Of a stretch of DNA of 64,000 bases, positions 1-64,000 are shown one piece after another. Numbering within the stretch: the first letter of the stretch is position 1; each line of letters opens with the position of its first letter. The DNA comes from Candidatus Nealsonbacteria bacterium. Its GTDB lineage: Bacteria; Patescibacteriota; Minisyncoccia; Minisyncoccales; CAZKCU01. A program made the position numbers and the translations under genes. The stretch covers positions 317,307-381,306 of the forward strand of contig CP179888.1 in assembly GCA_047456305.1 (NCBI GenBank). The letters are read 5' to 3'. Below the pieces are notes generated by a model. The model searched no databases and was not told the DNA's origin. It saw nothing but the letters and a program-made list of their open reading frames with translations.

Positions 1-89
1 AAATGTTCAGCTCAGCTGAAGATTTCTTCGCCAAGAGCGAACAAATTTAAGATAAAATTGAAAGAGTAGATAGGCCTATAATAACTTTT

Positions 90-123
90 GGTCGAAGAAC
101 ATTCGTTCTTCTCCAGCTTCGCT
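90..123 (+). repeat. Family A repeat, copy A1 (forward, 3'-truncated)
   Basis: GGTC-GAAGAAC ATTC GTTCTTC-TCCAGCTTCGC, ends 3 nt before ATG at 126; matches hairpin-1 plus linker of copies A3/A4/A7. Confidence 0.6.
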
Positions 124-125
124 AT

Positions 126-335
126 ATGAAGAAAAAATCAGCCATTACAAAGGAAATGACTATTGGTGAGGTTATCAAAAAATACCCAAAGGCAGTTTTT
201 GTTTTTATTGATTATGGACTCCATTGCGTTGGTTGTCCGATGGCAATACCAGAGACAATTGAAGAGGCAACTAAACTTCATCAGATTGACCTAAAAAAGT
301 TTTTGAAAGATTTAAATAAAGCAATTAAAAAATGA
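126..335 (+). CDS. small DUF1858-like redox disulfide domain protein
   Basis: 69 aa ORF with central HCVGCP motif and the overall pattern of hybrid-cluster-associated small proteins. Confidence 0.55.
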   Translation: MKKKSAITKEMTIGEVIKKYPKAVFVFIDYGLHCVGCPMAIPETIEEATKLHQIDLKKFLKDLNKAIKK

Positions 336-361
336 AATTTTCCATTCAGACCAAAAAATTA

Positions 362-383
362 CCCCCACCAAAAATGGTGGGGG
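362..383 (+). terminator. stem-loop terminator after ORF 126..335
   Basis: CCCCCACCA AAAA TGGTGGGGG, a 9-bp perfect stem followed by TT-rich sequence. Confidence 0.5.
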
Positions 384-389
384 TTAAGT

Positions 390-418
390 TTGAGCTAAAA
401 GCAAGTGTTTAGTATAAT
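390..418 (+). promoter_or_regulatory. sigma70-like promoter for yjbQ-like gene
   Basis: TTGAGC, 17-nt spacer, TATAAT; the -10 box ends 8 nt before ATG 427, implying a very short leader or none. Confidence 0.4.
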
Positions 419-426
419 TAATTAAT

Positions 427-831
427 ATGAGATTTTGCATTAGTACAAAAGGTTTTAATGATATTATTGATATTACCTCCCGGGTTTCTCAGATAGTTAA
501 AAATTCCAAAGTAAAAGATGGAGTCTGTTTAATATCTTCTCCTGGTTCAACTTGCGGGATAACTACTATTGAATATGAGCCGAATTTAGTGGCAGACTTT
601 AAAGAATTTTTAGAAAAATTAGCCCCCTCAAATAGAACTTACCGCCACGACCAGACTTGGGGAGAGGCAAACGCGCCTGCTCATATTCGCTCAGCCTTGA
701 TTAAACCTTTTTTAGCAGTATCAATTGAAAATGGGAAATTGGTTTTAGGAACTTGGCAGCAAATCGTATTCTTGGATTTTGACAATCGGCCGAGAGAAAG
801 AGAAATAATGGTGAAAATAATTCATGCTTAA
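427..831 (+). CDS. YjbQ/UPF0047 family protein (secondary thiamine-phosphate synthase-like)
   Basis: 134 aa; typical length and motifs (GITTIEYEP, HIRSAL, GTWQQI) of the UPF0047 family. Confidence 0.75.
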   Translation: MRFCISTKGFNDIIDITSRVSQIVKNSKVKDGVCLISSPGSTCGITTIEYEPNLVADFKEFLEKLAPSNRTYRHDQTWGEANAPAHIRSALIKPFLAVSIENGKLVLGTWQQIVFLDFDNRPREREIMVKIIHA

Positions 832-872
832 GTCTGTCGGTTAAATTATCAAATTGCTATTAATTTTGACTG

Positions 873-1532
873 GTGGCCTTCTTTAAAATGAGAATTTCTT
901 TATTACCCAATCGGGTTATAAAATATTTAATATTAAGCGATTTGGCCTTTTGGACCGGCTGGGGATTAATTACCCCGATTTTTGCCATTTTTATTGTTGA
1001 AAGAATTGAAGGAGGGAATGCCTTTATTGTCGGAATTGCCTCTGCTACTTACTGGATTACAAAGTCCTTATTAAGAGTTCCCATCGGAGTGTTTTTAGAT
1101 GCTTGTCCTTCAGAAAGAGATGATTATTTTAGTTTGGTAGCCGGACTTTTTATTGCAGCTTTAGTTCCTTTTGGACTTATTTTTGTTACAACTCCCCTGT
1201 CTCTCTATATTATGCAAGGATTTCATGGATTAGGTTTAGCACTGAGCCTTGCTGGCTGGACAGCCATTTTTACTCGCCATATTGACAAAGGTAAAGAAGC
1301 TACTGAATGGAGTTTAAATGCTACCTCAATTGGCTTGGGGACAGGGGCTGCTGGAGCAATCGGTGGTTGGGCAGTAACCCGGTTTGGTTTTACTCCAGTC
1401 CTTCTTGTAGTGGGAATTCTTGGTTTAATTGGAGTGGTCTTACTTTTTGGTTTAAGAAATCAAATAAAAGGGGTTTTCGATCACGGCTTCCATTTTTCTT
1501 TTAAAGACGTCTTCCAGCGCGAAGAAAAATGA
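873..1532 (+). CDS. polytopic membrane protein, half-size MFS-like
   Basis: 219 aa with about 6 hydrophobic segments; GTG start; no specific motif recognised. Confidence 0.35.
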   Translation: MAFFKMRISLLPNRVIKYLILSDLAFWTGWGLITPIFAIFIVERIEGGNAFIVGIASATYWITKSLLRVPIGVFLDACPSERDDYFSLVAGLFIAALVPFGLIFVTTPLSLYIMQGFHGLGLALSLAGWTAIFTRHIDKGKEATEWSLNATSIGLGTGAAGAIGGWAVTRFGFTPVLLVVGILGLIGVVLLFGLRNQIKGVFDHGFHFSFKDVFQREEK

Positions 1533-3259
1533 AAAATCAAGAAATAGCTAAAATATTATATGGAATAGCCCAATATCTCGAGATGGAAGGAGTGGCTTTC
1601 AAGCCCTATGCCTATGAGAAGGCAGCCCTGACTTTGGAAACCTTGGAGGAAGATATTGAAGAAATTTATAAAAAAGGGGGGATTAAAGCCCTAAAAGATA
1701 TTCCCGGGATAGGAGAAAGCATTGCCGAGAAAATTGAAGAATATTTAAAAACCGGAAAGATAAGGTATTACCAAGAACTTAAGAGAAAAACTCCGCTGAA
1801 TCTCGGAGAATTAGTAGCTGTGGAGGGAATGGGCCCAAAAAAGGTAAAAGTATTATACCAAAAATTGGGGATTAGAAATTTAAAAGATTTAGAGAAAGCA
1901 GCCAGAGCTCACAAAATTGCTCCTCTCTTCGGTTTTGGGGAAAAAACTGAAAAAAATATCTTGGAGGGGATAGCTTTTTTGAAAAGAAGTAAAGGAAGAT
2001 TTCTTTTAGGAGAGATTTTGCCAGTCGTTAAAGAAGTTTATGAAAAATTAAAAAGTTTAAAAGAAGTTGAAAAAGTTGATTCGGCAGGTTCTATCAGAAG
2101 AATGAAAGAAACAATCGGCGATGTCGATTTTTTGGTAATTTCCAAAAATCCAGAGAAAGTTATGGATTTTTTTGTTCAGCTACCTGGGGTTATTAAAATT
2201 TGGGGCAAGGGCAAAACTAAATCATCGGTTAAAATGAGAGAAGGTTTCGATATGGATATTAGAGTGGTGCCAAGGAAAAGTTATGGTTCGGCTCTCCAAT
2301 ACTTTACTGGTTCAAAAGAACATAATATCGCCACCAGAAAAATTGCCATACAGAAGGGTTTAAAACTGAATGAATATGGAGTTTTCCGGGGGGAGAAACA
2401 GATTGCTGGGAGAAATGAAGAAGAAGTTTATAAAATCTTAGGGATGACTTGGATACCTCCTGAGTTGAGAGAAAACCAGGGCGAAATTGGAGCAGCCCTC
2501 CGACAGGCTCAGGGTAAATCAAATGGGTTACCAAAGTTAGTCGAACTAAAAGATATTAAAGGTGATTTACATTGCCATTCCAAATGGGATGGAGGAACAA
2601 ATACAATTTTTGAGATGGCCGAAGCTGCCAGAAAAATGGGATATGAATATTTAGGAATTACTGATCATACTAAATTTCTACGAATTGAGCATGGCTTGGA
2701 TGAAAAGAAATTAGCTTTACAAAGAAAAGAAATTGATAAATTGAATAGCCGATTAAAGAATTTCAAAATTTTTCAGGGAGCAGAAACAAACATTTTAAAT
2801 GATGGCTCAATTGATATAAAAGATGAGGCATTAAAAAAATTAGATTATGCCATAGCCGGGGTTCATTCTAGTTTTAAAATGGAAAAATCTAAAATGACCG
2901 AAAGAATTATTCAGGCAATGAAAAATCCCTATATTAAAATTATTTCCCATCCAACTGGGAGAATATTGAAGAGAAGAGATGAGTATCAAATTGACTTTGG
3001 CAAGATTTTAAGAGCAGCTAAAGAATTTGGAGTAATTTTGGAAGTTAATTCTTTTCCAGAAAGGTTAGATTTAAATGATAAAAACGTTAGAGCGGCCAAA
3101 GAGATGGGAGTTAAAATAGTCATAAATACAGATTCTCATCGCAGAAGCCAATTAAGGTATATGGAGTTTGGAGTATATCAAGCTAGGAGAGGATGGGCAG
3201 AAAAAAAAGATATAATTAATACCCAACCACTTGAGAAATTGTTGAAATTTTTCAAATAA
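1529..3259 (+). CDS. polX: DNA polymerase X family protein with C-terminal PHP domain
   Basis: 576 aa; N-terminal HhH/pol-beta-like region (GIGESIAEKI, GDVDFLV) and PHP histidinol-phosphatase motifs (GDLHCHS, ITDH). Confidence 0.85.
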   Translation: MKNQEIAKILYGIAQYLEMEGVAFKPYAYEKAALTLETLEEDIEEIYKKGGIKALKDIPGIGESIAEKIEEYLKTGKIRYYQELKRKTPLNLGELVAVEGMGPKKVKVLYQKLGIRNLKDLEKAARAHKIAPLFGFGEKTEKNILEGIAFLKRSKGRFLLGEILPVVKEVYEKLKSLKEVEKVDSAGSIRRMKETIGDVDFLVISKNPEKVMDFFVQLPGVIKIWGKGKTKSSVKMREGFDMDIRVVPRKSYGSALQYFTGSKEHNIATRKIAIQKGLKLNEYGVFRGEKQIAGRNEEEVYKILGMTWIPPELRENQGEIGAALRQAQGKSNGLPKLVELKDIKGDLHCHSKWDGGTNTIFEMAEAARKMGYEYLGITDHTKFLRIEHGLDEKKLALQRKEIDKLNSRLKNFKIFQGAETNILNDGSIDIKDEALKKLDYAIAGVHSSFKMEKSKMTERIIQAMKNPYIKIISHPTGRILKRRDEYQIDFGKILRAAKEFGVILEVNSFPERLDLNDKNVRAAKEMGVKIVINTDSHRRSQLRYMEFGVYQARRGWAEKKDIINTQPLEKLLKFFK

Positions 3260-3261
3260 CT

Positions 3262-3702
3262 ATGCCAGTAGAAAAATCAGCCGGAGCTATAATTTTCCGA
3301 CGAGGGAACAAAAAAATAAAATATTTATTATTACACTATCCTTCTTCAACTAAGGTGGCAGGAGAATATTGGGATTTGCCCAAGGGTCATATCAAAAAAG
3401 GGGAAAAGGAGATTGAAACCGTGAGAAGAGAAGTGGAAGAAGAAACCGGATTGAAAGACATTGAATTCTTAGAAGGCTTTAAAGAGTGGATAAAATATTT
3501 TTTTAAATTTAAAGAAAAAAACATCCTGAAATTTGTTACTTTTTATCTAGCTGAAACGAAAGAAGAAGACATTAAAATTTCTTTTGAACATATTGGATAT
3601 AAATGGTTTCCCTATAAAGAGGCGTTAAAACAATTGACATTTAAAAATGCCAAAGAAATCCTTAAAAAAGCCAATGATTTTATCATAGAACATGAAACAT
3701 AA
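3262..3702 (+). CDS. NUDIX hydrolase
   Basis: Nudix box GHIKKGEKEIETVRREVEEETGL. Confidence 0.75.
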   Translation: MPVEKSAGAIIFRRGNKKIKYLLLHYPSSTKVAGEYWDLPKGHIKKGEKEIETVRREVEEETGLKDIEFLEGFKEWIKYFFKFKEKNILKFVTFYLAETKEEDIKISFEHIGYKWFPYKEALKQLTFKNAKEILKKANDFIIEHET

Positions 3703-4006
3703 AACAAAATTTCAAAAACAAGTTTTCAAAATTGTTAAAAAGATTCCAAGAGGAAAAGTGATGACTTACAGCGAGATAGCTAGGAAAAGTGGTTATCCTA
3801 AAGCTTGGCGGGCAGTAGGGAATATCTTGAATAAAAACAAAGATTCAAAAATTCCCTGCCATAGAGTAATAAGATTTGATGGAGAAATTGGCGGTTATAA
3901 TTTGGGCAAAGAGAAAAAGTTAATTTTATTAAGAAAGGAAGGCATAGAAATAAAAAGGCGCAAGAAATCGCGCTTTTTTTGTTATTTATCCCCAAAAATA
4001 AATTAA
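3692..4006 (+). CDS. ogt: methylated-DNA--protein-cysteine methyltransferase (DNA-binding domain type)
   Basis: IPCHRVI active-site motif; about 100 aa. Confidence 0.8.
   Translation: MKHKTKFQKQVFKIVKKIPRGKVMTYSEIARKSGYPKAWRAVGNILNKNKDSKIPCHRVIRFDGEIGGYNLGKEKKLILLRKEGIEIKRRKKSRFFCYLSPKIN
3952..3981. terminator. bidirectional stem-loop between convergent ogt and rplT
   Basis: AAAAAGGCGC..GCGCTTTTTTT, a short GC stem flanked by an A-run and a T-run; overlaps both gene ends. Confidence 0.35.
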
Positions 4007-4350
4007 TCTTTTGCTTTCTCAACTATTTTTTCAAAAATTTTGGGATGACTTTGAGCTAAAGTAGCTAAGATTTTTCTATCTAACTCAATTTTATTTTTCT
4101 TTAAGCCAACAATGAATCGGCTATAGGAAATTCCTGCCTGGCGGCAGGCAGCATTAATTTGAGTTTGCCAGAGTTTTCGAAAATCTCTTTTTTTAGCTTT
4201 TCTGTCTCGATAGGCATATTTCCAGGCATGCATTAGAGCTTCTTTAGCTGCTCGATATTTTGCCTTTCTTCCCCAGCGAAAACCTTTGGCATATTTTAAT
4301 AAATGCTTTCTTCTTTTGTGAGCAATTTTTCCTCGTTTAACACGAACCAT
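4003..4350 (-). CDS. rplT: 50S ribosomal protein L20
   Basis: MVRVKRG..HKRRK..GFRWGR typical L20 sequence; in the infC-rpmI-rplT operon. Confidence 0.95.
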   Translation of the reverse strand: MVRVKRGKIAHKRRKHLLKYAKGFRWGRKAKYRAAKEALMHAWKYAYRDRKAKKRDFRKLWQTQINAACRQAGISYSRFIVGLKKNKIELDRKILATLAQSHPKIFEKIVEKAKD

Positions 4351-4361
4351 ATTGGGATGTT

Positions 4362-4547
4362 TTAGCCTGTTAATAGTTTCTTTATTTTTTTAGCTTCAGC
4401 TTTTGAAACCAGAACCAATTTTCGGCTTTTTCTAATTCTTTTCCCTGATTTTTTTGCTCGATAATGACTAAGGCCAGTTGGTCTTCTTAAGACCTTGCCG
4501 GTTTTAGTAAATTTAAAACGTTTTAAAATAGATTTTCTTGTCTTCAT
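4362..4547 (-). CDS. rpmI: 50S ribosomal protein L35
   Basis: 61 aa basic protein, MKTRKSILKRFKFTKTGKV, in operon context. Confidence 0.9.
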   Translation of the reverse strand: MKTRKSILKRFKFTKTGKVLRRPTGLSHYRAKKSGKRIRKSRKLVLVSKAEAKKIKKLLTG

Positions 4548-4552
4548 TTTAC

Positions 4553-4600
4553 AAGCTTCCGTAGGAAGCGAAGTTTAAGAAGAGGATTTATCCTCTTTGC
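4553..4600 (-). repeat. Family A repeat, copy A2 (forward relative to rpmI)
   Basis: + strand AAGCTTCCGTAGGAAGC-GAAGTTTAA-GAAGAGGATTTATCCTCTT; lies between the infC 3' end and the rpmI ATG; hairpin 1 overlaps the last infC codons. Confidence 0.65.
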
Positions 4601-5102
4601 TTTTTGAAATTATTGTTGTAAAACCTCTTGACTCTCTTTTTAATTCCCGCTCAATTTTTATTGGTAAAATCCCTTCTAAAATTCTAAGAAATTGGTTCAT
4701 TTTCTCTCTGGCAAAGTCAGGAAGGGCTTTTTGCCGGCCCCTTAAGATTAGTTCCACTCTGACTTTGTGCCCTTTTTTTAAAAATTTTTCTGCCAACTTT
4801 GCCCTAACTTCTAAATCATGTTGGGAAATTCCAAACCCTAATCTTATTCCTTTTAACTCACCCGAACTTTTTGGAGCTAACTTTTCTTTCTTTTTTTCCT
4901 GATAAAGATACTTCCCGTAATCCATTATTTTACAGACTGGCGGTATTACCTTCTCGGTGACTTGAATTAAATCTAAATTACGCTCCCTGGCTATCTGGAG
5001 CGCTTTTTCAATTGGCAAAATTCCCAGCTGTTTTCCGGTTTCATCAATTAACCTAACCTGAGAAGCCCTTATTCGATAGTTGACTAATGGTCTTTTAAAG
5101 AT
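4575..5102 (-). CDS. infC: translation initiation factor IF-3 (non-AUG start, 5' end approximate)
   Basis: The ORF-track M at 5018 is an internal TTG. The frame stays open upstream and encodes ..IFKRPLVNYRIRASQVRLIDETGKQLGI, the conserved IF-3 N-domain. Likely an AUC/AUU-class start near 5102. Confidence 0.8.
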   Translation of the reverse strand: MFKRPLVNYRIRASQVRLIDETGKQLGILPIEKALQIARERNLDLIQVTEKVIPPVCKIMDYGKYLYQEKKKEKLAPKSSGELKGIRLGFGISQHDLEVRAKLAEKFLKKGHKVRVELILRGRQKALPDFAREKMNQFLRILEGILPIKIERELKRESRGFTTIISKSKEDKSSS

Positions 5103-5120
5103 AGTTTTTAAGTTTTTGCG

Positions 5121-5519
5121 GGTGGAAGTGGCGAGTTGTGGTCTCGCATCTAAAAATCATCTTAAAATATTTCTACCAACATAGCCCAATTAGAATTTCT
5201 TAAGCTAAATAAGAATCGGGCAAAAATTTAGCTAAAGACCACCAAGTTTTTATTTTAGCATTATTTCCTTGATGCAAAAATAATACCTATCTCGATGAAT
5301 ATAACACCTAAATAGGTTTATCGAGAATCAACCGATTAGATGTACGCCTGAATTTCTTTAGGCGTAGGCAAGGACAGGAGCGCTGAAAGCCGAAGCCACA
5401 ACACTCTTTACCTTAGAAAGTAAGTTGGCACTTATTTCTGTTATTAGCAGTTTTCCAAGGAGCTAATACCTTGGTTGGCATATTTTAATTAGATTTCTAT
5501 CGAATCTTTTTACACTCCC
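5121..5519 (-). ncRNA. ssrA: tmRNA (SsrA)
   Basis: 5' GGGAGUG pairs with 3' CACUUCC-ACC, giving the G3:U alanine identity pair; 5' AGAUUCGAU matches the conserved GGAUUCGAC box; T-arm GCGAG-ACCACAA-CUCGC; PK1 (CCAAGG/CCUUGG with UAUUAGC/GCUAAUA); candidate tag ORF 5429..5358; adjacent to smpB. Confidence 0.85.
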
Positions 5520-5520
5520 A

Positions 5521-5976
5521 TTAAAATTTTTTAAGAGCTTTTGCTATTTCTCTTTGGATTTCTCTTTTTTTAATTAATTCTCTTTTATCAGCTTTTTTCT
5601 TTCCTTTTGCTATTCCGAACTCTAACTTTATTTTCCCATTTTTAGTATATAACCTAAGGGGTATCAAAGTCAAGCCTTTTTGTTTTGATTTACCAATTAA
5701 ATATTTAATTTCTGATTTTTTAAGAAGAAGTTTTCGTGTTCTTTCTGGATTATAGTCTTTTGGCGCATTTTTGGGTTGATAAGGAGGAATATTAAGCCCA
5801 ATCCAAAAAACTTCCTCATCCTTTAAGACCACATATGAACCAGCCAAACTTACTCCCCTTGTTTTTATTGATTTCACTTCCTGCCCAATCAAAGAAATTC
5901 CTGCCTCAAATTTTTCCAGGATTTCGTAATTAAAATAAGCTTTTCTGTTTTTGGCCAATACCTTCATCTCTTTCAT
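5521..5976 (-). CDS. smpB: SsrA-binding protein SmpB
   Basis: 151 aa, NRKAYFNY..GTEVKS-like motifs; next to tmRNA. Confidence 0.95.
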   Translation of the reverse strand: MKEMKVLAKNRKAYFNYEILEKFEAGISLIGQEVKSIKTRGVSLAGSYVVLKDEEVFWIGLNIPPYQPKNAPKDYNPERTRKLLLKKSEIKYLIGKSKQKGLTLIPLRLYTKNGKIKLEFGIAKGKKKADKRELIKKREIQREIAKALKKF

Positions 5977-6005
5977 TTTAGCAAAAATGTGTTAAATTAG
6001 AAGTA

Positions 6006-7607
6006 ATGATTCGTCAAGAGATAGCAAAATTAATAGAAAAATCAATAAAAGTCCTCCAAAAAGAGAAGGATTTGCCTCAATTTGAAATTCCCGAGATTGA
6101 GATTGAACATCCGGAGGAAAAAATTCACGGCGATCATGCCACAAACATTGCGATGGTAATTGCAAAGAAGGTGAGGAAGAATCCGATGGAAACAGCCAAC
6201 TTGTTAAGTTTAAAGTTTAAGGTTAAAGGTTTAAGGTACCTCGACAAAGTTGAGGTAGTCAAACCAGGATTTATTAATTTTTTTCTTTCAAAAGAATATT
6301 TACAACAGAGAATTGGAGAAATTTTAAAGAAGAGAGAGAAATTTGGTGAATTAAATATTGGTAAAGGAAAGAAGGTTCAGGTAGAATTTATTTCGGCAAA
6401 TCCAACAGGTCCTCTAACTGTCGGTAATGCTCGAGGTGGTCCTTTCGGTGATGTTTTGGGAAATGTTCTGAAAAAAGCAGGATTTAGGATAGAGAAAGCT
6501 TATTATATTAACGATTATGGAATGCAAATTTTAGCTCTTGGTCATTCTATTTTGAAAGATAGCGAAGCGAAATACAAAGGTAAATATATTGATGAACTTA
6601 CCAAAAGAATCAAAGAAAAAGAGCCCTATAAGGCAGGTGAGAGTGCAGCCAAAATTATTATTGAGAATTTTATAAAAAAAACTATAGATAAATTGAAAAT
6701 TAAGTTTGATGAATGGTATTCAGAAAATAAATTACACAGAGATTCTGAAGTTGATAAAACCTTAAAATTTTTAAAGAAGAAAGAATTGCTTTATGAAAAA
6801 GAAGGAGCAATTTGGTTCCAAAGCTCGAAATTTGGTGACAAAAGAGACAGAGTGATGGTAAAGTCCGATGGACCAAAAACCTATTTAGCCGGAGATATTG
6901 CTTATCACCGATATAAATTTGAAAAGAAGAAATTTGATAAGGTAATAGACATTTGGGGAGCAGACCATGCTGGTGATGTTGCTGGACTTCAAGCCGGGGT
7001 AGAGGCTTTAGGTTATAAAGGTAAACTTGATATTTTATTGCTCCAGTTTGTAACTATACTTGAAAAAGGGGAAAAGCTGAAAATTTCAAAAAGGAGAGGA
7101 ACTTTCGTTACTATGGATGAATTACTCCGAGAGGTAGGAGTTGATGTTGCTAGATTCTTTTTTCTCCAAAAATCAGCTAATACCCATTTAAATTTCGACC
7201 TCACTTTAGCCAAAAAACAGTCAGAGAAAAATCCGGTTTATTATATTCAGTATGCTCACGCCAGAATATGTAGTATTTTGCATAAAGCTGTTAATGTTGA
7301 ACGTCAACAAGGTTCTTCCCGGCAAGTCTTCAAACTATTAAATCATCCAAGTGAACTAGAGCTTATTAAACAACTGGTTAGGTTTCCTGAGATTGTTGAG
7401 GATACGACAAAGGATTATCAGGTTCAGAGATTGCCTCAGTATGCATTTGAACTTGCCCATCAATTTCACCAATTTTATAGAGATTGTCAAGTTTTATCAG
7501 ATAACAAAGAATTAACTGAGGCAAGATTGGCTTTAATCTCAGCCACTAAAACTGTCGTAAAAAATGTTTTAGATTTGATGGGCATTTCCGTTCCAGAAAA
7601 GATGTAA
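6006..7607 (+). CDS. argS: arginine--tRNA ligase
   Basis: 533 aa; SANPTGPLTVGNARG (HIGH-region equivalent), class I fold, DALR-type anticodon-binding C-terminus. Confidence 0.95.
   Translation: MIRQEIAKLIEKSIKVLQKEKDLPQFEIPEIEIEHPEEKIHGDHATNIAMVIAKKVRKNPMETANLLSLKFKVKGLRYLDKVEVVKPGFINFFLSKEYLQQRIGEILKKREKFGELNIGKGKKVQVEFISANPTGPLTVGNARGGPFGDVLGNVLKKAGFRIEKAYYINDYGMQILALGHSILKDSEAKYKGKYIDELTKRIKEKEPYKAGESAAKIIIENFIKKTIDKLKIKFDEWYSENKLHRDSEVDKTLKFLKKKELLYEKEGAIWFQSSKFGDKRDRVMVKSDGPKTYLAGDIAYHRYKFEKKKFDKVIDIWGADHAGDVAGLQAGVEALGYKGKLDILLLQFVTILEKGEKLKISKRRGTFVTMDELLREVGVDVARFFFLQKSANTHLNFDLTLAKKQSEKNPVYYIQYAHARICSILHKAVNVERQQGSSRQVFKLLNHPSELELIKQLVRFPEIVEDTTKDYQVQRLPQYAFELAHQFHQFYRDCQVLSDNKELTEARLALISATKTVVKNVLDLMGISVPEKM
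6204..6238. repeat. 7-nt periodic tandem array H1 inside argS
   Basis: TTAAGTT TAAAGTT TAAGGTT AAAGGTT TAAGGTA; translated LSLKFKVKGLRY. Confidence 0.75.
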
Positions 7608-7610
7608 TAA

Positions 7611-7666
7611 GGAACCGTTCGCTTCGCTCACTGTAATCGCTTCACGGTTAAAGCTTCGCGATTAAT
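7611..7666 (+). repeat. Family B repeat, copy B1
   Basis: GGAACCGTTCGCTTCGCTCACTGTAATCGC..GCGATTAAT, ends at ATG 7667. Confidence 0.7.
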
Positions 7667-8230
7667 ATGCAAAATACTTATTTCATTTTGAGACATGGCC
7701 AAACAATTTATCAGACAAAAAAGAAAGATTTTATTTATCCTTGGCCAGAAATTTCCCCTGTTAAATTAACTCAAAAAGGAAAGGTAGAGATTAAAAAAGT
7801 AGCCAAATTGCTTAAAAAAAAGAAGATTGATTTAATTTATTCTTCCGATATTTTTCGAGCTCGTCAGACAGTCAAAATTATAAATAAGGAATTAGGGTTA
7901 AAAATAATTTTTGATTCAAGGTTACGAGACATAAATTTGGGGATTTACCATGACGGCAAAAAAGAGGAATTTTATCAAGATTTTCCGAGAGTTTTTCCAT
8001 TAAGATTTATAAAAAGACCTCCAGGTGGAGAAAGCTGGCAAGACTGCCAAAAAAGGATGGTAAATTTTTTAAAAGAAATTGACAAAAAATACAAAAACAA
8101 AAAAATCTTAATTGTCAGCCATGGCGATCCTTTGTGGCTTTTGGAGGGAGCGGTAAAGGGCTTAGACAATGAACAACTTTTGGAGCAAGAGTATATAGAA
8201 GTTGGCGAACTAAGGAAACTATGTCCATAG
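7667..8230 (+). CDS. histidine phosphatase family protein (phosphoglycerate mutase-like)
   Basis: N-terminal RHGQT catalytic motif and C-terminal SHGD motif. Confidence 0.7.
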   Translation: MQNTYFILRHGQTIYQTKKKDFIYPWPEISPVKLTQKGKVEIKKVAKLLKKKKIDLIYSSDIFRARQTVKIINKELGLKIIFDSRLRDINLGIYHDGKKEEFYQDFPRVFPLRFIKRPPGGESWQDCQKRMVNFLKEIDKKYKNKKILIVSHGDPLWLLEGAVKGLDNEQLLEQEYIEVGELRKLCP

Positions 8231-11109
8231 ATTTTCCTAAAATTGAGAAAAAAATCCTAAAATTCTGGCAAGAAAACAAGATTTTCGAAAAACTTAAAAA
8301 GAAAAACCAAGGGAAAAAGCGCTGGTCGTTTTTGGACGGACCGATTACTGCTAACAATCCTATGGGAGTTCATCATGCCTGGGGAAGAACCTATAAAGAC
8401 CTTTTTCAGAGATACAAGGCAATGCAGGGTTTTGACCAGAGATTTCAAAACGGTTTTGATTGTCAGGGTTTGTGGGTAGAGGTAGAAGTTGAGAAGGAGC
8501 TTGGATTCAAGAATAAAAAAGATATAGAGAAATACGGCATAGAAAAATTTGTCAAAAAATGCAAAGAGAGAGTTGAGAAATATTCGAAAATTCAAACAGA
8601 ACAATCAATCCGGCTGGGTCAATGGATGGATTGGGGGAATTCTTATTACACAATGTCTGATGAGAATAACTATGCTATTTGGTATTTCCTAAAAAAATGC
8701 CACAAAGAGGGATTTTTATATAAAGGCAGAGATGTTGTTCCCTGGTGCCCGAGATGTGGGACAGCCATTTCCCAACACGAAATTTTAACAGAAGAGTATA
8801 AAGAATTGACTCACAAATCAATATTTTTCAAGTTGCCAGTCCAAAACCTAAAGAAAACTTATTTTCTTGTCTGGACAACTACTCCCTGGACATTATCAGG
8901 CAATGTTGCAATAGCTATTCATCCTGATTTTGATTATGTAAAAGTAAAAGATAAAAAAGGCGACATTTTTATCTTACTTAAAGAAAAATCTGATTTAATT
9001 GAAGCTGGAGAAATAATAGAAACATTCAAGGGCAAGAAATTAGAGGGATTTGAATACGAGGGGTTGTTTGACGAATTGCCATCTGTAAAAGAAACCTTAG
9101 GCAGCTACAAGCATTCTGTAATTCTATGGAAAGAAGTAACCAAAGAAGAAGGAACTGGTATTGTTCATGTGGCGCCCGGCTGTGGCCAGGAGGATTTTCA
9201 ATTAGCTAAAGAATTTAAACTGCCTGTTATTGACTTAACTAATGATGAAAGCAGCTACCTAAAGGGTTTTGGAGAGTTGAGTGACAAGTTTGTTGGCGGA
9301 GAAGAAGTAAGAGAATTGATTTTTGAAGATTTAAACCAAAAAGATAGAGTTTTTAAAATTGAAGGCTATAAACACCGCTATCCAATTTGCTGGCGCTGCC
9401 AGTCAGAATTGATTTTCCGCTTGGTTGATGAATGGTATATTTCAATGGCAAAGTTAAGAGAAAAACTGATGAAAATTGCCAAAAAAATAAAATGGATTCC
9501 TCCCTTTGGTCTGGACAGGGAATTGGATTGGTTAAAAAATATGCAAGATTGGTTGATTTCTAAAAAACGTTATTGGGGATTAGCTTTACCGATTTATGAA
9601 TGCCCAGACTGCGGAAACTTTGAGGTAATCGGTTCCAAAAAAGAATTAAAAGAAAAAGCGGTTAAGGATTGGCAAGAGTTTGAAGGTCATTCTCCTCACC
9701 GACCCTGGATAGATAAAGTAAAGATTAAATGTTCCAAATGTGGCAAAATAGTTTCTCGAATTCCTGATGTTGGTAATCCTTGGTTAGATGCCGGGATTGT
9801 GCCCTTCTCTACTCTAAAGTATTTTTCTGACCGGGAATTGTGGCAAAAATGGTTTCCGCCTGAATTTATTTGCGAATCTTTCCCGGGTCAATTCAAAAAT
9901 TGGTTTTATTCCCTTATTGTAATGAGTACTGTATTAGAGGAAGTTACTCCAGTGAAGACAATCTTTGGCTACGCCACAGTAGTCGATGAAAAGGGAGAAG
10001 AAATGCACAAATCCAAAGGAAATGTTATTTGGTTTGATGAGGCAGTTGAAAAAATAGGGGCTGATCTGATGCGTTGGATGTATGTTAGACAAAATCCAGT
10101 CTATAATCTAAGGTTTGGCTACAAGATTGCCAAAGAAACCCAAAGGAAACTTTTGACACTGTGGAATAGCTACACCTTTTTTGAGACGTATGTCTCAAAA
10201 AAGGAAATCCCAAATCCCAAATCCCAAATCCCAAAATCTAAAAATATCTTAGATAAGTGGATTAATTCAAGATTGAATAGGTTGATTACTCAAGTTACCC
10301 AAAGCTTAGATAATTTTGATGCTGCCAGAGCAAGTTCAGCCATTGAAGATTTCTTCATTAATGATTTATCTCTTTGGTATATAAGGAGATCAAGAAAGAG
10401 ATTTCAAAGACCAAGAAAGGAAGAAGAAAAAGATGAAGCAGCCGGTACTCTTTATTTTATTCTTTTGACTCTGGCAAAACTGATTGCTCCGATGATGCCA
10501 TTTCTGGCTGAAGAAATTTATTTGGGCTTGAAAACAAAAAACGAACCCCAGTCTATCCATCTTTGCGACTGGCCAAAATATTATGAAAAAGCAATTGACG
10601 ATAATTTAGAGGAGAAAATGAGAAAAGTTCGGGAGATTATAACTAAGGTTTTAGCTAAAAGAACTGAACTTGGAATTAAAGTGAGGCAGCCCCTACAGGG
10701 ATTAAGAATTACGAATTATAAATTACGAAGGGAGAAAGAATTACTGGAGTTGATTAAGGACGAGGTAAATGTAAAAGAAATTACTTTTGGCAAAACATTA
10801 AAATTGGATACAAAGATTAGCAAAGAGTTAAAAGAGGAGGGTCAGGTTCGAGAATTTATCCGACAAGTTCAGCAATTACGAAAAAACGCCAAACTCACCC
10901 CAAAAGATAAAATTATTATTTATTGCGAATGCCAGGAGAAACTGAAAAAAGTTTTACAAAAAAATAAAAAAGACATTTTAACAGAAACCAAGGCCAAAGA
11001 TTTTATCTTAGGAGGAAAAATTAAAAAGGCATTTAATGCGGAAAAGGAAATGCAAATCGGTCAACAAAAATTATGGTTAGGGATTAAAAAAAATCAAATA
11101 GTATGTTGA
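8221..11109 (+). CDS. ileS: isoleucine--tRNA ligase
   Basis: 962 aa; P..NNPMGVHH (HIGH), KMSKS variant (MHKSKGN), CP1 editing domain, zinc-ribbon cysteines. Confidence 0.95.
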   Translation: MSIDFPKIEKKILKFWQENKIFEKLKKKNQGKKRWSFLDGPITANNPMGVHHAWGRTYKDLFQRYKAMQGFDQRFQNGFDCQGLWVEVEVEKELGFKNKKDIEKYGIEKFVKKCKERVEKYSKIQTEQSIRLGQWMDWGNSYYTMSDENNYAIWYFLKKCHKEGFLYKGRDVVPWCPRCGTAISQHEILTEEYKELTHKSIFFKLPVQNLKKTYFLVWTTTPWTLSGNVAIAIHPDFDYVKVKDKKGDIFILLKEKSDLIEAGEIIETFKGKKLEGFEYEGLFDELPSVKETLGSYKHSVILWKEVTKEEGTGIVHVAPGCGQEDFQLAKEFKLPVIDLTNDESSYLKGFGELSDKFVGGEEVRELIFEDLNQKDRVFKIEGYKHRYPICWRCQSELIFRLVDEWYISMAKLREKLMKIAKKIKWIPPFGLDRELDWLKNMQDWLISKKRYWGLALPIYECPDCGNFEVIGSKKELKEKAVKDWQEFEGHSPHRPWIDKVKIKCSKCGKIVSRIPDVGNPWLDAGIVPFSTLKYFSDRELWQKWFPPEFICESFPGQFKNWFYSLIVMSTVLEEVTPVKTIFGYATVVDEKGEEMHKSKGNVIWFDEAVEKIGADLMRWMYVRQNPVYNLRFGYKIAKETQRKLLTLWNSYTFFETYVSKKEIPNPKSQIPKSKNILDKWINSRLNRLITQVTQSLDNFDAARASSAIEDFFINDLSLWYIRRSRKRFQRPRKEEEKDEAAGTLYFILLTLAKLIAPMMPFLAEEIYLGLKTKNEPQSIHLCDWPKYYEKAIDDNLEEKMRKVREIITKVLAKRTELGIKVRQPLQGLRITNYKLRREKELLELIKDEVNVKEITFGKTLKLDTKISKELKEEGQVREFIRQVQQLRKNAKLTPKDKIIIYCECQEKLKKVLQKNKKDILTETKAKDFILGGKIKKAFNAEKEMQIGQQKLWLGIKKNQIVC
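10206..10240. repeat. 7-nt periodic tandem array H2 inside ileS
   Basis: AATCCCA x4 (perfect) then AAATCTA; translated IPNPKSQIPKSK. Confidence 0.8.
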
Positions 11110-12113
11110 TATTTTGGATTTTAATTTTTATTTTAAGTTTAGCTTTGTTGGTAAAGTCGGCTGATTGGCTTGTTGAGAGTTCAGAGAAAATTGCGATATC
11201 TTTGAAAATTTCGCCTTTTATTATTGGGGTGACCATTGTTGCCGTTGGTACTTCTTTTCCCGAACTGGCTTCGTCTATCATCGCTGTTTTGAAAGGAGCT
11301 GGTGAGATCGTTACTGCAAATGTAATTGGTGCCAATATTACTAATATCCTTCTAGTCGTTGGTTTATCAGCAGTTTTTGCTCGAACCCTTATTGTTAAAA
11401 GAAGTTTGATTGATTTAGATGCTCCTCTTTTAGCTACTACTACTGTTTTATTCATTTTCATTATGTGGGACAGGAAAATCGTTTTTGGAGAAGGAATTTT
11501 ACTTCTGTTGGCTTTTGCGATTTATCTTCTTTACACAATTTTTCAAAGAAGAGAAGAAATTATTACTTCTGAATTAGTGGGAGTTTTACCCCGGGGAGCG
11601 AAAATTCAAATTTTACCCTCTCGAGCTGAAAGACGAAGAAAGGAAATAAAAGAAAGACCATCGAAATTGAATTTTAAAGTTTTCCTTTTCTTAATTTTAG
11701 GAATGGCTGGTTTAGTTGTTGGAGCCAATTACGCTATTGAGTCGATTGTAAATATCTCCAAGCTTTTAAAGATTTCCACTGCCTTGATAGCTATTACCGC
11801 CATGTCTTTGGGTACTACTTTACCTGAACTATTGGTTTCGGTCAGGGCGGCTTTAAAGAAAAAATATGAAATCGCTTTGGGAAATATTTTTGGTTCAAAT
11901 GTTTTTAATCTTTTAGTGGTGGTTGGAATCCCAGCTTTAATTAAACCATTAGCAATTGCTGACCTTACTTTTTCAATTGGCCTTCCGTTTTTAGTTGTTG
12001 CCACTTTGCTTTTTATTATTTCCGGAATTTCTCGAAGAATTCATATTTGGGAAGGAGCAATGTATCTCTTAATTTATATTTTATTTATCATCAAGCTCTG
12101 CGGCATATTTTAA
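11103..12113 (+). CDS. Ca2+/Na+ antiporter (CaCA/YrbG family)
   Basis: 336 aa, about 10 TM segments, two alpha-repeat motifs GTSFPEL and GTTLPEL. Confidence 0.8.
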   Translation: MLIFWILIFILSLALLVKSADWLVESSEKIAISLKISPFIIGVTIVAVGTSFPELASSIIAVLKGAGEIVTANVIGANITNILLVVGLSAVFARTLIVKRSLIDLDAPLLATTTVLFIFIMWDRKIVFGEGILLLLAFAIYLLYTIFQRREEIITSELVGVLPRGAKIQILPSRAERRRKEIKERPSKLNFKVFLFLILGMAGLVVGANYAIESIVNISKLLKISTALIAITAMSLGTTLPELLVSVRAALKKKYEIALGNIFGSNVFNLLVVVGIPALIKPLAIADLTFSIGLPFLVVATLLFIISGISRRIHIWEGAMYLLIYILFIIKLCGIF

Positions 12114-12119
12114 AGGTCG

Positions 12120-12147
12120 AATTTTAATTGTTAAATTATAAATTAAT
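12120..12147. repeat. weak 7-nt periodic AT-rich array H3 (intergenic)
   Basis: AATTTTA ATTGTTA AATTATA AATTAAT just upstream of ATG 12153; low complexity. Confidence 0.35.
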
Positions 12148-12152
12148 TATTT

Positions 12153-12524
12153 ATGGCAACTTTTGATATTAAAAAAATTTTTGGTGGAGAGATGAAAAAA
12201 AGACCAAAAAAAGCCCCAACTCCATCGCCAAAAAAAGAAGAGAAAGATCCTTCAATATTCAGAGGAAAGTCTTCTATGGATCGGGGGAATTTTATGCATC
12301 AATTAGGAAGTTCCGAGCTTTATAGAAAGACCGGCAGTTTGGGAGGAGGAGACAGGACTAGACTAGGGAAAAAGCTTTTCGGCCACGGCAGCCCTGTAAT
12401 GAAAAAAGACGTGGAGAAGGCAGAAAAACAATTAAATTTGGGGAAATGGGGGAAATTTAAAGATTTATCCTATGAAGATAAAGAGAAGGCAGAAAGGTTG
12501 ACAAAGGGAATTCTGGGGAAATAA
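12153..12524 (+). CDS. hypothetical basic/Lys-rich protein
   Basis: 123 aa ORF filling the gap between conserved genes; no motif recognised. Confidence 0.3.
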   Translation: MATFDIKKIFGGEMKKRPKKAPTPSPKKEEKDPSIFRGKSSMDRGNFMHQLGSSELYRKTGSLGGGDRTRLGKKLFGHGSPVMKKDVEKAEKQLNLGKWGKFKDLSYEDKEKAERLTKGILGK

Positions 12525-12530
12525 TTTAAG

Positions 12531-13268
12531 ATGTTCACCCATTACAGAACTCAAGGGATTTTTTTGAAAAAAGAAAATCGGGGAGAGGCCGATCAGCTTT
12601 TTACAATTTATACTAAAGATTTTGGAAAATTAGAGATTTTGGGAAGAGCTATCAGGAAAATCAAATCAAAATTAAGAGCAGGAGCCGAACTTTTTTATTT
12701 TTCAGAGATTGAATTTATTCAGGGGAAAGCCTACAAAACCCTAACCGATGCCATTTTAATTGAGAAATTTGAAAATATCAGAAAAGATTTAGAGAGATTG
12801 GGGATTTGTTATCAGATTTCAGAAGTTTTGGATAATTTAGTCAAAGGCCAAGAAAGAGATGAAAAAATCTGGCAGCTCCTAAACGAGGTTTTTAATAAAT
12901 TAAATAACCGTCAATTCTCAATTATCAATTGTCAATTGTCATATTACTATTTCCTCTGGAACCTTTTTTCTCTTTTAGGGTTTAAACCTGAGCTTTCTAC
13001 TTGCCCAATTTGCAGAGAGAAACTTTTACCCGAAACATTTCATTTTGTACCAAAAGAAGGAGGGGTAGTATGCTGGAGGTGTTTGAAAAAACTCAGCCCA
13101 GAAGAAAAAGAAAGAATAAAAGAAATAAGCGTAGGTACGGTTAAAATTTTAAGAATTTTTCTTTCAAAGAATTGGAAAATATTACCCAGACTTAAAATAA
13201 TAAAAGAAGAGAGAAAAAATCTAAAAGAGATATCAGAACTTTATCTTACTTTTTTAAAAGAAGCTTAA
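12531..13268 (+). CDS. recO: DNA repair protein RecO
   Basis: 245 aa; N-terminal OB-fold pattern and C-terminal zinc motif CPIC..CWRC. Confidence 0.8.
   Translation: MFTHYRTQGIFLKKENRGEADQLFTIYTKDFGKLEILGRAIRKIKSKLRAGAELFYFSEIEFIQGKAYKTLTDAILIEKFENIRKDLERLGICYQISEVLDNLVKGQERDEKIWQLLNEVFNKLNNRQFSIINCQLSYYYFLWNLFSLLGFKPELSTCPICREKLLPETFHFVPKEGGVVCWRCLKKLSPEEKERIKEISVGTVKILRIFLSKNWKILPRLKIIKEERKNLKEISELYLTFLKEA
12911..12945. repeat. 7-nt periodic tandem array H4 inside recO
   Basis: TCAATTC TCAATTA TCAATTG TCAATTG TCATATT; translated QFSIINCQLSY. Confidence 0.75.
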
Positions 13269-13289
13269 AGTATGCTAAAATAGATTAAA

Positions 13290-14978
13290 ATGAAAGGGAA
13301 ATTAATAAAAGTCGTTATCATTTTAACAATTATCTTAGGGATAGCCAGTTTTTGGTATTATCAAAGGAATATTTACTCCAAAGAAAGTTTGAGAGTGGAA
13401 ATTTTGGGGACAGAAGAAGCAGAAATGGCTCAAGAAATTGAATATATAGTGAAATATAAAAATAACGGCAACATCAGGTTGGAAGAACCAAAACTTATTT
13501 TTGAATATCCTAAAAATTCAATAGTTATAGGAGAAGAAATCCGGTCTGAAAATCAGGAAGCCCTGCCTCAAGAAGAAGTATCTCTAAGACAAGAAAAAGA
13601 ACTCGAGGATATCTACCCTGGCCAAGAGCGAACCTTCCATTTTAAAGCCAGATTGTTAGGTAGAGAAAATGAAGCTAAGATTGCCAAGGTTTGGTTAAGT
13701 TATAAACCAAAAAATCTAAAAACTCGCTATGAGTCAGCCACCACTTTCACTACTTTAATTAAAAGTGTTCCTCTTACTTTTGAGTTTGATTTTCCTTCAA
13801 AAGTTGAGCCTGGCAAAAAAACTCTCTTTAGGTTAAATTATTTTTCAAATATAGATTATCCTATTTCTAATTTAAGAATAAAGATTGAATATCCTTCTGG
13901 CTTTGAGTTTTTTGAGAGCCAACCAAAAGCCCTGGGGAAAACAGAGTGGGAGATTCCACTTTTAAATAAGGCTGGGGGAGGAAGAATTGAAGTTTCTGGT
14001 ATTCTGAGAGGCGAGGTTCAAGAGTCAAAAATCTTTCGGGCAAATTTGGGCATCTGGCAGGAAGGAGAATTTGTTTTGTTAAAAGAGACGATTAAGGGAA
14101 TAGAAATTACCAGACCTTCGATTTTTGTCTCCTATCAAATTAATAATTCTCCTCAATATGTTGCTAACCCTGGGGATTACCTGTATTACGAAATCTTCTT
14201 TAAAAATACCGGAGAAGAAGTTTTGGAAAATTTATTTTTGGTAGTTCAATTAGAAGGAGGAGTTTTAGATTTTAATACCCTTCAAGCTGGAGTCGGCCAA
14301 TTTCAAAAAGATTCAAACTCAATTATCTGGGACCATATCGTGTTCCCTCAATTACGCCTTCTCGATAGTATGGAAGAGGGAAAAGTTGGATTTTGGGTAA
14401 AAGTAAAAGATGATTTACCAATCAAGAATCCTCTAATCAGGACTAAAGTTAGTCTGAGTCAGGTTAAAGAAGAATTTATTACTAAAATCAACACAAAGCT
14501 GGCTATTTCTCAGGAAGGTTATTTTAACAAGGGAGCTTTTAAAAATTATGGACTTCTTCCTCCCCGGGTTGGTTCTGCAACAGCTTATACCATCTTTTGG
14601 CAGGCTAAAAATTTTTACAACGATGTTAAAAATCTAAAAGTTAAAGCTAATTTACCTCTTCAGGTGAGATTAACTGGCGAGATTTCTTCAAAAGAAGCTA
14701 AGTTTTCTTTTGATCCTACAAGCCGGGAAATTGTCTGGGAAATTGGGGAGTTAGCAGCAGGGAAAGGAATTTTAGGCCCTGGGCCTGAGATTTCCTTTCA
14801 AGTTGCTTTAACTCCTGATTTAACTCAAAGAGGAGAGATTCCTGAACTTATTTCTCGAGTTAGAATAATCGGAGACGATATCTGGACAAGAGAAGAGGTA
14901 GAGGCTATAGCTGGAGCAGTTAATACTTCTTTGCCAGATGACCCGACTATTACTGAGGAGATGGGTCAGGTCCAATAA
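13290..14978 (+). CDS. membrane-anchored extracellular protein with repeated beta-sandwich (DUF11/CARDB-like) regions
   Basis: 562 aa; N-terminal TM helix; repeated YxxxxKNxGxxxL patterns. Confidence 0.4.
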   Translation: MKGKLIKVVIILTIILGIASFWYYQRNIYSKESLRVEILGTEEAEMAQEIEYIVKYKNNGNIRLEEPKLIFEYPKNSIVIGEEIRSENQEALPQEEVSLRQEKELEDIYPGQERTFHFKARLLGRENEAKIAKVWLSYKPKNLKTRYESATTFTTLIKSVPLTFEFDFPSKVEPGKKTLFRLNYFSNIDYPISNLRIKIEYPSGFEFFESQPKALGKTEWEIPLLNKAGGGRIEVSGILRGEVQESKIFRANLGIWQEGEFVLLKETIKGIEITRPSIFVSYQINNSPQYVANPGDYLYYEIFFKNTGEEVLENLFLVVQLEGGVLDFNTLQAGVGQFQKDSNSIIWDHIVFPQLRLLDSMEEGKVGFWVKVKDDLPIKNPLIRTKVSLSQVKEEFITKINTKLAISQEGYFNKGAFKNYGLLPPRVGSATAYTIFWQAKNFYNDVKNLKVKANLPLQVRLTGEISSKEAKFSFDPTSREIVWEIGELAAGKGILGPGPEISFQVALTPDLTQRGEIPELISRVRIIGDDIWTREEVEAIAGAVNTSLPDDPTITEEMGQVQ

Positions 14979-14984
14979 GAAAAT

Positions 14985-16352
14985 ATGACTGATTTGATGT
15001 CAAAAATTATATCTTTGTGTAAAAGAAGAGGATTTATTTTTCAATCCTCAGAGATTTACGGTGGGGTAGAGGCTCTTTGGGATTATGGGCCGTTAGGTTC
15101 GCTTTTGAAAAATAATATTAAAGAGGAGTGGTTAAAAAGATTTGTCCAAAAAAGAGATAATATAGTTTTGATTGACGGTTCAGTTTTAATGCACCCTAAT
15201 GTCTGGAAAGCTTCTGGGCATCTGGAACATTTTACTGATCCTCTTGTTGAGTGTAAAAATTGTCATTCCCGTTATCGGGCTGATTATATGACAGATGGTC
15301 GTTTTGTAAAACAGGGTAAAGCAAAAACTAAAAATCAGTGTCCTCAATGCGGCGACAAAGATTTCACTCCGCCTCGTCAATTTAATCTGATGTTCAAAAC
15401 ATTTTTGGGGCCGGTAAAAGATAAAGCCCACCAAACTTACTTAAGACCAGAGACCGCTCAATCAATGTTTACTAATTTTAAGCAAATTCAAGAGTCAATG
15501 CGCCTTAAAATTCCCTTTGGGATTGCCCAGATAGGAAGGTCTTTCCGAAACGAAATAACTACCGGCAATTTTACTTTCCGTTCCCGAGAATTTGATATTG
15601 CCGAGATTGAATATTTTGTTAAACCAGGCGCTGATGAAAAATGGTTTGATTTTTGGGTCAATGAATGGGAAAAATTCTTTTTAGATTTAGGGTTAAAAAA
15701 GAAAAATCTTCGCCGATATGAGCATCCAAAAACAGCCCTTTCTCATTATTCAAAAAAGACGATAGATATTGAATACAAATTTCCTTTTGGCTGGTCAGAA
15801 CTTGCCGGCATTGCCAATCGAACTGATTTTGATTTGAAACAACATTCAAAATATTCGGGCCGAGATTTAAGCTATTTCGATGAGGATTCTGGTAAAAGAT
15901 ATATTCCTTATGTAATTGAACCAACTTTAGGCGTTGAAAGACTTTTACTCGCTTTATTAATTGATGCTTATCAAGAAATAAAAGGCGGTCGAACAAAAAC
16001 TACTAAAGCCGCTAAAGAAACTGAAATTTTATTGAAGCTTCACAAAGCTTTAGCTCCAATAAAAGTTGCTGTTTTACCTTTGGTGAGGAATAAACCAGAA
16101 TTGGTGAAAAAAAGCAAAGAAGTTTATCAACTTTTAAAGCCTCATTTTACTTGTCAATATGATGAACTCGGCTCAATTGGTCGTCGCTATCGACGAACGG
16201 ATGAGATTGGATGTCCTCTTGCAATTACGATTGATTTCGAAACTTTAAAGCAAAAAGATGTTACCATCCGTGATCGCGATACAATGAAGCAGGAAAGAGT
16301 AAAGATTTCAGATTTAATAAATGTTTTAAAAGAGAAATTAAATACTCAATGA
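14985..16352 (+). CDS. glyQS: glycine--tRNA ligase (homodimeric type)
   Basis: 455 aa; class II motifs (YLRPETAQ, GRSFRNE, GVERL). Confidence 0.95.
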   Translation: MTDLMSKIISLCKRRGFIFQSSEIYGGVEALWDYGPLGSLLKNNIKEEWLKRFVQKRDNIVLIDGSVLMHPNVWKASGHLEHFTDPLVECKNCHSRYRADYMTDGRFVKQGKAKTKNQCPQCGDKDFTPPRQFNLMFKTFLGPVKDKAHQTYLRPETAQSMFTNFKQIQESMRLKIPFGIAQIGRSFRNEITTGNFTFRSREFDIAEIEYFVKPGADEKWFDFWVNEWEKFFLDLGLKKKNLRRYEHPKTALSHYSKKTIDIEYKFPFGWSELAGIANRTDFDLKQHSKYSGRDLSYFDEDSGKRYIPYVIEPTLGVERLLLALLIDAYQEIKGGRTKTTKAAKETEILLKLHKALAPIKVAVLPLVRNKPELVKKSKEVYQLLKPHFTCQYDELGSIGRRYRRTDEIGCPLAITIDFETLKQKDVTIRDRDTMKQERVKISDLINVLKEKLNTQ

Positions 16353-16397
16353 ATCTTCGATTCATTTCGATCTTCTATAAATTAAAAATTTATCTCG

Positions 16398-17663
16398 ATG
16401 TATAAAAAAACCACTCTTAAAAACGGTTTGAGAATTATTACTGTTCCCTTGCGAAACACCCAGGCAATAACTGTTTTGATATTAGTAGCTACTGGTTCGA
16501 AGTATGAAAAAAAAGAGATAAATGGTATTTCTCATTTCTTAGAACATATGGCTTTTCGGGGAACAAAAAAACGTCCCCAGACCTTAGACATTGCCAAAGA
16601 ATTAGATAGGGTAGGCGGCCTTTATAATGCCTTTACCGGTAAAGAATTTATGGGATTTTGGGTAAAAGTTGATTCAAAGCATTTTGACTTAGCAACCGAT
16701 GTTTTATCTGATATGATTTTTAATTCTCTCTTTAAAGAAAAAGAAATTGGAAAGGAAAAAAAGACGATTATAGAAGAAATTAATATGTATTTAGATACTC
16801 CCCAGAGTTATGTTTTGGAACTTTGGGAAAAACTTTTATACGGAAACCAACCAGCTGGCTGGATGATTGCCGGTCAAAAGGAAACGGTAAAAAGAATTTC
16901 CAGAAAAAATATTTTGGATTATTTTAGAAAACAATTTAGTGCAGAAAATGTAGTCGTTTCCTTAGCTGGAAATTTTAAAACTAAAGAAGCCGTTTCTAAA
17001 ATAAAAATTTTTTTTGAGAAATTCAAAAAGACCAAAACTTTATCCAAAAAACCGGTAATTGAAAGACAAAAATCTCCTCAGATTTTACTTCAGACAAAAG
17101 AAACCGATCAGACCCATTTAACCTTAGGGGTCCGAGCTTATAACATTTTTAAACCCGAAAGATACCCCCTCGCTGTTTTAGCAAACCTCTTGGGAGGAAT
17201 TATGAGTTCCCGTCTTTTTATTGAAATTAGGGAAAAGAGAGGAATGGCTTATTATATTAAGACTATTCCTGAAAATTATAGTGATACAGGATATTTGGTA
17301 ACTCATGCTGGAATTGACAATAAAAGAACGGAGGAGGCAATAAAAATCATTTTGAAAGAATATAAAAATTTAAAAGAGAAAAAAGTTCCGAAAGAAGAAC
17401 TTCAGAAAGTCAAAGACAATATTAAGGGCCATCTTTATTTAGGTTTGGAAACCTCTGATGCCTGGGCTAGTTATCTTGGCGTTCAGGAAATTTTAAAAAG
17501 GAAAATTTCTACTCCCGCTCAAGAATGCAAAATGATTGATAAAGTCAGCCAAGATGATATTCTAAAAGTAGCCAGAGATATTTTTCAACCCAAAAAATTA
17601 AATTTAGCTCTCATCGGCCCATTTAAGGATAAAAATCAGTTCCAAAAATTATTAAAGCTGTAG
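16398..17663 (+). CDS. M16 family zinc peptidase (insulinase-like)
   Basis: HFLEHMAF inverted zinc motif (HxxEH); 421 aa. Confidence 0.8.
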   Translation: MYKKTTLKNGLRIITVPLRNTQAITVLILVATGSKYEKKEINGISHFLEHMAFRGTKKRPQTLDIAKELDRVGGLYNAFTGKEFMGFWVKVDSKHFDLATDVLSDMIFNSLFKEKEIGKEKKTIIEEINMYLDTPQSYVLELWEKLLYGNQPAGWMIAGQKETVKRISRKNILDYFRKQFSAENVVVSLAGNFKTKEAVSKIKIFFEKFKKTKTLSKKPVIERQKSPQILLQTKETDQTHLTLGVRAYNIFKPERYPLAVLANLLGGIMSSRLFIEIREKRGMAYYIKTIPENYSDTGYLVTHAGIDNKRTEEAIKIILKEYKNLKEKKVPKEELQKVKDNIKGHLYLGLETSDAWASYLGVQEILKRKISTPAQECKMIDKVSQDDILKVARDIFQPKKLNLALIGPFKDKNQFQKLLKL

Positions 17664-17668
17664 AATCG

Positions 17669-17727
17669 TAGGCGAAGAGAACTTCGTTCTCTTCTTCACC
17701 TTCGCTTTCGCTGCGCGAAAGCTCGGT
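17669..17727 (+). repeat. Family A repeat, copy A3 (forward, most complete)
   Basis: TAGGC-GAAGAGAAC TTC GTTCTCTTC-TTCACCTTCGC-TTTCGC TGC GCGAAA-GCTCGGT; ends 2 nt before ATG 17730. Confidence 0.8.
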
Positions 17728-17729
17728 TT

Positions 17730-18761
17730 ATGAATAATGGACAACGGATATTAGATATTTCCTGGGGGACAATTTTGAAAATTTCTGTTGCTATTCTTTC
17801 TTTTTACATTCTCTACCAGATTAGAGATATTTTGGTCTGGTTTATTTTCGCCTTAATAATTTCCCTTTTATTTAATCCAGTCATTAATTTTTTAAGGAAA
17901 TTAAAAATCCCCCGGGTCTTGGCAGTTATTTTTGTCTATGTTGGAGTTTTTGGATTCTTGACCCTTTTGATTTATTTGATTGTTCCCATATTTGTTTCTG
18001 AAATTCAACAATTTTCAAAAATTCTCCCCCAATATTTTGAAAAGATTTCCCCTCCTTTAAAAGGAATGGGCATTCAGGCATTTGAAAATATTGAAACTTT
18101 TGTTAATACTCTGGGAGGGGCATTAGATAGAATAGCTGCCAATATTTTTAATGTCTTATTAATAATCTTTGGAGGAATTTTCAAAACAATTTTTATCTTA
18201 TCTATTGCTATTTTCCTCTCTTTAGACGAAAAACTGATTGAAAAGAGTTTAAACCTTCTTTTCCCTAAAAAATATGAGGATTATGTTTTATCTCTCTGGA
18301 GAAGATGTCAAAAAAAAGTTAGCGGTTGGTTTCTGACAAGAATATTAACCTGTCTATTTGTTGGAGCAGCGACTTATGTTGCTTTATTGCTTTTTAATGT
18401 AGGTTATCCTGCCTCCTTGGGATTGCTTGCTGGAGCCCTTAATTTTATTCCTTATCTGGGACCAATTATTACAGCAGTTCTCCTTTTTGTAATTATCTCT
18501 TTAGAAAATGTATATAAAGCAATTTTTGTTTTTATTGTTTTTATCTTAATTCAGCAAATTGAAAATAATATTTTAACGCCAGTTTTGACAAAAAAATTTA
18601 TTGGCCTTTCTCCGGTTTTAGTTTTAATGTCTTTGGCAATTGGGGGAACTCTCTGGGGATTTTTAGGAGCAATTTTAGCTGTTCCTTTAGCTGGAATTCT
18701 ATTTGAATTCTTAAAAGACTTTTTGAAGAAAAAGAAAGAGGAAGAAGCAGTAGTTTTATGA
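17730..18761 (+). CDS. AI-2E family transporter (PerM/UPF0118)
   Basis: 343 aa, 7-8 TM segments, typical PF01594-like architecture. Confidence 0.75.
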   Translation: MNNGQRILDISWGTILKISVAILSFYILYQIRDILVWFIFALIISLLFNPVINFLRKLKIPRVLAVIFVYVGVFGFLTLLIYLIVPIFVSEIQQFSKILPQYFEKISPPLKGMGIQAFENIETFVNTLGGALDRIAANIFNVLLIIFGGIFKTIFILSIAIFLSLDEKLIEKSLNLLFPKKYEDYVLSLWRRCQKKVSGWFLTRILTCLFVGAATYVALLLFNVGYPASLGLLAGALNFIPYLGPIITAVLLFVIISLENVYKAIFVFIVFILIQQIENNILTPVLTKKFIGLSPVLVLMSLAIGGTLWGFLGAILAVPLAGILFEFLKDFLKKKKEEEAVVL

Positions 18762-19459
18762 GCGCTTTCTATATTATAAGTACTCCAATTGGGAACCTCG
18801 AAGATTTATCATTTAGAGCCCTCCAAATTTTAAGGGGGGTTGATTTAATTTTGTGTGAAGACACAAGAGTGACCAAAAAATTATTGAGTCATTATCAAAT
18901 AAAAACTCCAACCCTAAGTTATCATCAACATTCCAAACTAAAAAAAGTTGAATACATTATTCAACTTTTAAAAGAAGGTAAAAATCTGGCTTTGGTTTCT
19001 GATGCCGGCACCCCGGGAATTTCCGACCCCGGGAATTTATTAGTTAATGAAGTGATTAATAGATTAACAGATAGAGTAAAAATAGTACCGATTCCCGGGC
19101 CTTCGGCAGTAACGGCGGCAGCTTCTATTTCTGGCTTTCCAATGGATAAATTTATTTTTATGGGTTTCCCGCCAACAAAAAGAAAAAGGAAGAAATTTTT
19201 TGAGGAGGTGGTAAATTCAAAATATCCCGTGATTTTTTATGAGTCCCCCTACCGAATAATAAGAACCTTAAAGGAGCTAAGCTCCTTCTTCCTGCAAATT
19301 TGTGGTCAAATTCGTGAAAATTCGCGAAAAATAGTTGTTTGTCGCGAATTAACTAAAAAATTTGAAACAATTTATCGGGGGAAAATTGAAGAGGTAATAA
19401 AACAAATTGAAAAAGACGAAATAAAAGGAGAATTTGTAATTATTGTAGAAGGAAAATAG
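18758..19459 (+). CDS. rsmI: 16S rRNA (cytidine1402-2'-O)-methyltransferase
   Basis: ISTPIGNLEDLS, CEDTR, DAGTPGISDPG, CRELTKKFE motifs. Confidence 0.9.
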   Translation: MSAFYIISTPIGNLEDLSFRALQILRGVDLILCEDTRVTKKLLSHYQIKTPTLSYHQHSKLKKVEYIIQLLKEGKNLALVSDAGTPGISDPGNLLVNEVINRLTDRVKIVPIPGPSAVTAAASISGFPMDKFIFMGFPPTKRKRKKFFEEVVNSKYPVIFYESPYRIIRTLKELSSFFLQICGQIRENSRKIVVCRELTKKFETIYRGKIEEVIKQIEKDEIKGEFVIIVEGK

Positions 19460-19895
19460 CTATTAAAACTATCAAAATTTGGCTAAAAATTCTCCAAAAA
19501 ATGGAGATTTTTTTGTTTTCAAAGAAGTGAATTTTTTGATGAAGCTTATAATGCATTTTTAAAATTTTGTTAGGGAAAACGAAATTTAAAAAATTAAGAC
19601 CATCGGTCAAGATAGCTAAAAAAGCCCCAATAAAAATGATTGGTTGATTTTTTGAAAAAATTAAAATAAGAAAAAGAGCTAAAGAAATGTCTAAAATTAC
19701 TTTTAAAAAATCTGGAAAGAATTTTTTCCACTTTTTTTCGTAAATGTTTTCGTAAATATCTTTACTTGTATAGTCAATATGGGGTATAAAATCCAAAAAA
19801 TAATGACTTAAAAAAGCGAGGAGAAATGCCAAAGGTAAAAATTTAATTTTCGAAACTATGACAGCACCTATAAGAAGATGAGGAGTTGCAATCAT
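19440..19895 (-). CDS. membrane-bound metal-dependent hydrolase-like protein (YdjM/DUF457-like)
   Basis: 151 aa, 4 TM segments, N-terminal THLLIGA and HYFLDFIPH motifs. Confidence 0.35.
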   Translation of the reverse strand: MIATPHLLIGAVIVSKIKFLPLAFLLAFLSHYFLDFIPHIDYTSKDIYENIYEKKWKKFFPDFLKVILDISLALFLILIFSKNQPIIFIGAFLAILTDGLNFLNFVFPNKILKMHYKLHQKIHFFENKKISIFWRIFSQILIVLIAIFLLQ

Positions 19896-19967
19896 GCAAT
19901 TTTAATAAAAATATGATAAAATAAATTATTAAGTTAATTTATATTTGATTGTATTAATTATATTCTA

Positions 19968-21392
19968 ATGTCAACAAAAAACAAAAAATCCTTCCTGATT
20001 TCTACTGCCATAGATTACCCATCGGAGAAACCACATTTGGGCCACTGCTTGGAGAAAGTTCAAGCAGATGTATTGGCTCGATATAAACGGCTTCAGAGTT
20101 TTGATGTGCATTTTAGCACCGGGGCAGATGAACACGGTCTTAAAATTCAAAGACGGGCCCAGAAAACAGGAAAAGACCCTCAGGAATTTGTAGATGAAAT
20201 GAGTGGACATTTTAAAGATTTGTGGAAAGCACTCAATATTTCAAATGATGATTTTATTCGGACGACAGAGAATAGACATCTAAAAATTGTCCAAGAGATT
20301 CTTAAAAAAATAAACAAAAAAGGAGACATTTATAAAGGAAAATATAAAGGTTTATATTGTGTAGAATGTGAGAGTTTCTATTTGCCAAAAGATTTAAAAG
20401 ATGAGAAATGCCCTGTTCATCATAAACCAGTGGAGACGATCGAAGAAGAAACATATTTTTTTAGAATGAGTAAATATCAAAAACAGATTTTGGAGCATAT
20501 TAAAGAAAATAAAAATTTCATTATTCCTGAAAGCAGAAGAAATGAGATTTTAAGTAGATTAAAGATGACTTTGCAGGATTTGAGCATTTCAAGGACAACA
20601 GTTAAGTGGGGGATTCCATTTCCTATGAATAAAAAATTCACCATTGCGGTTTGGCCCGAAGCTTTAATTAATTATTTAACCACTGTAAATTATCCAAGTA
20701 GCAAATTTAAAAAATTCTGGCCGGCAATTCATATTATAGGAAAGGATATCATCTGGCATCATGCAGTAATTTTTCCATGTTTGCTTTTTTCGGCTGGTCT
20801 TAAATTTCCAAAAACTATATTTGTTCACGGATTTATTACAGTTAATGGCCAAAAAATGTCAAAGAGTTTAGGCAATGTTATTGACCCCTTTGAATTGGTT
20901 GAAAAATATAGCACTGATGCCGTTCGCTATTTTCTCTTGCGGGAAATTCCTCCAACTGAAGACGGTGATTTTACTTATGAGAAATTTGAAGAGAGATATA
21001 ATGCTGACCTATCTAAAGGGTTGGGGAATTTGGTAGCTAGAGTTTTGACAATGGCAGAAAAAGTATCAAGTATTAACTACCAACCATCAAAGGGGAAAGA
21101 AATAGAGAAAGTTATCAATAATACTCGCAAGAAATATAAAAAAGCCCTTGATGAATTTAAATTTAATGAAGCCTTAATTTCCATTTGGGAATTAATTAGT
21201 TTTTGCGATAGATATATTGAAAAAGAAAGACCTTGGGAAGAAAAAGAAAATCAAAAAATAGTTATTGGTAATTTGTTATTTACTATTAGTAACATCGCTG
21301 AGATGTTAAGGCCATTTTTGCCAGAAACATCGGAAAAAATACTCAAACAATTAGCAACAAAAAAAAGCAAACCATTATTCCCCAGGATTTAA
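19968..21392 (+). CDS. metG: methionine--tRNA ligase
   Basis: 474 aa; KPHLGH (HIGH), KMSKSLGN, zinc knuckle CVECESF..CPVH. Confidence 0.9.
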   Translation: MSTKNKKSFLISTAIDYPSEKPHLGHCLEKVQADVLARYKRLQSFDVHFSTGADEHGLKIQRRAQKTGKDPQEFVDEMSGHFKDLWKALNISNDDFIRTTENRHLKIVQEILKKINKKGDIYKGKYKGLYCVECESFYLPKDLKDEKCPVHHKPVETIEEETYFFRMSKYQKQILEHIKENKNFIIPESRRNEILSRLKMTLQDLSISRTTVKWGIPFPMNKKFTIAVWPEALINYLTTVNYPSSKFKKFWPAIHIIGKDIIWHHAVIFPCLLFSAGLKFPKTIFVHGFITVNGQKMSKSLGNVIDPFELVEKYSTDAVRYFLLREIPPTEDGDFTYEKFEERYNADLSKGLGNLVARVLTMAEKVSSINYQPSKGKEIEKVINNTRKKYKKALDEFKFNEALISIWELISFCDRYIEKERPWEEKENQKIVIGNLLFTISNIAEMLRPFLPETSEKILKQLATKKSKPLFPRI

Positions 21393-21397
21393 ATAAA

Positions 21398-21670
21398 ATG
21401 AAGTCAGAAAAAATAATTCAAAAAAATAGGAAAAAATTAGATGAAATAACTAGAGATATAACTAAGTTAATTGCGAAAAGAAATAGAATTGTTTTAAAAA
21501 TAGGTAAAATTAAAAAACAATTCGGCTTACCGGTAACTGATTTAAAAAGAGATAAAGAAGTTATTAAAAAAGCCAAAACCATTGCAAAAAAGACTGGAGT
21601 TAATATCGATGCCATTGAAAAAATAATAAAAATTTTAATTAAACATGCAAAAGAAATTCAAAAAAAATAA
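21398..21670 (+). CDS. chorismate mutase (AroQ class, monofunctional)
   Basis: 90 aa all-helical; R..LD.I..DI..L...R pattern and DLKRDKEV. Confidence 0.6.
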   Translation: MKSEKIIQKNRKKLDEITRDITKLIAKRNRIVLKIGKIKKQFGLPVTDLKRDKEVIKKAKTIAKKTGVNIDAIEKIIKILIKHAKEIQKK

Positions 21671-21703
21671 AAGAAGTTTTTGGGCGGTTGAAATAATCTT
21701 CAT

Positions 21704-22534
21704 ATGTTAATCGACACTCACGCTCATTTAAATTTTAATGCCTATAAAAAGAATGTGAAGGAGATTATTAAACGTTCTTTAGATAATAATATCTGGATGA
21801 TAAATATTGGTTCTCAATATGAGACAAGTAAAAGGGCAGTGGAAATAGCAGAAAAATACGAAAAAGGCGTATACGCTGCTATTGGACTTCATCCGATTCA
21901 TTTGGCTAAAGGAATTTTCAAGACAAAAATAGACAAAGAAGAAATTGCATTTGAGACAAATGAAGAGAACTTCGATACTTCAAACTATAGAAGTTTGGGC
22001 AGTTCCTCGAAAGTGGTGGCCATTGGTGAAATCGGTCTTGATTATTATTACCGGCCGAAAACCAAAACCAAACTTGGACAATTCAAAAATAAACAAAAAG
22101 AAGTATTTCTGAAACAACTAGATTTGGCTCAGGAATTGAACTTGCCAGTTATTTTTCACTGTCGAGTGGCTCACGGCGAGTTATTAGAAACATTAAAGTT
22201 TAAAGTTTCAAGTTTCAAGTTTCGGGGCGTCATCCACTGTTTTACCGGAAACTGGATGCAGGCTAAACAATATTTAGAAATGGGATTTTACCTTGGATTT
22301 AACGGAATAATTTTCAAATTAAATTTAGACGAGATAATAAAAAAAACTCCCTTGGAAAGAATTTTAATTGAGACTGATTGTCCTTATCTTGCTCCACCAC
22401 CTTTTGAAAACCAAAGAAACGAACCTCTTTATGTAAAATATATCGCTCAGAGAGTCGCTGAAATTAAAAATCTTAGTTTTGAAGAAATATCTAAAATTAC
22501 TACTAAAAATGCTAAAAAATTATTTAAAATTTAA
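21704..22534 (+). CDS. tatD: TatD family metal-dependent DNase/hydrolase
   Basis: IDTHAHL start, GEIGLDYY, FHCR, ETDCPYL motifs. Confidence 0.85.
   Translation: MLIDTHAHLNFNAYKKNVKEIIKRSLDNNIWMINIGSQYETSKRAVEIAEKYEKGVYAAIGLHPIHLAKGIFKTKIDKEEIAFETNEENFDTSNYRSLGSSSKVVAIGEIGLDYYYRPKTKTKLGQFKNKQKEVFLKQLDLAQELNLPVIFHCRVAHGELLETLKFKVSSFKFRGVIHCFTGNWMQAKQYLEMGFYLGFNGIIFKLNLDEIIKKTPLERILIETDCPYLAPPPFENQRNEPLYVKYIAQRVAEIKNLSFEEISKITTKNAKKLFKI
22194..22221. repeat. 7-nt periodic tandem array H5 inside tatD
   Basis: TAAAGTT TAAAGTT TCAAGTT TCAAGTT; translated LKFKVSSFKF. Confidence 0.75.
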
Positions 22535-22536
22535 AT

Positions 22537-25032
22537 ATGGTCAATTATAATCCTCAGAAAATAGAAAAAAAATGGCAGAGAGTTTGGGAGAAAATAGGAA
22601 TTTTTGAAGCGAAAGACTTTTCCAAAAAGGCAAAGAGCTATATTTTGGTTGAGTTTCCTTATCCATCTGGCGAAGGGCTTCATGTTGGGCATTGCCGACC
22701 TTATATTGCTTTGGATATAGTCAGCCGCAAAAGAAGAATGGAGGGTTTTAATGTTTTGTTTCCTATGGGCTGGGATGCTTTTGGATTGCCAACCGAAAAC
22801 TATGCTATTAAAACCGGGATTCATCCCCGAGAAGCTACCAGGAAAAACATCTCTTTTTTTAAGGGCCAGCAAAAAAGTATAGGTCTGTCTTTTGATTGGA
22901 GCCGCGAAATTAACACTACTGATCCGGACTACTATAAATGGACTCAATGGATATTTACACAGCTTTTTAAAAAAGGCTTAGCTTATAAAAGCAAAATGCC
23001 AATTAACTGGTGCCCGGCTTGTAAAATTGGTTTGGCTAATGAGGAAGTGGTTGATGGAAAATGCGAAAGGTGTGAGACAAAAGTTGTGAAAAAAGAAAAA
23101 GAACAGTGGATGCTGAAAATAACCAGGTATGCCGAAAGACTAATTCAGGATTTAGACAAAGTTGATTACCCGGAGAAAGTTAAGATTCTCCAGAAAGATT
23201 GGATAGGGAAATCAGAAGGCTGGGAAATAACTTTCAAGTTCAAAGATTCAAGTTCAAAGATTCAAGTATTCACTACTCGGGCAGATACCCTTTTTGGAGC
23301 TACTTATTTGGTGGTAGCTCCTGAGCATCCAATAATTCAAAATCTGAAATCTAAAATCCTAAATCTTAAATCTGTAGAGAAATATATTGAAGAATCCAAG
23401 AAAAAGATTGAGAGAGAAAGAATTAGTGAAATTAAAGAGAAAACTGGAATAGAAGTTAAAGGAATAAAAGCAGTCAACCCGGTCAATTTGAGACAAATTC
23501 CCATTTTTTTAGCAGATTATGTTTTGATGCACTATGGCACTGGGGCAATTATGGCTGTTCCAGCTCACGACCAAAGAGATTTTGATTTTGCCAGACAATA
23601 TAATTTGCCAATGATTGAGGTGATTAAACCTTTTAAAGAAAAAAAAGAATTACCAAAAGAAGCTGGAATAGTGGTTTCCAACGGTAGATTTAAAAAAGCT
23701 TATGAAGAAGAAGGATATTTAATTAATTCTGGAAGATTTAATGGAATAGGTTCAGAAATTGCCAAAGAAAGAATTGGTGAGTGGTTAGAAAGAAAAGGTT
23801 TAGCAAAAAAAACTGTCCATTATAAATTAAGAGATTGGATTTTTTCTCGGCAGCGTTATTGGGGAGAGCCAATTCCAATGATAAAGTGTGAGAGATGTGG
23901 TTGGTTGCCGGTAGCAGAAAAAGATTTACCGGTTAAACTTCCTCGAGTTAAAAAATATCAGCCGACTGAGACTGGCGAATCCCCATTAGCAGCAGTTGAA
24001 AATTGGGTAAATGTCAAATGCCCTAAATGTGAAGGTCCTGCCAAAAGAGAAACCGATGTTATGCCAAACTGGGCTGGTTCTAATTGGTATTATCTTCGCT
24101 ATTGTGATCCCAAAAACGATAAAAAATTAGCCAATCCAAAATTACTTAAATATTGGATGCTAGTAGACTGGTATAATGGAGGCATGGAACATACTACTTT
24201 GCATCTTTTGTATTCTCGTTTTATTTATAAATTTTTATGGGACATAGATGCCTTTCCAAAGTCTATTGGCCCTGAGCCATATAAGAAACGAACTTCTCAT
24301 GGAATGATTCTTGGCGAAGGAGGAATTAAAATGTCCAAATCTCGGGGCAACGTAATTAACCCTGAACAAATTATAAAGCAATACGGCGCTGATACTTTGA
24401 GAATTTACGAGATGTTTATAGGGCCCTTTGCTGAAACTATCGCTTGGGATACCAAAGGAGTAAAAGGAGCAAAGAGGTTTTTAGATAAAGTCTGGAAATT
24501 AGCTAATCAATTTTCCTATTCTCAGAAATCTAAAAGCTCTTCTGTTTTAAGAAAATTACTTCATCAGACTATTAAAAAAGTTTCAGAAGACATTGAATCT
24601 TTAAAGTTCAATACAGCTATTAGCTCGCTGATGGAGTTTTCTAATAATTGGCAAAAAGAGAAGGGAGGATTAGAAAAAGGAGATTTTAAAAATTTCCTAA
24701 AGATTTTTTCTCCTTTTGCTCCTCATATGGCAGAAGAACTTTGGCGAAAATTAAAAGTTAAAGGAGACCTTAAAGATTATAAGAAAAGAGATTCAATTTT
24801 CTTTCAGCCCTGGCCAAAATATGACCCAAAATTGATTAAAGAGAAAAAAATAACTTTAGTTATTCAGGTCAATGGTAAAATTCGTGATAAAATAGAAGTT
24901 GAAGCAGATATAAAAGAAGAAGAAGCAAAAGAACTTGCTTTGTCTCAAGAAAAAATCAAAAAATGGATAGAAGGAAAAGGGATAAAAAAAGTAATTTTTG
25001 TCCCCGGAAAACTTATAAATATAGTAATATAA
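22537..25032 (+). CDS. leuS: leucine--tRNA ligase
   Basis: 831 aa; FPYPSGEGLHVGH (HIGH), KMSKSRGN, CP1 editing domain. Confidence 0.95.
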   Translation: MVNYNPQKIEKKWQRVWEKIGIFEAKDFSKKAKSYILVEFPYPSGEGLHVGHCRPYIALDIVSRKRRMEGFNVLFPMGWDAFGLPTENYAIKTGIHPREATRKNISFFKGQQKSIGLSFDWSREINTTDPDYYKWTQWIFTQLFKKGLAYKSKMPINWCPACKIGLANEEVVDGKCERCETKVVKKEKEQWMLKITRYAERLIQDLDKVDYPEKVKILQKDWIGKSEGWEITFKFKDSSSKIQVFTTRADTLFGATYLVVAPEHPIIQNLKSKILNLKSVEKYIEESKKKIERERISEIKEKTGIEVKGIKAVNPVNLRQIPIFLADYVLMHYGTGAIMAVPAHDQRDFDFARQYNLPMIEVIKPFKEKKELPKEAGIVVSNGRFKKAYEEEGYLINSGRFNGIGSEIAKERIGEWLERKGLAKKTVHYKLRDWIFSRQRYWGEPIPMIKCERCGWLPVAEKDLPVKLPRVKKYQPTETGESPLAAVENWVNVKCPKCEGPAKRETDVMPNWAGSNWYYLRYCDPKNDKKLANPKLLKYWMLVDWYNGGMEHTTLHLLYSRFIYKFLWDIDAFPKSIGPEPYKKRTSHGMILGEGGIKMSKSRGNVINPEQIIKQYGADTLRIYEMFIGPFAETIAWDTKGVKGAKRFLDKVWKLANQFSYSQKSKSSSVLRKLLHQTIKKVSEDIESLKFNTAISSLMEFSNNWQKEKGGLEKGDFKNFLKIFSPFAPHMAEELWRKLKVKGDLKDYKKRDSIFFQPWPKYDPKLIKEKKITLVIQVNGKIRDKIEVEADIKEEEAKELALSQEKIKKWIEGKGIKKVIFVPGKLINIVI
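23233..23267. repeat. 7/14-nt periodic tandem array H6 inside leuS
   Basis: TTCAAGT TCAAAGA TTCAAGT TCAAAGA TTCAAGT; translated FKFKDSSSKIQV. Confidence 0.8.
23341..23375. repeat. 7-nt periodic tandem array H7 inside leuS
   Basis: AATCTGA AATCTAA AATCCTA AATCTTA AATCTGT; translated NLKSKILNLKSV. Confidence 0.8.
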
Positions 25033-25043
25033 TTAAAAATTGA

Positions 25044-25097
25044 TAGGCGATGAGGACTTCGTCCTCATCTTCACCTTCGCTTCTGCGGAAGCTCGGT
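25044..25097 (+). repeat. Family A repeat, copy A4 (forward)
   Basis: TAGGC-GATGAGGAC TTC GTCCTCATC-TTCACCTTCGC-TTC TGCG GAA-GCTCGGT; 27 nt before ATG 25125. Confidence 0.8.
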
Positions 25098-25124
25098 AAT
25101 TAATTAATATTGTAGTTTAAATAT

Positions 25125-26807
25125 ATGGGAGAAGTTCTCTTAAATAAATCTGGTAAAAAAAATATTTTATTAGGTAACGAAGCCATTTGTCGGGGAGCTT
25201 TGGAATCAGGGGTTCAATTTGTTTCTACTTATCCTGGAACCCCGGCTTCAGAAATTGGAAATACCTTTTTTAAACTTTCTCAAGCAGGAAAATATAAAGG
25301 TTATTTTGAGTTTTCTACCAATGAAAAAGTAGCTTTGGAAGCAGGAATTGGAGCTTCTTTTTCTGGTTTGAAAACTTTGGTGGCAATGAAAAATTTTGGG
25401 ACAAATGTTGCTTTAGATGCTTTAATTCCCTTTGTTTATACGGGAACCAAAGGCCCTACAGTAATAATATCTGCCGATGATCCTTCCTGCCACAGTTCAG
25501 CTCAATCGGAAGAGAATACCAGAGGGATTTCTTATTTAGCTCATATTCCAACTTTGGAACCTTCTGACCCTCAAGAATGCAAGGATTTTACAAAATTAGC
25601 TTTTAAAATTTCTGAAAAATTCAAAATTCCAGTAATGATAAGAACTACAACCAGAGTTGCTCACCAGCGAGCAATAGTAGAGCTCTCAAATATTCAACAC
25701 CCAAGGTTGGTAAAGGGTGGATTTGTTAAAGACCCTAAAAGATTCGTGACCATGCCTCCGAGAGTTTTAGAAATGAAAAAAGAGCTGCTTAAAAAAATCG
25801 AACAAATCAGAAAATTTTCCGAAAAAAACCCTATAAATTCAATCTCCCGAGCGGTAGCGAAAGGAAAAGAAGAAGATTTATCTTCTTCGCCCTATCGATT
25901 TACGAAATCAATAGATGGAGTGGGGGTGATTACTTCAGGGATTGCTTATTTATATGTAATGGAGGCATTAAATGAGCTTAATTTAAAATTGCCAGTTTTG
26001 AAGCTGGGATTTTTTTATCCCCTGCCGGAAAAGAAAATTCAAAATTTCATTAAAAAATTTAAAAAAGTTTTGATTGTTGAAGAATTAGAGCCATATTTAG
26101 AAAAAGAAATAGAAAGATTAGCAAAAGATGTAAACTCCGAATTAGAGGTAATTGGCAAAAAAATACTATCTGAAGTTGGTGAATTAAAACCCGAAAATGT
26201 AATCTTAGCCATCGCTAAAATTACTGGAAAAAACTACCAACTAAGAACTAAAAACTATCAACTAAAGACTAAGCGTTCTCCTCAGCTTTGTCCAGGTTGT
26301 CCTTATTGGTTAGTTTTTGGAGCAGTTAAAAAAGCGGTTGACTCAAAGAAGGTAATTTTTGGTGGAGACATTGGCTGCTATATGTTGGCTGGCCTGCCTC
26401 CTCATTTCCTTCAAGATTATCTTTCTTGTATGGGTTCTTCAATAGGAATTGCTCACGGGATAAAAAAAGTGACTGGTCAAAAATTAATTACTTTTATTGG
26501 TGACTCAACTTTTTTTCACGCCGGTATCCCAGCTTTGATTAATACAGTTTTCAATAAATCCAATCCTTTAATTATCGTAATGGAGAACCAAACCACTGCA
26601 ATGACCGGTCACCAGCCCCATCCGGGGGCGCCAGCCAAACCAGATGGAATTAAAATAGAAGAAATTGTTAAAGCTTGCGGTGTAAAGAATTTAAAAGTAA
26701 TTGACCCTGTCAATCAAAAAGACTTTATCGCTACCATTAAAGAATTTTTGAACAAAAAAGATGTATCAGTAATTATAGCTCGCCATCCATGCGTAAGGAT
26801 AAAATAG
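25125..26807 (+). CDS. iorA: indolepyruvate:ferredoxin oxidoreductase alpha subunit
   Basis: 560 aa; TPP-binding 2-oxoacid:ferredoxin oxidoreductase pattern, CPGCPY and GDIGCY motifs; followed by iorB. Confidence 0.85.
   Translation: MGEVLLNKSGKKNILLGNEAICRGALESGVQFVSTYPGTPASEIGNTFFKLSQAGKYKGYFEFSTNEKVALEAGIGASFSGLKTLVAMKNFGTNVALDALIPFVYTGTKGPTVIISADDPSCHSSAQSEENTRGISYLAHIPTLEPSDPQECKDFTKLAFKISEKFKIPVMIRTTTRVAHQRAIVELSNIQHPRLVKGGFVKDPKRFVTMPPRVLEMKKELLKKIEQIRKFSEKNPINSISRAVAKGKEEDLSSSPYRFTKSIDGVGVITSGIAYLYVMEALNELNLKLPVLKLGFFYPLPEKKIQNFIKKFKKVLIVEELEPYLEKEIERLAKDVNSELEVIGKKILSEVGELKPENVILAIAKITGKNYQLRTKNYQLKTKRSPQLCPGCPYWLVFGAVKKAVDSKKVIFGGDIGCYMLAGLPPHFLQDYLSCMGSSIGIAHGIKKVTGQKLITFIGDSTFFHAGIPALINTVFNKSNPLIIVMENQTTAMTGHQPHPGAPAKPDGIKIEEIVKACGVKNLKVIDPVNQKDFIATIKEFLNKKDVSVIIARHPCVRIK
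25846..25891 (-). repeat. Family A repeat, copy A5 (reverse), in frame inside iorA
   Basis: CCCGAGC-GGTA-GCGAAAGGAAAA-GAAGAAGAT TT ATCTTCTTC-GCC; translated SRAVAKGKEEDLSSS. Confidence 0.7.
25892..25916. repeat. REP-like palindrome, copy R1, in frame inside iorA
   Basis: CTATCGATTTACGAAATCAATAGAT, same sequence as the copies flanking the Y1 transposase at 62530 and 63060; translated PYRFTKSID. Confidence 0.8.
26232..26273. repeat. 7-nt (21-nt) periodic tandem array H8 inside iorA
   Basis: AACTACC AACTAAG AACTAAA AACTATC AACTAAA GACTAAG; translated KNYQLRTKNYQLKTK. Confidence 0.8.
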
Positions 26808-27376
26808 AAAAATTTAATATGTTAATTGTTGGCACTGGCGGTCAAGGGCAAATTACTCTTTTGCAGATTTTAGCCCAAGCTGCTTTATTCGAAGGTAAAG
26901 AGATTAGGACTTCAGAGCTTCATGGTTTGTCTCAAAGAGGGGGTTCGGTTGAAGTTCATATTAGGTTTGGCAAAAAAATCCATTCTCCTTTAATTCTTCT
27001 AGGAGAAGCAGATTTAATTTTAGGATTAGAAATGCAAGAAGCTTTAAAGGCTTACTCCTTTGCCAATTCGGGAACCACTTTTTTACTTAACAAAAAGATT
27101 ATTTCTATTTCTTTAGCAAAATCTTTATCTGAAAAAGAGATTTTAAAGTGCCTAAAAAAGATTAGCAAAAATATTATTTTAGTTCCGGCAGAGGAAATCT
27201 GCCAGGAAAAACTGGGAGCTAAAGTAGTCGCTGGAATTTATCTAATTAGTTTAGCCTCCTTTAAAAATTTAATTCCGATTAAACCAAATTCAATTTTAAA
27301 AGCAATTAATAAAATTATTCCGAAAAAATATCTGGAATTAAATAAAAAAGCTTTTAAGCTCGCTAAAACTTATTAA
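26789..27376 (+). CDS. iorB: indolepyruvate:ferredoxin oxidoreductase beta subunit
   Basis: 195 aa; GTGGQG motif; overlaps the iorA end. Confidence 0.75.
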   Translation: MRKDKIEKFNMLIVGTGGQGQITLLQILAQAALFEGKEIRTSELHGLSQRGGSVEVHIRFGKKIHSPLILLGEADLILGLEMQEALKAYSFANSGTTFLLNKKIISISLAKSLSEKEILKCLKKISKNIILVPAEEICQEKLGAKVVAGIYLISLASFKNLIPIKPNSILKAINKIIPKKYLELNKKAFKLAKTY

Positions 27377-27392
27377 CTAACCCTTCTTTACT

Positions 27393-28601
27393 GTGATAAA
27401 AAACTTACAGGCAATAATTTTAGCCGCCGGAAAAGGCAAGAGATTTCAACCTCTTACCGAAACCCGACCAAAACCTCTTTTAAAAGTTTTAAATAAAACT
27501 ATTTTAGAATATAATTTGGACCAATTAAATAATTTAGTAGGAGAGGTAGTTTTAGTCATTGGTTATCAAGGCGAGAAAATAAGAAACCTTATTGGAGAGC
27601 ATTACAAAAACCTAAAAATAAAATATGTTTTTCAAAAAGAGCAATTAGGAACGGGTAATGCGGCAAAAAAGACTCTTTCTTTAATTAAAGATAAATTTTT
27701 ACTTTTAAACGGCGATGATTTATACGATAGAGAGGATATTAAAAAATGCTTTAAAAAATATCCTTGTATTTTGTTAGCTCGGGTAAAAAATCCTTCTAAT
27801 TTCGGGATTGTTTCTTGTAAGGGAAGATTTGTTAAAGGTATAGTTGAAAAACCAAAAGAGCCAGCAGATAACTTAGTAAATACCGGGCTTTATTTTTTAC
27901 CAAAACTAATTTTTAATTTCAAAATTAAAAAATCGTTGAGAGGTGAGTATGAATTCACTGATTATTTAAGGGAATTTATAAAAAAAGAAAAATTATTTTT
28001 TGTTAAGGCAAAAAAATGGCACTCTCTTTCTTATCCCTGGGATTTATTTGAAGTTAATGAGCTTTTAATAAAGAGAGAAAAAGGAATTAGGGAAGGTAAA
28101 ATTGAGAAAGAAACCCAACTAAAAGGAAAAGTAATAATTAAAAAAGGAACTCTAATTAAGAGCGGGAGCTACCTTGAAGGCCCGATTTATATTGGGAAAA
28201 ACTCTCAGATCGGGCCAAATTGTTATATAAGAGGACCTGTTAGTATTGGTTCAAATTGCCGAATTGGCCGAGCGGTAGAAATAAAAAATTCAATTATAGG
28301 AGCCAATGTTGAAATTTCTCATTTAAGCTATATCGGCGATTCAATAATTGGAGAAGATTGTAACCTTGGGACAGGAACAATTATTGCCAATCTCCGATTT
28401 GACAAAAAAACAATTAGATTAATGACTAATGGGAAATTGGTTGATACCGGGAGAGAGAAATTTGGCTGCGTCTTAGGAGATAATGTTAAAACCGGAATAA
28501 ACGTTTCTATAATGCCAGGACTATTAATTGGTTCTAATTGCTTAATTTATCCTAATTCTTTAGTAAAGAGAAATATTAAAGATAAAGAGATTTTCAAATG
28601 A
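27393..28601 (+). CDS. sugar-1-phosphate nucleotidyltransferase with C-terminal left-handed beta-helix (archaeal GlmU-like)
   Basis: AIILAAGKGKRFQPLT..PKPLL nucleotidyltransferase signature; hexapeptide repeats in the C-terminal half; GTG start. Confidence 0.7.
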   Translation: MIKNLQAIILAAGKGKRFQPLTETRPKPLLKVLNKTILEYNLDQLNNLVGEVVLVIGYQGEKIRNLIGEHYKNLKIKYVFQKEQLGTGNAAKKTLSLIKDKFLLLNGDDLYDREDIKKCFKKYPCILLARVKNPSNFGIVSCKGRFVKGIVEKPKEPADNLVNTGLYFLPKLIFNFKIKKSLRGEYEFTDYLREFIKKEKLFFVKAKKWHSLSYPWDLFEVNELLIKREKGIREGKIEKETQLKGKVIIKKGTLIKSGSYLEGPIYIGKNSQIGPNCYIRGPVSIGSNCRIGRAVEIKNSIIGANVEISHLSYIGDSIIGEDCNLGTGTIIANLRFDKKTIRLMTNGKLVDTGREKFGCVLGDNVKTGINVSIMPGLLIGSNCLIYPNSLVKRNIKDKEIFK

Positions 28602-30151
28602 AAGAAGAGAAGCAATTAAATTATGTAATTGGAGTTGACGGTGGAGGGGTAAAAACAGTGGCTGTCCTATCTGATTTAAAGGGGAAAATTTTAGCTAAGG
28701 CAAAGTCAGGTCCCTCTAGTTTTATTAAAGTAGGGATTAAAGAAACTATATTGAATATCACTAAAGCCATTGAAAAAATTCTAAAAAAGAATAAAAAAGG
28801 TAAAATCCTTTCAACTTTTATTGCTTTAGCCGCCGTAGAAGAAAACAAAGAAATGGGTAGGGAAATAAAAAGGATACTTTCTCGGCAATCGAAACTTTCT
28901 GAAATTTTTAAGGGCAAGGTAGTAGTTGGAAGTGACCAGATTGCAGCATTTAGGTCGGCCACAGATAAAAAAGAAGGAGTGGTTTTAATTTCCGGTGCTG
29001 GATGTTCTGCCCACGGATGGCGAAGGAATAAAGAATTTAAAACCAGCGGCTGGGGCTATCTTAACGATGAGGGTTCGGCTTTTTGGATTGGCCAGGAGGG
29101 CTTTAGAGCAGTTTATAAAGACTTAGATAGACGGGGCCCAAAAACACTGATTACTAAATTAATTTTCCGGAAACTGAAAATAAAGAACATAGAAGACTTA
29201 AAGAAAAAGGTTTATACCCCAGATTTAATTAAAACCATTCTTTCATTTTCAATTTTAGTTGCAAAAGCATCTAAAAGGAATGACAAGGTTGCAAAAAATA
29301 TATTAATCAAAGCTGGAAATGAATTAGCCTTAGCGGCAAATACAGTAATTAAAAAACTTAATTTTCAAAAGGAAAAGTTTTCTTTTATTTTAGTCGGTGG
29401 TATGTTTAAATCAAAGTTTATTTTAGATATTGTTAAAAGAGAGATTAAAAAAGTAGCTCCAAAAGTTCAATTTATTCAACCAAAAATAGAGCCAGTAATT
29501 GGTGCTCTGAAATTAGCCCAAAAAAAGCTTTCCAAAGCTAAGATGAGAGAATTGGGGGTCATTTCGAAAAATTTAGATTCAATAATGAAAATGGCAGAAA
29601 AATCTATTAAGGAAGGAGAGGTCGTGATTTGCCCCACTGATACGGTTTATGGATTGATATCTGATGCGACAAACGAGAAGGCAGTTAAAAAACTTTTTAA
29701 AATAAAAAAGAGATCAGTCCTCAAACCTATCCCTATTTTTGTTAAAGATATGAAAATGGCAAAAAAGTTTGCCCATATCAACAAAAAACAAGAAGAATTT
29801 TTAAAAAAAGTTTGGCCGGGAAAAGTAACTGTAGTTTTAAAAAGGAGAAAGAAAAAAATAAAATTATTTGGAGTTGCTAAAGATACAATTGCTCTCCGAA
29901 TTCCAAAATATAAATTAATTAATGAATTGCTTAAAAAACTAAATTGTCCTTTAACTGGCACCTCAGCTAACATTTCAGGGAAACCTGCTTCAACCAAAAT
30001 AAAAATAGTTACTTTTCAATTTAAAAATCAGAAATTTCTGCCAGATTTAGTTTTAAATAGCGGTAATTTAAGAAAAAGTTCGCCTTCTACAGTTATTGAT
30101 TTAACAAAAAAGAAACCGAAGATATTAAGAAAAGGGGAAATAATACCTTAA
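28598..30151 (+). CDS. fusion protein: BadF/BadG/BcrA/BcrD-type ATPase (GlcNAc-kinase-like) plus YrdC/Sua5 (TsaC) domain
   Basis: N-terminal half has VIGVDGGGVKT, ISGAGCS, GWGYLNDEGSAFWIG; C-terminal about 190 aa has ICPTDTVYGL..KIKKR..KPIPIFV..GTSANISG. Confidence 0.7.
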   Translation: MKEEKQLNYVIGVDGGGVKTVAVLSDLKGKILAKAKSGPSSFIKVGIKETILNITKAIEKILKKNKKGKILSTFIALAAVEENKEMGREIKRILSRQSKLSEIFKGKVVVGSDQIAAFRSATDKKEGVVLISGAGCSAHGWRRNKEFKTSGWGYLNDEGSAFWIGQEGFRAVYKDLDRRGPKTLITKLIFRKLKIKNIEDLKKKVYTPDLIKTILSFSILVAKASKRNDKVAKNILIKAGNELALAANTVIKKLNFQKEKFSFILVGGMFKSKFILDIVKREIKKVAPKVQFIQPKIEPVIGALKLAQKKLSKAKMRELGVISKNLDSIMKMAEKSIKEGEVVICPTDTVYGLISDATNEKAVKKLFKIKKRSVLKPIPIFVKDMKMAKKFAHINKKQEEFLKKVWPGKVTVVLKRRKKKIKLFGVAKDTIALRIPKYKLINELLKKLNCPLTGTSANISGKPASTKIKIVTFQFKNQKFLPDLVLNSGNLRKSSPSTVIDLTKKKPKILRKGEIIP

Positions 30152-30185
30152 TGAATTTTTACTAAACTATTTTTTCTAAAAAATT

Positions 30186-31424
30186 ATGAACATCAAAGAA
30201 ATCAAAAAAGTAGATAGAGAAATTGAAGAACTTATTAAAAAGGAGACAAGAAGGCAACAAGACTCCTTAGATTTAATTGCCTCGGAAAACTATCCCTCAA
30301 AAGCTGTTAGAGAAGCTCTAACTTCAATTTTCATTGCTAAATACGCCGAAGGAAGGTCCCATAAAAGATATTACGGAGGAATGGAAAACATTGATAAATT
30401 GGAAACCTTAGTTGAAGAAAGGGTAAGAAAAGTTTTTGGTTTAGATTCTAAAAATTGGGCAGTTAATGTTCAGCCCTCTTCGGGTGCACCAGCGAACTAC
30501 GAGATTTTACGAGGCCTTTTAAAATTAAATGATAAATTTTTATGCCTATATTTACCTCACGGTGGACATTTAAGTCAAGGAGGCAAAGCATCTTTAACTG
30601 GTCAAGATTTTAGACCTATTTATTATTACCTGGATAAAGATGGTTTTTTAAATTACAAAGAAATTGAAAAATTAGCTATAAAAGAAAAGCCAAAATTGAT
30701 TATTTGTGGTTTTACTGCTTATCCCAGGAAGGCCGACTTTAAAAAATTTGCCAAAATTGCTAAAAAAGTTGGGGCTTATCTTTTAGCCGACACCTCTCAT
30801 ATTACTGGTTTAATTATTGGTGGAGTTCATCCAAGTCCATTTCCTTTTGCTGATGTAGTAATGACTACAACCCATAAAACTTTAAGGGGACCAAGGGGAG
30901 CAATTATTATTTGTAAAAGAAAATTAGAAAACAAAATTTTTCCAAAAGTTTTCCCGGGATTACAAGGAGGTCCTCACCAACATACAATTTGTGCCATTGG
31001 AGTAGCTTTGAAAGAAGCAATGACTCCTGGTTTTAAAAAATATACTAGACAGATTGTTAAAAATACTAAAGCTCTAGCAGCAGGACTTAAAAAATACAAT
31101 TTTAATTTAATTTCTGGTGGCACCGATAACCATTTAGTTTTAGTTGATTTAAGAAACAAAAATATTACTGGTAAACCTGCCCAGGAGTTACTGGAAAAAG
31201 CCGGAATAGTTACCAATAGAAACACTATTCCTTATGATCCTCGCCCTCCCTATAATCCTTCGGGAATCAGGTTAGGCACTCCAGCAATAACTACTCGAGG
31301 GATGAAAGAAAAAGAGATGAAAAAGATTGCCTTTTGGATTAATAAGGTGATTTCAAGCCCAAAATCTTCTCTAAAAATAAAGAAAGAAGTTAAAAAGCTC
31401 TGTCAAAAATTTCCAATTCCATAG
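30186..31424 (+). CDS. glyA: serine hydroxymethyltransferase
   Basis: 412 aa; LIASENY, TTTHKTLRGPRG PLP-lysine motif. Confidence 0.95.
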   Translation: MNIKEIKKVDREIEELIKKETRRQQDSLDLIASENYPSKAVREALTSIFIAKYAEGRSHKRYYGGMENIDKLETLVEERVRKVFGLDSKNWAVNVQPSSGAPANYEILRGLLKLNDKFLCLYLPHGGHLSQGGKASLTGQDFRPIYYYLDKDGFLNYKEIEKLAIKEKPKLIICGFTAYPRKADFKKFAKIAKKVGAYLLADTSHITGLIIGGVHPSPFPFADVVMTTTHKTLRGPRGAIIICKRKLENKIFPKVFPGLQGGPHQHTICAIGVALKEAMTPGFKKYTRQIVKNTKALAAGLKKYNFNLISGGTDNHLVLVDLRNKNITGKPAQELLEKAGIVTNRNTIPYDPRPPYNPSGIRLGTPAITTRGMKEKEMKKIAFWINKVISSPKSSLKIKKEVKKLCQKFPIP

Positions 31425-31439
31425 TTTTTAATTAACATT

Positions 31440-32315
31440 ATGGCGAAAATCCTCGATGGTAAAAAATTATCTGAAGAAATTTTAGAGAATCTTAAAAAAG
31501 ATTACAACCCGTCCACCGCGTCCTCCCACCCGCCGAAGGGCGGGAGGGCCCCTATTAAAAAGAGGAAATTGAAGTTAAGATTGGCAGTAGTCCAAGTTGG
31601 AGAAAACCCAGTTTCTAAAATTTTTATCAATCAGAAAGAAAAAGCCTGTGAAAAAGTTGGCATTGATTTTAAGCTATTTAAATTTTCAACAAAAGCCAAA
31701 ACTCAAAAATTAAAAAAAGAAATTGGGGGAATTATTAAAAATTCAAGCAATTCAGGGGTAGTTATCCAATTACCTTTACCTAAAAAATTTTTGATAGAAG
31801 AATTTTTAAATTTAATTCCAGAAGAAAAAGATATTGATGTTCTATCTGAAAAAAGTTTAGGAAAATTTTATCAAGGGACATTGCCAATTCTCCCGCCAAC
31901 TGTCAGCGGGATTTTCCGTCTTTTAAAAAGTTATCAAATAAAAGTAAAAGGTAAAAACGTTGTTATTGTGGGTGCTGGAAGATTAATTGGTAACCCTTTA
32001 GTCCTCAGGCTTTTACAGCAAGAAGCAACCATTTCAGTTCTTAATGAATTTACAAAAGATACTCCTTCTTTTACAAAAAAAGCCGATATTTTAATTTCTG
32101 GAGTAGGCAAACCTGATTTAATTACCGGGAAGATGGTTAAAAAAGGAGTGGTGGTAATTGATGCCGGAACCTTTATTAAGAAAGGCAGGTTAGTGGGCGA
32201 TGTTAATTTTAAATCAGTTTCCAAAAAAGCAAGCTATATTACCCCGGTCCCTGGCGGTGTAGGACCAATGACCGTAGCCTGCCTAATTGAAAATTTGGTG
32301 AAACTTAATTTATGA
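31440..32315 (+). CDS. folD: bifunctional methylenetetrahydrofolate dehydrogenase/cyclohydrolase
   Basis: ILDGK start, VVQVGENPVS, VVIVGAGRLIGNP, PVPGGVGPMT motifs. Confidence 0.9.
   Translation: MAKILDGKKLSEEILENLKKDYNPSTASSHPPKGGRAPIKKRKLKLRLAVVQVGENPVSKIFINQKEKACEKVGIDFKLFKFSTKAKTQKLKKEIGGIIKNSSNSGVVIQLPLPKKFLIEEFLNLIPEEKDIDVLSEKSLGKFYQGTLPILPPTVSGIFRLLKSYQIKVKGKNVVIVGAGRLIGNPLVLRLLQQEATISVLNEFTKDTPSFTKKADILISGVGKPDLITGKMVKKGVVVIDAGTFIKKGRLVGDVNFKSVSKKASYITPVPGGVGPMTVACLIENLVKLNL
31507..31553 (+). repeat. GC-rich imperfect hairpin carried in frame inside folD
   Basis: CCCGTCCACCGCGTCCTCCCACCCGCC GAAG GGCGGGAGGGCCCC; translated NPSTASSHPPKGGRAP; composition contrasts sharply with the AT-rich flanks. 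Confidence 0.65.
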
Positions 32316-32884
32316 ATTTGGATTTCTTTTTATTTCAACAAATTAATAGTCTTGCTGGAAAATGGTTATGGCTCGATAGTTTGAGTATTTATTTTGCTGA
32401 ACATTTCGAGCATGTTTTATGGTTCATTCTTTTTTTGTTTTTACTGAAAAATTACAAACCGTTCGCTCAGCTCCCTGTAATCCCGCGATTAAAGAAAAAA
32501 TACTGGCCGATGATAATTCAGGCTTTTGGGGCAGCAATTTTAGCAAGATTAGTTGTTGTTAATTTTATTCGCTGGCTTTGGCCAAGACCCAGACCATTTA
32601 TTGAAAACACTGTTAATTTGCTCCTATCTCATAAGGCAGCTTCTTTTCCTTCTGGTCATGCTGCCTTTTATTTTGCTATATCTACGGTTGTTTATTTTTA
32701 CAATAAAAAAGCTGGCATCGGATTTTTTGTTGCCAGTTTTTTAATTTCTATTTCCCGAGTGATTTGTGGAATTCACTGGCCATCTGATATTTTGGTTGGA
32801 GCTTTGATTGGAATTTTTTCTGCTTGGTTGATTATTCTTTTTTTTCAGCGATTTTTCTCAACCTCATCGAAACAATCACTATAA
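32312..32884 (+). CDS. PAP2 family phosphatase (undecaprenyl-diphosphatase-like)
   Basis: 190 aa, about 5 TM segments; PSGH and SRV..G.H..SD PAP2 motifs. Confidence 0.7.
   Translation: MNLDFFLFQQINSLAGKWLWLDSLSIYFAEHFEHVLWFILFLFLLKNYKPFAQLPVIPRLKKKYWPMIIQAFGAAILARLVVVNFIRWLWPRPRPFIENTVNLLLSHKAASFPSGHAAFYFAISTVVYFYNKKAGIGFFVASFLISISRVICGIHWPSDILVGALIGIFSAWLIILFFQRFFSTSSKQSL
32457..32494 (+). repeat. Family B repeat, copy B5, in frame inside PAP2 gene
   Basis: AACCGTTCGCTCAGCTCCCTGTAATCCCGCGATTAAAG aligns with B1 apart from an internal deletion; translated KPFAQLPVIPRLK. Confidence 0.65.
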
Positions 32885-33107
32885 TAATTGTAACTATTAT
32901 TGCATAAAGAAATTTTCCAATTAATTCATTACTTTTCTCAAAAAAAGTCTCAAACAAACTTTTTATTGCCTCGTTCCAGGCCAAAGCTGCCACTAATCCA
33001 AACCCGCCCAAAATTAAAGTAATTGTTTTTTCTTTAAATTCTCTTTTTGTTTCCCCAATCTCCTTCAATGGTTTTATGTTTTTGATTTTATTTATTGGAG
33101 ATTTCAT
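32832..33107 (-). CDS. small two-TM membrane protein
   Basis: 91 aa with two hydrophobic helices; its 3' end overlaps the PAP2 3' end convergently by 53 nt. Confidence 0.4.
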   Translation of the reverse strand: MKSPINKIKNIKPLKEIGETKREFKEKTITLILGGFGLVAALAWNEAIKSLFETFFEKSNELIGKFLYAIIVTIIIVIVSMRLRKIAEKKE

Positions 33108-33264
33108 AATTTAAAATAGTAGTTAAAATTCCACGATTATATTATTATATAAAAAGATCGATTTTTAAGCAAGGGTTCCGGGAAGCCGTCCCGGAGGTGC
33201 TATTTTTAAGTAAAGCCCGCCCAAGTATTATCCGAGCGGGTTATTTTTTATGGTGGCCTTCTGT

Positions 33265-33624
33265 CTATGAGAGTTTAAGGCCCTCAACTTTTGCAGGGTC
33301 GAGAGTGTTCTCATTATTTAGCGGAAACAGAGTTACTTTTTCACTAGTGAAGTGAGGAGTAAGGATAAGCTGGCCGCGGATTATTGATATACGATAAAGT
33401 TTCAAATTTCTTACATATCCGCAAGAGGCAAATATATCCTCCTTTACCCATTTATTTCCTTCTTTTTTTGCCAACCATTCGCACTGGATCAGAAGCGTAT
33501 TATTCCTAATGATGGCATTTTTAATTCTGCCTTGGTATAAATAACTTCTGTCTTTATTCTGGTCTTTATTCTGAATTTTTATATCACCTACAAATTCTGT
33601 AAGTATTTCATTGGTAAGGTTCAT
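33265..33624 (-). CDS. hypothetical protein (119 aa)
   Basis: ORF preceded by a strong SD (GAAGGAGGG, 4 nt before ATG); no recognisable motif; adjacent to tRNA-Leu. Confidence 0.4.
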   Translation of the reverse strand: MNLTNEILTEFVGDIKIQNKDQNKDRSYLYQGRIKNAIIRNNTLLIQCEWLAKKEGNKWVKEDIFASCGYVRNLKLYRISIIRGQLILTPHFTSEKVTLFPLNNENTLDPAKVEGLKLS

Positions 33625-33692
33625 AACTTCCCTCCTTCGTTATGCTATTAAATGTCTTTTATTATATTAGCAAATTGATTTTTTAAAAATTG

Positions 33693-33776
33693 TGCCGGAG
33701 GTGGGACTTGAACCCACAAGCCCTTGCGGACAGTAGATTTTGAATCTACCCTGTTTTCCAATTTCAGCACTCCGGC
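33693..33776 (-). tRNA. tRNA-Leu (anticodon CAA), class II with long variable arm
   Basis: Reverse complement GCCGGAG..CTCCGGCA acceptor stem; anticodon stem-loop GTAGA-TTCAAAA-TCTAC; variable arm GTCCGCAAGGGCTTGT; T-arm GTGGGTTCAAGTCCCAC; CCA not encoded. Confidence 0.9.
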
Positions 33777-33791
33777 AAGTACTTTATTCTT

Positions 33792-35906
33792 TTATTTTGC
33801 CATATTTTTCTCGAAATTGCAATCTTTGTCGGAACACTTAATTTTCCTCCCTTTTTCTACCAAAAGTGAGCCGCATTTTGGGCATTTTTTTCCTGTTGGC
33901 TTATCCCATAAGGCAAAATCACATTTTGGCCATTGATTGCAGCCATAAAAGATTTTTTTCTTTTTAGTTCTTTTTTCAACTATCTCACCCTTTTTACATT
34001 TTGGGCATTTAATTCCCAATTTCTTTTTTTCAAAAGGTTCAGTATATTTACATTTAGGAAAGCGAGAGCAGCCATAGAATTTTCCGAATTTCCCCAGCCG
34101 AATTAAAAGTTGGGCTTTGCATTCTGGACAGATTTTTTCGGTTTTTTCAGTTAAAACCTTTTTTGAAACCTCCTGATATTTTTGTTTTAGGTTTTTTTCG
34201 AAAGGATTGTAAAAATCTCTTATAACCTGAACCCATTTTTCTTTCCCTTGGGCAATTTTATCTAAATCCTCTTCCATTAGGGCGGTAAATTTAATATCAA
34301 CAATTTTTGGGAAGTGTTCTACCAAAATATCGTTCACTACTGTTCCAATTTCAGTTGGTTGAAAGCGCTTCTCTGTATTTTTCTCAATATAATTTCTTTC
34401 TTGAACTGTAGATAAAATGGGGGCATAAGTTGAGGGTCTGCCAATACCATTTTCTTCCAAAGCCTTAATTAGAGTAGCTTCACTGTATCGAGGAGGAGGC
34501 TGAGTAAAGTGCTGGGAAGGAATTAATTTTATAAGTTCTAAAATTTCATTTATCTCTAAAAGTGGCAATTCAGTCTCCTCATATCTTATTGGATATATTT
34601 TTAGAAATCCATCAAACTTCAAGACCTGGCCAGTAGCTTTAAAAGTGTAATTTTTAGCGCCAATATCAATAGTCGTTGAGTCAAGAACAGCTTGACTCAT
34701 CTGACAAGCAATAAATCTTCGCCAGATAAGATCGTAAAGCCGAAACTGCCTCTTGTCTAATTTTGCTTTAATTTTTAAATTTTCAGGAGTTTTCTCAGGA
34801 TAGGTCGGCCTTATTGCCTCATGAGCTTCCTGGGCCCTTTTAATTTTTGTTTTATATCTTCTTAAAAAACCAGCCCAATATTCTTTGCCATAACTCTCAA
34901 TGATAAATTTTCTGGCAGCAAATAAAGATAAATCAGAGAGATTCAGAGAATCGGTTCGATGGTAACTCGTGTATCCCCTTTCATAAAGTTGTTGTGCCAC
35001 TTGCATTGTTAGCCTTGCCGGCCAGTGAAACCTTTTCCAGGTTTCCTGTTGTAAGGTGCTGGTGCTAAATGGCGGTAGGGGATTCCTTTTCACTTCCTTT
35101 CTTTCAATATTGATTACTTTGTATACACAAGCTCGGCGAAGCCGAGCGCAGCGTGAAGATGAAGCGTTAGCTTCATCGACTTCAGCTTTTTCTAAATCTT
35201 TAACAATTTTATCTGCTTCTTTTTTAATTTTAATTCCAAGTTTTGGAATAGTTTCCCCATCTCTTTTAATTAAAATAGCTTCAAGTTGCGGAGAACCGTT
35301 CTCTGTAATTTTCTTAAGTTGGGCGGCAATTGTCCAGTATTCTTGGGGTACAAAATTTTTAATTTCTCTTTCCCTTTCTACAACCAGACGAACTGCTACT
35401 GACTGAACTCTTCCAGCTGACAGGCGTCGAGCCACCTTTTTCCATAAAAAAGGGGATAATTTATAACCAACAATTCTATCTAAAATTCTTCTCGTTTGTT
35501 GAGCATCAACCAAATTTAAATCAATTTTTCTTGGATTCTTTAATGCCTCCTCAATAGCAGATTTTGTAATCTCATGAAAAACAATTCTTTGATAAGGTTT
35601 TTGGCCATTTAGATTTAAAATCTTGGTCAAATGCCAGGCAATACTTTCGCCCTCTCTGTCCGGATCGGTACTTACTATTACTAAATCTGCTTTCTCCACC
35701 TCTTTTTTTAAAACCTGAATTATCTTTCTTGATTTGGGAGGAATAACATATTTAGGTTTAAAGTTATGTTCAACATCAATCCCAAATTCACCCTTAGGCA
35801 AATCTCTGATGTGACCATAGGAAGAAAGAACCCGATATTTAGGGCCTAAAAATCCTTGAAGTGTTTTTGATTTCGTTGGTGACTCAACTACTACGATTAA
35901 TTGCAT
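33792..35906 (-). CDS. topA: DNA topoisomerase I
   Basis: 704 aa; Toprim (VVVESPTKSKT), active-site region YTSYHRTDS, C-terminal C4 zinc-ribbon repeats. Confidence 0.95.
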   Translation of the reverse strand: MQLIVVVESPTKSKTLQGFLGPKYRVLSSYGHIRDLPKGEFGIDVEHNFKPKYVIPPKSRKIIQVLKKEVEKADLVIVSTDPDREGESIAWHLTKILNLNGQKPYQRIVFHEITKSAIEEALKNPRKIDLNLVDAQQTRRILDRIVGYKLSPFLWKKVARRLSAGRVQSVAVRLVVEREREIKNFVPQEYWTIAAQLKKITENGSPQLEAILIKRDGETIPKLGIKIKKEADKIVKDLEKAEVDEANASSSRCARLRRACVYKVINIERKEVKRNPLPPFSTSTLQQETWKRFHWPARLTMQVAQQLYERGYTSYHRTDSLNLSDLSLFAARKFIIESYGKEYWAGFLRRYKTKIKRAQEAHEAIRPTYPEKTPENLKIKAKLDKRQFRLYDLIWRRFIACQMSQAVLDSTTIDIGAKNYTFKATGQVLKFDGFLKIYPIRYEETELPLLEINEILELIKLIPSQHFTQPPPRYSEATLIKALEENGIGRPSTYAPILSTVQERNYIEKNTEKRFQPTEIGTVVNDILVEHFPKIVDIKFTALMEEDLDKIAQGKEKWVQVIRDFYNPFEKNLKQKYQEVSKKVLTEKTEKICPECKAQLLIRLGKFGKFYGCSRFPKCKYTEPFEKKKLGIKCPKCKKGEIVEKRTKKKKIFYGCNQWPKCDFALWDKPTGKKCPKCGSLLVEKGRKIKCSDKDCNFEKNMAK
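35129..35180 (-). repeat. Family A repeat, copy A6, in frame inside topA (forward relative to the mRNA)
   Basis: + strand AAGCTCGG CGAAG CCGAGC-GCA-GCGTGAA-GATGAAGC GTTA GCTTCATC-GAC; translated (minus strand) EVDEANASSSRCARLRRAC. Confidence 0.7.
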
Positions 35907-36753
35907 AAATATTTCTTCCTAAATTCCTTACTTTATCTTTTATTTCCAAAATAGCAAGGGTGCTGGCTACAATAGAAGCCGGAAGTTTTGTTTTTTCAAT
36001 AATTTTATCAATGTCTAAAGCCCCTTCCTTTAAAGTAGCCAAAATTAAATTTTCTTCCTTATTTTCACCTACTACGTTGCCGGGTTTCGTAATTTCGAGA
36101 AGGTTTAGCTCTTTTAGAATGTCGTTGGCATTTTCGACTAATTTCGCACCATTTTTGATTAAATAATGAGGGCCTTTTGAATTTAAAGAATGGATTAGAC
36201 CAGGAACGGCAAAAATTTTTCTTCCTTGTTTCTTAGCCCAGTCTGCCGTAATTAAAGCTCCTGATTTTTGTTTAGCTTCCACAACTAAAACTCCAAAAGA
36301 AAGACCAGAAATTATCCGATTTCTCTGGGGAAAAGTGAATTTTGACCCAGGAGTTCCCGAAGGATATTCGGAAATTAAACACCCTCCGGTTTCTAAAATC
36401 CTTTGAGCTAATTTTAAATTCGACTGGGGATAAATACTTTTTTCATCAAGCCCGGTACCTAAAACAGCAATCGTTCTTTTGTTTCTTTCAACTGTTGCTG
36501 TATGAGCGAAAGTATCAATTCCTGGTGCTAATCCTGAAACAATAATTAATCCTGCTTCAGCTAAATCTCCAGCAATTTCTAAAGCTACCTGTTTCCCGTA
36601 AGGAGAGCACATTCTGGTTCCAACTATGGCAAAACATTGCTCATGGGGATTGAGTTCTCCCCTAACATAAAGAATCTCCGGAGGGTTAATAATTTTTTTG
36701 AGAAGCTCAAAGTATTTTTTATCTTTAATAGTTATGGTTTTAATCTCGTCCAT
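35884..36753 (-). CDS. dprA: DNA processing protein DprA
   Basis: 289 aa; VGTRMCSPYG, SGLAPGIDTFAH, Rossmann-like DprA core. Confidence 0.9.
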   Translation of the reverse strand: MDEIKTITIKDKKYFELLKKIINPPEILYVRGELNPHEQCFAIVGTRMCSPYGKQVALEIAGDLAEAGLIIVSGLAPGIDTFAHTATVERNKRTIAVLGTGLDEKSIYPQSNLKLAQRILETGGCLISEYPSGTPGSKFTFPQRNRIISGLSFGVLVVEAKQKSGALITADWAKKQGRKIFAVPGLIHSLNSKGPHYLIKNGAKLVENANDILKELNLLEITKPGNVVGENKEENLILATLKEGALDIDKIIEKTKLPASIVASTLAILEIKDKVRNLGRNIYAINRSS

Positions 36754-36765
36754 TTTTAGAGTTTA

Positions 36766-38721
36766 TCATTTCGCCTTTAATTTTTCTATACTTTCCGATA
36801 GTATCTGGCAATAAAGATTGAGACCGATTGAGTTTATGTTTCCTGATTGCTCTTTGCCCAAAATATTACCTCCTCCTCTCATTTCTAAATCTTTTAAAGC
36901 AATTCGATAACCTGAACCTAATTCCTCAGCTTCTTTTAAGGCCTGAAGTCTTTCTTCTGCCAGGGGAGAAAGTCTTTGAGGATATAAAAAGTAAGAGAAG
37001 GCCTGAATATGGGAACGGCCGATTCTTCCCCGGATTTGATAAGCTTCTGCCAGACCCAACCTTGTTGAATCAGCAACAATTAAAGTATTCACATTGGGCA
37101 AATCAAGGCCATTTTCAATAATAGTAGTCGCGACTAAAACATCAATTTTTTTATTCTGGAAATCTTCCATTACTTTGACTAATTCCTTTTCTTTTAATCT
37201 TCCATGAGCTATTCCAAATTTTGCTTTTGGAGATAAGTTTTCTAAAAACCTTTTTACCATTTCAATTGTTTCTATTCTATTATGCAAATAATAAATTTGG
37301 CCGCCTCTTTCAATTTCAGTTTCAATTGCTTCTTTAATTATTTTATCCTTGAAAGACAAAATAAAAGTTTTAACTGGCAATCTGCCAACCGGTGGAGTTT
37401 GAATCAGGCTAATATCTTTTAAGGAAGAGAGGGCCATATATAAAGTTCGGGGGATAGGGGTTGCAGAAAGGCTTAAAATATCTAAAGAGGCCCTTATTTT
37501 CTTTAATTTTTCTTTTTGCCTAACTCCAAATCTTTGTTCGTCATCAATAACCAATAGTCCCAAATTTTTAAATTCGACATCAGAAGACAAAATTCGGTGA
37601 GTGCCCACCGCTATATCAACTTTCCCATTTTTTAAATCATTAATTATTTCTCTCTGCTTTTTTTTGGATTGTAACCTGGATAGCATTGCTATTTTAACTG
37701 GTAAATTTTTTAATCGTCCCTTAAAATTTTGAAAATGTTGAGAAGCTAAAATAGTAGTTGGACAAATCATGGCTGCCTGATAGCCAGAATTAACTACCTT
37801 TATCATTGCCCTCAAAGCTACCTCCGTCTTTCCAAATCCAACATCGCCGCAAACAATTCTATCCATTGGTTCTGGCTTCTCTAAATCCTTTTTTATATCT
37901 TCAATTGCCTGGGATTGATCCGGAGTCTCTTCAAATTGGAAAGAAGAATTTATTTGGAGATTTATCTCATCTTCTGATAAATAAGGAGGACGAGTGACAA
38001 TTTCTCTAATAGCCGCAACCTCTAAAAGTTCTCTGGCTAATTTTTCAACTTCTTCCTTGATTTTTCTTTTTGTTCTCTGCCAGAGAGGAGAGCCGAGCCG
38101 GGAAATTTTTGGTTTAATAAAACCAATGTAGCGAGATAATTTTCTTTCTAATCCTACTGGAACATACAATTTATCTCCCTGAGCATATTCGAGTTGGTAA
38201 TATTGTTGATTGTTAATTGCTAATTGTCGATTGTATATTCCTATGCCGTGGTCTAAATGAACTAAATAATCTTTGGGCTTTAATCCCTTTAAATCGGAAA
38301 ATAGTTTTTGGGATTTTAATTTCTTTTTTAAAATCTCTTTTGATTTCTTCTCATCTTCAACCCTTATATCTAAAGATTCAATATTCTCAATTTGATTTCC
38401 AAAAAATTCAAAACGAACAGCTAAATTTAGATTTACTGGAAAAACATCAATAATTCCTCCTCTCTGGGAAAATTCTCCGGGTTCTGAAACTCTCAAAACT
38501 TTTTCATATCCCATCTCGTCCAATTTTCTTAAAAATTGAGAAAAATTGTAAATTTGATTTCTTTCTAAATATAAAGTATTGTCTTCAAAAAAAGATTGAG
38601 TTTTCTTGGCTTCTAAAATTTTTCTTAGATTTTCCTCAAACCAAAAAACAGGCTTTTCTAAAAAATAGGGGGTAAGCCCAACAATTAAGACTTTTTCTAA
38701 TCTTAATCTTGACAAATCCAT
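36766..38721 (-). CDS. mfd: transcription-repair coupling factor, compact form
   Basis: 651 aa; UvrB-like GEFSQRGGIIDVFP, RNAP-interaction region LVHLDHGIGIY, helicase motifs GDVGFGKTEVA, DDEQRFG, GRIGRS. Confidence 0.85.
   Translation of the reverse strand: MDLSRLRLEKVLIVGLTPYFLEKPVFWFEENLRKILEAKKTQSFFEDNTLYLERNQIYNFSQFLRKLDEMGYEKVLRVSEPGEFSQRGGIIDVFPVNLNLAVRFEFFGNQIENIESLDIRVEDEKKSKEILKKKLKSQKLFSDLKGLKPKDYLVHLDHGIGIYNRQLAINNQQYYQLEYAQGDKLYVPVGLERKLSRYIGFIKPKISRLGSPLWQRTKRKIKEEVEKLARELLEVAAIREIVTRPPYLSEDEINLQINSSFQFEETPDQSQAIEDIKKDLEKPEPMDRIVCGDVGFGKTEVALRAMIKVVNSGYQAAMICPTTILASQHFQNFKGRLKNLPVKIAMLSRLQSKKKQREIINDLKNGKVDIAVGTHRILSSDVEFKNLGLLVIDDEQRFGVRQKEKLKKIRASLDILSLSATPIPRTLYMALSSLKDISLIQTPPVGRLPVKTFILSFKDKIIKEAIETEIERGGQIYYLHNRIETIEMVKRFLENLSPKAKFGIAHGRLKEKELVKVMEDFQNKKIDVLVATTIIENGLDLPNVNTLIVADSTRLGLAEAYQIRGRIGRSHIQAFSYFLYPQRLSPLAEERLQALKEAEELGSGYRIALKDLEMRGGGNILGKEQSGNINSIGLNLYCQILSESIEKLKAK
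38200..38234. repeat. 7-nt periodic tandem array H9 inside mfd
   Basis: ATATTGT TGATTGT TAATTGC TAATTGT CGATTGT; translated (minus strand) NRQLAINNQQY. Confidence 0.75.
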
Positions 38722-38737
38722 TTTATTAAATTATAAT
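38709..38737 (+). promoter_or_regulatory. consensus sigma70-type promoter facing the small ORF cassette
   Basis: TTGACA (38709-14), 17-nt spacer, TATAAT (38732-37); overlaps the mfd start codon on the other strand. Confidence 0.5.
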
Positions 38738-38788
38738 ATAATATAATACTTCTTTTACAAGTTTTGGACTAAAGAATTAAACATTTTT

Positions 38789-38944
38789 CCTTCCAGTCTA
38801 CCTGTGAGTGGCTAAACCGAGTACATAAATTTTTTACGTGCTCGGGGATGGATTCTAAGCAATCCCTCCTTAAGCTTAGTAGCCTTAAGTTATGGATTGG
38901 AACTTTTGTTCTTAATTTATAGCGCTCGGAGGTAGACTGGAGGG
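38789..38944 (+). ncRNA. unclassified structured element (5' leader/sRNA, or MITE with 15-bp terminal inverted repeats)
   Basis: CCTTCCAGTCTACCT (38789-803) pairs with AGGTAGACTGGAGGG (38930-44), 14 Watson-Crick pairs plus 1 G:U; internal hairpins include D1 (38817-45) and GGATT-CTAAGC-AATCC. Confidence 0.4.
38817..38845. repeat. Family D hairpin, copy D1
   Basis: CCGAGTACATAAAT..ACGTGCTCGG, related to D2/D3 at 39296-39355. Confidence 0.6.
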
Positions 38945-38971
38945 TAAAAAGAAAATTAAAAAGGAGGCAAA

Positions 38972-39217
38972 ATGAAAATATGTGAAATTTGTGGCAATGA
39001 CGATTTGAGTGAGATCGAAGTTAGGATTGAAGAAAGCAGAGTTACGTTCAAGACATTTAAAGCAAACGACTTGAAAAATCCGATTAAGGTCGATGATGAC
39101 GTTCCAGAACATATAGTTAAGTCGATAGAAGCAGCAAAATGTACTAAGTGTGGAAACGAGTTTGACGGCGATGAGTTGGACAAGCTATCCAAAGAAATAG
39201 GGGTGTCAGTTTTCTGA
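38972..39217 (+). CDS. small zinc-ribbon-like protein (81 aa)
   Basis: CEIC near the N-terminus and CTKC about 55 aa later; strong SD AAAGGAGG 5 nt upstream; followed by a stem-loop; an antisense ORF also exists but lacks these signals. Confidence 0.5.
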   Translation: MKICEICGNDDLSEIEVRIEESRVTFKTFKANDLKNPIKVDDDVPEHIVKSIEAAKCTKCGNEFDGDELDKLSKEIGVSVF

Positions 39218-39221
39218 CGCA

Positions 39222-39280
39222 AAGCCGAGGCGAGGGGTGATTTAAGCTCCCTCTATTCCTTGTCTCGGCTTTTCTATTTA
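39222..39280 (+). terminator. stem-loop after the small ORF
   Basis: AAGCCGAG..(inner hairpin GAGGG/CCCTC)..CTCGGCTT followed by TTCTATTTATT. Confidence 0.4.
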
Positions 39281-39295
39281 TTAAATTTATTCATT

Positions 39296-39355
39296 CCAGA
39301 GCACATAAATATTATTTATGTGCTCGGCCGAGCACATATGTTATATGTGCTCTGG
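39296..39355. repeat. Family D hairpins D2 and D3 (tandem, mutually complementary)
   Basis: CCAGAGCACATAAAT ATT ATTTATGTGCTCGG then CCGAGCACATAT GTT ATATGTGCTCTGG; overlaps the last 13 codons and the stop of pth. Confidence 0.7.
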
Positions 39356-39906
39356 GCTTTTCCTAAACCTGATTTTAAAGAAAGCTCAATCGCCTCAACC
39401 GTTTTTTTAATCACTTCTTTAACTATCTTTTCTTCTTCTTTGTTAAATTTTTGAAGAACAAATTTTTCGGGATTTTTAGGTTTGCCAAACTTAGGTTGAA
39501 TGCCAATTCTAAACCTAACAAAATTTTTAGTTTCAATTTCTTTAATTATTGATTTCACTCCTTTGTGGCCAGCCGAACCACGATTTTTGACAATTCGGAT
39601 TTTACCCAGGGGCAAATCAATGTCGTCGTGAATTACTAAAACATTTGACATTTGACACTTAACACTTAACACTACTTTTTTTACTGCTTGGCCAGAGAGA
39701 TTCATAAAAGTAAGCGGTTTTGCGAGTAAAACTTTTTGGCTGTTAATCTCACCTTTACTAATTTCAGCCTGTAATTTTTTTATATTTTTCCAATCCGAAA
39801 ATTTGTCAATTGTTAATTGTAAATTGTCAATTGTCATAAAGCCAAGATTGTGGCGAGTTTTTTGAAATTTTTCTCCGGGATTACCCAGACCAAGGATAAT
39901 TCTCAT
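39316..39906 (-). CDS. pth: peptidyl-tRNA hydrolase
   Basis: LGLGNPG..TRHNLGF, MNLSG, GSAGHKG motifs. Confidence 0.9.
   Translation of the reverse strand: MRIILGLGNPGEKFQKTRHNLGFMTIDNLQLTIDKFSDWKNIKKLQAEISKGEINSQKVLLAKPLTFMNLSGQAVKKVVLSVKCQMSNVLVIHDDIDLPLGKIRIVKNRGSAGHKGVKSIIKEIETKNFVRFRIGIQPKFGKPKNPEKFVLQKFNKEEEKIVKEVIKKTVEAIELSLKSGLGKAQSTYNICARPST
39642..39676. repeat. 7-nt periodic tandem array H10 inside pth
   Basis: CATTTGA CATTTGA CACTTAA CACTTAA CACTACT; translated (minus strand) VVLSVKCQMSN. Confidence 0.8.
39800..39834. repeat. 7-nt periodic tandem array H11 inside pth
   Basis: AATTTGT CAATTGT TAATTGT AAATTGT CAATTGT; translated (minus strand) TIDNLQLTIDKF. Confidence 0.8.
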
Positions 39907-39936
39907 AGTTATTTAATTATAAGCAAAGCTTGAAGT

Positions 39937-39966
39937 TGGTCGTTCGGGCCCTCACTCCCAATTATA
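39937..39966 (+). repeat. Family B-like repeat, copy B4 (diverged)
   Basis: GGTCGTTCGGGCCCTCACTCCCAATTAT compared with GRACCGTTCGCTNNGCTCACTRTAAT; lies upstream of A7 and lepB. Confidence 0.45.
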
Positions 39967-40009
39967 CATCTTGTTGCAAAAATAAAAAATTTAACTTATA
40001 CTTAAAAAA

Positions 40010-40065
40010 GGCAGAGAGGACTTCGTCCTCTTCTTAACCTTCGCCATTATAAATAAAAGCTCGGT
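40010..40065 (+). repeat. Family A repeat, copy A7 (forward)
   Basis: AAGGC-AGAGAGGAC TTC GTCCTCTTC-TTAACCTTCGC-CATTATAAATAAAA-GCTCGGT; ends 2 nt before ATG 40068; hairpin 2 is replaced by AT-rich sequence. Confidence 0.75.
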
Positions 40066-40067
40066 GT

Positions 40068-40616
40068 ATGAAAAATTTCTTATCTTTCATCTGGGAGATC
40101 ACAAAAATCGTCATCGTTGCCTTAGTAATAGTTATTCCTATTCGTTATTTTTTATTTCAGCCATTTTTTGTTAAAGGCCAGTCAATGGAGCCGAATTTTG
40201 AAAATGGTGATTATTTAATTATTGATGAGATTTCCTATCGCCTTCGAACTCCCAAAAGAGGAGAAGTGATAGTTTTTAAATATCCGGAAAATCCTTCCCA
40301 GCGCTATATTAAAAGAATTGCCGGTCTTCCCGGAGAAACGATAGAAATAAAAGATGGTAAAGTTATAATTTTTGAAAATAATCAAAGACCCCTCGCTGCG
40401 GCTCGGGTATTAGATGAATCTGATTATCTTTCAGGAGATTTAATGTTTATTAATTACCCAGAGATTACTTTAGGCCCAGATGAATACTTTGTTTTGGGAG
40501 ATAATCGAGCAAGTACCTGGCGGGGAGTAGTTCCTCAGGGAAATATTATTGGCCGAGTATTTTTCCGCGCTTGGCCATTCACCGCCTTGGCAAAAATTGA
40601 AGCCCCCTCATATTGA
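40068..40616 (+). CDS. lepB: signal peptidase I
   Basis: N-terminal TM helix, GQSMEPN catalytic Ser box, YIKRIAGLPGE, GDNR. Confidence 0.85.
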   Translation: MKNFLSFIWEITKIVIVALVIVIPIRYFLFQPFFVKGQSMEPNFENGDYLIIDEISYRLRTPKRGEVIVFKYPENPSQRYIKRIAGLPGETIEIKDGKVIIFENNQRPLAAARVLDESDYLSGDLMFINYPEITLGPDEYFVLGDNRASTWRGVVPQGNIIGRVFFRAWPFTALAKIEAPSY

Positions 40617-40695
40617 TTAACGCAAGATTTAGAAGAAGATCGACACTAGATAATCTTACGTAAATCTTGTTTTAATCTCGTGTAAATCATTACAT

Positions 40696-41976
40696 ATGAA
40701 GAGACCTAAATTTCAAAGCCCGACAGGGATGCACGATATTTTGCCCGAGGAGCAGAAATATTTCCAGATAATTTATAATGTTTGTGAGGATATAGCCAAA
40801 TTTTACGGGTTTGGGAAAATAGATACCCCCATTCTTGAGGAAGCTGATCTTTTTTCAAGAGGGATAGGGCTCTCGACTGATATTGTCCAGAAACAAATGT
40901 ATAGTTTTAAAACTAAAGGAGATGATATTTTAGCTCTCAGGCCAGAATGCACAGCTCCAGTTGTCAGAGCCTATATTGAACATGGAATGTTTAATTTGCC
41001 CCAGCCCTTAAAGCTTTGGCATTGGGGCCCCTGTTTTCGATATGAGAGCCCTCAGGCTGGAAGATACCGTCAGTTCTGGCAATTTGGATTCGAGATTTTA
41101 GGAGAAAGAAGTCCGGTAATGGATGTTCAAATTATTCAAATTTTTTATAATATTTTAGAGAAAATTCGTTTAAAAAAATTAATTGTCGAGATAAATAGTA
41201 TCGGAGATAATCAATGCCGGCCTTATTATAAAAAACTTTTGGGAAGTTATTTTAAATCAAGAGCACAGTCTTTGTGTTCTAACTGTAAAAGGAGGCTTAG
41301 AGAAAATCCTTTGAGAATTTTAGACTGCAAAGAAGAAAAATGTCAGAGGATTAAAGCTCAGGCTCCCCAAATGATAGATCATCTTTGCGATGAGTGTCAC
41401 AATCATTTTAAGGAAGTTTTAGAGTTTTTGGATGAAATTGAATTACCTTATCGTCTTAATCCCTATTTGGTTCGGGGGCTGGATTATTATACTAAGACTG
41501 TCTTTGAGATATATTATGATGCTGAAGAAGGTAGAGGGCAGGATGCCCTTGTAGGAGGGGGGAGATATGATTCTTTAGTTAAACTTTTGAGAGGAAAAGA
41601 TACTCCTGCTGTCGGAGCAGCAGCCGGGGTAGAGAGGATTATTCAGGTAATGAAATCCAGAGATATAAAAATTCCAAAAGCGCCCGAAACTAAGGTTTTT
41701 TTGGCTCAATTAGGGGATTTAGCAAAAAGAAAGAGTTTAAAACTTTTTGAAGATTTCAGAAAAGCAAAAATTCCAATTTCTGAATCTTTTGGCCGAGATT
41801 CTTTAAAAGCCCAGCTGAACAGAGCTAATAGGCTTGGAATAAAATATACTTTAATTTTAGGACAAAAAGAGGCTCTGGAAGGAACAATAATAATTAGAGA
41901 CATGGCTACTGGAAAACAAGAAATAGTAAAGATGGATAAAGTGGTAGAGAAGATGAAAAAAAGACTTAAGAAATAA
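40696..41976 (+). CDS. hisS: histidine--tRNA ligase
   Basis: 426 aa; class II motifs (LRPECT, FRYESPQAGRYRQF, GGGRYD). Confidence 0.95.
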   Translation: MKRPKFQSPTGMHDILPEEQKYFQIIYNVCEDIAKFYGFGKIDTPILEEADLFSRGIGLSTDIVQKQMYSFKTKGDDILALRPECTAPVVRAYIEHGMFNLPQPLKLWHWGPCFRYESPQAGRYRQFWQFGFEILGERSPVMDVQIIQIFYNILEKIRLKKLIVEINSIGDNQCRPYYKKLLGSYFKSRAQSLCSNCKRRLRENPLRILDCKEEKCQRIKAQAPQMIDHLCDECHNHFKEVLEFLDEIELPYRLNPYLVRGLDYYTKTVFEIYYDAEEGRGQDALVGGGRYDSLVKLLRGKDTPAVGAAAGVERIIQVMKSRDIKIPKAPETKVFLAQLGDLAKRKSLKLFEDFRKAKIPISESFGRDSLKAQLNRANRLGIKYTLILGQKEALEGTIIIRDMATGKQEIVKMDKVVEKMKKRLKK

Positions 41977-41982
41977 CCAATT

Positions 41983-42309
41983 ATGGATTGTCTTTTTTGC
42001 AAAATCATTAAAAAGGAATTACCATCTGAAATCGTTTACGAAGACGATAAGGTTTTGGCTTTTAAGGATATTAACCCTCGGGCTCCCGTACACTTTTTAA
42101 TTGTTCCTAAAAAGCACATTCCTTCAGTAGACCATGTTGAGTTTCAAGACAAAGAGTTGATGGGAGATTTAATTTTAGCTGCCCAAAAAATCGCTAAAGA
42201 AAAAAAATTGAGAGGTTACAGATTACAGATTAATGTTGGCCGCTCAGCTGGCCAAATAGTTGATCACTTACACTTGCATTTACTTAGCCGAGCCGCAGGC
42301 GAAAGATGA
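41983..42309 (+). CDS. HIT family hydrolase
   Basis: CLFCKI start and histidine triad HLHLHLL. Confidence 0.85.
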   Translation: MDCLFCKIIKKELPSEIVYEDDKVLAFKDINPRAPVHFLIVPKKHIPSVDHVEFQDKELMGDLILAAQKIAKEKKLRGYRLQINVGRSAGQIVDHLHLHLLSRAAGER

Positions 42310-42334
42310 AGAAGAGATTTATCTCTTCGCCTAG
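42288..42334 (-). repeat. Family A repeat, copy A8 (reverse)
   Basis: CCGAGC-CGCAGG-CGAAAGATGAA-GAAGAGAT TT ATCTCTTC-GCCTAG; supplies the last codons (SRAAGER) and the stop of the HIT gene; 13 nt before the rpsU ATG. Confidence 0.7.
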
Positions 42335-42346
42335 TGAAAAACCAAT

Positions 42347-42565
42347 ATGATTTTAGAAGTTAAAAAACAAGAAAGGGAAAGTCCCCAGAGTTTAACTCGC
42401 CGCTTCTACCGCAGGGTTCAACAAAGCGGGATTTTGCATCGGGCAAGAAAAAACAGGTTTAGAAAGAGAAAAAAATCTGAACAGATGAAAAAGAGAGCAG
42501 CTTTAAGAAGAGAAGAGATAAAAAGAGAATATGAAAAATTAAGAAAATTGGGTAAACTAAAATAA
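42347..42565 (+). CDS. rpsU: 30S ribosomal protein S21
   Basis: 72 aa highly basic, L.RRF.R.....G pattern. Confidence 0.8.
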   Translation: MILEVKKQERESPQSLTRRFYRRVQQSGILHRARKNRFRKRKKSEQMKKRAALRREEIKREYEKLRKLGKLK

Positions 42566-42583
42566 GCCAGCGTTTTTCAGCAA

Positions 42584-43099
42584 ATGGAAAAAATAAAAGA
42601 AAAAATCCAAAACGATTTAAACCAAGCAGTGAAGAAAAAAGGAGAATTAGAATCTCTAGTTTTACGGCAGCTTTCAGCAGCTATTTTAAATAAAGAAAAA
42701 GAAAAAAGATATAAATTAAGCAAGGAAAAACCAGAACTGAAAGAAGCAGAATTGGCAAAAGAAAGTCAACTTACTGACCAAGAGATAATAGAAGTTATCT
42801 CTTCAGAAGTTAAAAAAAGAAAGGAAGCCTCTTCAGAATTTGAGAAAGGAAAAAGAATCGACCTGGCAGAGAGAGAAAAAAAAGAGATGGAAATTCTCGA
42901 AAAATATCTACCTGAGCAACTTTCTGAAGAAAAGCTTAAAGGATTAGTTAAAGAGGCGATTGCAAAAACTGGTGCTACAGAACCCAAAGATATGGGAAAA
43001 GTAATGGCAGAGCTAATGCCAAAAGTTAAAGGGAAAGCAGAAGGAGCTGTGGTAAGCAAAATTGTAAAAGAATTATTGACCCCAAAAGAGGAGATTTAA
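42584..43099 (+). CDS. GatB/YqeY domain protein
   Basis: 171 aa; L..A.K..D...L..LR...A; C-terminal MGKVM..L..K.KG.A.G pattern. Confidence 0.8.
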   Translation: MEKIKEKIQNDLNQAVKKKGELESLVLRQLSAAILNKEKEKRYKLSKEKPELKEAELAKESQLTDQEIIEVISSEVKKRKEASSEFEKGKRIDLAEREKKEMEILEKYLPEQLSEEKLKGLVKEAIAKTGATEPKDMGKVMAELMPKVKGKAEGAVVSKIVKELLTPKEEI

Positions 43100-43106
43100 T
43101 TTTAAA

Positions 43107-43949
43107 ATGACTTCCATTTCTAAAATTTGGACTGTAGTTGTTCTTACTATCTTTATTCTGGGAGGAATCTTAGTTTGGGAGTATTGGTTTTTTAAACAGG
43201 AAGAGGCAAAGGTATCTAAAGAAAAAGAAGAGGAAATAAAATTATCGCAAGAACTTACCCCTGAAATGATAGAGAAAAATGTCGGAGAGATAATTAATAA
43301 AGTGCTTCCTTTAAATTTTGATAGAAAAAATGCAGAATATCTTATTGATGATTTAAATAATGATGGATGGTTAGAAATTATTGTTACAGCTTGCCTCCCT
43401 ACTACAAAAGCTCAATATTATAAAAAAGCCTATCTTGGTGTCCTGAAAGTTCTTAACAAAAGAGGAGATTATCAAAAGATTGGAGAGCTTGAATTTGGGG
43501 AACCTGTTACCATATTCAGGGCTATCCCGAAAGTTGCTGAATTAGATGATTTAGAGAGCTTGCAAGATATTGATGGCGATGGTCAAAAAGAAATAATTTT
43601 ATATTTAGGAGCAGGAGGTGCTAGCAATGAAGCCTATGGAATCTTTGGTCTGGATTGGTCTAAACAAGAAATTAATTGGTTAAATATGCGTTACGAGTCG
43701 GGAGCTGTCCAGCCAACATTTCTCCTTAGAGGAGGATCAGTTATGCACCAGGAGACCTTCCAATTAAATGATATTGATGGAGATGGTAGATTGGAAATTA
43801 TCGAGAAAAACGGAGGATTTATAGGAAGCTCATTGGTAGAAGAGAAAGACTGGTTAAAAGAAGAAAATTGGCAATGGCAGAAAAAAGTATATAGGTGGGA
43901 TGGAGGAGTTTTTTCTTACGATAAAGAGCTTACTGAACAACTGGATTGA
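43107..43949 (+). CDS. membrane-anchored protein with FG-GAP/VCBS-like repeats
   Basis: N-terminal TM helix; DLNNDGWLEIIV, DIDGDGQKEIIL, DIDGDGRLEIIE repeats. Confidence 0.4.
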   Translation: MTSISKIWTVVVLTIFILGGILVWEYWFFKQEEAKVSKEKEEEIKLSQELTPEMIEKNVGEIINKVLPLNFDRKNAEYLIDDLNNDGWLEIIVTACLPTTKAQYYKKAYLGVLKVLNKRGDYQKIGELEFGEPVTIFRAIPKVAELDDLESLQDIDGDGQKEIILYLGAGGASNEAYGIFGLDWSKQEINWLNMRYESGAVQPTFLLRGGSVMHQETFQLNDIDGDGRLEIIEKNGGFIGSSLVEEKDWLKEENWQWQKKVYRWDGGVFSYDKELTEQLD

Positions 43950-43960
43950 GAACCATAAAG

Positions 43961-44007
43961 AGAACCGTTCACTTCGCTCACTGTAATTTGCTCCGCAAAT
44001 TAAAACT
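43961..44007 (+). repeat. Family B repeat, copy B2
   Basis: AGAACCGTTCACTTCGCTCACTGTAATTTGC TCC GCAAATTAAAACT, ends at ATG 44008. Confidence 0.7.
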
Positions 44008-44406
44008 ATGGTTGAAATTAATAATTTAACTACCAATCCAATTGATGAGGAATTTTTAAAGAGGGTTGCAAAAAAAGTTTTGGAAGGGGAAAATAAGAAA
44101 AAAGATAATTTATCTATTGTTTTAGTTGGCCAGGGAAGAATGAGAGAATTAAATAAAAAATATCGGAAGAAAAATAAAGTTACAGATGTTTTAACTTTTG
44201 GCGATGGGTTAAATGAAATTGTTATTTGTCTTCGGGAAGTGAAGAAAAATGCTAAGGGGTTTAAATCGAGTTTTGAAAAAGAACTGGCCCGGGTTTTAAT
44301 CCATGGAATTTTGCATCTTTCAGGATATAATCATGAAAGAAGCGAAATGAGAGCTAAAAAAATGGAAGACAAACAAAATTACTATTTATCCCGATTTAAT
44401 TTATAA
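44008..44406 (+). CDS. ybeY: rRNA maturation endoribonuclease YbeY
   Basis: HGILHLSGYNH zinc motif; 132 aa. Confidence 0.85.
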   Translation: MVEINNLTTNPIDEEFLKRVAKKVLEGENKKKDNLSIVLVGQGRMRELNKKYRKKNKVTDVLTFGDGLNEIVICLREVKKNAKGFKSSFEKELARVLIHGILHLSGYNHERSEMRAKKMEDKQNYYLSRFNL

Positions 44407-44410
44407 GAAT

Positions 44411-45628
44411 ATGCCTAGGTCCCATATTATAACTGGTTTAGACATCGGAACAAGCGCTATAAAAGTCCTGGTTATTCAAAAAAAACCTGGGGAATCAGAA
44501 ATAGAAGTTTTGGAAAAGAACCAACAAAAAGCTTCAGGGATTAGAAGAGGAGTGGTTGTTAATATTGAAGAGGTGGCAGGGATTATCTCTTCTTCTATAA
44601 AGAAAGCTGAGGAGAGGTCAGGTAAGAGAATAAATAGTGTCTACGCTAATATTGGTGGAAGCCACATATTTTGTACCTCTTCTCATGGATTAGTCTCAGT
44701 TTCTCGGGCTGACCAAAAAATTTCTTCAGAAGATATTGAAAGAGTAATTCAGGCTGCCAGGACTTTTTCTTTACCCGCAAATAAAGAAATTTTGGAGGTT
44801 TTTCCTAAAGAATTTATTGTCGATGGGGAAAAAGGAATAAAAGAACCTTTAGGAATGCGAGGGGTAAGGTTGGAAGCTGAAGTATTAGTTCTTGGTGGTT
44901 TTTCTCCCTATTTAAAAAATTTGACTCAGGCAATTTTAAATTCCGACCTCCAGATTAATGACTTAATATTGACTTCTCTGGCCAGCTCAAGAGCGGTTCT
45001 TACCCCTAGAGAGAAAGAATTGGGAGTGGCCCTTTTAGATATTGGGGCCGGGACTAGTTCTCTGGCTGTTTTTGAAGAGGAAGATTTAATTCATACGGCC
45101 ATATTTCCAATTGGATCTGCTAATATTACATCAGATATTGCCATTGGTCTTAGAACTGATATTGATACGGCTGAAAGAATTAAATTAGAATTTGGCTCTT
45201 GCTTGTTTCAGAAAACCAGAAAAAAAGAAAAAATCAAAGGGGAGTTTTTGCCAGAACCATTGGTTTTTTCTCAAAAAAACCTGGTAGAAATTATTGAGGC
45301 CAGGGTTTCGGAAATTTTTGACCAGGTTAATAAAGAATTAAAGAAAATTTCTCGCTTAAGTCTTCTCCCAGCCGGAATAGTTTTAACCGGGGGAGGGGCA
45401 AAATTGCCCAAAATTACTGATCTTGCTAAAAAAGAATTAAAACTTCCTTGTCGGATTGGACTCCCTCTGGGATTTTTTCCTCCCCAGGAAGATCCTTCTT
45501 TATCTGCAGTTTGTGGTTTAGCTCTTAGGGGAGTTGATCTCGAAACCGAAAGAGGTGTATCTGGTTTTAATTTCGGAGAAGGAATTGGAGCAAAACTAAA
45601 AAAAATATTTAAAATTTTTATACCATGA
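44411..45628 (+). CDS. ftsA: cell division protein FtsA
   Basis: 405 aa actin-like ATPase (GLDIGTS, LDIGAGTS, LTGGGA) with a C-terminal amphipathic tail. Confidence 0.9.
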   Translation: MPRSHIITGLDIGTSAIKVLVIQKKPGESEIEVLEKNQQKASGIRRGVVVNIEEVAGIISSSIKKAEERSGKRINSVYANIGGSHIFCTSSHGLVSVSRADQKISSEDIERVIQAARTFSLPANKEILEVFPKEFIVDGEKGIKEPLGMRGVRLEAEVLVLGGFSPYLKNLTQAILNSDLQINDLILTSLASSRAVLTPREKELGVALLDIGAGTSSLAVFEEEDLIHTAIFPIGSANITSDIAIGLRTDIDTAERIKLEFGSCLFQKTRKKEKIKGEFLPEPLVFSQKNLVEIIEARVSEIFDQVNKELKKISRLSLLPAGIVLTGGGAKLPKITDLAKKELKLPCRIGLPLGFFPPQEDPSLSAVCGLALRGVDLETERGVSGFNFGEGIGAKLKKIFKIFIP

Positions 45629-46554
45629 AAACTGCTACTAAAATTAAAGTAGTTGGTGTGGGCGGTTCTGGTTCAAATGCTGTATCGAGAATGATGAAAT
45701 GTAAAATTAAGGGGGTAGATTTGATTGCCATAAATACTGATGCCCAGGATTTAAAAAAAACCAGAGCCCATTTGAAACTTCGGATTGGTAGAAATTTAAC
45801 CAAAGGATTGGGGACAGGAATGAATCCGGAAATCGGCAGAAAGGCTGCCGAAGAAAATAAAGAAGAAATTTCAGAAATTTTAAAAGGTTCAGATATGATT
45901 TTTATTACTGGAGGATTTGGTGGAGGGACTTGCAGTGGGGCAGCGCCAATTGTTGCCCAGATAGCAAAAGGAACTGGAGCCTTGACGATTGCTATTGTAA
46001 CCAAACCTTTTTCTTTTGAAGGTGCTTTTCGCCAGAGGATTGCTGAAAATGGCTTAAAAAAGTTAAAAGAAAAAGTTGATACCTTAATTTCTATTCAGAA
46101 TGATAGACTGCTGGAAATTTTAGACCCCCAAACTTCAGTTTTGAATGCTTTTTGGGTTTGTGATGAAATACTGAGGCAGGCTGTCCAGGGAATTTCCGAT
46201 TTAATTGTTCTTCCGGGGATTATTAATGTTGATTTTGCTGATATTAAAGCAATTATGGAAAATTCAGGGTCAGCTTTGTTTGGGATAGGCAAGGCCAAAG
46301 GGGAAAGGAGAGCGACAGCTGCCGCTCTATCTGCTATTAGTTCGCCCTTACTTAATACATCGATAATTGGAGCAAAGGGAGTTTTATTTAATATTAGCGG
46401 AGACCGAAATATCAGTCTTTCCGAAATAAATGAGGCAGCCAAGGTTATTACTGAGAATGTATCTCCGGATGCCAAAGTAATTTTTGGAGCAGTTCAGTCA
46501 GAAATTTTAAGAAAAGGAGAAATAAAAGTGACTGTAATTGCTACTGGGTTTTGA
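45625..46554 (+). CDS. ftsZ: cell division protein FtsZ
   Basis: GVGGSGSNAV, tubulin signature GGFGGGTCSG, NTDAQ. Confidence 0.95.
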   Translation: MKTATKIKVVGVGGSGSNAVSRMMKCKIKGVDLIAINTDAQDLKKTRAHLKLRIGRNLTKGLGTGMNPEIGRKAAEENKEEISEILKGSDMIFITGGFGGGTCSGAAPIVAQIAKGTGALTIAIVTKPFSFEGAFRQRIAENGLKKLKEKVDTLISIQNDRLLEILDPQTSVLNAFWVCDEILRQAVQGISDLIVLPGIINVDFADIKAIMENSGSALFGIGKAKGERRATAAALSAISSPLLNTSIIGAKGVLFNISGDRNISLSEINEAAKVITENVSPDAKVIFGAVQSEILRKGEIKVTVIATGF

Positions 46555-46583
46555 AAGGACTTTTCCACAGGTTTTGGCTTTAA

Positions 46584-46606
46584 TCCCGGATTGACGGGGT
46601 TTTTTT
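46584..46606 (+). terminator. weak intrinsic terminator after ftsZ
   Basis: TCCCG GATTGA CGGGG followed by T7. Confidence 0.4.
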
Positions 46607-46630
46607 GTTGGGTTAGAATAAAATAATTTA

Positions 46631-46674
46631 GCGGACCGTTCGCTCAACTCACTATAATTTACTCCGTAAATTAT
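46631..46674 (+). repeat. Family B repeat, copy B3
   Basis: GCGGACCGTTCGCTCAACTCACTATAATTTAC TCC GTAAATTAT, ends at ATG 46675. Confidence 0.7.
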
Positions 46675-49600
46675 ATGAAAAATAAAATTACAAAAGTTTA
46701 CCCGCCAAAATTTTCCGAAAGAAAACTTAAGCGGGTGAAAAAAAGAGACGGAGAGATTGTTGAATTTGATCAAGCCAGAATTGAAGAAGCGATTTTTAAA
46801 GCCTTAACATCCTCTGGTCAAGGTGATGGAAAGCGGGCGAAAAAAGTTTCCAAAAGAGTAGTCCAAATTTTAAATCGCCGTTTCAAGAAAACAGAAATTC
46901 CTCAGGTTGAGCAAATCCAGGATATTGTAGAAGAAGTTTTAATTTTAGAAGGCCTGGTTGAAGCTGCCAAGGCTTATATTTTATATAGAGAACAGAGAAG
47001 AAGAATAAGGGAAGCAACAATGGTGGCTGAAGAAGCAGTAGATAGAATTGATCAATACTTAGAAAAATTGGATTGGGAAGTTCAGGAGAATGCTAATATG
47101 GCATTTTCTTTACAAGGGCTGAATCATTATGGGGTTTCTTACATTGTTAAAAAATATTGGCTAAATAAAATCTATCCAAAAGAAATCAGGGAAGCGAATG
47201 AAGGCGGAGACTTGCATATTCATAATTTAGATACTTTAGGTCCTTACTGTGTTGGTTGGGACCTTTATGATTTATTACTTAAAGGATTTGGCGGGGTTTC
47301 AGGAAAAATAGAATCAAAACCAGCCAAACATTTTCAAGCAGCTCTGGGCCAGGTAGTGAATTTTATGTATACACTTCAAGGGGAGGCCGCTGGCGCAATC
47401 GCTTTTTCAAATTTTGATACTCTCTTAGCCCCTTTTATAAAATATGATAACTTGAGTTATCCCCAGGTAAAGCAAGCTCTTCAGGAATTCATGTTCAATA
47501 TGGCTATACCCACTCGGGTCGGATTTCAGTGTGTATCAGAGGATACTGAAATATTAACTCCAGAAGGGTGGAAAGGATATGATGATGTTGAAAGGGGAGA
47601 TATTATTAAAACCTTTAATTTAAAAACAAGGGAAATAGAAGACAAAAAAGTAGATTTTATTTTCAAGAGAAGATATCAAGGAATAATGTATCGATTAAGA
47701 AATAGAATTCAAGATCAGTTAATCTCGCCGCATCATAGAGTTTTGAGAAGAAAATTCAACACCCCAAATTATACCTTACAACCAATTGAAGAAGTTCTAA
47801 AATTGAAATCTCCAATTGTTGTTCCTATCGCTGGTAAAAACTCTGATCCTGAGGCAAAAATTTCTGATGAGCAGATAAAATTGATGGCTTGGATAATAAG
47901 CGAAGGGACTGTGGAAAGACCGGGAAAATATAGATGTTGCCATAGAGTAAGCATTTATCAATCAAAAATTAAAAATAGAAAAAATTACGATGAGATAATT
48001 AACCTATTGAAGCAGTTTAAATTAAATTATGCTAACCATCCAGCTACCTCTTTAGGTGAAGAAGTTCAACAGATTAGATTAAATGCCGAAAGTTCAAGAG
48101 AAATTCATCAGTGGTTTAGAACTCGAGAAAATATTCATTTTATCCCTGATTATTTATTAAATTTAAGCGAAAGACAATCGAGATTATTTTTAGAAACTTA
48201 TTTAAAAGGAGATGGAACTAAAGAATGGAAAATAGCCGCTAGCGATTTAGATTTATTAAGTGACCTTCAAACTATTATTGTTAATTCTGGGTATGGATTT
48301 ACAGTTTTGAAAAGAAAACCAACTGATATCGGTAAAAAGAATATTTACATTTTAAGAATAATTCGCCATCCAGAAACTTATATCACAAAAATAAAGAAAG
48401 TAAATTACGAAGGAATAATATGGTGTCCTCATACAGAAAATGGAACAATAATTGCCAGAAGAAAAGGAAAGGTGTTTATTACAGGAAATTGCCCTTTTAC
48501 TAATATTACCATAGATCTTAAACCCTCTCCGGCTTTCGCTAAACAACCAGTAATTATTGGTGGTAAACCCCAAAAAGAAACCTATGGAGAATTTGAAGAA
48601 GAAATGAAAATGTTTAATAAAGCTCTCTATGAAACAATGTTAGAAGGAGATAAATCAGGAAGGCCTTTTTCTTTTCCGATCCCCACTATTAATATTACTA
48701 AAGATTTTCCTTGGGATGAGCCAGCTTTTGACGGAATTTTTGAAGCTTCAGCTAAATACGGAACAAATTATTTTGCCAATTATATAAATTCGGAAATGGA
48801 CCCCTCTGATGTAAGAAGTATGTGTTTTCCAGCTACCACCAAAATAATTTATAAAGAAGGAAAACACAGTCGCTATCAAAGAACAACTATTAGAAATTTA
48901 GTTAACAATTGGAATCCCCAAAAAGAATTTTCGCTTTTAATAAATGGAAAATGGGTAAAAATTACTGATGCCTTTAAACTCAAAAATAGTTCAGGAAAAA
49001 TTGTTAAAGTTACTTTAAAAAATGGAGAAGTTGTGAAGATGACTCTGGATCATCCAGCGATGATTATAGAAGGCGGAAAGTTGAAACAAGTCTCAGCAAA
49101 AAATTTAAAAAAAGGTAATATTATTCCGATAGCTAAGCAGGGCTACGAAGGTAAATTAGGAGATTTTGAGCTGGGCAGATTTTTAGGTTTGTATATTTCT
49201 GAGGGAGGGGTAACAAAAGAAAATACAGTTTACTTCTCTTTTAATGAAAAAGAAAAAGAGTTTCAAAAATTTGTAAAAGAGATTGCAGAAAGAAGATTCG
49301 CCTTCCCGGTTCATATTACGAAAGACCCAAGATGGAAGACTATCCAGGTTTGGGTAAAAAGTAGAGCAGCGGTAGAATGGGTAAAGAAATTTTGTTCAGG
49401 CCAAACCGCTCCAGAGAAACGGCTTCTTTCTTCTTTATATGGAATGTCAAGAGATTTTAGATTAGGAGCATTAATTGGAATTTATCAAGGAGATGGTTAT
49501 GAAAGAGATGTAGAATTTCACACCACTAATAAAAAATTAAGAAATGATACTGCGGATTTAGCTAGAAGTGTGGGAATTAACTATACAAAAAGAATTAATC

Positions 49601-50826
49601 CTAATAATAGAAAAGGGGAAATACAATTTACTTCTTATGTGTTACGACTTTGCAGGGATAGTTTAAAAGAACTAATACCTCATTTTGAAAACATAAGAAC
49701 GTCAGCATCTTCAATCTTTAAAGATTTTGGCGAGTTTTATGGGATCAAAATTAAATCAGTCAAAGTTCAAAATTATCGCGCTCCGGTTTATGATTTTGAA
49801 GTAGATTCAAAAGAGCACCTTTTTCAATTAGCTAACGGAGTAATCACTCACAATTGTTGCCGTTTGCGATTGAATTTGAAAGACCTTTACAATCGGGGCG
49901 GAGGAGGATTATTCGGGAGTGGCTCGTTAACTGGCAGTATCGGCGTGGTAACCATTAACTTGCCTCGAATTGGCTATCTTTCCAAAACTAAAAAAGATTT
50001 TTTTGAGAGATTGGAAAAAATGATGGATATAGCCAAAGATAGTTTGGAAATAAAAAGAAAGACAGTTGAGAATTTTATTGAAAAAGGTTTGTATCCCTAT
50101 TCCAAATTCTATTTATCAGGAATTAAAAAAATGAGAGATAATTATTGGGGCAATCACTTTTCAACTATTGGCCTGGTTGGAATGAATGAAGCTCTTTTAA
50201 ATTTCATTGGAGAGAATACTGGCTCAAAAAGAGGAAGAAAATTCGCCCTGGAAGTTTTAGATTTTATGAGAAAAAAATTAGTGAAATATCAAAAAGCGAC
50301 TGAAAATATTTACAATTTAGAACAAACACCAGCTGAGAGTACTGCTTATCGTTTAGCTTTAAAAGATAAAGAAAAATATCCAGAGATAATCACAGCTGGG
50401 ACAAAGAAAGTTCCTTATTATACAAATAGTACTCAGTTGCCGGTTAACTATACTGATGATATCTTTGAAGCCCTTAAACTCCAGGATGAAATCCAATGTA
50501 AATACACAGGAGGCAGTGTCCTCCATCTCTTTTTAGGCGAAAGAATTTCTGATATCCAAACAGTGAAAAATTTAATTAAGAAAGTTTTTGAAAATTTCAG
50601 ATTACCTTATATTACTTTAACTCCTACCTTTTCAATTTGCCCGGTTCATGGCTATCTATCCGGAGAGCATTTTTATTGTCCAAAATGCACAATTAAACAG
50701 CTCTGTGAAGTTTACACAAGAATAGTGGGATATTTGAGGCCCCTGTCACAGTTCAATACCGGAAAGCAGCAGGAATTCAAAGAGAGAAAAGAATTTGAAA
50801 TTCCTAAAGTTGCAGTTTTAAAATAA
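46675..50826 (+). CDS. nrdD: anaerobic ribonucleoside-triphosphate reductase (class III), interrupted by two inteins
   Basis: N-terminal ATP-cone (VKKRDGEIVEFD), RSM|CCRLRL active-site cysteine motif, C-terminal Zn cysteines (CPVHG..CPKC) and glycyl-radical motif RIVGYLRP; extein about 719 aa. Confidence 0.9.
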   Translation: MKNKITKVYPPKFSERKLKRVKKRDGEIVEFDQARIEEAIFKALTSSGQGDGKRAKKVSKRVVQILNRRFKKTEIPQVEQIQDIVEEVLILEGLVEAAKAYILYREQRRRIREATMVAEEAVDRIDQYLEKLDWEVQENANMAFSLQGLNHYGVSYIVKKYWLNKIYPKEIREANEGGDLHIHNLDTLGPYCVGWDLYDLLLKGFGGVSGKIESKPAKHFQAALGQVVNFMYTLQGEAAGAIAFSNFDTLLAPFIKYDNLSYPQVKQALQEFMFNMAIPTRVGFQCVSEDTEILTPEGWKGYDDVERGDIIKTFNLKTREIEDKKVDFIFKRRYQGIMYRLRNRIQDQLISPHHRVLRRKFNTPNYTLQPIEEVLKLKSPIVVPIAGKNSDPEAKISDEQIKLMAWIISEGTVERPGKYRCCHRVSIYQSKIKNRKNYDEIINLLKQFKLNYANHPATSLGEEVQQIRLNAESSREIHQWFRTRENIHFIPDYLLNLSERQSRLFLETYLKGDGTKEWKIAASDLDLLSDLQTIIVNSGYGFTVLKRKPTDIGKKNIYILRIIRHPETYITKIKKVNYEGIIWCPHTENGTIIARRKGKVFITGNCPFTNITIDLKPSPAFAKQPVIIGGKPQKETYGEFEEEMKMFNKALYETMLEGDKSGRPFSFPIPTINITKDFPWDEPAFDGIFEASAKYGTNYFANYINSEMDPSDVRSMCFPATTKIIYKEGKHSRYQRTTIRNLVNNWNPQKEFSLLINGKWVKITDAFKLKNSSGKIVKVTLKNGEVVKMTLDHPAMIIEGGKLKQVSAKNLKKGNIIPIAKQGYEGKLGDFELGRFLGLYISEGGVTKENTVYFSFNEKEKEFQKFVKEIAERRFAFPVHITKDPRWKTIQVWVKSRAAVEWVKKFCSGQTAPEKRLLSSLYGMSRDFRLGALIGIYQGDGYERDVEFHTTNKKLRNDTADLARSVGINYTKRINPNNRKGEIQFTSYVLRLCRDSLKELIPHFENIRTSASSIFKDFGEFYGIKIKSVKVQNYRAPVYDFEVDSKEHLFQLANGVITHNCCRLRLNLKDLYNRGGGGLFGSGSLTGSIGVVTINLPRIGYLSKTKKDFFERLEKMMDIAKDSLEIKRKTVENFIEKGLYPYSKFYLSGIKKMRDNYWGNHFSTIGLVGMNEALLNFIGENTGSKRGRKFALEVLDFMRKKLVKYQKATENIYNLEQTPAESTAYRLALKDKEKYPEIITAGTKKVPYYTNSTQLPVNYTDDIFEALKLQDEIQCKYTGGSVLHLFLGERISDIQTVKNLIKKVFENFRLPYITLTPTFSICPVHGYLSGEHFYCPKCTIKQLCEVYTRIVGYLRPLSQFNTGKQQEFKERKEFEIPKVAVLK
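47530..48489 (+). mobile_element. intein 1 in nrdD (320 aa, LAGLIDADG homing endonuclease type)
   Basis: Starts CVSEDTEILT (block A), block B SPHHRV, LAGLIDADG-like MAWIISEGT and LETYLKGDGT, ends VFITGN with +1 Cys (CPFTN); penultimate residue is Gly, not His. Confidence 0.8.
48823..49854 (+). mobile_element. intein 2 in nrdD (344 aa, LAGLIDADG homing endonuclease type)
   Basis: Starts CFPATTKIIY, block B TLDHPAMI, LAGLIDADG-like FLGLYISEGG and LIGIYQGDGY, ends GVITHN with +1 Cys; removal restores the RSMCCRL motif. Confidence 0.85.
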
Positions 50827-50892
50827 TTTATCCCGTTAGAAATTTATTCCAAATAGAACTTCTGATGGGGTAAACTTTTTAATGAGATACTT

Positions 50893-51606
50893 ATGAAAAT
50901 TTCTAAGGGGGTGAAAATTGGTGGTTTGCAAAAAGTAACTTTAATAGATTATCCGGGCAAGATAGCTTGCACCGTTTTTTTAATTGGCTGTAATTTTAAA
51001 TGCCCCTGGTGTTATAGCTCAGAATTAGTTTTGCCAGAAAAAATAAAAAAGCAGCCAAAAATTCCAAAAAAAGATTTTTTTGATTTTTTAAAAAAGAGAA
51101 AAGGATTGTTAGAAGGAGTTGTAATTTGCGGAGGTGAGCCGACTATAAATAAAGATTTGCCAGAATTTATAAAAAAGATTAAAAAATTAGGATATTTGGT
51201 AAAACTTGATACCAATGGTTCAAATCCAAAAATGCTAAAAAGGTTAATTGATAAAAAATTGATAGATTATGTAGCAATGGATGTAAAATTATCAAAAAAA
51301 AGATATCCTCAAATTTTTGGTAAAAAAGTAAGACTTAAAGATATTGAACAAAGTATAAAAATTTTAAAAAAAGAAAAAATAGACAGCGAATTTAGAACAA
51401 CAGTAATTCCCACAATTTTAGATAAAAAAGACATTTTGGACATTGTCCAATGGATTGGGCCTGCAAAAAAATATTATTTGCAAAACTTCCGACCAGAGAA
51501 AACCATTGACCCAAAATTTGAAAAAATAAAACCCTATTCTGAAGAATATTTATTAGAAATCCAAAAAGCAATCGCCCCATTTTTTGAAGTCTGTCAGGTA
51601 AAATAA
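50893..51606 (+). CDS. nrdG: anaerobic ribonucleotide reductase activating protein (radical SAM)
   Basis: CNFKCPWC radical-SAM cluster motif, GGEPT; immediately downstream of nrdD. Confidence 0.85.
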   Translation: MKISKGVKIGGLQKVTLIDYPGKIACTVFLIGCNFKCPWCYSSELVLPEKIKKQPKIPKKDFFDFLKKRKGLLEGVVICGGEPTINKDLPEFIKKIKKLGYLVKLDTNGSNPKMLKRLIDKKLIDYVAMDVKLSKKRYPQIFGKKVRLKDIEQSIKILKKEKIDSEFRTTVIPTILDKKDILDIVQWIGPAKKYYLQNFRPEKTIDPKFEKIKPYSEEYLLEIQKAIAPFFEVCQVK

Positions 51607-51615
51607 CATTAAATA

Positions 51616-53178
51616 ATGACTGCCTCAAAAATCCTTCTTTATTTTTGTCTTTCCTTCATTGGAGGAATTTTTTTAAATTCATTTTTCACTCCGTCCATAA
51701 TTTTTCTATGGCTGGGGTTAACTTCAGGACTAATTTTAATATCAATTTTTTGGCAATATAAAAAAGCGGTTATTATTGGTTTTTGTCTTTTGTTTTTGGT
51801 TTTTGGAATTTGGCGCTACCAAATTAAAGAATTGCAGATTGCAAATAGCAAATTGCAAATTTACAATAATGGGGAAGAGATTACTACTTTAATTGGGACA
51901 GTTTCTGCTGAGCCAGATATTCGAGAAACAAATACTAAACTTATAGTTAAAACAAATAAAATTTTAACAGAGAACGGTTCTCTGTTAATTAGAGAGAAGA
52001 TTTTGGTTACCACTTGGAGATATCCGGAATATCAGTATGGCGATAAATTAAAAATTACTGGAAAGTTAGAAGCTCCAAAGATTTTTGAAGATTTTAACTA
52101 CAAAGATTACCTATTTAAAGAAGGAATTTATTCAGTAATAAATTTTCCCAAAATTGAATTAATTGAGAAAAATCAGGGAAACTTTATCTATACTAAGATT
52201 CTTAATTTCAAAAATAAATTAAGAAAAAGTATTTATCAAAATCTTTCTCCGCCCCAGAGTTCGATTTTAGGGGCGATGATTTTGGGCGATAAAAGAAAGA
52301 TTTCCGAGAATTTAAAACAAAAATTAAATATTGCTGGAGTGAGGCACATTACGGCGATTTCCGGTATGCATATTATGATTCTTTCTGGGGTTTTAATGTA
52401 TTTAGGCATTTTTTTGGGATTATATAGAGGCCAGGCTTTTTATTTTGCTATAACTTTGCTTTCGCTTTTTATTATTATGGTTGGGGCGCCAGCTTCAGCA
52501 ATTAGAGCCGGAATAATGGGTGGGCTTTTTCTTTTGGGCCAAAAATTGGGAAGGTTGTCCTCAAGTTCTCGAGCCATAGTTATGGCAGCAACAGTAATGT
52601 TAGCTGCAAATCCTTTGCTTTTAAAATCAGATGTTGGATTTCAACTCTCATTTTTGGCCGTAATGGGAATAATTTATTTGATGCCTATTTTCAGAAATTG
52701 GATTTCATCTCCACCGCCAAAAAATGTTAAAAAATTTGTCTATCATCTTTATAATTTTCGTTATTATTTTTTCTCAATTATTTTATTAAAAAATCCTGCG
52801 TTCCAAAACATAGCAGCCATGACTTTATCCGCTCAAGTTTTTACTTTGCCAATTCTGATATATAATTTCGGGAGAATTTCTTTAATAGCTCCAATTACTA
52901 ATATTTTAATTGTTCCTTTACTGCCGGCTATTATGGTTTCAGGATTTATTTTTGGCCTATCTGGAATAATTTTTCAACCTTTGGGTTTTGTTCTTTCTTG
53001 GCCGACCTGGTTATTATTAACTTATCTGGCAAAAATAGTAGATTGGTTCTCGAGCATTCCTTTTGCTTCTTTAACTTTAGAAATTTCTTGGATTTGGCTG
53101 ATAATTTTTTATTTAATCTTGGGCTACTTTGTTTGGCGATTACAAGAGAAACAAAAATTAAAATTTTTAAACTATTAA
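51616..53178 (+). CDS. comEC: DNA internalization competence protein ComEC/Rec2 (membrane domain only)
   Basis: 520 aa polytopic; OB/DUF4131-like N-terminus and competence domain (GVRHITAISGMHI). Confidence 0.8.
   Translation: MTASKILLYFCLSFIGGIFLNSFFTPSIIFLWLGLTSGLILISIFWQYKKAVIIGFCLLFLVFGIWRYQIKELQIANSKLQIYNNGEEITTLIGTVSAEPDIRETNTKLIVKTNKILTENGSLLIREKILVTTWRYPEYQYGDKLKITGKLEAPKIFEDFNYKDYLFKEGIYSVINFPKIELIEKNQGNFIYTKILNFKNKLRKSIYQNLSPPQSSILGAMILGDKRKISENLKQKLNIAGVRHITAISGMHIMILSGVLMYLGIFLGLYRGQAFYFAITLLSLFIIMVGAPASAIRAGIMGGLFLLGQKLGRLSSSSRAIVMAATVMLAANPLLLKSDVGFQLSFLAVMGIIYLMPIFRNWISSPPPKNVKKFVYHLYNFRYYFFSIILLKNPAFQNIAAMTLSAQVFTLPILIYNFGRISLIAPITNILIVPLLPAIMVSGFIFGLSGIIFQPLGFVLSWPTWLLLTYLAKIVDWFSSIPFASLTLEISWIWLIIFYLILGYFVWRLQEKQKLKFLNY
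51830..51864. repeat. 7-nt periodic tandem array H12 inside comEC
   Basis: AATTGCA GATTGCA AATAGCA AATTGCA AATTTAC; translated ELQIANSKLQIY. Confidence 0.75.
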
Positions 53179-53200
53179 AAAATAAGATAAAATAAAAGAT

Positions 53201-54514
53201 ATGACTAAAAAGGTTTGGTTAATTTCAGTTAATATGGGTTATGGGCACCAGAGGACGGCTTATCCTCTTAAAAATTTGGCTTATGAGGAGAAAATTATTA
53301 ATGCTAATGACTATCAGAGAATTCCCAAAAAAGACAGGGTAATTTGGGAAACTACCAGAAAATTTTATGAATTTATCTCTAATTTTAAAAGAACTCCCCT
53401 CCTTGGAAATCTGGTTTTTGCTATTTTCGATACTTTTCAAAAAATTTTAAGTTTCTATCCAAAAAGAGACTTATCAAAACCTAATTTTCAGTTAAAACAA
53501 AACTATTCTTTAATAAAAAAAGGATGGGGAAGGGATTTTGTTGAGAAATTAAAAATTAAAAATAAAAAATTAAAAAGGAATTTACCCCTCATTTCTACTT
53601 TTTTTACTCCAGCTTTTATGGCCGAATTTTTTAATTATCCAGACGAGATTTTTTGCGTTGTCTGTGATGCTGATATTTCCCGGAGCTGGGTCCCTTTAAG
53701 ACCAAAGAAAAGCAAGATTAAATATTTTGCTCCGACTGAAAGAGTAGTTGAAAGATTAAAACTCTATGGTGTAAAAAAAGAGAATATTTTTTTGACAGGA
53801 TATCCCTTACCCCTGGAAAATATTGGGGGAGAAAATACGGAAATTTTAAAAGAGGATTTGAGAAATCGGCTTTTAAATTTAGATCCTCAGAGAAAATATT
53901 TTAAAAAGTATCAGGTCTTAATTGAAGAAAATTTGAGAAAACTACCCGAAAAATCTGACCATCCCTTAACATTAATGTTTTCTGTTGGTGGAGCCGGTGT
54001 TCAAAAAGAAATCGGAATTAAAATTGTGAATGGTTTAGCTAAAAAAATCGAAGATGACGAATTGAAAATAATTTTAACAGCTGGTATTAGAGAAAAAGTT
54101 AAAGAATATTTTAAAAAGAGTATTGAAAAATTAGGCTTAGAAGGTTATTTAGGACAAAACATTGAGATAATCTTTGAAAGAGATATTGAAAGCTATTTTC
54201 AAAAATTTAATCTGGCCTTAAGAAAAACTGATATTTTATGGACAAAACCATCGGAACTCTCTTTTTACTCTGCTTTAGGTCTACCTATCATTATTGCACC
54301 GCCCGTTGGCTCGCAAGAGGAATTTAATATGAGGTGGCTTTTAAAATCCGGTTTTGGAATCTTACAAGAAAATCCAAATTATATAAGAGAATGGCTTTTT
54401 GATTGGCTGGAAAAAGGCTATTTGGCCGAAGCCGCCATGCAAGGATTTATCGAAGGCGAAAAATTAGCAACTTTTAATATAAAAAATATAATTAAAAAAT
54501 GTCCTGGATTTTAA
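53201..54514 (+). CDS. GT28/MGDG-synthase-like glycosyltransferase
   Basis: N-terminal GYGHQR; C-terminal TKPSELSFYSALGLPIII..GSQEEFN resembles the YpfP/MurG-type donor-binding motif. Confidence 0.5.
   Translation: MTKKVWLISVNMGYGHQRTAYPLKNLAYEEKIINANDYQRIPKKDRVIWETTRKFYEFISNFKRTPLLGNLVFAIFDTFQKILSFYPKRDLSKPNFQLKQNYSLIKKGWGRDFVEKLKIKNKKLKRNLPLISTFFTPAFMAEFFNYPDEIFCVVCDADISRSWVPLRPKKSKIKYFAPTERVVERLKLYGVKKENIFLTGYPLPLENIGGENTEILKEDLRNRLLNLDPQRKYFKKYQVLIEENLRKLPEKSDHPLTLMFSVGGAGVQKEIGIKIVNGLAKKIEDDELKIILTAGIREKVKEYFKKSIEKLGLEGYLGQNIEIIFERDIESYFQKFNLALRKTDILWTKPSELSFYSALGLPIIIAPPVGSQEEFNMRWLLKSGFGILQENPNYIREWLFDWLEKGYLAEAAMQGFIEGEKLATFNIKNIIKKCPGF
53544..53578. repeat. A-rich 7-nt periodic array H13 inside the glycosyltransferase gene
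   Basis: AGAAATT AAAAATT AAAAATA AAAAATT AAAAAGG; low complexity, so weaker than the other arrays. Confidence 0.45.
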
Positions 54515-55407
54515 TTGCAATTTCAGCTTATTTCATTTTGGCAATTGTTTTTTTGGTGGACAAATATCTTTTGGTTGGCCCTATTCCTAACCCTAAAGTT
54601 TATACTTTTTATATAGGTACTCTGGGAATTTTTGTTCTAATTTTAGTTCCTTTTGTCGGTTTTTATATTCCGGAGCTTCCCCAAATTATTTTAAGCCTTT
54701 CGGCTGGAGCTATTTTTATCTATGGCCTTTTTTGGTTTTATAAAGCCTTGCGAGATTTTGAGGCTTCTCGAGTGGTGCCGGCAATTGGCGGAATTTTACC
54801 TCTCTTTACTTTGGGATTAGTTTATATTTTCTCAGCCGGAAAAGAAACTCTTGGCTATTTTGAATTTTTTGCTTTTATTTTACTTATTCTGGGAAGTATT
54901 TTAATTACCTATGAAAGAAGCAAAAAAATTTCTTTTCAAAGCCTCCGAATTTCTGCTATTGCTGCTTTTTTTCTGGCTCTATCTTTTGTTTTAACCAAAT
55001 ACGTTTATTTAGCCCAGCCATTTTGGTCAGGTTTTATTTGGATAAGAATTGGCGGATTCCTGATGGCCATTTTTTCCTTTCTTTTATTCAAAGAAATTAG
55101 GGAAGAAATTTTCAAGAAAAAAGTTAGTTTTAAAAAGAGAACCATTGGAATTTTCCTTTCAAACCAAGCTATGGGAGCTGGAGCCGGTATCTTGCAAAAC
55201 TGGGCAATCTTTTTAGCCCCCTTGGTTTATGTGGCAATAATTAATGCTCTTCAAGGAATACAATACGCTTTTTTACTGGTTTTTATCATTTTCCTTTCTT
55301 TAAAATTCCCTAAAATCTTAAAAGAGGAAATTTCAAGAAAACTCCTTCTCCAAAAAATTATCGCAATTTTACTAATTGGAGGGGGGTTGGTATTATTAAC
55401 AATATGA
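54499..55407 (+). CDS. polytopic membrane protein, DMT/EamA-like
   Basis: 302 aa, about 10 TM segments arranged as two similar halves. Confidence 0.4.
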   Translation: MSWILIAISAYFILAIVFLVDKYLLVGPIPNPKVYTFYIGTLGIFVLILVPFVGFYIPELPQIILSLSAGAIFIYGLFWFYKALRDFEASRVVPAIGGILPLFTLGLVYIFSAGKETLGYFEFFAFILLILGSILITYERSKKISFQSLRISAIAAFFLALSFVLTKYVYLAQPFWSGFIWIRIGGFLMAIFSFLLFKEIREEIFKKKVSFKKRTIGIFLSNQAMGAGAGILQNWAIFLAPLVYVAIINALQGIQYAFLLVFIIFLSLKFPKILKEEISRKLLLQKIIAILLIGGGLVLLTI

Positions 55408-56399
55408 TTAAAAAGATTATGTTTTATATTATATTTTTTATTTTAATCACTATTTTTATTCTTTTTCTTTTCTTTTTTGTAGGTTCGTCGCCCGAGGCAG
55501 AAGAAATTATTTGGGGAGTCGATTTTTCCCAAAAACATGCCGAAAATTTAGGACTTGACTGGAAAGAAACTTATTCCTCTTTGCTTGATGATTTAGGGGT
55601 AAAAAACTTGAAAATAGCTGTTCCTTGGGATATATTTGAACCAGAACCAAAAAAATATAATTTTGAGTCTTTGGATTGGCAAATCAAAAAAGCTGAAGAA
55701 AAAGGGGCAAGTCTCCTTTTAGTAATTGGGATGAAAACCCCCCGTTGGCCAGAGTGTCACGTTCCGGAATGGGCGAAAAATTTGGAAAAATCTCAACAGC
55801 AGGAAAGAATTTTAGAGATGCTTGAAGAAATCGTTTTAAGATATAAAGATTTAGCGGCAATAAAATATTGGCAAGTTGAAAATGAGCCTCTTCTTGCTTT
55901 TGGAGATTGTCCCTGGAGAGATAGAGAATTTTTAGAAAAGGAAGTAAATTTAGTAAAAACATTAGATAACCAAAAAAGACCAGTTATTGTTTCTGCTCCG
56001 GGAGAGCTGTCTTTTTGGATCAGGACAGCTAAAATAGGGGATATAGTAGGAACTACTCTCTATAAAAAAGTCTGGTTTCGGCAAGGAGGTTTTTATCTTA
56101 CCTATCCTCTTCCTTCAGTTTTCTATTGGAGAAAAAGCCAAATTATAAAAAAACTATTTAATAAAGAAGTGATTTGCATTGAACTTCAGGCTGAACCTTG
56201 GGGACCAAACCTGCTTTATGATTCACCGATTGAAGAGCAGAAAAAGACAATGGATTTAGAACAATTTAAAAAAAATGTCGAATGGGCTAAAAGAACCGGA
56301 CTAAAAGAATTCTATCTATGGGGAGCTGAATGGTGGTATTGGCTAAAGGTAAAACAAAATGACTCCCGAATTTGGGAAGAAGCAAGAAAATTATTTTAA
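55404..56399 (+). CDS. membrane-anchored clan GH-A glycoside hydrolase-like protein
   Basis: N-terminal TM helix; WQVENEP acid/base motif typical of TIM-barrel GH-A families. Confidence 0.5.
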   Translation: MIKKIMFYIIFFILITIFILFLFFFVGSSPEAEEIIWGVDFSQKHAENLGLDWKETYSSLLDDLGVKNLKIAVPWDIFEPEPKKYNFESLDWQIKKAEEKGASLLLVIGMKTPRWPECHVPEWAKNLEKSQQQERILEMLEEIVLRYKDLAAIKYWQVENEPLLAFGDCPWRDREFLEKEVNLVKTLDNQKRPVIVSAPGELSFWIRTAKIGDIVGTTLYKKVWFRQGGFYLTYPLPSVFYWRKSQIIKKLFNKEVICIELQAEPWGPNLLYDSPIEEQKKTMDLEQFKKNVEWAKRTGLKEFYLWGAEWWYWLKVKQNDSRIWEEARKLF

Positions 56400-57134
56400 A
56401 TGAATTTAAGCATCATTATTCCAACCTTAAACGAAGAAGATTATTTACCTTTATTATTGGAATCAATTAAGAAGCAAAATTTTAACGGAGATTATGAAAT
56501 AATTGTAGCTGATGCCAACTCAAAAGATAGAACAATAGAAATTGCCAAAAAATACGGCTGTAAAATAACAAAAGGTGGACTTCCAGCTAAAGGAAAAAAT
56601 GAAGGAGCAAAAATAGCTAAAGGTGATTTACTTTTATTCTTAGATGCTGATACAATTTCTCTGCCGCCTAAATTCTTAGATACGATTTTAGAGAAATTTA
56701 GAGCAAGAGATTTAGGTATAGTTTCTTTTTCACTTTCCCCCAAGGAAAATAAATTTGATAAATTTGCTTATGGTCTTTATAATTTTTGGGCAAGATTTAC
56801 CCAGGGTTTTTTGCCCCATGCTGCTCAAGCTATTTTGATTAAAAAAAAGGTTCATCAAGTTGTAGGAGGATTTGATGAAGAAATAAAAATTGCCGAGGAT
56901 CATTTTTATGCCAGGAAAGCTGCAAAATTTGCTAAATTTCGCTTTATTAATCTTCCAGTTTTAATTTCTTCTCGGAGATTTGAGAGAGACGGAAGATTCA
57001 AAACTTATCTGAAATATCTTTTAGTCGGGCTTCATTTGTTTTTTTTGGGACCAATTAAATCAGATATTTTTAGATATAGGTTCGGGTACCATTCAAAAAA
57101 TCAAAAACCGAGCTTCCGAAGGAAGCGAAGGTGA
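56400..57134 (+). CDS. family 2 glycosyltransferase
   Basis: LSIIIPTLNEE, DADT (DxD) and EDH motifs. Confidence 0.75.
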   Translation: MNLSIIIPTLNEEDYLPLLLESIKKQNFNGDYEIIVADANSKDRTIEIAKKYGCKITKGGLPAKGKNEGAKIAKGDLLLFLDADTISLPPKFLDTILEKFRARDLGIVSFSLSPKENKFDKFAYGLYNFWARFTQGFLPHAAQAILIKKKVHQVVGGFDEEIKIAEDHFYARKAAKFAKFRFINLPVLISSRRFERDGRFKTYLKYLLVGLHLFFLGPIKSDIFRYRFGYHSKNQKPSFRRKRR

Positions 57135-57159
57135 AGAAGAGAACAAAGTTCTCTTCGAC
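57107..57159 (-). repeat. Family A repeat, copy A9 (reverse)
   Basis: ACCGAGC-TTCC GAA GGAA-GCGAAGGTGAA-GAAGAGAAC AAA GTTCTCTTC-GAC; encodes the tail PSFRRKRR and the stop of the GT2 gene; 24 nt before the htrA ATG. Confidence 0.8.
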
Positions 57160-57182
57160 TGTCTAAAATAATTTATATATCA

Positions 57183-58523
57183 ATGCAAAAATTACCAAAA
57201 CCTAAGATGCTAAAAGTTCTCTCTAATTTAAAAGTTTATGGGCAGAGAAAAATTTCCTGGCCAAAATTCCTGAAAAACCGAATTTTCTGGATTATAATTT
57301 TAACTATTTTTTTCTCCTCTTCTTTTGGATTCTTAGCTGGTAGTCTTTCTAGCAGTTATTTTTATTCTGAAATAAGAGATTATCTTAAAAAACTAAAAAT
57401 TGAGTTTCCCCAACTTGGATTACCAGAGGTTGAAAAGCAAAATAATTCTGGTCAGGAATTAATTGGAGAATATTTACCGCAAACCTCTCAAGAGGAGGCC
57501 GTAATTTCAGTGGTTAATGAAGTTTCTCCGTCCGTAGTCTCAATCATTATTAGTAAAGATCTTCCCGTAATTGAAGAATACTTTGAAGAGTTTTTTGGGC
57601 CAGGCCCTTTTGAATTTAAAATTCCTCAATATCGCCAAAAAGGAGTTGAAAAAAGAGAGATTGGAGGAGGGACTGGCTTTATTATTTCTTCTGAGGGAAT
57701 GATTTTGACCAATCGCCATCTTGTTTTAGATAAAGAAGCTGATTATACCGTCTTAACTAATGATGGCAGAAAATTTCCAGCTAAAGTTTTGGCAAGGGAC
57801 CCGGTTCAGGATTTGGCGATAATTAAAATTGAAAAAACTGACGAGTCCTTTAAAGTAGTAAAACTCGGTGATTCTTCAAAATTGCAAATTGGCCAGACAG
57901 TTATTACCATTGGTAATGCCTTGGGAGAGTTTCGAAATACTGTTTCAGTAGGAGTAATTTCCGGGCTTGGCCGGACAGTCACAGCTGTAGGCGGCGGAAT
58001 AGTGGAGACAATCGAAGATGTTATTCAGACTGATGCCGCAATTAACAAAGGAAATTCCGGGGGACCCCTTTTAAATTTAAGAGGGGAGATAATTGGAATT
58101 AATACAGCTATGGCTTTAGAGGCTGAAAATATTGGTTTTGCTATTCCAATTAATAAAGCCAAAAGGGCAATTGAGCAGGTCAAGGCTTTTGGGAAAATTG
58201 TCTATCCATTTTTAGGAATCAGATATGTTTTAATTACTGAGAAAATTCAGCTTGAAAATAATTTACCAGTAAATTATGGAGCCTGGATTATTCGAGGCGA
58301 TAGACCTGATGAGCCAGCAATTTATTCAGGGTCAGCGGCTGAAAAAGCTGGATTAAAAGAAAATGATATTTTGCTTGAATTTAATGGCGAAAAAATAACT
58401 CCCGAGAATTCTTTGGCAAAAATCATAATGCTTTATAATCCAGGCAATATCGTTACTTTGAAGATTTTAAGAGCCAATAAGGAAAAAACTATTGAGGTAA
58501 CTCTTGGTGAGAGAAGTGATTGA
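57183..58523 (+). CDS. htrA: HtrA/DegP family serine protease with PDZ domain
   Basis: TNRHLV, DLAIIKI, GNSGGPL catalytic triad context; C-terminal PDZ. Confidence 0.9.
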   Translation: MQKLPKPKMLKVLSNLKVYGQRKISWPKFLKNRIFWIIILTIFFSSSFGFLAGSLSSSYFYSEIRDYLKKLKIEFPQLGLPEVEKQNNSGQELIGEYLPQTSQEEAVISVVNEVSPSVVSIIISKDLPVIEEYFEEFFGPGPFEFKIPQYRQKGVEKREIGGGTGFIISSEGMILTNRHLVLDKEADYTVLTNDGRKFPAKVLARDPVQDLAIIKIEKTDESFKVVKLGDSSKLQIGQTVITIGNALGEFRNTVSVGVISGLGRTVTAVGGGIVETIEDVIQTDAAINKGNSGGPLLNLRGEIIGINTAMALEAENIGFAIPINKAKRAIEQVKAFGKIVYPFLGIRYVLITEKIQLENNLPVNYGAWIIRGDRPDEPAIYSGSAAEKAGLKENDILLEFNGEKITPENSLAKIIMLYNPGNIVTLKILRANKEKTIEVTLGERSD

Positions 58524-58555
58524 CTTTTTCACTTTTCTTGATAAAATAAATAGGT

Positions 58556-61252
58556 ATGAACGGTATTAACTTTACTCACAAAGCCCAAGAAACTATACTT
58601 TCTTCTCAAAATATTGCCCAGGAAAAAGGTCAGCAGCAGATAGATGCCTTACATCTTTTATATGCCTTGCTTTCCCAGGAAGGAAGTGTGGTTTTAAATT
58701 TGCTTCAGAGATTAGGGGTTGATATTGAGGGGTTAAAAAGAAAAACAAAATCAGCCTTGGATAAAATTTCGGTAGTTGTTACCCCCAAAACCTTTGGACA
58801 ATTTTATTTAACTCAGGATATGGCTAAAGTCCTTGACCGAGCCAGACAAGAATCAATGAAAATGGGCGATGAATTTATTTCAGTTGAGCATCTATTTTTA
58901 GCCTTACTTATTACCGAGACAAAAGCCAAAGAGATTTTGCAAAAAGCCAGCTTTTTGCAGTCAGGGGGAGCTGCAACCTTAGAGCTTGGTAAATTAGATT
59001 ATGAAACTGTTTTGAAAATTTTAGCTGAGATTCGAGGGGGTCAAAGAATTACTGACCCTGAGCCGGAATCAAAATATCAGGTTGTTGAAAAATATGCCCG
59101 AGATTTAACTTCCCTTGCCCGTCAGGGGAAACTTGACCCGGTGATTGGTAGGGCCACAGAAATTCGTAGACTTATGCAGGTTCTTTCCCGGAGAACAAAA
59201 AATAATCCAGTTTTGATTGGAGAAGCCGGAGTTGGGAAAACAGCTATTGTTGAAGGACTGGCTCAGGGAATTGTCAAAGGGGATGTCCCGGAAAGCATCA
59301 AGGAAAAAGAGATTATTGCTCTGGATTTAGGGGCAATAGTAGCTGGAACAAAATATCGTGGAGAATTTGAGAATAGAGTAAAAGCTCTACTTAGAGAAAT
59401 CAATCGGGCCTCGGGTAGATATATTTTATTTATTGATGAACTTCATACATTAGTAGGGGCTGGGGCGGCTGAAGGAGCAATTGACGCCTCAAATCTTTTA
59501 AAACCAGCTCTATCCCGAGGCGAACTAAGAGCTATTGGAGCTACTACCTTGAAAGAATATCAAAAATATATTGAAAGAGATCCAGCCTTAGAAAGAAGGT
59601 TTCAGCCAATTTATGTTACTGAACCTTCAATTGAGGATACAATTTTGATTTTAAGAGGAATTAAAGAAAAATATGAATTACATCACGGAGTAAAGATAAC
59701 AGATTCAGCCTTGGAGGACTGCGCCCAATTAGCTGCCAGATATATTACTGACAGATTTCTGCCAGATAAAGCCGTAGATTTAATGGATGAGGCAATGAGC
59801 TCTTTAAGGTTAGAAATTGAGTCAGAGCCAGCTGAATTAGATAATTTAAAGAAGGAAATTCAAAAATTGGAAATTGAAAGGGAAGCAATAAAAAATGAGA
59901 AAGAAACTCGAAGAAAAAAGGTGATTCCTCGCCAGTTAGCCGATTTAAAAGAAAAGGCAAAAGAAATTGAGGCAAAGTGGAAATCAGAGAGAGAAACCAT
60001 TACCAAAATTAAAAATCTGAAAAAAGAGATAGAAGAGGCTCGCTTCGAGCTTGAAAGAGAACAGGCAGCAACTAATCTTCAAAAAATGGCTGAAATAAAA
60101 TATGGGAAAATCCCAGATTTAATAAAAGAGTTGAAGGCAGCTGAAAGAAAATTAGCTCGTCTTCAAAAAAATCGGCCACTTTTGAAAGAAGAGGTATCAA
60201 AAGAGAATGTTGCTCAGGCTGTTTCTCGCTGGACAGGAATACCAGTAACTAGACTTTTGGAAGCAGAAGCCAAAAAACTGGAAAGGATGGAAAAAATTAT
60301 TTCTCGGCGGGTGGTTGGTCAAAAAGAGGCAATTGTGGCAATTTCTAATGCTATTCGGCGCTCCCGAGCGGGAATTTCTGAGGAAAAGCGACCTTTAGGT
60401 TCATTTATGTTTTTGGGACCAACCGGAGTAGGGAAGACCGAGACCGCCCGGGCTTTGGCTGAATTCTTATTTAATGATGAAAATGCCCTAGTCAGATTGG
60501 ATATGTCAGAATATATGGAGAAACACACTGTTTCAAGAATGATAGGTTCTCCTCCCGGCTATGTTGGGTATGAGGAAGGAGGCCAGCTGACTGAAAAAAT
60601 TCGAAGAAGGCCTTATAGCGTAATTTTGCTTGATGAAATTGAAAAAGCTCATCCTGAAGTTTTCAATATTTTACTTCAGATTTTTGAAGATGGGAGATTG
60701 ACCGATGCCAAAGGCAGGGTGGCTTCCTTTAAAAATGCAATTTTAATTATGACCTCAAATGTCGGTTCAGAATATATTGCCAAGATGGGAACTCTGGGAT
60801 TTTTGGGGAAAAAAGAGGATTCCTCCCAAAAAGAATCCCTGAAAGAAAAAATCCAGGAGGCTCTAAAAGAAAATTTTCGGCCGGAATTTTTAAATAGAAT
60901 TGATGAGATTATTATTTTTAACTATCTTGGAAAACCGGAAATTAAAAAAATTGTTGAACTTGAACTTTCAAAGGTTGAGGAACGTCTGAAAAATAAAAAA
61001 CTTGAAATTAAGATTACAGATTCTGCCAAAGAACTTTTAGCAGAGAAAGGTTTTGACCAAAGTTTGGGAGCAAGGCCTTTAAAAAGAGTAATCCAGAGAT
61101 TAATTCTCGACCCTTTATCCTTAAAAATAGTTTCTGGCCAAGTCAAAGAAGGAGAAAGAGTGGTGATTGATATTGAGGAGGATAAAATTAAATTTCTGAC
61201 TCCAAAAGACTTAATTAAAACTAAATCCCAAAGAGAAAAAATTACTGTCTAA
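58556..61252 (+). CDS. clpB: ATP-dependent chaperone ClpB
   Basis: 898 aa; Clp N-domain, two AAA+ modules ([16 protein letters not shown]), long coiled-coil M-domain. Confidence 0.95.
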
Positions 61253-61260
61253 GATTTGAA

Positions 61261-61980
61261 ATGTTTAAAAATATTTTTAAAATTATTACCATCTTTATTA
61301 TTGGAATGGTCGGGGGGATTTTCGCCGATCAAATTTTCTGGCCTTATTTCGTGGAAAGGCCTCTTTTTTATCAATACCGGCTTGAGCAGGCCCCAATTTA
61401 TGTTACCGAAAGAAAAGAAATTATAGTTGAAGAAAATGTTGCTCTAAGAAACGCTATTGAAAAAGTAGAGAAGGCGGTGGTCGGAGTAAAGACAAAAACA
61501 AAAACAGGGAAAATTTTGGAAGGTTCAGGGTTAATTGTTTCTTCAGATGGTCTGGTAGTGACCCTGGCTAATTTAGTTCCTTCAGGTTCCGATATCACTT
61601 TTTTTTGGGAGGGGAAAACGCTCTCATTTCAAATTTTGAAGAGAGATTTGAAAGAAAATTTAGCTTTGATAAAAATCGAGGAAACTAATTTGCCTACTAC
61701 TGGATTTGTTGATTTAGAAAGAATAAAGTTAGGGGAGAGAGTTTTTCTAATGGGTGTAATTTTTGAAAAAGGAAAAGTTCCTAAAAAAGAAGTAAATGAG
61801 GGAATTGTCAAAACTTTTGATGAAAATTCTATTCAAACCAACATCTTTGAAAAAAGTACTTTTTCGGGAAGCCCCTTATTTAATATCGAAGGCAATGCCT
61901 TGGGGTTAAATATAGTTGATAAAGAAGGAAAAGTCACAGCCATTCCCATTTCTAAAATCAAAGACTTCATCGGATTCTAA
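61261..61980 (+). CDS. membrane-anchored trypsin-like (S1C-like) protease without PDZ domain
   Basis: N-terminal TM helix; GSGLIVSSDGLVVT, NLALIKIE, degenerate Ser box FSGSPLF. Confidence 0.5.
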   Translation: MFKNIFKIITIFIIGMVGGIFADQIFWPYFVERPLFYQYRLEQAPIYVTERKEIIVEENVALRNAIEKVEKAVVGVKTKTKTGKILEGSGLIVSSDGLVVTLANLVPSGSDITFFWEGKTLSFQILKRDLKENLALIKIEETNLPTTGFVDLERIKLGERVFLMGVIFEKGKVPKKEVNEGIVKTFDENSIQTNIFEKSTFSGSPLFNIEGNALGLNIVDKEGKVTAIPISKIKDFIGF

Positions 61981-62014
61981 TCTCAAACACTTTAATATAA
62001 CAAACTTCTAATGT

Positions 62015-62051
62015 AAAAAAGGTCGAGAACTCTAAACTCGACCTTTTTTTT
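62015..62051. terminator. bidirectional intrinsic terminator
   Basis: AAAAAAGGTCGAG AACTCTAAA CTCGACCTTTTTTTT between convergent genes. Confidence 0.65.
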
Positions 62052-62059
62052 AGATAATT

Positions 62060-62362
62060 TTAGACAATGGAGGCACTAAATCCCTGGTATGAACCTGGAA
62101 CGCCTTCAAGGGCCTTATGCGCCATTTCATTTCCGATCCTAAACTTTATCTCATAATTGTCTATCCTATCTCTTATTTTTTCGCTTTTGCCTTTCTTTAA
62201 AAAGAGCTTGTTTATTGCTTTGATATCCTTTCTCCAGCTCTTCACCTGCCTTCTTTTAAGGATAATTTCCTCTCCTTTATGTAAACTCTCTTTTTCAATA
62301 TATAAGAACAGATTTTCAATTCTTAAGAGCGGGTCATTAACTTCTAAGGCATATTTTTCCAT
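62060..62362 (-). CDS. hypothetical protein (100 aa)
   Basis: ORF preceded by a strong SD (AAGGAAGGAGGAAG); no motif recognised. Confidence 0.35.
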   Translation of the reverse strand: MEKYALEVNDPLLRIENLFLYIEKESLHKGEEIILKRRQVKSWRKDIKAINKLFLKKGKSEKIRDRIDNYEIKFRIGNEMAHKALEGVPGSYQGFSASIV

Positions 62363-62529
62363 TTTCTTCCTCCTTCCTTAATTTTTGACAAATTAAAATT
62401 TATTTATAATCACTCCCAATATTAAATTTTTAATTTACGGATTTATTTGAAAAAGTTACATCGCTCTTGATTTAAAGATACCACAATAAATAAAAAAGTC
62501 AATTTTATAGGTGTGGATTCAATTTATCT

Positions 62530-62556
62530 CTATCGATTTACGAAATCAATAGATTG
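62530..62556. repeat. REP-like palindrome, copy R2 (3' flank of Y1 transposase gene)
   Basis: CTATCGATTT ACG AAATCAATAG ATTG; ends 2 nt from the transposase stop codon. Confidence 0.8.
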
Positions 62557-62558
62557 TA

Positions 62559-63128
62559 TTACTCTAAGATTATTTTTTTTATTTTCTCTAGCTCCATTTC
62601 TTTTAACCAATTTTTAACGTTATCTTTATAATTTTCTGCTCCACCAAAAATTTTCAAAAGAAATTCTCTTTGGGTAACTGATGGAAAATTCTTTTTGCCG
62701 ATATAATCTAAATGGCTAGACCAACGAAAAGAATTTAAAATTTCTACGGCTTTTTGGTAGTTTTGGATTTCCCCTTTTCTCCATTCTGGCATCGTTAAAT
62801 CAAGAGGATTGAAATGGATGTAATAAGGTAAGTGTACAAAATGAAGTTCTGAATTTACTAAAACCAATTTATATCGTCCTTGGAATAAAGTTCCTGATCT
62901 TTTATATTTTTGATTAAAATAATTAGCATAACCCACTCCTATTTTTCTCATAAATTTTGTTAAACCACCTTCTTCTCTTTGTCTTAAAAGTAAATGAAAG
63001 TGATTTGGCATTAAACAAAAGGCTAAAATTTCAACAATCAGTTTTCTTGGTTTTTTAATATATTGATTTACGAAATCAATAGATTGGATTATAGTAAAAT
63101 AAAAGGTTACAATATAAAAAATAACCAA
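62559..63128 (-). pseudogene. RAYT / IS200-like Y1 (HUH) transposase, apparently 5'-truncated
   Basis: CLMPNHFHLLL (HUH motif), GTLFQGRYK, YYIHFNP (catalytic Tyr region). The usual N-terminal YHV.NRG strand is absent, and the annotated N-terminus (..IQSIDFVNQYI..) is encoded by REP copy R3. Confidence 0.65.
63060..63087. repeat. REP-like palindrome, copy R3 (inside the 5' end of the transposase ORF)
   Basis: ATATTGATTT ACG AAATCAATAG ATTGG; perfect 9-bp stem. Confidence 0.8.
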
Positions 63129-63135
63129 TAAATCT

Positions 63136-64000
63136 ATGATTAAACTTAATATTAAAAACTTAACAAGAACTGTGTTTTTAGGAATGTTTTTGTTTGGAGT
63201 AATAACTGGTGCAAACGCCCAACAAACATTACCAAAAGGTGGAGATAGTTATGAGACTGCGGTTAAGCTGGAGCTAGGAAATTATCAAAGAGAGGCAATG
63301 GAAGAGAAAGAATACTTTTATGTAGATGTAAAGGCGGGTCAGGAAATCAATATCAAGTATACCTTCGGTGTTGGGACTGGCAGGGACGGATGGGGCATCC
63401 TGTTTTTATATGATGAAGATAGGACAAATTTAGTTGATAAGTGGGATGCGGTTAGCGAGAATGATTTGAAATCGATTACAATTTCTTGGCTGTCAAATTC
63501 AGAGAAAGATTCTTATAAATACTACATCAAGGCAGGATATGACTATGGTTATGATGTGAGTTCAGTCTCATTTGATATATCATTGACGGACCGCTACGAT
63601 ACCGGAAGTCAAACAGATGCCGGAAACACATTTGAAAAAGCAATGAGTATTACTGCAGGAAACTACACGGCTTACCTTTCTGGAAAAGAGGGCACAGACA
63701 CCAAAGACTTTTATAAAGTAGGAATTAAAAAAGAAGAGAAGTTGACTATTAAAATAACTCCGCCAACTGAGGCAAAGCCCAGTTTGAAAATATATAATAG
63801 CGATAGAGTGGTAATTAAAGAAGAATATGCGCCAAATCCCGGAGCAATTATTCAAGCTTCTTTGACTACAAAAAAAAGTGAAGATCTGTTCGTTAAAGTT
63901 TCCTGTGATAGCTGGTGCAGTAAAAATTTAGTTAAATATGCTTTAAATATCGGAATACAGCCACCACCAGAAGTCGAAACACCGGTTGAGGAAGAAATAG
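63136..64000 (+). CDS. secreted protein with two PPC (bacterial pre-peptidase C-terminal)-like domains, 3'-partial
   Basis: Not in the ORF track because it runs off the window. ATG 63136; signal peptide ..FLFGVITGANA/QQ; two modules GDSYETAVKLELGNY..EYFYVDV and DAGNTFEKAMSITAGNY..KDFYKVGI; open to the window end. Confidence 0.6.
   Translation, partial: MIKLNIKNLTRTVFLGMFLFGVITGANAQQTLPKGGDSYETAVKLELGNYQREAMEEKEYFYVDVKAGQEINIKYTFGVGTGRDGWGILFLYDEDRTNLVDKWDAVSENDLKSITISWLSNSEKDSYKYYIKAGYDYGYDVSSVSFDISLTDRYDTGSQTDAGNTFEKAMSITAGNYTAYLSGKEGTDTKDFYKVGIKKEEKLTIKITPPTEAKPSLKIYNSDRVVIKEEYAPNPGAIIQASLTTKKSEDLFVKVSCDSWCSKNLVKYALNIGIQPPPEVETPVEEEI

Follow-up and report, generated by a model that had tools for sequence, protein, structure and literature searches.

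The feature at the right end of the window (the whole 64-kb stretch of DNA analysed) is probably the 3′ remnant of a RAYT-like Y1 (HUH) single-stranded DNA transposase gene together with two of its cognate 29-nt REP hairpins. Sequence comparison indicates that, in this Nealsonbacteria genome, the 3′ two-thirds of a RAYT-like Y1 gene has been retained after a recent break, and that intact genes of this RAYT-like family hold their cognate palindrome in frame inside their own coding sequence. REP/RAYT systems have been characterised mostly in Proteobacteria; the clade described here, which numbers 4954 homologues in the database and no fewer than 589 loci in metagenomes, appears to be seen mainly in Patescibacteria and to be widespread there. 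The features discussed are the following, in window coordinates.

62417–62527, minus strand: conserved right flank of the locus, common to L001, L022 and L129
62528–62556, minus strand: D-REP, 2 nt past the stop codon (TAA), reading CAATCTATTGATTTCGTAAATCGATAGAG on the coding strand; the same position is filled in L001
62559–63086, minus strand: retained part of the RAYT-like Y1 transposase gene, equal to codons 57–231 of the 231-aa orthologue
62559–63128, minus strand: ORF annotated as transposase, 189 aa, with PNHFHLLL and YYIHFNP
63057–63088, minus strand: I-REP, the in-frame copy of the cognate palindrome; 63060–63086 encode QSIDFVNQY
63087–63128, minus strand: spurious 14-codon N-terminus of the ORF, MVIFYIVTFYFTII; junction sequence with no orthologue alignment
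25892–25918, plus strand: solitary REP in the inter-domain linker of iorA, in frame, encoding PYRFTKSID, in the orientation of the copies at the RAYT locus
25845–25892, plus strand: 48-nt in-frame insertion splitting the outer left arm of the iorA REP (between CAATC and TATCG), relative to L126

A Y1 transposase without its N-terminus

The annotated ORF has the HUH motif and catalytic Tyr of the Y1 HUH superfamily and scores above the Pfam gathering cutoff (Y1_Tnp, PF01797; 37.9 bits against 23, E 2.2e-9). The motifs PNHFHLLL and YYIHFNP, first picked out in an earlier note on this DNA, were correctly recognised. The domain is incomplete, the profile match covering only positions 38–119 of 121, and the N-terminal β-strand and first helix are missing. 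Orthologues are 231 aa long and 94–96% identical (P0002, also 231 aa, is 96% identical across 97% of the query), and the window ORF can be aligned with them from Q57 onward only, residues 1–56 being gone. The partial profile alignment and the longer orthologues bear out the 5′ truncation that the earlier note had proposed.

The annotated N-terminus is another matter. No homology to the intact locus L001 is found upstream of 63088, and because the DNA from 63089 onward is unrelated to that locus the 14 N-terminal codons are junction sequence rather than transposase. No Shine-Dalgarno sequence was seen by eye before the TTG start. The plus-strand neighbour gene starts at 63136, 7 nt from the annotated TTG at 63128 and not 8 nt as had been given. 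The suggestion that a REP had invaded the gene and come to encode its N-terminus does not hold, as the palindrome is native in full-length homologues and only the codons at 63087–63128 are spurious.

The AlphaFold model of P0002 (mean pLDDT 82) places β1 at residues 10–17 and α1 at residues 27–39, both missing from the window copy. The residues encoded by the hairpin fall in the segment 47–66, which forms a loop and is the only one with pLDDT below 50. The top Foldseek match of this model is E. coli TnpA_REP (4ER8_A, E 1.4e-5, TM 0.71 on the target), with the transposases of IS608 and ISDra2 ranking after it by a small margin. A profile search of the PDB reached ISDra2, weakly, while a search of the PDB with the single sequence returned phosphatase matches only, which were judged spurious. 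Against the NCBIfam RAYT equivalog NF047646 (cutoff 80 bits) the window ORF scores 42–43 bits and five full-length homologues score 32–42 bits. The assignment of the gene to the RAYT type stands in so far as its fold is nearest TnpA_REP, and fails in so far as a canonical RAYT would exceed the NCBIfam cutoff and have a GTAG tag and flanking copies that are not direct.

In the 64-kb window there is no second Y1 gene. Rfam gave no known RNA family at the locus (sub-threshold chance hits only), and a promoter and terminator scan of the locus found nothing above chance and no intrinsic terminator. A pair resembling −35 and −10 elements at 63067–63095 spans the REP and the junction and is not significant. 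Almost certainly the remnant has no activity and a very recent origin, and the annotation of a 189-aa ‘transposase’ should be treated as a pseudogene.

Palindrome copies in the window

The 13-nt core GATTTACGAAATC occurs three times in the 64-kb window, always on the plus strand, against 0.13 expected, and the 26-mer TATYGATTTACGAAATCAATAGATTG with at most one mismatch likewise occurs three times (25893–25918, 62531–62556 and 63061–63086, all plus strand) against 0.00 expected. The three same-orientation palindromes of the earlier note, one of them 2 nt after the transposase stop codon, are thus real. The REP foot reads CAATCTAT, and no copy contains GTAG. In copies A and B a C:A mismatch on the plus strand becomes a G:T wobble on the minus strand, and DNA folding gives −5.7 and −4.6 kcal/mol on the minus strand against −3.1 and −2.2 kcal/mol on the plus strand; copy C has a perfect 9-bp stem on both strands. 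Some of the stem imperfections are explained by stop-codon avoidance, TAG becoming TAT in the transposase gene and TGA becoming CGA in iorA.

The intact locus and the breakpoint

Locus L001, from JGI sample 3300022538, belongs to a sister strain and is syntenic with the window on the right side (a 100/105-aa gene, a trypsin-like gene and ClpB). It contains the intact 231-aa gene and three direct copies of the palindrome, in L001 coordinates:

4959–4987: U, 13 nt ahead of the ATG
5169–5194: I, in frame within the gene
5700–5728: D, 2 nt past the stop codon

U, I and D of L001 have the same stem asymmetry, U and I have the same loop, and I and D of the window are also direct; in these nearly symmetric stems the call of orientation rests on the loop and one mismatch. 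The peptide encoded by I, QSIDFVNQY, is kept in the full-length 231-aa homologues, and the internal palindrome is therefore native coding sequence.

Homology of the window to L001 starts at 63088 (L001 position 5167), and the left flank is unrelated. Residues 1–56 are missing and everything to the left of 63088 is foreign to L001, in agreement with the earlier note’s description of this copy as a remnant. The breakpoint, 63088/63089, lies 2 nt outside the palindrome CAATC...GATTG and hence within 3 nt of a hairpin edge in a gene of ~700 nt, and since the remnant starts 2 nt outside I, the palindromes that ‘bracket’ it are I and D. L001 reads GAC/TCCAATC at this position (the slash marks the breakpoint), which is compatible with cleavage there. 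The base to the left of the window junction is A, not the C expected for two-sided strand transfer at C/T. Another homologue, L130, is N-truncated independently of the window copy, and its sequence starts at the 3′ edge of its own I hairpin. P0065 (150 aa) was considered as another truncation and is uninformative, the contig ending there.

The genes upstream in L001 are absent elsewhere in the window. A search through the protein of the 63136 neighbour, the best homologues of which are at most 67% identical, did not lead to the left junction partner, and no REP lies upstream of the homologues of this neighbour in L124 and L125. The 63088/63089 junction is present in a single assembly.

An in-frame hairpin across the family

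A metagenome scan returned 80 homologous loci, with 72 genes analysable and 68 loci used for flank comparison. A strong in-frame hairpin at the same position and in the same frame, 19–27 codons ahead of the HUH motif, was found at 38 of 72 loci, and about half of the homologous loci have a weak internal hairpin or none. Among hairpins scoring at least 7, 38 of 40 fall in one reading frame. The internal hairpins have a 3-nt loop and best stems of 8–17 bp, compared with 4–7 bp in most control windows taken from these genes. The stems differ in sequence from lineage to lineage, by compensatory changes (GATTT/AAATC, GAGGC/GCCTC, GAAGT/ACTTC, GACGT/ACGTC), with 4–5 pair types at several positions. 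Stem positions are Watson-Crick paired in 89.5% of cases against 57% in shuffles, a fraction inflated by selection of the set on hairpin score, so that the information lies in the diversity of pair types. The peptide that the hairpin encodes is free to vary (QSIDFVNQY, QSYEAKPRKIE, QYLEVGLPNI and others), which argues that the constraint acts on the nucleic acid. The C-T mismatch that recurs at pair 10 reflects the change of TAG to TAT, by which the frame stays open. The earlier note had read G:T in place of C:A as the mark of the folded strand; this agrees with copies A and B and does not extend to the family, in which the coding strand has 8 G:T and 5 A:C wobbles and hence no strand signal.

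When a 25-mer centred on each internal hairpin was searched with at most five mismatches, up to 200 nt before the start and up to 100 nt past the stop codon, a match was found upstream at 33 of 68 loci, downstream at 35 and on both sides at 25 (control 25-mers average 11–12 mismatches). The same U/I/D layout recurs with unrelated REPs in divergent paralogues, namely CCTGTCGGTAnnnnnTACCGACAGG in L129, in which the loops are flipped, and ACCGGGAnnnnnTCCCGGT in L022. In the literature searched we found no description of a cognate REP inside a RAYT or other transposase ORF, which does not by itself prove novelty.

Dispersed copies and the iorA linker

U, I and D in L001, together with at least 10 solitary copies in related genomes, uphold the earlier proposal of a REP-like repeat, dispersed and cognate to the gene. 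In the related genome CSMAG_2049 there are 14 exact-pattern sites, four of them at the RAYT locus (L013) and 10 elsewhere on nine contigs, in both orientations and in some cases with partial tandem arms; the 64-kb window has one solitary copy, that in iorA. The loop co-varies within a genome, being CGT/ACG in the window lineage and CCG/CGG in CSMAG_2049. In L029 the internal copy and one distal copy have the loop GCG, and a second copy in the locus has the loop CGT. Solitary copies in related MAGs are mostly intergenic. In-frame copies in relatives occur in topA (L042), at the same site of a capA-like gene in two species (L009, L027) and twice in a large surface protein (L040).

The solitary iorA copy belongs to the same REP population and is tolerated in frame by the hypervariable linker in which it lies. 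It was rightly described as in frame (PYRFTKSID), contains no stop codons, and sits in the linker before the GxGxITSG motif, a linker that is hypervariable among 120 homologues; the C in TATCGA avoids TGA and makes the copy imperfect. In L126, an iorA contig from the same metagenome sample as L001, the REP is uninterrupted. The 48-nt insertion that splits it in the window is common to P0122 and P0126, has its own 9-bp palindrome, GAAGAAGATttATCTTCTTC, and can be placed with an ambiguity of 2 nt (CT), with C/T at both junctions. The iorA of L127 has the CCG-loop variant, and in L128 the site is occupied by another hairpin, TTTCCGAGGttcggCCTCGGAAA. As the hairpins at this one site differ by lineage, the linker is an old hairpin site.

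States of the locus, age and exchange

Four states are found between the same flanks. L001 has the intact gene. L022 has a solitary REP and, on the other strand, a 41%-identical paralogue bounded by an 18-nt direct repeat; a reading of L022 as a simple empty site was rejected, since this divergent paralogue adjoins the solitary REP. In L129, U and the initial 22 nt of the gene remain, and next to them stands a different paralogue that has REPs of its own. In the window the 3′ remnant is left, with U and codons 1–56 gone. Paralogues of the RAYT-like gene are thus found in L022 and L129, and also in L032.

The retained coding sequence differs from L001 at 2 of 528 nt, compared with 64 of 720 nt in the neighbouring trypsin-like gene, so that between these strains identity is 99.6% in the gene and 91% in the flanks, and the block of high identity reaches ~45 nt beyond D. 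These differences, and the extension of the block past D, indicate that strains have exchanged this sequence recently and that the truncation came later still. The synteny with the trypsin-like gene and ClpB is kept in a Portnoybacteria MAG (L131) and in two of the 36 metagenome loci with enough downstream sequence (L046 and L047, 66–72% identity). These alleles show a hairpin-marked site at which transposase genes get exchanged, replaced or broken.

Proposed origin of the remnant

In the intact gene the three hairpins lie on the same strand, U in the 5′ leader, I in frame in the disordered loop between α1 and the pre-HUH strand, and D just past the stop codon. TnpA_REP cuts 5′ and 3′ of REP hairpins, at C/T (PMC8266576), and by analogy the enzyme of this family may bind its hairpins as single-stranded DNA and cleave beside them. 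The rearrangement seen in the window would then be REP-directed, by one of two routes: a Y1 enzyme may have cut the I hairpin and joined it to another site, or recombination may have taken place between I and another REP that lay upstream of today’s left neighbour. Within each lineage the solitary copies vary in step with I, U and D, and their match would be kept by the specificity of the enzyme, by conversion between copies, or by both.

A truncated gene with hairpins at both ends could also be derived from an insertion sequence of the IS200/IS605 type, with U and D as subterminal end hairpins and the window copy as a deletion derivative using I as a surrogate left end. The hairpins lie in one orientation on one strand, as in IS608, the unit is there in some strains and absent in others (L001 and L022), different paralogue units fill the same slot (L022, L129), and the gene is nearly identical in genomes whose flanks differ by ~9%. 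We nevertheless regard this origin as unlikely, given that L022, without the 231-aa gene, retains exactly one REP where excision of an IS200/IS605 element, a type that inserts 3′ of a fixed tetranucleotide, would leave none, and that solitary REPs occur scattered in places where the gene is lacking. The truncated copy is still at its native locus beside a conserved right flank and so has not moved, trypsin-like/ClpB synteny is kept in L131, L046 and L047, the block of high identity running ~45 nt past D fits homologous exchange better than precise transposition, and the best structural match is a RAYT (4ER8). A functional short isoform is hardly credible as a reading of the 189-aa ORF: its HUH and Tyr motifs are undamaged and the remaining coding sequence has not decayed, which its young age explains, but the product would have neither β1 nor α1 of the fold, and its first 14 codons are unrelated junction DNA read from a TTG with no visible Shine-Dalgarno sequence.

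The junction itself might be an artefact, in which I of an intact gene was misjoined to a solitary REP lying ahead of the 63136 gene and the real gene is full-length. Such an assembly chimera would place its junction, as here, at the edge of a ~29-nt repeat; no independent contig across 63088/63089 was retrieved, the 63136 protein has no 100%-identity match in the protein database, and contigs from relatives often break off close to such repeats (L131). It is quite unlikely all the same, as the source contig is 639,534 bp long and final k-mers are usually longer than the 29-nt repeat, the shared sequence runs 2 nt past the palindrome (TC, before CAATC), and independent assemblies contain natural rearrangements at this locus (L022, L129) and an N-truncated homologue at another (L130). 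Nor is a chance coincidence of palindrome and breakpoint at all probable, although the sample amounts to one junction in the window and one elsewhere (L130): an ordinary deletion, or an illegitimate recombination in which the hairpin played no part, would have had to fall at most 3 nt from a hairpin edge in a ~700-nt gene, the second truncated homologue breaks at the other hairpin edge, and REPs or direct repeats likewise border further allelic differences at the locus. A REP-associated 3′ remnant of a RAYT-like gene remains our preferred reading.

Beyond the origin of the remnant, it is possible, if doubtful, that the in-ORF copy is a functional cis element of a self-marking transposase, which would recognise the hairpin in its own gene or mRNA. 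Were this so, the element could serve autoregulation, self-limiting cleavage or the renewal of the REP population from a master copy protected by selection; the co-variation of I, U, D and solitary copies would be maintained by selection, and the breaks in the window (5′ edge of I) and in L130 (3′ edge) would be footprints of self-cleavage.

Comparison with known systems

The RAYT-like clade bears on how an enzyme and its repeat population stay matched. Its cognate hairpin is written into the coding sequence of the enzyme itself, at one position and in one frame, and changes with the flanking and dispersed copies, giving a natural, alignable record of the co-evolution of enzyme and substrate. 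In the same lineage, repeats persist in frame in essential genes of very small genomes.

Insertion sequences of the IS200/IS605 family (IS608, ISDra2, IS200) have the catalytic fold in common with the RAYT-like enzyme, and likewise combine single-strand chemistry with subterminal hairpins that point the same way, as U and D do in L001; the 5′ hairpin near the start codon also resembles the mRNA structure of IS200. The family differs from them in that a hairpin stays at a site without the gene (L022), solitary hairpins are dispersed, and the locus is syntenic in relatives. Multiple full copies would be typical of IS200/IS605, whereas the 64-kb window has no second one.

Rickettsia palindromic elements (RPE) differ in length from the repeat found here. 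RPE and intragenic REPs (PMC3733652) are likewise palindromes in frame in conserved genes of a small genome, as in iorA and in topA, the capA-like gene and the surface protein of relatives, and since in-frame REPs within genes are already documented there, their occurrence here is less unusual than the earlier note supposed. The repeat described here is distinguished by its 29-nt length, its cognate transposase and its lineage-specific variants at the same gene site, which suggest turnover or conversion at a fixed site.

The closest likeness is to the REPtron, the RAYT gene with its repeats (E. coli yafM; PMC3333891, PMC8266576, PMC2817692), in which a Y1 HUH gene is likewise flanked by a dispersed short palindrome. 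L001 has both flanking copies, U and D, and the window keeps D and the internal copy only. By analogy the feature would work like a REPtron, yet it fails the RAYT tests of NCBIfam cutoff, GTAG tag and inverted flanking copies: scores lie below the cutoff, the tag is absent, and the flanking copies are direct where those of RAYT genes are inverted (Nunvar 2010, PMC2817692). Copy number is in the tens rather than the hundreds, the protein of 231 aa contains an extra loop of ~25 aa, and the ORF itself contains a cognate REP in frame. The REPIN-RAYT systems of Pseudomonas (PMC3116915, PMC5581495) show a similar co-evolution of transposase and repeat, with copies persisting at orthologous positions; here, in contrast, most copies are single hairpins and not inverted doublets, and the transposase ORF includes one of them.

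Divergence of the remnant and states of the locus

The retained part of the window's truncated transposase gene, the RAYT remnant (62559-63086), is 99.6% identical to the intact gene at the syntenic sister-strain locus L001 (2 of 528 nt differ), whereas the adjoining trypsin-like gene (61261-61980) is only 91% identical to its L001 counterpart, the 64 differences in 720 nt comprising 38 synonymous and 26 nonsynonymous changes. This disparity in identity between neighbouring genes suggests that strains have recently recombined at the RAYT locus or that a sweep has occurred there. The cognate REP hairpin that follows the stop codon (D) differs in its loop, which on the coding strand reads CGT in the window (62540-62542) and ACG in L001 (5715-5717), in otherwise identical surroundings. 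Since the T/G asymmetry of the stem is the same in both, the inversion is confined to the loop.

Two related loci present other states of the same site, one of which, L022, carries the following gene:

L022 4150-5072, opposite strand: RAYT paralogue of 245 aa, 41% identity, at the same locus

This paralogue has its own REP type, ACCGGGAnnnnnTCCCGGT, found upstream and in frame within the gene, the in-gene copy being an inverted doublet. A direct repeat of 18 nt, AAACTGTGRAAAACTCAA, bounds the ~880-nt unit of the paralogue and is also found before the upstream REP (U) in L001 and L129. The latter is the nearest relative of the window's right flank, with an identical 100-aa neighbour protein. 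In L129 31-1016, U and the initial 22 nt of the RAYT ORF are retained, and next comes a paralogue of 256 aa encoded on the opposite strand. A GC-rich REP, CCTGTCGGTAnnnnnTACCGACAGG, accompanies this second paralogue at three places: before its start, in frame inside it and after its stop.

Elsewhere, at L130 100-720, another homologue (P0083, 172 aa) has independently lost its N-terminus. Its homology begins at the 3' edge of its internal hairpin, with the 3' end of another gene directly 5' of that point, and partial REP arms are clustered downstream.

Junction and left neighbour

The left-neighbour protein, encoded at 63136-64000 beyond the junction (63088/63089) where homology to L001 ends, is secreted and has homologues of ~340 aa. 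Its top database match is 67% identical and no 100% match is present in the protein database; other proteins of the same MAG do have one. The source record may lack an annotation for this gene or mark it as a pseudogene. Located 41 nt upstream of the gene that starts at 63136, a sigma-70-like -35/-10 pair (TTTACG, 17 nt spacer, TATAGT; 63067-63095) spans the loop of the internal REP (I) and the junction; the promoter scan containing this pair was not above chance overall.

REP copies in frame within other genes

The same REP is found in frame in several genes.

In-frame REP copies in genes of relatives
L042 2869: topA, encoding LSISEINR
L009 5919 and L027 377: capA-like gene, encoding YRFPKSID
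L040 3059 and 3245: two copies in a surface protein of 1297 codons

The copy in the capA-like gene lies directly past the membrane anchor, and its site is identical in two species (L009 and L027).

Other hairpins were seen in the window. An intergenic stretch (33108-33264) holds two GC-rich hairpins, GGTTCCGGGAAGCCGTCCCGGAGG and one that is terminator-like, neither of which has an Rfam match, and a separate pair of overlapping palindromes is located at 39299-39346. Across all 64 kb, Rfam gives a single match at gathering score, a tRNA at 33693-33776(-).

The iorA linker

Many iorA orthologues carry linker peptides such as IFRGSASES, IDRGRTS and similar in alignment, and in at least one (L128) the sequence coding for such a peptide is a hairpin of another kind, occupying the position that the REP has in the window. 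The iorA linker thus looks like a hairpin site of long standing across lineages. The window's copy has a further insertion:

25845-25892: in-frame insertion of 48 nt, within the outer left arm of the iorA REP

This insertion, which contains the 9-bp palindrome GAAGAAGATttATCTTCTTC, is common to the homologues P0122 and P0126, and no second copy is present in the 64-kb window. Each of its two junctions is C|T, the dinucleotide cut by the TnpA_REP enzymes studied so far (PMC8266576).
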